DNA from: an uncultured Candidatus Saccharibacteria bacterium | GTDB lineage: Bacteria > Patescibacteriota > Saccharimonadia > Saccharimonadales > CAYUUR01 | DNA: 49,340 nucleotides | Reading direction: 5' to 3' | Assembly (NCBI GenBank): GCA_964448075.1 | Contig: CAYUUR010000005.1 | Span: 1-49,340, forward strand | In this document: in pieces, positions 1-49,340 of the stretch | Layout of the letters: every line of letters begins with the position of its first letter | Position numbering within the stretch: the first letter of the stretch is position 1 | The notes under the pieces: generated by a model | What the model was told of the DNA's origin: nothing | Seen by the model: the letters and a program-made list of their open reading frames with translations, nothing else | Databases searched by the model: none | Program-made: the position numbers and the translations under genes

Positions 1-73
1 AAATAAGAAAAGGCGCCTCTGGTTCAATACAGTACCGTATACGCCTTTTACAGATAGTATTATAGGGTAAGCA

Positions 74-463
74 CTACTTTATTGTCAAGACTTTTTTGAG
101 TTTTGTTATAACTATAACTCGTTTGAATTTAGAAGAAGCACCGGCCATGAATTGACTAACGTAACCAACGGCTCGGCGTTGGTGAATCTTTACTCTACGC
201 AAGTCTATGACCACATTACCCGACTGATGCCCGGCTTTTCGCATATTGTTTTGAATGGTACGTGGGCTACTACCATCAGGGCTTTTTATCTCCCATTCTA
301 TACTTCCGATCTTCACGTCTGGTCCGCCATGACTGCCAGTTTCCAAAAAGTATACATTGCTACCAAAATGGTTGGCAAGGATTGCGGCAGCTGTTTCTTC
401 ATGAATCTTAGGACGAGGCTTCATATCTGCTGGGATTATGACGTTGTATTTCTTTCTGCTCAT
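74..463 (-). CDS. Small PD-(D/E)xK-type nuclease-like protein (restriction-endonuclease / CdiA-CT tRNase-like fold); function unproven
   Basis: 129-aa ORF. GGPDVKIGSIEWEIKSP fits a D...ExK nuclease core. It lies 10 nt downstream of the replication-relaxation gene. Confidence 0.4.
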   Translation of the reverse strand: MSRKKYNVIIPADMKPRPKIHEETAAAILANHFGSNVYFLETGSHGGPDVKIGSIEWEIKSPDGSSPRTIQNNMRKAGHQSGNVVIDLRRVKIHQRRAVGYVSQFMAGASSKFKRVIVITKLKKVLTIK

Positions 464-473
464 CTTGGGTAGA

Positions 474-1226
474 TTATATCACTGTATCGGGGGATAGCTC
501 GTTAAGATTTTCCAGCGTAGTAACACGTATAGTCAGATCAACATAGCTACTGTCTAGTTCTTTTGCGGCTATGTTTTGTGCGCTTCTCTTGGTTTTGGCA
601 GATCGGCAGATAAGTATGATGTGTGGGTGCGGCGTACCTGGTTTATGTTTTTGCCAGATACCAAGTTCTGCGAAGGCTATGTAGCGTTTTATGGTCTTTC
701 TGAGTGCCCAGAAACTGGCAGAATCTTCTAGGTAGTCCATGAAGTAATGTTGATTCATCTGGGTATCAAGAATCATGGCATCAGGTTTAGTTTTTGGAAC
801 GTAATTTTTATTCATCAGTTCGGTTTTGCTGAAGAATTTGAACCGCTTGGGATAAGTATTCTTGAAATGGATAAATACCTCAAAAACACTCAGCCTGTGA
901 GCTATCACGCTTGGCGTTGCACGTTTATCGTGGTAGATACTTCTGAGTGCTGATTCCTGTATGTACGACTGCTGGCGTAAGTATCTGACACCTTTAGGTA
1001 ATAAGTAATACGTGGCAGCCTGACCTTTAATCTTATAGCTACTGTCATAGTTCATACCAATGTATTCTTGATCTACTAGTATCTTTAGCCTGTCTGATAT
1101 AACACGTACATGGTTGGCGTTTTGGTTCTGGGCTAGTAACGAGGTAGTTATGAAGCGGAATTTATAAAGCGTGTTTAGGATAGCAAGTTGATGGTTGTTT
1201 AATGGTCGTCGGTATTTTGGTTGCAT
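474..1226 (-). CDS. Replication-relaxation family protein (plasmid/ICE-type winged-helix protein)
   Basis: 250 aa. The N-terminal LNNHQLAILNTLYKFRFITTSLL...RLKILVDQEYI pattern is typical of Replic_Relax proteins. A GGGAG SD sits upstream of the ATG at 1224-1226. Confidence 0.55.
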   Translation of the reverse strand: MQPKYRRPLNNHQLAILNTLYKFRFITTSLLAQNQNANHVRVISDRLKILVDQEYIGMNYDSSYKIKGQAATYYLLPKGVRYLRQQSYIQESALRSIYHDKRATPSVIAHRLSVFEVFIHFKNTYPKRFKFFSKTELMNKNYVPKTKPDAMILDTQMNQHYFMDYLEDSASFWALRKTIKRYIAFAELGIWQKHKPGTPHPHIILICRSAKTKRSAQNIAAKELDSSYVDLTIRVTTLENLNELSPDTVI

Positions 1227-1238
1227 AGTTAACTACTC

Positions 1239-1255
1239 CCTATACGTAGTATAGG
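1239..1255. promoter_or_regulatory. Perfect palindrome CCTATAC-GTA-GTATAGG (candidate operator) upstream of the replication-relaxation gene
   Basis: 7-bp arms with a 3-nt spacer, read directly. It lies in the divergent intergenic region between 474-1226(-) and 1524-3233(+). Confidence 0.3.
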
Positions 1256-1523
1256 TAATTATACAACAAAAGATTATAAATATAACAGATAAGAATATAG
1301 CATATAGATATCCTAACGATAAGATATCCACAGGTTTATCTGAAATAGCTCAATTTTATTCTTGCACTATCGCTATTATCCATAGTATACTATAGCTATA
1401 ATCAATAGTTCTATGAGGGTATCATGGTAAACAATGGCGAAGCAATCACAGCAGCAGACGAGGAGGAACGCCTTGAACTGCTGGCAGATATCTTGCTGGA
1501 ACTTGCCCTAGAGGAAGGTCAGC

Positions 1524-3233
1524 ATGAACCCGCAAGCTAACCAAAACGCCGTTGCGGCTATTAGGGTCTCAACCACCAAACAGGGCCGTGATGGCGACTC
1601 TCCTGAAGCCCAGAAAGAGCAAATTGAGCGGTTTGCACTGAATAAAGGTATCACCATTAAAAAGTTCTTTGTCTTTATGGAATCAGCCAGCAAAGAGCAA
1701 CAACCTATGCAGGAAGCCATAGATTACTGTAAGAACAAGAAAAACAAGGTTGACCTGTTTATTATCAAGTCAATTGACCGTTTTACCCGTGGCGGCTCAC
1801 TCTCCTACGATCTGCTCAAAACCCAGCTCGATAGTTGCGGTATTACATTGGTCGATACTTACGGCGTAATCAGCCAAGAGCAAGTCAACACCCTTGAACA
1901 TCTTGGGCACAGTTATAAGTGGAGTACCTACTCACCGAGCCGTAAGTCCGAGATGCTAGAAGCCGAACGCTCTAAAGATGAAGTCAGAGATATTTTAAGC
2001 CGTGTCATAGGTGCTGAAATCCGCTACACCCAAATGGGCTACTATATGCGCCGTCCGCCTTACGGTTTTATAAGCGAGAAAGTAGAAACCCAGCACGGCA
2101 AACGTACAATCTTAAAACCACACCCTGAAGAATCCAAATTTATTACTAAGCTATTCGAGCTAAGAGCCAGCCGACAGTTTACCGACAAAGAAATAGCTAC
2201 CAAACTTAACGACATGGGCTATCGAGGCCGCACGCAGTACCGTCGATCCAAAACAGACCGCAGTCGTATTGTTGGACAGACTGAGGGTGTGTTACTTGAT
2301 GAGAAGAAGCTTTGGAGGATCGTCAGAAACCCAATCTATACAGGTATTATAGTTGAGAAGTGGACAAAGTATCAGCCAGTCAAAGCTATGTTTGACGGTC
2401 TAGTGTCAGTTGAGCTATTTAACCGAGCTAACAGGGGCAAACGAACCATTATTGAAATGCCCGGCAACAAAATCGCCATCACTGACAATGTTGCCGAGAG
2501 AAACGCCACACCACAAGGTACGCGCAACAACGATTTCGCTTTTAAGCATTACGTCATGTGTCCGCAGTGCAACAAGCCGCTGTCAGGTAGCGCCTCACGT
2601 GGTAAAACCGGTAAATACTATTCGTATTATCACTGTGATAAACGAGGACATAAGTTCAGGGTTAGCAAGGAAGAGCTGGAAGCTAATATATACAGCTTCA
2701 TAGACGGTATGACATTCTCACAGGAGCGCATTGATGCAGTATTTGCTATCGTCCGCAAGAAATACGAGCAACATATAGCCACCTACGAGGCTCAGTCAGC
2801 GGCACTTGATGGACAAATCACCGCTCTTGAAACTAAAGCCAGAGAACTCACCAGAAGCTTCGCAACCATCGCCTCATCAGCTCAGAAATACGTCAATGAG
2901 GAGCTAGAGGATATAGATAGACAAATTAAGCGCTTAGCGCTGGAAAGGACAAACATGGAAAGTAAAAAACCTATGGATATAGACACTGTTTTAGAAAGAA
3001 TCAAAAAGTTTTCCGAAAACATTGGTCAGGCTATATCCCAACAGGGGAACAACATCAAAAAAGCCCAGCTTTTCGGGCTATTATTCAAAACTCTGCCAAC
3101 CTACAACGATTTACGTTTCCGAAACCGAAAAACACCCCTTTTTACAGGGGTGCATCCGATCTTTAGCCTACTCGCTGGCGATAATCTACATTTGGTGACC
3201 TCAAGGGGAATCGAACCCCTATTGCCAGGATGA
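1524..3233 (+). CDS. Large serine recombinase (integrase)
   Basis: Resolvase-type N-terminus with the AIRVSTTKQ catalytic-Ser motif, a recombinase domain, a zinc ribbon (CPQC...YYHCDKRGH) and a coiled-coil tail. A GAGGAAGG SD precedes the ATG. The last 41 nt are antisense to tRNA-Glu. Confidence 0.9.
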   Translation: MNPQANQNAVAAIRVSTTKQGRDGDSPEAQKEQIERFALNKGITIKKFFVFMESASKEQQPMQEAIDYCKNKKNKVDLFIIKSIDRFTRGGSLSYDLLKTQLDSCGITLVDTYGVISQEQVNTLEHLGHSYKWSTYSPSRKSEMLEAERSKDEVRDILSRVIGAEIRYTQMGYYMRRPPYGFISEKVETQHGKRTILKPHPEESKFITKLFELRASRQFTDKEIATKLNDMGYRGRTQYRRSKTDRSRIVGQTEGVLLDEKKLWRIVRNPIYTGIIVEKWTKYQPVKAMFDGLVSVELFNRANRGKRTIIEMPGNKIAITDNVAERNATPQGTRNNDFAFKHYVMCPQCNKPLSGSASRGKTGKYYSYYHCDKRGHKFRVSKEELEANIYSFIDGMTFSQERIDAVFAIVRKKYEQHIATYEAQSAALDGQITALETKARELTRSFATIASSAQKYVNEELEDIDRQIKRLALERTNMESKKPMDIDTVLERIKKFSENIGQAISQQGNNIKKAQLFGLLFKTLPTYNDLRFRNRKTPLFTGVHPIFSLLAGDNLHLVTSRGIEPLLPG

Positions 3234-3267
3234 AAACCTGGTGTCCTAACCGTTAGACGATGAGGCC
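3193..3267 (-). tRNA. tRNA-Glu (anticodon UUC), CCA encoded
   Basis: Manual cloverleaf: acceptor GGCCTCA/TGAGGTC, D arm GTCT-AACGGTTA-GGAC, anticodon arm CCAGG-TTTTCAT-CCTGG, T arm AGGGG-TTCGATT-CCCCT, discriminator A plus CCA. 75 nt. Confidence 0.9.
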
Positions 3268-3421
3268 TCGAGTGAGGAACAGTGATTTTGGGTTTACATA
3301 AAATCATGTTTTGAGCGAGAGGTCGCACAAGCAAAGCTTGGGAGGCCAAAGCGCTGGCATGAGTTGAACAGTTGTAGCACCTTTTACAACCGACAAATTG
3401 TACCATAACAGAGAGGAAATG

Positions 3422-3452
3422 AAAACCCCCGGCCATATTGATCGGGGGTTTT
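3422..3452. terminator. Bidirectional intrinsic terminator downstream of the LPXTG gene
   Basis: AAAA-CCCCCG-(11 nt)-CGGGGG-TTTT hairpin, flanked by an A-run and a T-run. Confidence 0.6.
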
Positions 3453-3540
3453 CTGTTAGATCCTGAGCGGTCAGTCATGCTCTATTTCTAGTGGTATCCT
3501 AGCACGAATTTGACATTTGCGCTAGTGGTTATCCACAGCT

Positions 3541-5181
3541 TTATCCGTTGCGTCGGGTAAGGACGAATCGGTAAGCCATAGTTGCGCCAACTGATACCGC
3601 TGCAAAGATAGCTGCTAGATCACCAGGACCAGTGTCAGGCAAAGCCGTTGCTGTTACTGGAGTAACAGGCGCTTCCTTACACTCTGGGCTGTCTTTTGGC
3701 AGATGTTCTTTGCCAGGGACTACACAGTTGTCCTTTGGTGTTTCTGCGCTGACTGTTACAAGGCAGTTATTGCCGGTAACAACTCGCTCTTCGCCATCAA
3801 CCATGAAGGTGATAGTTGCACGAGTAACGTATGTGCCGTCAGCAGCATACTGGTGCTCTACTGTCATCTTGTCAGTTACAAGTGGTGTCGCGTCATCACC
3901 AAAGTCATATCGTACAGTCTTGAGTTCTGCGTCTTGTGCAGTGTAGTCGAGTTCGTAACGGAAGCTACGGCTACCGAGTGCAACTGCAGTTAATGCGTCA
4001 CAACTTACAACTGGTTGTGGTGGGTTACAGTCTTCGATAACTACTACCGCGTCATCATTTTGCTCAGGAACATTAGTTGCACGAGCGTAAGCAACGTTGC
4101 GGGCTTCACAGTCGGTCAGGTCACCATTCTTGACGATTGCGTCAAAGTAGATCTGGCCAACGCCGTTCACACCATAGTTACCAACAGTTACACCGGCAGG
4201 GGCAAACAGTAGGTCATCACGGACAGGTGTACCGTTTGGACGGTTCGTATCAACCCATTCAACTGTTCCTGGTACGAGTTCTACATTGTTAGGGAGCTGA
4301 TCGCGCAACACGATGTTGTTGGCGACAGTGCTTCCAGTGTTCTTGAATTCGATCAAGTACTGTACACGCTCACCCTTACGAGCGACAACGCGGTCGCGCC
4401 ATTGGCTACTGTTCTCACCTTGCTTTCGCACGAGCTTGTCGAGCGTAAGGTCAGGTGCGGCAACTTTAACCTTTACATATACGTATGCTGAGAATTCAAA
4501 ACAGCCAGGCAGATTGCCATTCATCTGGTCGTAGCCAACAGGCGTACCGGTTGCAGACACGATAGCGTCTGGTAGTGCAAGACCATTCTGATGTGCAGGG
4601 TTATAGATCTTGGCAGATCCTGGAACGTACTGCACGCTAAATGCGCGGCTCTGGTTAGCAAGTGTTGCACTATCCCATACAGTTGCAGGTGTAGCATTGC
4701 TTGCGCTGACATATGACATAACGTCTACGCCATTAGAAACACCTTCGGCAATCGCCACGCGCACCTTGGTGTCTTTGGCAACACCAACGCCATCGTTAGT
4801 TGTTTGGTTAGCGTTGTTGTGTACAAAAGTTCGTACCCAGTACTCTTTGCCAGCTTGAGCGTTCTTGGTCTCACCAAAGTCAGCTTCAACTGGGCTTTGG
4901 CCGGCAACTACTTCTGCAACACGCGTAAAGTTACGCTCGTCACCATAGGTAGGTGTGTTTACAAATGAGTTGAACACAGGGCCTTCAAGTGATCCACAGC
5001 GGTCATACTTGTCGTCATCATTTGGGTTACACGCTTTGGTGTAGTCATATGTTGGGCGCTCAGGACCAAAGCCTGCAAGCGCGACAACCGGCAATGTCAG
5101 CAGAACAGCTGCAGCCATAGGCACGGTGATTTTCTTTGGAAGGTTTTTGATTTTGTTCAGTAGTGTAGTTAATTTCATCAT
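3541..5181 (-). CDS. LPXTG cell-wall-anchored surface protein with DUF11-like and PKD-like modules
   Basis: N-terminal signal peptide. The C-terminus has LPDTG, a hydrophobic helix and an RRNG tail (sortase signal). GERVQYLIEFKNTGSTVANNIVLRDQLP is DUF11-like. VRYDFGDD...HQYAADGTYV is PKD-like. A GGAG SD is present. Confidence 0.85.
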   Translation of the reverse strand: MMKLTTLLNKIKNLPKKITVPMAAAVLLTLPVVALAGFGPERPTYDYTKACNPNDDDKYDRCGSLEGPVFNSFVNTPTYGDERNFTRVAEVVAGQSPVEADFGETKNAQAGKEYWVRTFVHNNANQTTNDGVGVAKDTKVRVAIAEGVSNGVDVMSYVSASNATPATVWDSATLANQSRAFSVQYVPGSAKIYNPAHQNGLALPDAIVSATGTPVGYDQMNGNLPGCFEFSAYVYVKVKVAAPDLTLDKLVRKQGENSSQWRDRVVARKGERVQYLIEFKNTGSTVANNIVLRDQLPNNVELVPGTVEWVDTNRPNGTPVRDDLLFAPAGVTVGNYGVNGVGQIYFDAIVKNGDLTDCEARNVAYARATNVPEQNDDAVVVIEDCNPPQPVVSCDALTAVALGSRSFRYELDYTAQDAELKTVRYDFGDDATPLVTDKMTVEHQYAADGTYVTRATITFMVDGEERVVTGNNCLVTVSAETPKDNCVVPGKEHLPKDSPECKEAPVTPVTATALPDTGPGDLAAIFAAVSVGATMAYRFVLTRRNG

Positions 5182-5194
5182 ATATCTCCGTTAT

Positions 5195-6196
5195 TTACCT
5201 TCGTGGCAGATCGCTGGTTGGCGGGGTTGTTGGGTCTGGGTTGTCTTCAATAGTACTTGGTGTAGGTTCAGGCTCCTCAGGAGTTGGCGGTGCAATCGTT
5301 GGCTCAGGTCCGCTTGGAATTGGCTTTTCAACTGTCGTGCTTGGTCCGCCTTCAACTGGCGGTACTGCGTTCTTTGGTACGACAGGCTTGGTCGTTGTAG
5401 TCGAGCCTTGCGGTGGCTGAGTCGTGCCAGTAGTGCCCGTGGTGCCTGGGTTTGATGGCTTGGTCGTTTCTGTCGGAGGAGTTGGCTCTTCTGGCAAGTG
5501 TGGCACACCAGGGAACTCAATCAAGCTTACTGGCTGGAAGCCACAATCAAGCTTGAGATACTTTACGCGTCCGTCAGGGAAGGTAAACTTCAGCAAGGTC
5601 TTGTCTGTCATGTCTTCTTTGCTCTGGTAAATGCCAGGGCGGCCGTCGTTTTGATTCGCAATAGCGTACTGCGTGTAATAATCGCCACCTTCGGTCACAA
5701 GCTCAAGTTCAGCATTACTCAGATCAGCCACAAACCAGAGGGCATCATCGTTCCACTTAGTCTGGTCATTCATAAGAGCAACCATTTCACCGTCACGGCC
5801 AGCTGGGTCAGATGGTGCTGTCAGTTCAAAGTGTTCGTTCAGACCAACAAGCAGCATTGGATCTGCTTTGTCGTCTTCTGAAGAACAGACTCGTTCAATC
5901 AGTTCACCAAAGGCGCGGTTGGCGTCTTGGTATGCTGCTTCACTCGCCGCAGGGCCAAAACGGTTGCCAGTAGCTTCGTTAGCATAAAAACGCGTTTCTA
6001 GATTTGTAACACATGCTTCTGAATCAACGACGTCGTCTGCTTCTGCAACCGGTCTGCGTGGTTCGTCTTCCATTCCAGGTGCTAGCGCGTAGGCAGTAGC
6101 ACAGGCGGCTACAGCAACAACACCAGCGATAGCGCTGTTTCTTAGTACATGAGATTTTTCTTGTGTAGCAATAGATTGCTCGGGCATATTATTCAC
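5195..6196 (-). CDS. Membrane-anchored protein with a Pro/Thr-rich C-terminal low-complexity tail
   Basis: 333 aa with one N-terminal TM segment (AIAGVVAVAACATAYALA). The C-terminal ~100 aa are PT-rich. A strong GGAGGTG SD is present. It lies 13 nt upstream of the LPXTG gene, so the two are probably co-transcribed. Confidence 0.6.
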   Translation of the reverse strand: MNNMPEQSIATQEKSHVLRNSAIAGVVAVAACATAYALAPGMEDEPRRPVAEADDVVDSEACVTNLETRFYANEATGNRFGPAASEAAYQDANRAFGELIERVCSSEDDKADPMLLVGLNEHFELTAPSDPAGRDGEMVALMNDQTKWNDDALWFVADLSNAELELVTEGGDYYTQYAIANQNDGRPGIYQSKEDMTDKTLLKFTFPDGRVKYLKLDCGFQPVSLIEFPGVPHLPEEPTPPTETTKPSNPGTTGTTGTTQPPQGSTTTTKPVVPKNAVPPVEGGPSTTVEKPIPSGPEPTIAPPTPEEPEPTPSTIEDNPDPTTPPTSDLPRR

Positions 6197-6312
6197 CTCC
6201 CTAAATTAGTGTGAATTACATTCCCCTAGAGTTTACCATAAGCTTGCAATTATGTCAATGTTTCTACAGGTCGGAATTTAAAACAGTGCACAATCGCCAG
6301 ATGACTTCGGTA

Positions 6313-8529
6313 CTACTGTTGTTTTGTAGATTTTTCTGTCGCTTTTGCCATGGTGACAGCTTGCAGTTTTGCCTTAGGGAAGCTGAAACCAAACGTGCTG
6401 CCGTTACCCTCTTGACTCTTAAATATGACCGATCCACCTTGCGCCACAATCACCTTCTTTGCCATAAACAGCCCCAGCCCAGTACCATCTGGACGAGCCT
6501 TCTTGGCATTACCGGCACGATAAAACTTACTAAATAGGTGATGCTGCTCGGCCTTTGGTACACCAATACCGTCATCAACCACTGTGTATTCAATGGCACT
6601 ACCTTTGTCTTCAAGGTTGATCGTAATGTGCCCGCCCGCCGGGGTGTAATAGATAGCGTTATCTATAAAGTTCATAATAACCTGGCGTGTCTTGGTTTCA
6701 TCCAGATTAAGCGTCGGGAAGTCTTTGGGCTTATGGTAGCTCAACGTCAAATCACGACCCTTAGCGGTCTCTACAAGCTGCGTGACTTCACCCTCAATCA
6801 CGTCCGCTAGATTGGTTGGCTTAGCCTCAATCACAAACTTACCAGTACGCAAGCGTGACACGTTCAGCAGGTCGGCAATCAGATAAACCATTCGTTGTGA
6901 GCTAATGAAGGCCTGGTCAAGCAGTTTCTGCTGCTGCTTTGACACTTTGCCAGCATCACCATCAAGCACCATACTCACATATCCCTTGACGCTCGTAAGT
7001 GGTGTTCGTAGCTGGTGGGACGCCATACTAATGAACTCGTCCTTGGTTTCATCCAACGCCTTAAGCTTCTCATTCGTCCGGCGCAACTTCCGCGTAGCGT
7101 CATCGACTTTCGCCTGTAGAGTGACATTGAATTGTTTAATTTCTTCATACTGTAGAGCATTTTGAACAGCAATTGCTAGTTCATTGGATGTAATCTCGAG
7201 CATATTTGTATCTTGACTATTGAATAGATTGCCACTTTTCTTATACCCTATAAAAACATAACCGATGTTTCTTTTTGTTGCCTCAGATTTCATCGCAATC
7301 GCCATGCTTATATTTAGTTTCCTCATCTTTTCCTTTAAAACCTTCTTATCGTCAAGTTCGTCCTGTTTAACAACCCGAGACTCGTGGCTTTTCATCAAGC
7401 TCTCCATCTCTCTTATATCTATCGAATTTGAGGTCGCATCTCCTGTACTAACAATGTATGGGCTGGATGAATTATTCGAGTTGATGGCAAACAGGCAGAA
7501 CTCGACCTTTATATACTTCTCGATAACCGCCCCCGACACGGATAGCAGATGACGCAAGTCAATGGTTGAAACAATCGCCTGGTTAAATTCGTTCAGAAGA
7601 TCTTGAGAGTCATAAGCGTCTTGGTAAAATAGCTGGTTGCTTTTCCGATTAAAATACTTCAGAAGAGGATTGAAGGTAAACGACAAAACTATAGCCAGCA
7701 CAGCGTATACAATAGGTGCATACTTTGCGCTGTCTGAAAACAATCTTATGGCTTGATCCGCAAAAACAAACACAAAAATGCCTACCATCAGCCCAATACT
7801 GAGCGTCGATAAAATGTAACCGACGGAGCGCGCCACCAAAAAACGAATATCAAAGAAACGGTGCTTAATAATCGCATATGCCACCAGAATAGAGAATATC
7901 AGTACGGCGAAATTGCCCAAAAGTAGCAATATTGAATCCGCCTGAACAATCCGTAAAAGAACTATTCCTGTAACTGCATTTGTCACTCCAACAATAAGTG
8001 TTGCGATTAGCATAATTTTTAACTGGTTCTTTTCGTTAACTTCACGTGTTCTTTTATATTTCTTGATCAGGACGACTAAGCTCAAGAAAACCAATGCAAG
8101 ACTCATTAGATCTGAAAAGTCATATAACGGACCAACATCAACCGGTAAAACTCCGTAGTCGAGAATCTCAACGCTTATTACGTTCAATTTCGTTAACGCC
8201 AAAGCCGAAAACAGTCCGTAGAGCGATCCGACTATAATCTGCTTCCGCCTGTTGACACTACTGGTGTACGGAAAGACAAGGACAAGGTAATAGAGCATTA
8301 GTGGGACAAGCTGTCCAAACATTAACGCAAATCGTAAAGCCCAGAGGGCAACAATTTCCTGTGATGTGGTATCGCTAATGAATAGCAAAGTGAGCCATAA
8401 GCTGGATATTAGGTTAAACGCTGCAAAGATTCGATTCTTAAGCCTTTTTGGGTCGTTTAAGAAAACGGCGAGCCCGATAAGGATCAATCCGATTATGGCA
8501 GGTATATAGGCAATTATCTTAAGAATCAT
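6313..8529 (-). CDS. Sensor histidine kinase with an N-terminal multi-pass (7TM-type) membrane domain
   Basis: H-box MASHQLRTPLTSVKGY, N-box NFIDNAIYYTP, G1 DDGIGVP, G2 GTGLGL. About 7 hydrophobic helices lie in the first ~300 aa. Confidence 0.9.
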   Translation of the reverse strand: MILKIIAYIPAIIGLILIGLAVFLNDPKRLKNRIFAAFNLISSLWLTLLFISDTTSQEIVALWALRFALMFGQLVPLMLYYLVLVFPYTSSVNRRKQIIVGSLYGLFSALALTKLNVISVEILDYGVLPVDVGPLYDFSDLMSLALVFLSLVVLIKKYKRTREVNEKNQLKIMLIATLIVGVTNAVTGIVLLRIVQADSILLLLGNFAVLIFSILVAYAIIKHRFFDIRFLVARSVGYILSTLSIGLMVGIFVFVFADQAIRLFSDSAKYAPIVYAVLAIVLSFTFNPLLKYFNRKSNQLFYQDAYDSQDLLNEFNQAIVSTIDLRHLLSVSGAVIEKYIKVEFCLFAINSNNSSSPYIVSTGDATSNSIDIREMESLMKSHESRVVKQDELDDKKVLKEKMRKLNISMAIAMKSEATKRNIGYVFIGYKKSGNLFNSQDTNMLEITSNELAIAVQNALQYEEIKQFNVTLQAKVDDATRKLRRTNEKLKALDETKDEFISMASHQLRTPLTSVKGYVSMVLDGDAGKVSKQQQKLLDQAFISSQRMVYLIADLLNVSRLRTGKFVIEAKPTNLADVIEGEVTQLVETAKGRDLTLSYHKPKDFPTLNLDETKTRQVIMNFIDNAIYYTPAGGHITINLEDKGSAIEYTVVDDGIGVPKAEQHHLFSKFYRAGNAKKARPDGTGLGLFMAKKVIVAQGGSVIFKSQEGNGSTFGFSFPKAKLQAVTMAKATEKSTKQQ

Positions 8530-8588
8530 CTTTGTTTTTCGTTGTTTTTACAAAGTTATTGTATCATGAGTGACTAAAGGTTTACACA

Positions 8589-9488
8589 ATGCAAATACAG
8601 AGAATTCCTGTGTTCCCAAATTTTTCAAAGCTTGATATTGCTCATCAAGAAGAGTTTGATCGACTGAGTAAAGATTTTGAACCATATGCAGAATTCAGCT
8701 TTCCTTGTCTTTTTTGCTGGGATACTGACGGAAGTACTCAATTATCGGTGTTGAACGGCAACCTGGTAATACGAATGCCTGACTATATTACTGGGGAGCC
8801 ATTTTACTCATTAATTGGTACGTCTATGATTGATGAATCTATGAATCAACTTCTTTCGATTACAGACTCTTTAAAACTAGTCCCAGAGGTAACAATCGAT
8901 CATATCAAGCGAGCTGAGAACTTTGTTGTTACGGCCGATCGTGATCAATTTGACTATATATATTCACTTGATCAGTTAGTCAACTTACCTGGGGCACACT
9001 TCAAGGGTCGCCGAAACAAAAAGGGCCGATTCGTCAAGGTTTACGAAGATCAGCTGCATATCAGTAAGATCAAATTTGGGTCGTCCGAAACCATACCTCA
9101 ACTTCTCAATGTATTTGATCGATGGGCTAAACAACGCGGTAGGTCAATCAGTGAAGCCAGTCACGAGCGCTTGGCGCTATCACGGTTACTGACTGAGTCA
9201 ACACGATTCAACTTAATTGGAATAGTCGTTGAGGTTGATGACGAAATTGTAGGATTTTCAATAAACGAGATTGTTCAAAAAAATTACGCCGTATGCCGAT
9301 TTCAAAAATCACTACTAGACATAGATCACTTGGACGCTTTTCTTTCAAACCTTGTTGCTGTTGAGTTAAAACACTACGGCTGCGATCTGATAAGCTGGGA
9401 GCAAGATCTTGGAATAGAAGGGTTGAGGCAATTTAAAGAGTCGTATAAGCCTGTTATGTTTCTTAAAAAATACACGGTTACAAAGTAG
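8589..9488 (+). CDS. DUF2156 / LPG_synthase_C-like protein (tandem GNAT fold, putative aminoacyl-tRNA-dependent transferase)
   Basis: 299 aa. The N-terminal pattern FSKLDIAHQEEFDRL...FSFPCLFCWD resembles stand-alone DUF2156 proteins. It is a paralog of 13018-13980. Confidence 0.5.
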   Translation: MQIQRIPVFPNFSKLDIAHQEEFDRLSKDFEPYAEFSFPCLFCWDTDGSTQLSVLNGNLVIRMPDYITGEPFYSLIGTSMIDESMNQLLSITDSLKLVPEVTIDHIKRAENFVVTADRDQFDYIYSLDQLVNLPGAHFKGRRNKKGRFVKVYEDQLHISKIKFGSSETIPQLLNVFDRWAKQRGRSISEASHERLALSRLLTESTRFNLIGIVVEVDDEIVGFSINEIVQKNYAVCRFQKSLLDIDHLDAFLSNLVAVELKHYGCDLISWEQDLGIEGLRQFKESYKPVMFLKKYTVTK

Positions 9489-9490
9489 TC

Positions 9491-10618
9491 TTAGGCTACC
9501 TGCTGCTTACTTAAAGCATAATACTCGATTGCACCCACGGGTTTATCCAGCCCACTGACTGTTGCCACACCACTTGCATTTATTGTGTCTGTAACAATAT
9601 CCGGTATGTAGGTGGTACTTACTTCAGTGCACTCAAATGTAATTAGTAGGTCGGCTCCACGTTTGGCAGCCAGTTTGATACTGAAATCTACTACATCCGC
9701 AGAGTAGCGATTTCCACGCCTAGACTCATCAGAAACTATGCCAGGGAAAATGAATATATTATTTGTAGCGTAGTACTCTTCATACTCTCTTTCAAACGCG
9801 CTCTTATTAAACCAAGGTGCTTTATTTATATCCTGTAAGAAAATCATCAAAGTTGTTATCTCGCCATCAACACGATTTACAACTTTTGCAATGTCTCGAT
9901 CTTTTAGAATATCGATTAATGCTTCCTTGTCAAACCCAGCCAGTGTCGGGTCATTCTCGCCCAATCCTTCAAATGGTTTTTCATAAAATGACCACACATG
10001 TTCAGCTTCATCGCCCTCAATACTAGCCACAAGGGATGGGCCGTTTCTCGCATCTCTCTCGTAGATTTCCTCATCAAGCGCTTGCTCGTATGCCTCAAAC
10101 ATGGTTGGTGCAGTTGACACATTTTGCGCCCCACTATTAATAGCCACATGCCCTACAAAAAAATCTACCCTACTTTCGACGCCATCTTCTCCCCCAAATG
10201 CTTCAACCCTAAACCTTTGATCTAGTTTTGCCTCGCGTACAAGTTCAGCTATTGGACTTGCATTATCGTCACTATACTTTTCAGTAACAACCACTCCACC
10301 GCGCTCTATAACTTCTTCAATCATTGATTTAACAGACTCGTGTGATTCCGCGTCAGCTGTAGGCGGGTGGACATAGCAGTAAATATCCGCATTTTTACCA
10401 TAAGTCCTCTCTAGTAGAGCAGTGTTGTACCATTCAAGTGCCTCAACAGGTACAAGCACTGGGGCACTAACCTCATTTCCGTCCTGGTTTAGATAGTCGT
10501 AGTGTAAGGTTCCTGGGTTTTCTAATGCTCTTTCTAGATCTTCGCCAAAAATGCCGACAACTAGTATTTGATTATTCTCAGCCCTGTAATCGCTGTACTC
10601 GCTCATATTACTCTCCAA
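9491..10618 (-). CDS. Hypothetical acidic cytoplasmic protein
   Basis: 375-aa ORF with no TM segments. It overlaps the upstream membrane-protein ORF by 11 nt. I cannot assign a family with confidence. Confidence 0.5.
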   Translation of the reverse strand: MESNMSEYSDYRAENNQILVVGIFGEDLERALENPGTLHYDYLNQDGNEVSAPVLVPVEALEWYNTALLERTYGKNADIYCYVHPPTADAESHESVKSMIEEVIERGGVVVTEKYSDDNASPIAELVREAKLDQRFRVEAFGGEDGVESRVDFFVGHVAINSGAQNVSTAPTMFEAYEQALDEEIYERDARNGPSLVASIEGDEAEHVWSFYEKPFEGLGENDPTLAGFDKEALIDILKDRDIAKVVNRVDGEITTLMIFLQDINKAPWFNKSAFEREYEEYYATNNIFIFPGIVSDESRRGNRYSADVVDFSIKLAAKRGADLLITFECTEVSTTYIPDIVTDTINASGVATVSGLDKPVGAIEYYALSKQQVA

Positions 10619-11429
10619 CTTGGACTTTTCGCTTAATGTACTTATTATACATGCCCGTCACGCCGGCAAGCAGTAACAATCCACCAACTATTGTCTTTGG
10701 CACACCGAAAGAACCCAGGGCCTCTCCTGTCAAAACCCCTTCAGCCGTAAAGTACACACCCATACAACCTGCTGTCCTTAAGCCAGATACAACATTCTCC
10801 TCCTTGCTCCTTTCAGGATGCACAACTTGCTTTGCTGCTAGTAAAACCGCAGTTCCACCCACCATAGCAATAGCAGCACGTAAAGGTAATGGGATCTCCT
10901 TGTTACTTTCAAAATTCTTACCCGTAATTTTTTCAACACTCTGATGAACTTTCTCAAGAGCCTTTTTAGTACCTTTGCCACTTAAAACATCCGCAGCGAC
11001 AACAGCAGCAAGACCTTCGATAGCAAATGTTGCTAATCCAAATGCAAACGCACTTGCAAGAGTGTTGCCTTGTGTGGCTTGGTAGGTTGCGCCGAAAACA
11101 GCATACCTACTCGCTTCATTACCGAATGATGCTTCAAATGAAAGAAAGCCGGCCTGCAAAGTCCTTTTACTATAGTGAATTGGGTCGTTCTGTAGTGCCA
11201 CTGCCGCATATTGCGCCCGATAGTTTACTGCTTGTGCGTGACCAACAATAAATGAGCCAGCTCTCGCGAGGAAGCCTTTGCTTACTGAATTGTCAGGGTT
11301 GTCCTGGTTAATCTCAACTATTGAGGCATTATTAATATCCAGCTCACTGACACTTTGAGACGGTATTTCTTTAAATGGGTCTAGATTTTCTTGCATAAAT
11401 TTAACCTTGTCGATTGAGTTAAAAAACAC
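10608..11429 (-). CDS. Hypothetical Gly/Ala-rich membrane protein
   Basis: The ORF has several Gly-rich hydrophobic segments. The listed start is GTG. An in-frame ATG at 11394-11396 is an alternative start. Confidence 0.5.
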   Translation of the reverse strand: MFFNSIDKVKFMQENLDPFKEIPSQSVSELDINNASIVEINQDNPDNSVSKGFLARAGSFIVGHAQAVNYRAQYAAVALQNDPIHYSKRTLQAGFLSFEASFGNEASRYAVFGATYQATQGNTLASAFAFGLATFAIEGLAAVVAADVLSGKGTKKALEKVHQSVEKITGKNFESNKEIPLPLRAAIAMVGGTAVLLAAKQVVHPERSKEENVVSGLRTAGCMGVYFTAEGVLTGEALGSFGVPKTIVGGLLLLAGVTGMYNKYIKRKVQVGE

Positions 11430-11531
11430 AGCTCCCTATCATAAGTGATAGCTCGCTGTGTTTTTCGTCTGAAAATGAACTTAGTACGACGTTGGATATA
11501 TTACTATATTAATATGAAGTTGTCAATGTAG

Positions 11532-11560
11532 TTGACATTGGTGTAGTTATTTGGTATAGT
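11532..11560 (+). promoter_or_regulatory. Near-consensus sigma70-type promoter (TTGACA-17-TGgTATAGT) driving a leaderless transcript
   Basis: The -35 TTGACA is at 11532-11537 and the -10 TATAGT at 11555-11560, with an upstream TG. The ATG follows 7 nt after the -10. The inverted repeat TGTCAA-N5-TTGACA (11521-11537) overlaps the -35. Confidence 0.65.
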
Positions 11561-11567
11561 ATATAAC

Positions 11568-11879
11568 ATGTTTAAAGAATTAAGACCTGGCACCCTAAAC
11601 CGAAAGTTTATCGCTATACCTCTGTCCGCGTTTTTTTTATTCAGCGCGCATGATACCCAATCGACAATATCGCCAAATTACGATCAGCAACAGCAAGAGG
11701 ATATCAATACAGATTTGAATAGGGTTTGTACGAATATCTATTTTGACAATCCGGATAGGTGTCAGCAAGCAGAAGACAAAACACACGATATCGGAAGTGA
11801 TCCCATTTCAAACGCACAATCACTGGGAACAATTTGTACGAATATCTATTTTGACAATCCGGATAGGTGTCAGCAGTAA
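11568..11879 (+). CDS. Small secreted protein with two identical Cys-bounded 14-aa repeats (CTNIYFDNPDRCQQ)
   Basis: 103 aa with an N-terminal hydrophobic signal-like segment (FIAIPLSAFFLFSA). The two perfect peptide repeats are encoded by a 43-bp perfect DNA repeat. Confidence 0.6.
   Translation: MFKELRPGTLNRKFIAIPLSAFFLFSAHDTQSTISPNYDQQQQEDINTDLNRVCTNIYFDNPDRCQQAEDKTHDIGSDPISNAQSLGTICTNIYFDNPDRCQQ
11725..11875 (+). repeat. Two perfect 43-bp direct repeats (11725-11767 and 11833-11875), period 108 bp
   Basis: TTTGTACGAATATCTATTTTGACAATCCGGATAGGTGTCAGCA was read twice, in the same reading frame. Confidence 0.95.
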
Positions 11880-11896
11880 AACGTAAATTGACACGT

Positions 11897-13021
11897 TTAC
11901 TCGGACAGGAAGATTTGGCTGGGTATTTGAAAGTCATTGAACGGAGCGCCATAAACAACTGTGTACGCACCAGCTGAGCCAAAATATACCTTGTCTCCAA
12001 TCATAAGTGTCTCTGGCAAAAGTGCGTTATGCGTTATAGTGTCGCAAGAATCGCATGTCGGCCCAGTAAGAACATAGTTCGTTAGTTTGGCGTTTGGTCC
12101 ATCTTTACTGGATGTTACCGGGTATTGAATACTATCTGACTCAAACATTTCGACAAATGCTTGAAACCGCCCAACATCTAGAAATAGCCAATCCTGATCT
12201 CCACGCCTGACTTTACCAATTATTGACGATACAATCACACTACTTTCTGCCACCAAATAGCGTCCAGGCTCGCACCACAGATCAACTTCGTATGGCAGCT
12301 TAGCAACATTTGCACGGATTCTTGCGGCAATATCCTCAATTGAAGGAATCGGCTGACAATGATCTACAGGGAAACCTCCCCCAATGTTTACCACTTTCAT
12401 TTTGATGCCTGCCTTTAGCAACTCCTTCATAAGTTTTACTGTCCGCGAAAAAGCAGAGTCCCAAACTTCAAGACTTTCCGCTTGAGAGCCAACATGGAAA
12501 GCAATTCCTACAGGCTCCAGTCCTTGCTTTCGTGCATAGGTTAAAATTGAGACAGCACTATCAATTGTGGCGCCAAACTTATCGCTTAGTTTTATCAAGC
12601 TACCTTTATTCGATACGTTTATTCGCAAATATACTTTGCTGTGTGGTGCGTATTCGTGTAGCTTATCGACTTCCTCCGTTGAATCAACTGCATAAAATAT
12701 GACTCCCTTATCATAAGCCTGTTTTATATGACTAGGGATTTTTACTGGGTTACTGAAAATTACATCTCTTGGTTCTACATCCAGTTCGGTTAGGCGATCT
12801 AACTCACCGATCGACGCAATCTCGAAACCACAACCTGTAGAATAAAGTCTCTTGAGGATAGGCTTAGCTGGACATGCCTTAACAGCGTAGTAAATCTTTG
12901 TATTGGGCAGGTTAGCCTTTAAGCCATAGAATTGCCGTTGAATATAATCGAGGTCAGTAACCATCAACGGAGTACTTGCAACACTACCCTTCAAGTATCG
13001 TGCATTAAGTCTGCTCGTCAT
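11897..13021 (-). CDS. PLP-dependent ornithine/lysine decarboxylase-like enzyme (alanine-racemase fold, ODC type)
   Basis: YYAVKACPA (PLP lysine), GGGFPV, CEPGRYLVAES and GPTCDSCD motifs. 374 aa. Confidence 0.8.
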   Translation of the reverse strand: MTSRLNARYLKGSVASTPLMVTDLDYIQRQFYGLKANLPNTKIYYAVKACPAKPILKRLYSTGCGFEIASIGELDRLTELDVEPRDVIFSNPVKIPSHIKQAYDKGVIFYAVDSTEEVDKLHEYAPHSKVYLRINVSNKGSLIKLSDKFGATIDSAVSILTYARKQGLEPVGIAFHVGSQAESLEVWDSAFSRTVKLMKELLKAGIKMKVVNIGGGFPVDHCQPIPSIEDIAARIRANVAKLPYEVDLWCEPGRYLVAESSVIVSSIIGKVRRGDQDWLFLDVGRFQAFVEMFESDSIQYPVTSSKDGPNAKLTNYVLTGPTCDSCDTITHNALLPETLMIGDKVYFGSAGAYTVVYGAPFNDFQIPSQIFLSE

Positions 13022-13980
13022 GTCTTGATTGTATCATCATGCCAAACATCTACTGGCCTGACACAATACATGCGCAAAAAGTTGGTAGGCGCTAACGACA
13101 ACTTGATGTTTCTGAGTAATGGAAATCCCGAATCAGCCTCGATGTTTACAAATTTTACCCTCTCTTCTTTGAACCATCTTGCATACATATATATTGAAAT
13201 CTCCATTAAATATGGAAGTTCGTAACTAAAACGAGCATGTGACATTATCTTGTAATCGTCAGCAGGGCTATCTTGTAGAATCAAGAAACTATGTAGCTCT
13301 CCATCCAAATACATGCCCAGTCCGTTAAAGCCAAGATCATTAGCCTTACGAATCGCAATCAACAGACAATCCTCTTCGTGTTTTGCGAAGTTATTCACGC
13401 CCCCCTTTAACTTCCATCTGGAAACAAGCTCAATCAGCTCGTCAGCTTGATAAACCGAGCTCAGATCAAGCGGCGCAACTTTTATTCGCTCATTATTGTA
13501 TTCATCTAGGAATCGCTTTAATTTCCACTGTTTGTGTCTTGGCAACGCATCAATATTGGCTAGTTGACGACAGTCCACAATACACTCATCGTGTTCACGC
13601 TCTGCAGTAAAGCGAAAGAGTTCTGGGTATCGGACTTGGCTAACCACATGTTCCGGGACATGAGTCAGACATTGCTTTTGTCCCTTTGACCGCTGAAAAT
13701 CAAATACGGCGCAAAAAGTCTCATCGACATTATCGTTACCTAAAACCGTCAAGCCTGAATATTCATCATAACCTGGATACCACAAACATATCACCATGTT
13801 ATTCCCGTGCATGGCAATTCTGCACGGCTCAAGCGCACTCCACCAAGTAAGTAAAGTACCGAAGCTTAGAGAAGCAGAAGGCTGAAATCGGCTACAAAAT
13901 TGCTCGTAAAGCTCGCGGTGGGCAAGTGTGAGTTTGGTGAACTCAGGGAAGGTTTTGAAGTGAGAGGCACCTTTTTGCAT
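13018..13980 (-). CDS. DUF2156 / LPG_synthase_C-like protein, paralog of 8589-9488
   Basis: FTKLTLAHRELYEQF...LSFGTLLTWW pattern. Its stop overlaps the decarboxylase start (ATGA at 13018-21). The listed TTG start is at 13992. The first ATG is at 13978-80. Confidence 0.5.
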   Translation of the reverse strand: MQKGASHFKTFPEFTKLTLAHRELYEQFCSRFQPSASLSFGTLLTWWSALEPCRIAMHGNNMVICLWYPGYDEYSGLTVLGNDNVDETFCAVFDFQRSKGQKQCLTHVPEHVVSQVRYPELFRFTAEREHDECIVDCRQLANIDALPRHKQWKLKRFLDEYNNERIKVAPLDLSSVYQADELIELVSRWKLKGGVNNFAKHEEDCLLIAIRKANDLGFNGLGMYLDGELHSFLILQDSPADDYKIMSHARFSYELPYLMEISIYMYARWFKEERVKFVNIEADSGFPLLRNIKLSLAPTNFLRMYCVRPVDVWHDDTIKT

Positions 13981-14079
13981 GATGGGCTCCAATTTGCACT
14001 TATCGTACTATCTTTTGACAGGAATGAAAATTGCTTGTGCTAGACAGTATGTAATAACTGGTGCACAATAAAACTAAAG

Positions 14080-14445
14080 ATGAAACAAAAAGTCGCTGTT
14101 ATCGAAGATGATCTGCCAATCTGTGAGATGTATGAGTTCAAGCTACAAAACTCTGGGTTTGAGGTCAAGACGGCTCACAATGGACAGGATGGCTACAAGC
14201 TAGTAGAAGTCTTCAAGCCAGATCTTATTCTACTGGACCTCAAAATGCCCATCATGACGGGGGACGCCATGCTGCAAAAACTCCGCCAAACTGAGTGGGG
14301 TGCAAACCTGCGCGTTATTATCCTGACAAATATTAGCCGCGACGAAGCACCGCATAGCCTGCGCTTTCTGAACGTTGACCGCTATATCGTCAAAGCACAC
14401 CACACGCCGCAACAGGTAATAGATATCGTCAAAGAACTCATCTAG
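14080..14445 (+). CDS. Stand-alone receiver-domain response regulator (REC only)
   Basis: 121 aa with EDD acidic pocket, LLDLKMP phospho-Asp motif, ILTN and a conserved K (VKA). No output domain. Confidence 0.9.
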   Translation: MKQKVAVIEDDLPICEMYEFKLQNSGFEVKTAHNGQDGYKLVEVFKPDLILLDLKMPIMTGDAMLQKLRQTEWGANLRVIILTNISRDEAPHSLRFLNVDRYIVKAHHTPQQVIDIVKELI

Positions 14446-14542
14446 CAGTACGGCATTGTTTGAACTTTGGAGTACGACTCTCTCATCGTTTTCAGATTCT
14501 CCGAATTTAATCACAAAGCTTAGCAATTGTTCAGAGTTTCAA

Positions 14543-15058
14543 TCACTTAGAAACTACTTTGTTAACCGCACTCCGCAATTTACGGTTGCTCAATGCATAG
14601 ATTGAGGTTAGCAATTCTAAATCACATCCATTCAAATCATTTGATGTTAGATTATTCTTTGGCCTAAAGATTGTGTGACTATACCTCAATATAATGCTTG
14701 TTATCAATGATCTTTTGATAAGCTCTACGTTTACATCGGATGGCTCCGTGATCTCTTCTTTTATGCCTAAAGTATCCGGGTTAATTTCACTGTTGAAGGC
14801 ACAAAACTGTGGTATTTGCTCAAGTGTAGCCTTAGTAGCGACAAACGAAATCTTTCTGCCCTGTGAGTCGTAAAGTTTAAAGCCGGCATCCAAGATTCCT
14901 GTCCCGAAATTATACACGTATTCAATGTTGTCGCTTATCTCATCAACAGAATAACCACCTCTATAACGATCAAGAAGGTAGTAGGGAGACTTTGTGTGTG
15001 AAGCTGCCAAGTTCATCATCTCCAGAATAGCAAACTTCGCATAAATGAGTGTAACCAT
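14543..15058 (-). CDS. Hypothetical protein (orphan immunity-like cassette gene)
   Basis: 171-aa AT-rich ORF with an ATG start, lying between the intact receiver gene and its relic. Confidence 0.4.
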   Translation of the reverse strand: MVTLIYAKFAILEMMNLAASHTKSPYYLLDRYRGGYSVDEISDNIEYVYNFGTGILDAGFKLYDSQGRKISFVATKATLEQIPQFCAFNSEINPDTLGIKEEITEPSDVNVELIKRSLITSIILRYSHTIFRPKNNLTSNDLNGCDLELLTSIYALSNRKLRSAVNKVVSK

Positions 15059-15187
15059 TCTATCGTGCTGATTGTCGCAAATTAAATACTGTCATTATGT
15101 AGATGCTCTCACTCTTATGTATGGTGGTTTATTGGAGAATAGAGTGGCTTTCATTTTTGTGGCTAGAATCTGATAATAGTGAACATT

Positions 15188-15685
15188 CTACTTGTTTAAT
15201 ATTTTGGAGAAAAATCCTCGTTTTTGTTTACGAATGTCGAGTAGTAGCCCTGATTTCAACTGTCTTCGTACAATACCTGGCGGCTGTTGCACATTCCCAG
15301 TTTTAGTTATTTCGAAGTAGTATTTCTCGTCCTGACCAAGGATGAGGCACCCGAAACTAGCGTCAGCGGTTAGCTCTTGTAGAAATGGAAGCCTCGAAAG
15401 TTGCATCCCAATACTAATAAGTTGCTCTTCCGTACAATTACTTTTTTGAGGCATATCAACTTTGATTTTGAGGCTTATTTTACCGTAGTTTGTAGAATCA
15501 TCATAAAATGCCGTTAGTGTGTCGCTTTGATAGTGTAGTGTGACCTCGACCTGTTTCTCGATGTTGCCCTCTCTTACACAATACGTAATTGGCACTTTTG
15601 ACATTGCAATAAGTAATAGGAGACTTTTGTCTAGTTTCAAAATCTGATTAACTTGGTGTTCTAGATTAGTCGACATTGTCTTCAT
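15188..15685 (-). CDS. Hypothetical protein (orphan immunity-like cassette gene)
   Basis: The listed start at 15706 is TTG and abuts the relic. In-frame ATGs occur at 15683-85 and 15674-76. Confidence 0.4.
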   Translation of the reverse strand: MKTMSTNLEHQVNQILKLDKSLLLLIAMSKVPITYCVREGNIEKQVEVTLHYQSDTLTAFYDDSTNYGKISLKIKVDMPQKSNCTEEQLISIGMQLSRLPFLQELTADASFGCLILGQDEKYYFEITKTGNVQQPPGIVRRQLKSGLLLDIRKQKRGFFSKILNK

Positions 15686-15707
15686 TATCTCATAGGAGCC
15701 CGCCAAA

Positions 15708-15761
15708 ATAGCCTACGCTTCCTAAATGTTGACCGCTATATCGTCAAAGAACTCATCTAGC
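15708..15761 (+). pseudogene. Relic 3' end of a REC-only response-regulator gene
   Basis: It aligns to 14354-14446. There are 4 mismatches in 42 nt, all synonymous third positions. A 39-nt in-frame deletion lies between two ATCGTCAAAG copies. The last 12 nt, including the TAG, are identical. Confidence 0.85.
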
Positions 15762-15851
15762 GAGCGTTAACTCATAAAACATCAAGTATCATTTGCTTTC
15801 CTAACGATGCCAAAACCCAGCAGTCGTTAGCCACAGCACTGTTGCAACGAA

Positions 15852-16196
15852 CTACAGTTTGATGACTTTTGATTTTACTTGAGTGTCGGTCGCGGAACCG
15901 AAGCGCAAAGTTACTTGTTTGCTTTTGAACTTTGAGGAACGAACAGAGTGTTCTATTTTTGCCCAGATATGTTCTGCGGAACGGCCGTATATGTACAGAA
16001 TGGCTTCACCCTCGCCAATTTCATGACCATCAAACTCTGCTGTGTCGGCAAGGATGTCCGTAATTGAACTCTCAAGTTTGCGTAGCATATCATGATCATC
16101 CTTATCGCCAAGCTTTCTATCAGACCGAAAAACTACAGATACAATTACAGCCTGTTCATCAGGTAAGTCTTCTTTTGGATGTAAGTCAACCAACAT
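15852..16196 (-). CDS. Hypothetical small acidic protein (immunity-like)
   Basis: 114 aa with an ATG start, second gene downstream of the RHS toxin gene. Confidence 0.45.
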   Translation of the reverse strand: MLVDLHPKEDLPDEQAVIVSVVFRSDRKLGDKDDHDMLRKLESSITDILADTAEFDGHEIGEGEAILYIYGRSAEHIWAKIEHSVRSSKFKSKQVTLRFGSATDTQVKSKVIKL

Positions 16197-16259
16197 ATCT
16201 CTAACTACTCCCAGTACGATCGATCTGATTCATCGAGTCATAGGCTCCATATTAAAAGT

Positions 16260-16703
16260 TCACTCTATGGACGTGCGATGTGACGAATATGGCTCAAAAT
16301 GCCGTACTTTGACAAGTGAACTTTTCCGCTTTAATAGCGCATTAATATTAAACTTCTCTTCACCTACTTCTACTTTGTATGAGGTATGATGTTTGTCATA
16401 TTCGCGAATTGTTATTTTTCCAGCGACGACATCATGAATTAGTTTTCTGAGACTTGGGGCGAGTCGCTCCGGGTGTTTTGGATTTTGGAATACTTCGATG
16501 GTGTACGTATCGTCAAAGAGAACCAAGGCTGTCCAAGGCTCAACATCAATTACAATCTTACATGCCTCTCTGTTAAAAAGAGGGCTTATTTCAAGCCTTC
16601 CATCCATAAACCTAACTCGCGCCTTGTGTGTAAGGTCCTTTTTTAGCTCCATACATAACTCATTGAACGCTTGTGTTGTAAGGCTGTTGTCATTTTTCTT
16701 CAT
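16260..16703 (-). CDS. Candidate cognate immunity protein of the RHS toxin
   Basis: The ATG at 16701-03 lies 4 nt after the RHS stop (GGAAGGTAGTAGGATG). 147 aa from this ATG. No recognisable family. Confidence 0.5.
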   Translation of the reverse strand: MKKNDNSLTTQAFNELCMELKKDLTHKARVRFMDGRLEISPLFNREACKIVIDVEPWTALVLFDDTYTIEVFQNPKHPERLAPSLRKLIHDVVAGKITIREYDKHHTSYKVEVGEEKFNINALLKRKSSLVKVRHFEPYSSHRTSIE

Positions 16704-16707
16704 CCTA

Positions 16708-34525: not shown

Positions 34526-35449
34526 ATGCCACCAACTACGCGCACATCTCCGGAAAGTATTGCCGCAATTTTTACTGCTCATGGCCTTGGTATTAATCTG
34601 CCCGCAAAACGCATTACTGTCGGCTTTACCAACGAAATACATCATGTAGGAGACTACATTCTTAAAGTTTACGTCCGCTCCGATACCGATATGGAGAGTT
34701 ACGAAAAGGACACCAATTTTTTTGAAAAGCTAAGAGATAGGGTCCTCGTGCCAGAACTAGTCGTAAAGGACGCTACCCGTAGAATTATTCCCCAGCCATA
34801 CATTATCTACAGCTATATTGCCGGTAAGCCAGCCGGCCATGTCTGGCACACTCTCACTGGCGAGCAGCGGAAACGAGTGATTTATGACGGCGTCCAACAA
34901 CTTAGAGCGATTGCAGCATCAGAGTCGAAACCCGTACTCAAAGATTACCCAAGCTGGAAAGTGCAAATTGAAACAAAACTAAACGAATATTTAGAAGTAG
35001 TCCGTCAAAAACAGTTATTCAGTGCTGATACTGTGCAGTCCCTGCAGAGCTACATTGATAGAAACATTGGACTACTGGAACAAGCCGCGCTTGAGTTGCA
35101 ATACTGGGATTTTCACTTAGACAACCTGATTTTAGATAGCGGCAAGCTAGTCGGCATAATTGATTTTGAACACGTTGATGTAGTTTCCAAAGATTACATA
35201 CTTAACATCGTTAGACAAATGCGAGATCATCCTCACCTATCGCTCGCAGAAGACATGGAGCAGTTTGCAAATCCTGACCACTACAAAGATATGCTCAATT
35301 GGTTCAAAGAGTTTTACCCCGAACTTTTTGCTTTTGATGAACTGGAAACACGAATCAATTTGTATGATTTAGAGGGTATGCTACGACTACGACCTCGCTA
35401 CCCTCATGCACGGCAAGTAGATGACCGAATAGCAAAAATCCTAGCGTAG
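34526..35449 (+). CDS. Aminoglycoside/choline-kinase-family phosphotransferase (APH fold)
   Basis: WDFHLDNLILD...GIIDFEH catalytic and Mg-binding motifs. An extended -10 TGaTATAGT lies 6 nt upstream of the ATG. Confidence 0.7.
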   Translation: MPPTTRTSPESIAAIFTAHGLGINLPAKRITVGFTNEIHHVGDYILKVYVRSDTDMESYEKDTNFFEKLRDRVLVPELVVKDATRRIIPQPYIIYSYIAGKPAGHVWHTLTGEQRKRVIYDGVQQLRAIAASESKPVLKDYPSWKVQIETKLNEYLEVVRQKQLFSADTVQSLQSYIDRNIGLLEQAALELQYWDFHLDNLILDSGKLVGIIDFEHVDVVSKDYILNIVRQMRDHPHLSLAEDMEQFANPDHYKDMLNWFKEFYPELFAFDELETRINLYDLEGMLRLRPRYPHARQVDDRIAKILA

Positions 35450-35553
35450 TCGATTAAGGGCTGCTTTGGTAGTTTTAAGTGCTGGAACCTACTGCGCTCA
35501 GACTACACTTAAAACAGAGGTAATTAGCGCCTGTTGTTTGCTATACTCTAATA

Positions 35554-36081
35554 ATGAAACTAATATTCATCTACGGGCCACCCGCCGCTGGCAAGCTAAC
35601 TGTTGCAGAAACGTTGTCTGAACTAACGGGCGTACCGGTTTTCCATAATCATCACTCCAGAGACCTTGTGAAAGACATTTACGGCGATGACTTGATGCAG
35701 CACTATGCTCTAGTAGACAAAATTCGCTATGACGTCATGGAATACTGCGCACAGAACAATACCGATTTAATATTTACCTACGTGTACGGTGGGCCCCAAG
35801 ATGACGCTAAAGTAAAAGGCTTCACAAAAACGATTGAGTCAAATGGCGGTCAAGTTTTGTTTGTGGAGCTCACGGCTGATGCTGGTGACCTGATAGATAG
35901 AGTCGATAATGATTCACGGAAAAGATTCAAAAAGTTACTAGACAAAAAGATAATGACAGAACTCACAGAAAACATGTCAATTTTTACCATTCCATATGTA
36001 GAATCATTAAAAATAAACACTTCAAATACTGATCCTGCCGAATCCGCAGATATCATAGCAACCAAGCTCGGCCTGCTGTAG
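35554..36081 (+). CDS. P-loop kinase-like ATP-binding protein
   Basis: Walker A GPPAAGKLT at residues 8-16. 175 aa. An extended -10 TGcTATACT lies 6 nt upstream of the ATG. Confidence 0.55.
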   Translation: MKLIFIYGPPAAGKLTVAETLSELTGVPVFHNHHSRDLVKDIYGDDLMQHYALVDKIRYDVMEYCAQNNTDLIFTYVYGGPQDDAKVKGFTKTIESNGGQVLFVELTADAGDLIDRVDNDSRKRFKKLLDKKIMTELTENMSIFTIPYVESLKINTSNTDPAESADIIATKLGLL

Positions 36082-36163
36082 TTTAGTCAACTGAAAAATA
36101 GCTGCATCAATTTCTCACCGAACTCGAAACTCCGGCGTAGTCAGTATCTGCTATCCTTAAATA

Positions 36164-36604
36164 GTGAAATATACTACCGGCAGACTCAACTCACGACAAC
36201 TTGCTTTTCAAGAATTATTTGTGGGCACGTTCATTTATGCTGTTGTGCTTGGGTTTTTTAACGACTATACAACTATCGTTAGTGCTAGAAGCTTTTCTAC
36301 AATTTTCTTTGCTTCTGTCGTTCTTGAGATACTGACTTATCTAGTCTTCCAGCTGAAGAATAGTATCATTGCATGGCTCAAAGATCGTGACGGTCTGAAG
36401 TATCGGATAGCTATGTTCTTTTGCGTGTGGCTCGTCATGTTTACGTCTAAGTTCGTATTTATCTGGGCGCTCGATGTTTTCTTTGATGACTACATAATTA
36501 TCAACGGATTCTTTGGGATTTTGCTCGTAGTAATCAGCGTAACGATCATTCACAAACTAGCTTATATGGTCTTTCGTAGGCTTGGCGAAAACAACCAGCC
36601 GTAA
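36164..36604 (+). CDS. Hypothetical four-TM membrane protein
   Basis: GTG start 6 nt after TGcTATCCT. Hydrophobic helices run throughout. Confidence 0.45.
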   Translation: MKYTTGRLNSRQLAFQELFVGTFIYAVVLGFFNDYTTIVSARSFSTIFFASVVLEILTYLVFQLKNSIIAWLKDRDGLKYRIAMFFCVWLVMFTSKFVFIWALDVFFDDYIIINGFFGILLVVISVTIIHKLAYMVFRRLGENNQP

Positions 36605-36668
36605 CTATTGGGGACAGCGCTGACAGCGACCCGTCAAGCCGACCCAAATTTAACAGAAAGGATTAAAA

Positions 36669-37049
36669 CTATAACTCGTTTAACGCCCTGAGTGCAAAAA
36701 TCAGCTCGTCAAATAAGACGATGTCATCGTCATTCAGTGCGACAGTGCCCATTTCGTATTGAGCATCAACCGAATTGCATACCTCTTGAATAGATAGATC
36801 CTGACCAGTTACCGTGTGCTCGAACTCTTCTGGTTCGTCCAAGTTGAGCGAGAAAGAATCAACGACTCCAGCCGGCGAAGTCCTGTAGGCTAAAACCTTT
36901 CTACTTCCATCGTTAAGAGCTATTACGCGCCAAGATGCAAAAGCCATGTCAACCGCCATCCATTTTGGATTGATAGCATCAAACTTGCCATCAAAAAAGT
37001 CTGCAAGAAATGTTACGCGATCCTCCGGTTGTGATAATTCATGATTCAT
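36669..37049 (-). CDS. Hypothetical acidic protein
   Basis: 126 aa from the ATG at 37047-49 (MNHELSQ). The listed extension to 37274 overlaps the divergent DUF5661 gene and was rejected. Confidence 0.45.
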   Translation of the reverse strand: MNHELSQPEDRVTFLADFFDGKFDAINPKWMAVDMAFASWRVIALNDGSRKVLAYRTSPAGVVDSFSLNLDEPEEFEHTVTGQDLSIQEVCNSVDAQYEMGTVALNDDDIVLFDELIFALRALNEL

Positions 37050-37122
37050 GGTTTTATTTTCCGCGCTAACAGAACCAATTGCAAGCATAAGAACGTTTGT
37101 ATGCGAGTGATATAATAGAGAT

Positions 37123-37377
37123 ATGCATAAAAGTTTTACGCCCCAAGAAGCAAAGCAAATTGGCGAAGAAATTGGCATTGATTTTGCCAAGTTCAGCCTT
37201 GATGAATTTGCAAAAGGCTTGGCTGTAGAGTTAGAGCATGGCTCAATGTGGGGCGACGAAACCAACGTCACCAAGGACGACCCCCACTTTACCGGACGAA
37301 TTGCCTGGGCACATCTGAAAGAAATTCCTGACTACTATACACGCCTTGAAAAAATGGAAAAAGAAGCCGGCAGCTAA
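37123..37377 (+). CDS. DUF5661-like small protein
   Basis: LEHGS...TNVTKDD...IAWAHLKEIPDYYTRLEKME signature. An extended -10 TGaTATAAT lies 6 nt upstream of the ATG. Confidence 0.55.
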   Translation: MHKSFTPQEAKQIGEEIGIDFAKFSLDEFAKGLAVELEHGSMWGDETNVTKDDPHFTGRIAWAHLKEIPDYYTRLEKMEKEAGS

Positions 37378-37420
37378 CAACAAGCATTATGGCGTCGATG
37401 CACTTTGCTATAGTACTAAT

Positions 37421-37582
37421 ATGAAACTCGTATGGATATTCGTTTCAATTGGCGGGATCATTGGTGGCTATCTACCAACACTGTTTGGACAAAGTGCCTT
37501 CTCTGTTATTTCGATTCTATCAGGCGCAGCGGGCTCATTCTTTGGCATCTGGGTATACACCAAACTTGACCTTGGACAATAA
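37421..37582 (+). CDS. Small Gly-rich two-TM membrane protein
   Basis: 53 aa from MKLVWIFVSIGG. The listed upstream extension overlaps the preceding gene. Confidence 0.4.
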   Translation: MKLVWIFVSIGGIIGGYLPTLFGQSAFSVISILSGAAGSFFGIWVYTKLDLGQ

Positions 37583-37585
37583 ATA

Positions 37586-37612
37586 ACGCCCGGATTGCTC
37601 CGGGCGTTTGTT
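37586..37612. terminator. Bidirectional terminator between convergent genes
   Basis: ACGCCCGG-ATTGCT-CCGGGCGT followed by TTGTTG. Confidence 0.6.
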
Positions 37613-37627
37613 GCAAAAAACTATTAC

Positions 37628-38200
37628 TTATTTTCGCTTTGAGCTGGCTGGCTGATCAAGCGTGTGCTTCACGTCAAGTGAAAGCGCAATCAAGAGCGGA
37701 CCAGTAACGAGCGCGTACAGACCAAGGATCCACACGAACGCAACACCTGCAGCAGCCGGCTGGAAGAGTACAACAATTCCGGCAAGCACTGAGATGATGG
37801 CACCAATCATGACAAGAGTGCGCATACCAGCTGACATATCGTCTGAGAATGCTGCAACACCTTCGATAACACCACGTACGATCAGTGTGAAACCGATCAG
37901 TAGAATCAGTGTCGCGAAGCTGACGAGTGGGTGTCGAAGTAAGTACACACCAACACCGACTTGTAGCAAGCCAAGCAAGAGTACGAGGAACCACGTGCCT
38001 CGCTTACCGATAGCACCAATGCCTTGCACAATTTCCATCACACCTGAAGCCAAAATATATGCACTAAATAAGTACACGATGGTGACTAGTGTGATTCCTG
38101 GCCAGAATACGGCCGCGATACCAAACAAAAGAGCTGCAACTCCTCTTAAGGTTAGTACCCACCAATAGTTAGACATGAACTCTCTTTCCGATGCGTCCAT
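37628..38200 (-). CDS. HdeD/DUF308-family membrane protein
   Basis: Repeated WxxxLxGxxxxxxGxxxxxxP membrane units (YWWVLTLRGVAALLFGIAAVFWPG). Confidence 0.7.
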   Translation of the reverse strand: MDASEREFMSNYWWVLTLRGVAALLFGIAAVFWPGITLVTIVYLFSAYILASGVMEIVQGIGAIGKRGTWFLVLLLGLLQVGVGVYLLRHPLVSFATLILLIGFTLIVRGVIEGVAAFSDDMSAGMRTLVMIGAIISVLAGIVVLFQPAAAGVAFVWILGLYALVTGPLLIALSLDVKHTLDQPASSKRK

Positions 38201-38300
38201 TATCTCTCCTTCCGTTATATTGTGACTTTATAATGCGCTTTTTGCTAATTTGTTGTCAAGCTATCTTGCATTTATTCTTGCCTTTAGCCATGATAGATAC

Positions 38301-38630
38301 ATGACGCAAAACAAATCATATCTCCTTGTTGGTGGAGCAATTATTATCATGGGATTGATCGTTTTGCTTGAACTGCTCAACGTCGTCCGTGACAACACCA
38401 TCTATCAATTACTCTGGCCAGCCATGGTCTTTTTCACGGGGCTTGGTCTGGCAAGCACACCTGGCACCCGTTTTTTCGGTCTGATCGTTCTGTGGATGGG
38501 ATTCTTGCTACTACTTCGGCAGCTCCATGTCTTTGACTCAAATACCGGCGAGGGTCTGCTGGCCGTTCTACTGGCAATCACTGGGCTAGGCGTGCTGATG
38601 GGTATCGGCGATAAAGCGTCGCACAAATAG
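38301..38630 (+). CDS. Hypothetical membrane protein
   Basis: Three hydrophobic helices. The ATG is at 38301. The listed TTG start at 38250 is also possible. Confidence 0.4.
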   Translation: MTQNKSYLLVGGAIIIMGLIVLLELLNVVRDNTIYQLLWPAMVFFTGLGLASTPGTRFFGLIVLWMGFLLLLRQLHVFDSNTGEGLLAVLLAITGLGVLMGIGDKASHK

Positions 38631-38640
38631 CCAAATAGCA

Positions 38641-39111
38641 CTACCTTTTGCGTTTGTAGACACAGAATCGAAAGTTACTATCCGCCGCTTCCAGCAAACC
38701 ACTTTGGCTGACCCGCTCGAAGTCTTGCTCGTACTGCGGAAAGAACTTGGTGCAGTGGAAGTCTTTGGTTAGCTTGGTCAGATGCAGTTCTTCGGCATAC
38801 TTGAGTGTCTCGGCATATATATTTGCTCCGCCGATTATCCAAACGTCTCCGGTACTTTGTTCCAGAAAAGAGCCCACATTCATAATTGGTTCAAACCCGG
38901 CGCGCAACGGCTCAGTGCCGTCAGTTACTACATAATTAATTCGGTTCTGCAGCGGCTCAACGAATTCCAGATATGTTCGGTAGCCCATGACAACTTTACC
39001 GCCGGTTGTTTTTTCGCGGAAGTACGCTTTGTCGGCAGGCAAATCCCATGGTATGCCCTCTTCAGTGGCAAGTCCACGCTTACTATCGATTGCCGCAATC
39101 ATTCTGATCAT
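38641..39111 (-). CDS. folA: Dihydrofolate reductase
   Basis: MIRMIAAIDSKRGLATEEGIPWDLPADKAYFREKT...VVMGYRTY...WIIGGANIY. The ATG at 39109-11 lies 5 nt after the folC stop. Confidence 0.85.
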   Translation of the reverse strand: MIRMIAAIDSKRGLATEEGIPWDLPADKAYFREKTTGGKVVMGYRTYLEFVEPLQNRINYVVTDGTEPLRAGFEPIMNVGSFLEQSTGDVWIIGGANIYAETLKYAEELHLTKLTKDFHCTKFFPQYEQDFERVSQSGLLEAADSNFRFCVYKRKR

Positions 39112-39116
39112 GCTTA

Positions 39117-40334
39117 CTATAGTAGTCTGCGGGCGTGGCCAAGTAAATACAGCGAACCACAAATCACCATTTCTGCGCTATCTGTTTGGCGTGCTTTTGC
39201 CAAGGCTTGCTCGAGATCTGGCTCCACCGATACATCTACCGTAAGTTCTTTGGTGAGTGATTGTAGTTCTTCTGGATGAATGCTGGCGTGCGCGATGTCC
39301 TGCTGCGCATCAAACGATGTAAAGATAATGCGTTTGGCAAACGGAGCGATAGCCTGAATACAGGCCACGACATGATCACGCTTACTGGTAATCATACTCA
39401 TTACAAACGTTGCGTTCGTCACCCTACTCGCTTGGAGGTTTTTGGCAAGCATGGCGAACTTATCAGGGTTATGTGCGCCATCAAAAATAATCGTTTTGCC
39501 GCCCTTGTGGATCACTTCAAATCTTCCTGGCACAATTCCTGGCTTGCTGTTTTTTGTTCCGGTCAACCCATCTCGTTCGCATACAAACTTAAAGACACAG
39601 CTTGCCAAAGCCCAGTTCCGTTCCTGGCTGGGTAATAATTCTTTGTCGCTTTCTGGCTGACAGACGTGTAGTTCGGCTTTACATAACTCGACCCTTGCCT
39701 TAACTTCTGCGATTGCCGACTCGTCTTGCTCGAGCATAAAGACATGATTGCCGCTCTGAATAATCCCCGCTTTTTGAGCCGCAATCTGCGTGATGGTATC
39801 TCCCAGAATAGCGACATGGTCCAACCCGATGTCCGTGATAACGCTTATCTTCTCAGGATTACTAATCACATTAGTACCGTCAAGCAAACCGCCCAAACCA
39901 ACCTCAACAACTGCGTAATCAACCTGTTCCTTGGCAAACACCCAGTATGCAAATGCTACCATCAGCTCAAAATAGGTAGGCTCTAAATCCATAACCCCTG
40001 CAATGCTCATAAACTCACTTAGATAGGTACAGAAGGTTTTCTCGTCAAGCGGTCTCGTGTTAATTTGCACTCGTTCATTGATTTCGTCGATATGCGGCGA
40101 AACGGTCAGGCCGATTTTTTTGCCGGTTGCCGCTAACAGTTGCGACAAGTAGTAGCAGGTCGATGTCTTGCCAGAAGTACCTGCAACATGAATAACGCGA
40201 AGTTTTTCCTGGGGGTTATCGAGCAGCTCCATAACCTTTTTCATTCGATCAAGCGTGTACTTTTCGCCATAGCCACGCGGCGAGTGACGAGCCAGTTCAG
40301 TATTTACCTCAGCGAGGTTTTGCAGTTTCATCAT
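39117..40334 (-). CDS. folC: Folylpolyglutamate synthase / dihydrofolate synthase
   Basis: Mur-ligase P-loop HVAGTSGKTST. 405 aa. It sits directly upstream of folA. Confidence 0.8.
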   Translation of the reverse strand: MMKLQNLAEVNTELARHSPRGYGEKYTLDRMKKVMELLDNPQEKLRVIHVAGTSGKTSTCYYLSQLLAATGKKIGLTVSPHIDEINERVQINTRPLDEKTFCTYLSEFMSIAGVMDLEPTYFELMVAFAYWVFAKEQVDYAVVEVGLGGLLDGTNVISNPEKISVITDIGLDHVAILGDTITQIAAQKAGIIQSGNHVFMLEQDESAIAEVKARVELCKAELHVCQPESDKELLPSQERNWALASCVFKFVCERDGLTGTKNSKPGIVPGRFEVIHKGGKTIIFDGAHNPDKFAMLAKNLQASRVTNATFVMSMITSKRDHVVACIQAIAPFAKRIIFTSFDAQQDIAHASIHPEELQSLTKELTVDVSVEPDLEQALAKARQTDSAEMVICGSLYLLGHARRLL

Positions 40335-40363
40335 CTCTTATAGTATAGGTAAGCTCGAATTTT

Positions 40364-40392
40364 TTGAACCTTAAGCGGAAACACCGTACAAT
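40364..40392 (+). promoter_or_regulatory. Promoter TTGAAC-17-TACAAT for corA
   Basis: ATGs lie 2 nt (40395) and 8 nt (40401) after the -10. The second fits a leaderless start. Confidence 0.5.
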
Positions 40393-40400
40393 AGATGGTA

Positions 40401-41321
40401 ATGATTCAATACCTTAGAAGTACCAGTCACAAGCCGCGCATTGGCAATAAAAAGGATCTACAGCCAGGTAGCTGGATTCGCGTCGAGAACCCGAACGACG
40501 ATGAACGCCGCATTCTGGTCGATCAATTCAAGCTGGACGAGACGATCCTTCAGGATGCGCTTGACCCGCATGAGGTGCCCCGTATCGAGGCGGAGGACGG
40601 CGCGATCTACCTGATCACGCGCTTGCCAGACACTGATGATGAATTCAATGACTTCACCACGCCAATTATGTTTGTTATCCACGAGGACCACATCATCACC
40701 GTTAGCCGTGATCCGCTGGCGCGTTTATGGCAGCCATTCACGGACAAGACCATTGCCGCAACCACGCAGCAAACGCAGTTTTTGCTGCTGATGCTAGAAG
40801 CTGTGGTGCTGCAATACGAACGCCACGTGGCACTAATCAATCGGCAAATGCGGGCAGCAATTGGCGACGTGACACGTTTGCGGCCAGCCGATATCGCCAC
40901 GTTTGTGGAATACGAACGAAAGCTGAATGATTACCTCGACGCACTCATCCCGAGTAATAACGCCATCGAAAAACTACTTGGCGGTAGACTGATCAAACTG
41001 TACGAAGACGATAAAGACCTCGTGGAAGATCTCTCAATCGACCTCGAGCAAATCATCGTTCGCTGTAAAAGTTTGCTGCGAACCATCACCAACGTGCGCG
41101 ATTCATACCGGGCTGTTATGGACACTAAGCTGAACGAAACCATTCGGATCCTGACGGTCATTACACTCGCCGTCACTATTCCGACCATGCTGGCCGGACT
41201 GTACGGTATGAACGTGCAGTTACCTGGTCAACGCGACCCGTACACCTTCTGGATCATTGCCGCAATTTCGCTGATCACTAGCGGGTCCTTGGCCTTCTAC
41301 TTCCTCCGCAAACGCCGCTAG
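40401..41321 (+). CDS. corA: CorA-family magnesium/cobalt transporter
   Basis: YGMNV (GMN) motif before the last TM, with two C-terminal TM helices. The start may be 40395 or 40401. Confidence 0.85.
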   Translation: MIQYLRSTSHKPRIGNKKDLQPGSWIRVENPNDDERRILVDQFKLDETILQDALDPHEVPRIEAEDGAIYLITRLPDTDDEFNDFTTPIMFVIHEDHIITVSRDPLARLWQPFTDKTIAATTQQTQFLLLMLEAVVLQYERHVALINRQMRAAIGDVTRLRPADIATFVEYERKLNDYLDALIPSNNAIEKLLGGRLIKLYEDDKDLVEDLSIDLEQIIVRCKSLLRTITNVRDSYRAVMDTKLNETIRILTVITLAVTIPTMLAGLYGMNVQLPGQRDPYTFWIIAAISLITSGSLAFYFLRKRR

Positions 41322-42208
41322 GCTACTGCTTGACGAGCTGCGAAGAGCGCACCATAGATGCCGCTATCTTCGCCGTGTGTTGCTGGATCGAGTTCTGGCA
41401 GGTGTGCCAGTCGCTCACGAGCTTCTCGTAACCCAGCCTTGAGGCCTTCAAGCAAATACGGTGACTTGGTAATAACACTTCCAAAGTAATAGATAACACT
41501 CGGCTCAAAGCCCATCTGGCTATGACGATTGATCATTTGCGCATGCGCTTCAACAGCGTCCGCTATCACCTCATTCCATTGTTCTTCTGGCAGATCTTTA
41601 GCTGGCACACCAAACTTTCGTTCGATCCCACTGCCGCTCATGTGCGCTTCCGCACAACCTTCTTTGCCACAACCACACATCGCACCTGGTCGTAGGAATT
41701 CGTGACCTGGCTCGTCGGCAATCAATCGTTCCCCGTCAAAACCAGCACCACCAAAGCCCGTGCTAATAGTCTCAACAAAGCCGGTTTCGGACGCGTCTGT
41801 TTTTCGATTTACAACTTGTTGGGCTTTAGCGGCGGCGATGCAGTCGTTCATAAGGGTAACTGCGCTCGGCTCAAGCATGAGTACATCCGCAATATCTTGC
41901 CTAAATGGCTTGCCGACCCAACCGTACTCGCCGAGCAAGCCGCCTTGTTCGAGCTTTGTCCCTGCACTGTCGAGCTTGCCGGCAATTGCGAAGCCAACGC
42001 CGTGCACCTGATCTGCTTTGGTAAGCAGGTCTATCTCTGCACCAAGCCGCCAGATAGCGTCTTCATAGTTTGGTGGGGTTTCGTAAGTGACGCCTTGCAG
42101 CTCACCGCCACGCTCTACCCAGATGCGAGTGTTGGTGCCGCCGTTATCGACAGCAACAGCCGTCGGAACAGCAAAACCAATGATATTCGACGTCTCGAAA
42201 GTTTTCAT
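41318..42208 (-). CDS. ROK-family sugar kinase (glucokinase-like)
   Basis: N-terminal DNGGTNTR ATP motif and the ROK zinc motif CGCGKEGCAEAH. Confidence 0.75.
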   Translation of the reverse strand: MKTFETSNIIGFAVPTAVAVDNGGTNTRIWVERGGELQGVTYETPPNYEDAIWRLGAEIDLLTKADQVHGVGFAIAGKLDSAGTKLEQGGLLGEYGWVGKPFRQDIADVLMLEPSAVTLMNDCIAAAKAQQVVNRKTDASETGFVETISTGFGGAGFDGERLIADEPGHEFLRPGAMCGCGKEGCAEAHMSGSGIERKFGVPAKDLPEEQWNEVIADAVEAHAQMINRHSQMGFEPSVIYYFGSVITKSPYLLEGLKAGLREARERLAHLPELDPATHGEDSGIYGALFAARQAVA

Positions 42209-42275
42209 GAATCATATTATACAATTATATTCATTCTTAATCAACGTCTGCTACAATGCTTAGGATTGCTAAATC

Positions 42276-42303
42276 GCCGGTGGAGTCTCTACCGGTATTT
42301 TTA
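42276..42303 (+). promoter_or_regulatory. Leader hairpin plus T-tract (candidate attenuator) upstream of the pyrB-like gene
   Basis: A 7-bp stem CCGGTGG/CTACCGG (42277-42283 / 42289-42295) is followed by TATTTTTAT and then an AGGAGGG SD. An extended -10 TGcTACAAT lies at 42249-42257. Confidence 0.4.
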
Positions 42304-42314
42304 TAGGAGGGTAC

Positions 42315-43376
42315 ATGTCAGTAGAAACGTTACACGCACCAGGTTCTTTGGAGCCGATAGATGGCGATCCATCAGGAAAACATCTTTTATCAATGCACCA
42401 GCTTGCGAAAGCTGACGTCTACGATTACATGGACCAGGCCGCCGTTGCAGAGGAACGCCTCAGAAGCCCAATCCCTCAGAATAGAGGCTTCAATCTTCTA
42501 CCCAGCACCGTCCTGAAGGCAGTGATGAGACAGCCATCGACACGAACCGGTGGCAGTATGACAACTGCTATGGATAAACTTGGTGGCACCGGTGAACTCA
42601 TCAGTGGTATGTCAGCATCTGCCGAAGCGAAGGGCGAATCGATGGCCGACTCTTGGCTAGCGTTCGCGACCCAATGCGATATCCTCGGCACCAGGACCAA
42701 AGAAGAGAATGGTCCCCATGAAGCAGCTGCTGTTATCGACGAATACGTAAAAGCCGGAAAATTATGGCATGGTGTGCCGGTAATCAACCTTGGCGATGGC
42801 ACCAATGAGCATCCTACTCAAGCACTGGGCGACCTCTTCACTATCCAGCAAGAACACGAGGCTGGCTGGCAACTAGACGAACTCACCCTGACACTTGTTG
42901 GCGATCACGGACGTTACCGTGCTTTTCACTCACTCATGATCGGCGCAAAACTACTTGACATAAAAGTCGTTGCTGTTGAAAGTAAGGTTGCACGCGTGCC
43001 CGAAGAGTACTGTGAGTTCTTAGACGACAACCTCGAAACAACGACAGAGTTAGACGATGCTCTAGCCACGACAGATGTCCTGTATATCGGACGGAATCCT
43101 GACGAATACGCCAACAACGATTCGTCAGCAGAATACCATCGTAGCCAGGGACTAGCACGCTCATACGAAAACTGGGTGATTGACAAAGATCGCGCCCAGC
43201 GCATGCCAGAAACCAGCGTCATACTACACCCTCGACCTCGTAAGAACGAGCTACAACCCGATGTTGACTTTGACCCACGCGCTTGCGACGTCACCCAAAT
43301 GGCTCACATGATCCCGATGCGCATGGCCATCATCGCCCGCCACATGGGCGTCGACCTCACCCAAGAAGCTGCCTAG
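42315..43376 (+). CDS. Aspartate/ornithine carbamoyltransferase-family protein, ATCase (PyrB)-like with a divergent carbamoyl-phosphate motif
   Basis: PSTRTGGSM (canonical STRTRxSF), HPTQALGDL, VGDHGRYRAFHSL and ILHPRPR (ATCase-type HPLPR). Confidence 0.6.
   Translation: MSVETLHAPGSLEPIDGDPSGKHLLSMHQLAKADVYDYMDQAAVAEERLRSPIPQNRGFNLLPSTVLKAVMRQPSTRTGGSMTTAMDKLGGTGELISGMSASAEAKGESMADSWLAFATQCDILGTRTKEENGPHEAAAVIDEYVKAGKLWHGVPVINLGDGTNEHPTQALGDLFTIQQEHEAGWQLDELTLTLVGDHGRYRAFHSLMIGAKLLDIKVVAVESKVARVPEEYCEFLDDNLETTTELDDALATTDVLYIGRNPDEYANNDSSAEYHRSQGLARSYENWVIDKDRAQRMPETSVILHPRPRKNELQPDVDFDPRACDVTQMAHMIPMRMAIIARHMGVDLTQEAA

Positions 43377-49340: not shown

Follow-up and report, generated by a model that had tools for sequence, protein, structure and literature searches.

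The small gene located in the window (i.e., the whole analyzed stretch of 49,340 nt from an uncultured Candidatus Saccharibacteria bacterium) is best explained as an accessory gene that has its own promoter and encodes a secreted (bivalent) ligand of two disulfide-stapled units, a reading to which we assign a probability of about 0.5. Comparison with its homologs shows, at the level of sequence, that this gene is real and under purifying selection, and that the signal-peptide-like N-terminus, the twin-loop architecture, and the leaderless geometry are conserved. The analysis corrects the first-pass annotation, in which the product was taken for a possible multi-core RiPP precursor, and revealed that a leaderless start behind a strong promoter is commonplace among the genes of this genome. 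On present evidence, the small protein is an orphan accessory protein and not a new biosynthetic or signaling system; no new mechanism is demonstrated by it, and its value is that of a well-defined candidate, with no surprise. It is compact, has a clear candidate epitope (two invariant loops), and is easy to synthesize and test.

To our knowledge, hardly any small secreted protein of Saccharibacteria or other CPR bacteria has been characterized, and such proteins are obvious candidates for contact with the host bacterium. A literature search concerning leaderless transcription, small secreted proteins, and peptide signaling in Saccharibacteria found nothing relevant.

Open reading frame, 43-nt repeat and two-unit architecture

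The small gene comprises an open reading frame on the + strand, in which the ATG at 11568 is the only usable in-frame start. Its 103-aa product begins with MFKELRPGTLNRKFIAIPLSAFFLFSA and carries two identical copies of CTNIYFDNPDRCQQ. The following features were distinguished within and directly behind the gene:

11568..11879, + strand: coding sequence of the 103-aa precursor, stop codon included (ORF; homologs P0002 and P0003; leaderless geometry)
11568..11648, + strand: predicted Sec-type signal peptide, residues 1-27 (hydropathy profile; homolog conservation)
11661..11768, + strand: unit 1, residues 32-67, ending in the loop C54-x10-C65 (six-unit alignment; AF2 unit model)
11769..11876, + strand: unit 2, residues 68-103, ending in the loop C90-x10-C101 (six-unit alignment)
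11725..11767, + strand: repeat copy 1, 43 nt, gene-conversion tract (repeat search and offset comparison)
11833..11875, + strand: repeat copy 2, 43 nt (repeat search and offset comparison)
11879..11898, no strand assigned: AT-rich inverted repeat AAACGT-N8-ACGTTT, weak, in the 17-nt gap between the convergent stop codons

The two identical segments and the perfect 43-bp direct repeat with a 108-bp period, reported already in the first-pass annotation, were confirmed at 11725-11767 and 11833-11875, i.e., 36 codons apart (blastn for the repeat pair, E = 8e-18). A column-by-column comparison at the 108-nt offset revealed that identity falls at once to the background level outside the repeat, and no further copies of it were found in the 1.07-Mb genome. 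The hexamer TTGACA, which occurs within each coding repeat, was rejected as a meaningful element, as it is not conserved in L003 (one of the two homolog loci described below) and is a product of the F-D-N codons. For the AAACGT-N8-ACGTTT inverted repeat, the terminator scan gave no terminator call.

The loop-coding segments are identical at 43/43 nt in the window vs. 27/42 nt in L003. As the loops of the homolog differ to this extent, the complete identity observed in the window is due to recent gene conversion and not to a new duplication. In the six-unit alignment, the pre-loop sequences match by position between the lineages, first unit to first and second to second, without gaps, and the pre-loop part of unit 2 from the window aligns more closely with unit 2 of the homologs than with their unit 1. 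This unit-to-unit correspondence argues for an old two-unit architecture and suggests that duplication of the unit predates the split of the lineages. Judging from the alignment, the two-unit architecture with its identical spacing is the ancestral feature, and only the loop-coding 43 nt have been converted. It was previously proposed that the repeat reflects recent duplication or homogenization; homogenization is upheld, whereas recent duplication is not, the two-unit build being ancestral. The synonymous G>A substitution at 11861, found in copy 2 of a second strain, implies that the DNA identity as such is not enforced. It should also be stressed that the functional repeat is the 36-residue unit, helical in its predicted structure, and not the 14-mer that had been regarded as the core.

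Homologs and purifying selection

A search of 5.8 billion protein clusters retrieved a sole relative, P0002 (113 aa, 32% identity), and an exhaustive HMM search of 1.84 billion representatives made a sole genuine addition, P0003 (112 aa). Within these collections, the family has three members; neither this HMM search nor the word-indexed one of the clusters returned any others, and both homologs are encoded on metagenome contigs. Each of the homologs possesses a charged n-region, a 14-residue hydrophobic core, a predicted VAA↓E cleavage site, and two C-x3-YFDNP-x-RC loops, the second of which ends 2-3 residues before the stop. The spacing of the loops is identical in all three proteins (24 residues between them), the four Cys are invariant in all three, and Y-F-D-N-P-x-R is invariant in all six loops. 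The Cys-bounded loops are, on these alignments, the most conserved part of the small protein.

The dN/dS ratio for the pair of homolog loci (L003 vs. L025) is 0.27 overall; it is lowest in the signal (0.09), followed by the loops (0.15), and reaches 0.44 in the remainder. Moreover, a second strain of the window's organism was found in an independent sample (L057; 99.5% identical over 6.3 kb). Its small protein is identical to that of the window, and the sole substitution within the gene is the mentioned synonymous one (G>A at 11861; CCG>CCA, Pro).

A pattern scan of genome contigs found no family member, and the one match of the scan among metagenome contigs (L005) was rejected, as it lies on the antisense strand of a gene for a Cys-rich protein. 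When 60 relatives, 400 genomes of the order, and a further 400 from the class were searched with the HMM in six frames, chance matches alone were returned, and the small gene is absent from these approximately 800 genomes of the order and class. Also rejected as family members were L002 and L007-L012, which are interrupted by stops or lie in other frames; L056, which is read from a tilS-like gene in an alternative frame; and P0004, a eukaryotic gene model (5042 aa) returned by the exhaustive HMM search, whose six identical CHEIYFDVPNIC stretches give a summed chance match. No similar small secreted Cys proteins of this kind were identified elsewhere in the same genome, and sequence searches of Pfam, NCBIfam, and PDB with the small protein gave nothing meaningful. 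The family is new to all curated libraries, although its kind (a small secreted disulfide-stabilized repeat protein) is ordinary.

Signal peptide, predicted fold and proposed role

The signal-like N-terminus noticed in the 103-aa product at first pass was borne out. It consists of a charged n-region (K3, R6, R12, and K13), a 14-aa h-region FIAIPLSAFFLFSA with a mean hydropathy peak of 2.4, and a small-residue site, all of which are kept in the homologs. A rule-based reading classifies it as a Sec type I signal; a lipobox Cys is absent and no Cys occurs before residue 54. The proposed cleavage site of the window protein is FSA↓H vs. the canonical VAA↓E in the homologs, and its F at position -3 is atypical; cleavage after FSA is probable. 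We infer Sec export and this site from the hydropathy profile and from homolog conservation. The predicted mature protein has about 76 residues (8.7 kDa) and is acidic (pI 4.1), and its second loop is situated two residues before the stop.

The AF2 model of the whole protein was unusable (pLDDT 45). The 36-residue unit, modeled with the six units as the alignment, reached a pLDDT of 78, with the reservation that only six related rows were available and that pLDDT exceeded 75 in only two of the five models. In this model, a helix spanning residues 6-26 ends just past the first Cys and is followed by the Y-F-D-N turn and by a short helix (31-35), which begins at N-P-(D/G)-R-C; N-P-D/E is a classical helix N-cap. 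The two Cys of a unit would lie across the turn, positioned for a staple. Foldseek with the unit model returned only generic helix-turn fragments (E > 4). Pairing of the cysteines within units rather than between them is assumed here. Within the genome, VKOR has two homologs (scores of 144 and 110 bits) and a Thioredoxin_4/DsbA-like protein scores 103 bits, all above the curated cut-offs, which makes oxidized cysteines and disulfide loops plausible in exported proteins. That all four Cys are invariant in the three family members supports their oxidation only indirectly. It is from the unit model and from these enzymes that we infer the disulfides and the fold of the small protein.

In the preferred reading, a leaderless mRNA would be transcribed from a near-consensus sigma-70-type promoter, and its product would leave the cell via Sec, with cleavage after about residue 27 releasing an acidic protein (pI of about 4.1) of about 76 residues, built of two 36-residue units. 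In each unit, a helix would run into a tight turn (Y-F-D-N), behind which a short helix (N-P-D/G-R-C...) would be pinned back by a disulfide between cysteines 11 residues apart, presumably formed by the VKOR/DsbA-like system. The invariant YFDNP-x-R loops would then be the functional surfaces of a two-headed extracellular ligand, whose putative target may be located on the host, on a competitor, or on the cell's own surface, and gene conversion would keep the two loop-coding segments alike. An epibiotic lifestyle is generally attributed to Saccharibacteria, so the surface of a host or competitor is a natural guess for the target; both the ligand function and the target are guesses, and an acidic 8.7-kDa protein could have many other roles.

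The predicted structure may be compared with twin Cx9C (CHCH) proteins and disulfide-stapled helical-hairpin mini-proteins, in which short helical segments likewise contain the motif Cys-x(9-10)-Cys twice and whose stability, like that of the small protein, probably depends on disulfides. However, in CHCH proteins each Cx9C is placed within one helix and the disulfides link two helices, whereas in the small protein an N-P-(D/G) turn interrupts C-x10-C and the model puts the cysteines of one unit on either side of that turn. The small protein is, furthermore, bacterial and predicted to be Sec-exported, and it shows no sequence or Foldseek similarity.

Promoter and leaderless start

The intergenic region upstream of the small gene contains two promoter-like sites facing in opposite directions:

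11532..11560, + strand: small-gene promoter TTGACA-17-TATAGT with an extended -10 TG (11/12 matches)
11498..11526, - strand: divergent promoter-like site TTGACA-17-TAATAT (10/12 matches), facing the gene of a 273-aa (probably 262-aa) membrane protein

In the small-gene promoter, the -35 hexamer TTGACA (11532-11537) is separated by a 17-nt spacer, with TG at 11552-11553, from the -10 hexamer TATAGT (11555-11560). Only 7 nt (ATATAAC) lie between the latter and the ATG, and no Shine-Dalgarno sequence precedes this start codon. It was previously described as the best promoter of the window, which is close to the mark (11/12 plus TG) but slightly too strong, since a 12/12 site (spacer 18) is present on the minus strand near the left end of the window. 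The inverted repeat TGTCAA (11521-11526)-N5-TTGACA, noted earlier as overlapping the -35, is present as well. As the minus strand carries TTGACA-17-TAATAT, the -35 of which is the left arm of this repeat, the simplest reading is now that of two divergent, back-to-back -35 boxes. The back-to-back promoter appears, from its position, to serve the window's 273/375 genes at present.

The leaderless geometry (the ATG 7 nt after the -10) stood up to comparison, as it recurs in the homolog loci and is common in the genome. Upstream of both homologs, TTTACA-17-TATTAT-6-ATG is perfectly conserved between L003 and L025. A genome-wide promoter scan gave 41 sites with at least 11/12 matches, the small-gene promoter included, and an ATG-led ORF starts 6-10 nt after 17 of these 41 best sites. 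Across the genome, 129 long ORFs have a TANNNT whose end is 6 nt upstream of the first start codon (background about 45), with an excess also at 7-9 nt. This peak, together with the 17/41 sites followed by a near ATG, implies that leaderless initiation is a regular mode in this organism, of which the small gene is, on its promoter geometry, a good example and no exception. The small protein is probably highly expressed. Other genes of the same genome show a peak of Shine-Dalgarno-like 4-mers 6-9 nt upstream of their starts.

In the second strain, the first base of the small-gene -10 is changed (T>C at 11555, TATAGT>CATAGT), and so is one base of the minus-strand -10 (A>G at 11500, TAATAT>TAACAT). 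No other base of the 138-nt intergenic region differs between the strains, and both changes strike -10 hexamers of the divergent promoters. As a consequence, expression may differ between the strains, and a high level would not be universal; the two changes may reflect regulatory divergence or, with n = 2, chance.

A hairpin with 20-nt arms followed by U6 was found at 11422-11465 on the minus strand, in the leader of the 273-aa gene (-27.1 kcal/mol, z = -3.5). It is located between the minus-strand promoter (whose -10 ends at 11498) and the gene, and covers the GTG at 11429; according to an independent gene call, the product has 262 aa, which fits a start at the ATG 11396. The hairpin could be an attenuator or a terminator-like element in the 5' leader.

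Genomic neighborhood and distribution

The genome (1.07 Mb) is rated 100% complete, and genomes of the order range from 0.6 to 1.3 Mb. The gene order in the window is: 7TM histidine kinase (-), DUF2156 (+), a 375-aa protein of unknown function (-), the 273-aa membrane protein (-), the small gene (+), an ODC-type PLP decarboxylase (-), a second DUF2156 (-), and a REC-only regulator (+). The outermost genes are:

6313-8529, - strand: 7TM histidine kinase (window gene order)
14080-14445, + strand: REC-only regulator (window gene order)

The small gene has the 273/375 operon as its divergent neighbor and the decarboxylase as its convergent one. The convergence with the latter, claimed at first pass, was confirmed, the decarboxylase stop being situated 17 nt after that of the small gene. 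Four closer relatives (G010, G015, G022, and G024), whose kinases are 46-55% identical to that of the window, keep the decarboxylase/273/375/DUF2156/kinase block, while the small gene is absent. In these genomes, the 273-like and 375-like genes (joined into one in G015 and G024) come immediately after the gene for a pyruvoyl arginine decarboxylase, and in G010 and G015 the REC-only gene adjoins this decarboxylase divergently. On this comparison, the small gene of the window sits inside what is elsewhere a single decarboxylase-273-375 operon. The small gene is missing from the same-genus genome G001 as well, in which a homolog of the 375-aa protein was not found either.

The two homolog loci, which represent one distant relative, lie farther off (kinase 37%, regulator 56%, and 375-like protein of 375/379 aa 25% identical). 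In both, the small gene is located between a divergent gene for an FtsX/MacB-like permease and the gene for the REC-only regulator, with no DUF2156 or decarboxylase genes beside it. No enzyme neighbor is common to the two known contexts, as far as gene content reveals, and the comparison shows the small gene to be independent of the neighboring enzymes. It appears to be patchily distributed, always with its own promoter, in a regulator-proximal slot of a conserved backbone. In this respect, it is similar to moron-like cassettes, in which a single self-promoted gene of lower GC content and patchy distribution is likewise situated in or beside a conserved operon. Unlike in morons, no phage or mobile-element borders were recognized around it, and the search for flanking repeats gave no hits.

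Alternative explanations

It is unlikely, in our opinion, that the product is a secreted peptide signal sensed by the 7TM histidine kinase, with phosphorylation of the REC-only regulator, as in a Gram-positive-style autoinducing circuit. This idea draws on synteny. The window and L003 each have, in one neighborhood, the genes for the kinase (37% identity), the regulator (56%), the 375/379-aa protein (25%), and the small protein (32%), and, in L003 and L025, 88-91 nt separate the end of the small gene from the regulator gene, which has the same orientation; this spacer is conserved (80/88), and no terminator was called in it. Moreover, the second loop lies at the very end of the C-terminus, a placement like that in Phr- or ComX-type precursors. 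However, 56 of the 60 relatives have a regulator ortholog, often as tandem arrays, and the 30 ortholog loci scanned contain no small Cys-loop gene near the regulator, so the small gene was rejected as its regular partner. Furthermore, the kinase block occurs in at least four relatives without the small gene. This wide occurrence of the regulator and the kinase block implies that the synteny is that of a backbone rather than of a dedicated circuit. The small gene and that of the regulator are, in the window, kept apart by two convergent genes, and the kinase is 3-6 kb away, with unrelated genes in between. The regulator is REC-only, without an output domain, and no AgrB/ComAB-type processing or export gene was found.

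The likeness to Phr/CSF-type precursors of Bacillus (a Sec signal, a hydrophilic pro-region, and a conserved C-terminal element) is one to the general features of that family and not one of sequence similarity. In contrast to them, the small protein has no conserved cleavage sites flanking its loops and no adjacent RRNPP receptor gene (Pfam scans of the neighbors in the window and in L003 gave no Rap, NprR, PlcR, or PrgX), and its conserved element is a 12-residue predicted disulfide loop in a 36-residue helical unit, present twice. In a more specific and quite improbable version, the product would be a diffusible or contact signal of the ultrasmall epibiont, read by the adjoining kinase and the REC-only regulator, with the loops kept identical by conversion; an in-frame 108-nt deletion via the 43-nt repeats could then switch between one- and two-loop forms. 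If true, this would be the first peptide-signaling circuit described in Saccharibacteria/CPR.

The explanation put forward at first pass, i.e., a multi-core RiPP, bacteriocin, or pheromone precursor, in which the CTNIYFDNPDRC segments would be excised cores, perhaps modified by neighboring enzymes, is very improbable. It was suggested by the two identical Cys-bounded segments, the second adjoining the stop codon, and by transferase- and decarboxylase-type enzymes encoded within 2 kb (the DUF2156 aminoacyl-transferase-fold proteins, the decarboxylase, and the GNAT-like 375-aa protein). Multi-core RiPP precursors (e.g., of the cyanobactin type) likewise contain repeated near-identical short segments in one small protein. 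However, the small protein has a Sec-type signal peptide in place of a leader, and conservation spans the 36-residue helical unit, without a conserved cleavage motif in the residues flanking the loops (six-unit alignment). The supposed link to the DUF2156 and decarboxylase genes did not hold, as these enzymes are missing beside the gene in L003 and L025 and are present without it in G010, G015, G022, and G024; in the window, the gene is on the opposite strand to the decarboxylase and convergent with it. Genes for an RRE, radical-SAM, YcaO, LanM, or peptidase-ABC exporter were not found adjacent to the small gene. There was also no match to the curated NCBIfam models, which include many RiPP-precursor families, and a pI of 4.1 sets the acidic product apart from most bacteriocins. 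Judged by gene content and alignment, the multi-core model fails where it can be tested, i.e., on co-inherited maturation genes, on the leader, and on the cleavage flanks.

Finally, a spurious or decaying ORF, with the repeat and promoter belonging to a non-coding element or to the scar of a recent insertion, is disfavored and scarcely tenable, since the extremely narrow distribution, the lower GC content of the small-gene region (37-44% vs. 47% for the genome), and the variable slot that would fit it are set against an open frame, a signal peptide, and both loops kept at 32% overall identity across distant lineages, a dN/dS of 0.27 with most synonymous change in the signal and loops, a sole and synonymous change in the gene of the second strain, and a promoter-ATG geometry conserved in the homolog loci.

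Composition of the conserved block and strain variation

The block of genes for the kinase, DUF2156, the 375-aa GNAT-like protein, the 273-aa protein, the decarboxylase, and the REC-only regulator is common to five genomes (window 6313-14445; L018, L019, L020, and L021). Its composition looks like that of an amine-transfer or envelope-modification pathway. Where the relatives have the pyruvoyl arginine decarboxylase, the window contains the ODC/DapDC-type PLP decarboxylase and the second DUF2156, a swap that looks like non-orthologous displacement. In L003, the interval between the kinase and the small gene encodes a 450-aa protein with a weak match to the ArgRS N-terminal (tRNA-binding) domain and an aldehyde dehydrogenase (4185-5537 and 2993-4195), a cargo set unlike that of the window.

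Between the second strain and the window, 26 of the 32 SNPs fall within the 3' half of the REC-only gene and the next 430 nt (14214-14879), and the 5.6 kb to the left of this SNP-dense stretch contain six. Such a distribution fits a recombination boundary at the receiver (REC-only) gene.

Follow-up and report, generated by a model that had tools for sequence, protein, structure and literature searches.

The rAID-type clusters of Bacteroidales are recombinase-associated arrays of acquired immunity genes, and an integron combines an integrase with a recombination site after each cassette. Integrative elements that target the 3′ ends of genes (tRNA, tmRNA or protein-coding) encode an integrase in or beside the element and leave the target intact, with a partial direct copy of its 3′ end, including an identical terminal segment, beyond the insert. 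In the T6SS clusters of Vibrio cholerae, sequential displacement of effector-immunity genes by homology-facilitated illegitimate recombination has produced orphan immunity arrays and displaced 3′ gene ends, and sequential displacement was also proposed for Rhs loci (PMC5361080). Other Saccharibacteria have been shown experimentally to be naturally competent and to integrate DNA by homologous recombination (PMC10633639).

The locus described here was analysed within the window, the whole stretch of 49,340 nucleotides from an uncultured Candidatus Saccharibacteria bacterium, a tiny wastewater organism, and comprises a displaced 3′ end of a receiver gene, REC1 (hereafter the relic). The relic lies within an Rhs toxin/immunity island, which interrupts an array of receiver genes that are otherwise arranged in tandem. 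Like the displacement in V. cholerae, it involves a polymorphic toxin gene whose body is conserved and whose tip can be exchanged; a row of small downstream genes, one of which (imm2) lies beside the tip in a relative and is orphaned here; and scars of non-homologous joins together with strain-to-strain block exchange by homologous recombination (the relic, an SNP step at 15757 and a flank switch at about 13903), with no dedicated recombinase. Unlike in V. cholerae, the displaced fragment is derived from a convergent housekeeping-type neighbour rather than from the 3′ end of a toxin gene, and the direct repeat flanks a cassette and could itself serve as a homology arm. In addition, V. cholerae is a proteobacterium, whereas the Rhs system here is of the Sec type and its host is a CPR bacterium; the immunity role of the two cassette genes, casA and casB, is putative.

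The Rhs island and its small genes

REC1 (14080..14445, + strand) is an intact stand-alone response-regulator receiver gene of 121 aa that matches Pfam Response_reg (E 1.8e-17). Orthologs were found in 160 Saccharibacteria loci (51–82% aa identity), where the gene usually stands first in a tandem REC array with a Mur ligase behind it. Where the island is missing (e.g., in the relatives L182, L131 and L167), the paralog REC2 directly follows REC1 with a gap of 60–77 nt; in the window, REC2 (23941..24321, + strand) is positioned at the far edge of the Rhs island. The island, located between these two receiver genes in a small Saccharibacteria clade, consists of an Rhs gene and four small genes on the same strand. 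Two relatives are central to its interpretation: L204 (GCA_018001115.1), a close relative at about 89–92% nucleotide identity, and L198, a distant relative at about 75% with saturated synonymous sites.

The toxin gene of the island (16708..23808, − strand) encodes an Rhs/YD-repeat protein of 2366 aa with PA14 domains and a variable C-terminal tip; the protein matches Pfam PA14, GLEYA and RHS_repeat, and this gene is the single match to RHS_repeat (PF05593) in the whole genome. Its body is 89–98% identical at the nucleotide level to that of L204, whereas the last ~96 codons cannot be aligned as DNA and form a different tip. Downstream of it, imm1 (16260..16718, − strand), which is absent from L204, is a candidate for the immunity gene that is cognate to the present tip, and imm2 (15852..16196, − strand, 114 aa) is a candidate immunity gene that is an orphan here. 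The 90-nt spacer that follows imm2 (15762..15851) is orthologous to the 91-nt spacer behind the intact REC1 of L204.

The insert between the end of REC1 and the relic is 1.26 kb in length, is single-copy in the genome and contains two small open reading frames, casA (14543..15058, − strand, 171 aa) and casB (15188..15685, − strand, 165 aa); a spacer of 97 nt (14446..14542) separates the stop codons of the convergent REC1 and casA. The GC content of this cassette (38–40%) is the lowest of the region, compared with 44–50% for the Rhs gene and around REC2. No family matches were obtained for casA, casB, imm1 or imm2, and for casA and casB this extends to Pfam, NCBIfam, PADLOC and PHROG; a search of 5.8 billion proteins returned a single homolog cluster for casA (P0002, 68% aa), and its dN/dS is 0.27. 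For casB, an ORFan restricted to this lineage, neither a word search nor a full HMMER search over 1.84 billion representatives yielded a homolog, and matches to DUF11-repeat and zinc-finger proteins were short and were rejected as spurious. The AlphaFold models of the two cassette proteins were of low confidence, one with a pLDDT of 37 and the other of 55. The two are most likely orphan immunity genes that guard against the toxins of neighbours.

Like the arrays of integrons and rAID-type clusters, the insert is composed of unrelated small genes, likely for immunity, which vary in presence and absence, and casB appears to have been added at a fixed edge, the 5′ end of the relic: relative to L198, in which casB is absent, it occupies the interval between the upstream region of casA and this edge. 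Unlike those arrays, the insert has no integrase, a repeat search of the window detected no attC-like or other repeat element between casA and casB, and one host-gene-derived repeat pair is all that is present.

A displaced copy of the REC1 3′ end

The relic (15708..15761, + strand) corresponds to codons about 92–121 of REC1 minus 13 and retains the TAG; since it has no in-frame start codon, it is non-coding. Its counterpart, delimited by a repeat search and alignments, comprises the last 31 codons of REC1 (14354..14445, + strand); the first-pass annotation of this DNA had described it as the last part of that gene. In the repeat search of the window, 14354-14398 and 15708-15752 were 89% identical (41/45), and 14423-14446 and 15738-15761 were 100% identical (24/24, TAG included). 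Two copies of ATATCGTCAAAG in the REC1 3′ end (14384-14395 and 14423-14434) bracket the 39 nt that the relic lacks. The deletion of 39 nt between two repeats had been correctly recognised in that annotation, although the repeat measures 12 nt and not 10, and the identical 12-nt tail that it gave becomes 24 nt when counted through ATATCGTCAAAG. Codon-by-codon comparison bore out its count of four differences over 42 nt ahead of the identical tail, namely CTG/CTA, TTT/TTC, CTG/CTA and AAC/AAT, all of which are synonymous transitions at third positions; the probability that four of four are synonymous by chance is 0.003 under uniform substitutions and 0.02 if only transitions are considered.

When REC1 was used as a DNA query against the whole 1.07-Mb genome, the relic was matched at E 3.6e-10 and REC2 more weakly, with no further significant match. 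REC2 and REC3 were each considered as the source and ruled out, the alignment pointing to REC1 only; among the three intact paralogs, the relic is closest to REC1. At the 5′ edge of the relic (15707/15708), the homology breaks off abruptly and microhomology does not exceed 2 nt; the left side of the insert is continuous with REC1. The homology between the 97-nt spacer and the flank of the relic ends 1 base past the stop codon. The relic is genuinely a scar of recombination.

The shortness of the relic and its 92% identity to the REC1 of its own genome, which suggests recency, might raise the suspicion that it was recently duplicated in place, is similar by chance or is an artefact of assembly, but these origins are hardly credible. 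The intervening 1.26 kb is single-copy and not duplicated DNA. The repeat is far beyond chance: the 22-mer GTTGACCGCTATATCGTCAAAG occurs at two places only in the window (the REC1 end and the relic), and two matches were seen in 0 of 100 shuffles. The relic is not an assembly artefact, because assemblies made independently from other samples show the same arrangement (L029, 100%; L032, 99.6%). Finally, an ungapped scan with the window relic revealed the same structure in L198, a lineage with saturated synonymous divergence, which upholds the earlier view that no recent local duplication was involved and, with the independent assemblies, refutes this group of explanations.

The similarity might also have belonged to a conserved element placed behind all receiver genes. 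Self-comparison of the 160 loci with REC1 orthologs showed that in none of them is the REC1 3′ end copied elsewhere in the locus (0/160), and the relic junction was found in 0 of 399 other genomes of the order, a junction-specific pattern matching 1 of 400 genomes, which is the present one. Because of these results, the relic is not a conserved post-receiver element, and this explanation was rejected. The L198 relic was missed by blastn-short with the L198 REC1 as query and was clear in the ungapped scan with the window relic.

Haplotypes of relatives and the direction of the event

Three haplotypes were distinguished. In L204, L205 and L206, an intact REC1 is followed by the orthologous spacer, the imm2 homolog and Rhs, which is the arrangement predicted for an empty site; an ungapped scan of L204 with the window relic detected no relic. 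Window positions 15738-16162 align to L204rc 961-1385 with 86% identity, and the four-fold identity along the window–L204 alignment is 0.71 in part, compared with 0.87–0.95 elsewhere. L204 is the only lineage in which the empty site was seen, and it is a different one. The order in L198 is REC1, casA, relic, imm2 homolog and Rhs, without casB; the 97-nt spacer is absent, and REC1 and casA overlap by 4 nt. casA and the same relic are common to L198–L202. The order in the window is REC1, casA, casB, relic, imm2, imm1 and Rhs. Exact look-ups of the L204 and L198 REC1 proteins returned only the same contigs, and the GTDB family contains one other genome only, which has no Rhs gene. As a side observation, the last 60 nt of REC1 are unexpectedly alike in L204 and L198 (56/60), which is a hint only.

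The L198 relic, located at L198rc 10556, is identical to the window relic at 38 of 48 positions, the best shuffle reaching 28. The 5′ edges agree within a few nucleotides, the same 39-nt gap is present, and the CTA and TTC states are common to both relics. Of the four differences from REC1, the L198 relic thus has two as well, and the other two occur in the window relic only; the inference from their synonymous-only pattern to a diverged functional allele or paralog is weaker than the first-pass annotation had stated. Its prediction that some relatives would carry the receiver gene directly followed by the ortholog of 15762 onwards, and others a different cassette, agrees with L204, which has neither cassette nor relic, and with L198, in which casA occurs without casB; the same relic is therefore accompanied by cassette polymorphism. 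The "two-gene cassette" of that annotation does lie between the REC1 end and the relic, but it is not a single unit, casA being common to L198 and casB being found only here. Its general proposal, insertion or replacement of a cassette by homologous recombination anchored in the receiver gene, is supported by the empty site and the cassette polymorphism, with the refinements that the scar is old, that the cassette is composite and that the anchor of the founding event may have lain on either side. Since relatives with and without the inserted genes exist, neighbouring genes are gained, lost and swapped between strains.

Like an element integrated at a gene 3′ end, the insert is bounded by an intact target and, on its far side, by a partial direct copy of the target 3′ end with an identical terminal segment. 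This topology would suit a reading in which the two REC1 copies are attL and attR of a small mobilisable element, with its recombinase encoded elsewhere and the 24-nt tail as the crossover core; the identity of the tail (24/24) and the presence of the same relic edge in two distant lineages are also in its favour. It is nevertheless highly unlikely. No recombinase domain was detected among the ORFs tested between positions 6313 and 31090 of the window, which cover the cassette, the island and neighbouring genes; the single tyrosine recombinase (PF00589) of the genome is encoded on another contig (C2) and is presumably the housekeeping Xer enzyme; the lack of a repeat between casA and casB also speaks against it; and the supposed core differs in the L198 relic (AACCTATCTAA vs AACTCATCTAG). 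Unlike typical 3′-end elements, the insert has two small ORFs in just 1.26 kb, and its repeat is broken by the 39-nt deletion and has diverged in relatives. To explain the arrangement, homologous recombination suffices, and the genome contains ComEC, DprA and RecA, i.e., the gene content for DNA uptake and recombination.

The same scar could have been made in the opposite direction, with casA and casB as older residents. A fragment from an L204-like donor, consisting of the Rhs core, a toxin tip, imm2, the spacer and the last 92 nt of the donor REC1, would have been integrated into a resident locus of the order REC1, casA, (casB), Rhs, the conserved Rhs core serving as the anchor and the far end being joined illegitimately upstream of casA/casB. 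The relic would then be the hitch-hiking end of an incoming tip/immunity module, and casA/casB would have been pushed outward in a classical sequential displacement. The collinearity of relic, spacer and imm2 with REC1, spacer and imm2 homolog in L204 is consistent with this order of events, as is the position of the L204 imm2 homolog (85% aa) directly after a different Rhs tip, with which it looks like a cognate pair. Homology-facilitated illegitimate recombination, moreover, normally anchors in the conserved part of the toxin and needs no duplication step (PMC5361080). Unlike in L204, imm1 and a different tip stand between Rhs and imm2 in the window, where 16163-16996 (834 nt, against 366 nt in L204) is unmatched in L204; a second such displacement, which brought in the new tip and imm1 and has its distal breakpoint in the 5′ end of imm2, is seen when the two are compared. 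Against the opposite direction, the imm2 genes of the window and L198 have diverged much further (42% aa, dS saturated) than their casA genes (68% aa, dS 0.75), so casA looks like a later arrival rather than an older resident; the low GC content of the cassette argues in the same sense, and no casA haplotype without a relic was seen. This direction is regarded as unlikely, and insertion of the cassette beside REC1 is preferred.

Age of the scar and proposed history of the locus

At 1029 four-fold sites, the window and L198 are 32% identical, i.e., saturated, and dS is undefined by saturation for Rhs, Mur and imm2. The dS of casA is 0.75 (bootstrap 0.49–1.07), whereas the REC genes on its flanks reach 1.74 (1.23 to saturated); the synonymous divergence of casA is about half that of the flanks, which indicates that the cassette is younger than its flanks, with the caveat that AT-biased codon use could partly lower the casA value. 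When the window and L198 were compared along REC1 in search of a left crossover, their divergence showed no clear gradient. Because the same relic occurs in L198, a lineage with saturated synonymous divergence, the scar is old, was made once and travels with casA; it does not represent a recent private event.

The two relics are 79% identical, against about 53% expected from the dS of casA and 32% at four-fold sites, and this excess requires either gene conversion or a functional constraint of some kind as an additional assumption. The second possibility would have the relic retained as a minus-strand promoter or 5′ UTR of casB (in the window) or casA (in L198), or for pairing with the 3′ end of REC1 mRNA. 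It would account for a relic–relic identity far above the neutral 32%, the relic always lies immediately upstream of the first cassette gene, and a weak promoter-like site is present on the minus strand at 15813-15785, from which transcription would cross the relic. Retention for a function is still quite unlikely: the relic contains no convincing −35/−10 pair, the count of promoter-like sites equals that in shuffles, no Rfam match was obtained, and the changes in the L198 relic are scattered, the longest blocks included. Furthermore, REC1 3′ ends are themselves 82–92% conserved, and conversion from REC1 can therefore explain the similarity of the relics. The L198 relic matches its own REC1 at 37 of 48 positions, no better than it matches other REC1 genes (38–39/48).

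Exchange at the level of strains was also observed. In strain B (four samples), 0 of 1431 positions left of 15757 differ from the window and 9 of 588 to the right, the first difference falling in the last codon of the relic. Strain C (L030) has REC1–casA in common with the window and a different left flank, the switch being at about 13903. In addition, the T of CAT and the T of TAT are found in both REC1 and the relic of this genome, whereas the REC1 of L204, L198 and L034 has C there; as these two states are common to both copies and missing from the REC1 of relatives, the comparison points to a later exchange between the REC1 and relic copies.

The favoured reading, with a probability of roughly 0.55, is that illegitimate or anchored recombination made the relic, and that this short REC1-homologous repeat now mediates homologous recombination by which the cassette is moved or deleted. 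The locus would have started from the simple arrangement still present in L204, with REC1, a 90-nt spacer and then imm2 and Rhs on the opposite strand, converging on REC1. In a founding event, foreign DNA carrying casA would have been placed between REC1 and the spacer in one step, either illegitimately or anchored by homology, and in the simplest form by uptake of DNA from a relative. The last ~92 nt of REC1 would thereby have been duplicated, one copy completing the working gene and the other becoming the relic, which may then have lost 39 nt by slippage between the two ATATCGTCAAAG repeats. Because direct REC1 repeats flank the cassette, ordinary homologous recombination could subsequently act without a local recombinase, probably preceded by natural transformation. 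The block REC1–casA(–casB)–relic would be transferable to any related genome with REC1, part of the relic being rebuilt on transfer from the REC1 end of the recipient; alternatively, one repeat would convert the other, or the cassette would be deleted. The observations behind this history are the repeat, the three haplotypes, the common relic structure, the lower dS of casA, the strain breakpoint and the lack of a local recombinase, and the order of events was derived by parsimony from the three known haplotypes. The right-hand arm, at 42 nt plus 12–24 nt, is very short for RecA-dependent exchange, which counts against this explanation, as do the relic–relic identity beyond what the dS of casA predicts and the finding that the L198 relic resembles its own REC1 no more than it does others.

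A stronger version of this reading is advanced only tentatively: the relic may function as a "portable homology arm." With a short copy of the target-gene end on its far side, the cassette has REC1 homology on both flanks and could therefore be inserted into any related genome and popped out again by plain RecA recombination after natural transformation, with no recombinase of its own. If so, rebuilding from the recipient REC1 would explain how a non-coding, REC1-like 54-mer persists across lineages with saturated neutral divergence; otherwise, the relic is a clean but ordinary recombination scar. The locus neatly illustrates a process that is already known, not a new one.

Saccharibacteria form a phylum with tiny genomes and few mobile elements. 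The locus provides a three-state, dated record (empty site, casA only, and casA plus casB) of immunity-type genes being added and removed at a Saccharibacteria toxin island. Should the relic be a homology arm, gene cassettes could circulate without any recombinase, and a minimal design for targeted insertion in hard-to-engineer bacteria would be suggested.

Relic of REC1 behind the cassette

Three stand-alone response-regulator receiver genes, REC1 (14080–14445), REC2 (23941–24321) and REC3 (28611–28982), lie in the window, which belongs to a Candidatus Saccharibacteria MAG, and the 9.5-kb gap between REC1 and REC2 is filled with genes that are all on the minus strand: two small cassette ORFs, casA (14543–15058) and casB (15188–15685), two candidate immunity genes, imm2 (15852–16196) and imm1 (16260–16718), and the gene for a 2366-aa Rhs/PA14 protein (16708–23808), which is the sole RHS_repeat (PF05593) match in the genome. 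No family was assigned to imm1, imm2, casB or casA. Between casB and imm2 lies a displaced, non-coding copy of the REC1 3′-end, termed the relic (15708–15761). In a repeat search of the window, 14354–14398 matched 15708–15752 (41/45 identical) and 14423–14446 matched 15738–15761 (24/24); ATATCGTCAAAG occurs twice in REC1, at 14384 and 14423, and the 39 nt separating these copies are absent from the relic. A 22-mer of the repeat was found at only two sites in the window, and no shuffle contained two matches. At the DNA level, the relic is the only other significant match of REC1 in the whole 1.07-Mb assembly (E 3.6e-10), besides a weaker one inside the paralog REC2; the relic aligns with REC1, and REC2 and REC3 were ruled out as its parent. 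An assembly artefact was likewise ruled out, because the same structure is present in independent assemblies of other samples.

The window sequence thus agrees with the first-pass annotation in the repeat alignments, the 39-nt gap and the synonymous-only differences between the relic and REC1. All four differences are third-position synonymous transitions in the REC1 frame, a pattern with a chance probability of 0.003–0.02, depending on the substitution model; the derivation of the relic from a diverged functional source, which had been argued from this pattern, follows less strongly than was stated.

Close and distant haplotypes

The empty site called for by the first-pass annotation was found in L204 (GCA_018001115.1), a close relative that is 88.8% identical to the window in REC1 and the sequence upstream of it, 86% identical in 15738–16162 and 92% identical in 16997–25753. 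Its gene order is REC1, a 91-nt spacer orthologous to window 15762–15851, an imm2 homolog, Rhs and REC2, and casA, casB, the relic and imm1 are all missing. The insert that lies between the two direct copies of REC1 sequence is polymorphic. The imm2 homolog (85% aa), carried by L204, L205 and L206 (GCA_018001115.1 and others), is the one close homolog of imm2. It comes directly after the Rhs tip of L204 (L204:9076–8840, C-terminal ~80 aa), which is unlike that of the window (16708–16996) and bears a GIY-YIG-like motif (GKLYVGQTNNF..R..EH). This adjacency suggests that imm2-type proteins may neutralise a small GIY-YIG-type nuclease tip, and imm2 is probably the cognate immunity gene in L204 and orphaned in the window. 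The window probably carries an inserted new tip and imm1, which left imm2 orphaned; the far breakpoint of this insertion lies within the imm2 5′-end.

The homologs of casA form one cluster among 5.8 billion proteins, on contigs from five samples (L198–L202) that are syntenic with the window but distant. The nucleotide identity between the window and L198 is about 75–84% for REC1, casA, REC2 and REC3, and 32% at 1029 four-fold sites, which represents saturation. The gene order in L198 is REC1, casA, relic, an imm2 homolog (44% aa), an unrelated 125-aa gene, Rhs, REC2 and REC3; distant lineages therefore both carry the relic and casA. The two relics have 5′-edges that are equal within a few nt, an identical 39-nt gap, and the CTA and TTC states in common, and the best ungapped match of the window relic in L198 is the L198 relic site (38/48; best shuffle, 28). 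Upstream of casA, the alignment persists until about 15 nt past the start codon, after which L198 enters the relic, and the window a stretch of about 630 nt in which casB lies. Protein searches returned no casB homolog anywhere, and casB is missing from L198; the “two-gene cassette” of the first-pass annotation is thus not a single unit. Its cassette-recombination reading is supported by the empty site and the casA-only L198, but the scar is older than was implied, since the relic is also present in L198 at saturated divergence.

A second short match to the REC1 of L198, CAAT-TGCGTTTA (12/13), is located 5′ of the L198 relic (L198rc 10535–10560, reverse complement), about 10 nt upstream of its CTACGTTTC, and resembles a small duplication within the relic or a patch left by conversion. 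Between L204rc 924–983 and L198rc 9945–10004, the terminal 60 nt of REC1 agree at 56/60 positions, while the remaining gene is about 70–80% identical; this reflects either strong nucleotide-level constraint or a trace of 3′-end exchange between the lineages. In L198, REC2 adjoins REC3, and the ABC-type operon that separates them in the window (24928–28114) is missing at that position; a 471-aa gene and an ABC ATPase are found instead next to its two LPG_synthase_C paralogs.

Among 160 REC1-ortholog loci, the genes are usually arranged in close tandem, with REC1, sometimes further REC paralogs, and REC3 followed by a Mur ligase; in several, REC2 comes 60–77 nt after REC1. The REC array is a recurrent rearrangement site. 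In seven loci of other Saccharibacteria (L048, L057, L079, L081, L095, L126 and L130), 1–5 kb of unrelated genes separate REC1 from the next REC gene, including those for a HAD hydrolase, a uridine-kinase-like protein, an aldo-keto reductase, a class I tRNA synthetase, an Ig-domain surface protein and an FtsX permease.

Age, exchange and breakpoints

The common edge and deletion of the window and L198 relics indicate that the relic formed once. Relic-to-relic identity is 79%, compared with about 32% for four-fold sites, which is better preservation than a neutral sequence of such age should show; a regulatory or antisense role, to which neither an Rfam search nor a promoter scan lent positive support, is considered very unlikely. 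Between the window and L198, the dS of casA is 0.75 (bootstrap 0.49–1.07; dN/dS 0.27), that of the three REC genes is 1.74 (1.23 to saturated), and those of Rhs, Mur and imm2 are saturated. With the caveat of AT-biased codons, which may partly account for its low dS, casA is younger than its flanks, so that the transfer of the cassette between the lineages postdates their split. The main alternative is a reversed founding event, in which a tip–imm2–spacer fragment of an L204-like donor, anchored in the Rhs core, ended in the donor's REC1; although mechanistically simpler, it agrees less well with the divergence between the window and L198, which is far greater for imm2 than for casA, and is considered unlikely.

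Identity of the relic is 92% with the REC1 of its own genome and 87% with that of L204, and the window REC1 and relic have two T states in common where the REC1 of L204, L198 and L034 has C, indicating either sequence exchange between REC1 and the relic or their joint transfer from one donor. In strain B (four near-identical contigs from other samples), no differences from the window occur across 14326–15756 (1431 nt) and nine occur within 15757–16337, beginning with the last codon of the relic (ATC to ATA) and with six in the next 77 nt. The probability that all nine fall in the right-hand part by chance, computed from the difference counts, is about 1e-5, and a recombination breakpoint is therefore placed at the 3′-end of the relic. 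Strain C (L030) has one difference from the window across REC1–casA and is L204-like, not window-like, left of 13903; window 13903–13920 falls inside the 5′-end of an LPG_synthase_C-like gene (13018–13992). Left of about 13903, L204 and L030 resemble each other and both are dissimilar to the window, and thus, compared with its nearest relatives, the window has received another allele of the LPG_synthase_C-like gene, and probably also of the decarboxylase gene further out. Four-fold identity between the window and L204 is also mosaic, at about 0.71 for REC1, imm2, the distal Rhs body and a 131-aa gene, and 0.87–0.95 for the proximal Rhs body (proximal 1200 codons) and REC2, a pattern that indicates recent homologous exchange spanning the Rhs 5′-half and REC2.

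Proposed history and relation to known systems

In the reading preferred here, one illegitimate or anchored event would have placed casA beside REC1 in an L204-like arrangement, duplicating the last ~92 nt of REC1, and slippage between the 12-nt repeats would have cost the displaced copy 39 nt. The block REC1–casA(–casB)–relic may since have moved among related genomes by double crossover, with REC1 as the long arm and the relic as the short arm, accompanied by occasional conversion between the two repeats or cassette deletion; casB may have been gained at, or lost from, the 5′-edge of the relic. Natural competence, with integration of DNA by homologous recombination, has been described for Saccharibacteria (PMC10633639), and ComEC, DprA and RecA are present in this genome. 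Homology-facilitated illegitimate recombination, with frequent homologous exchange afterwards, has been proposed as the origin of immunity arrays at toxin loci (PMC5361080).

No recombinase domain was detected among the ORFs tested in window 6313–31090, and a different contig carries the one tyrosine recombinase encoded in the genome; a reading of the REC1/relic repeats as site-specific att sites is most improbable. The repeat search found no repeated cassette site in the locus, which, with no recombinase nearby, is thus distinguished from integrative elements and integrons. It works like the sequential-displacement/orphan-immunity arrays of Rhs, CDI and T6SS; unlike in those arrays, the displaced fragment derives from a convergent neighbouring gene, and the cassette is therefore bracketed by host-gene homology.
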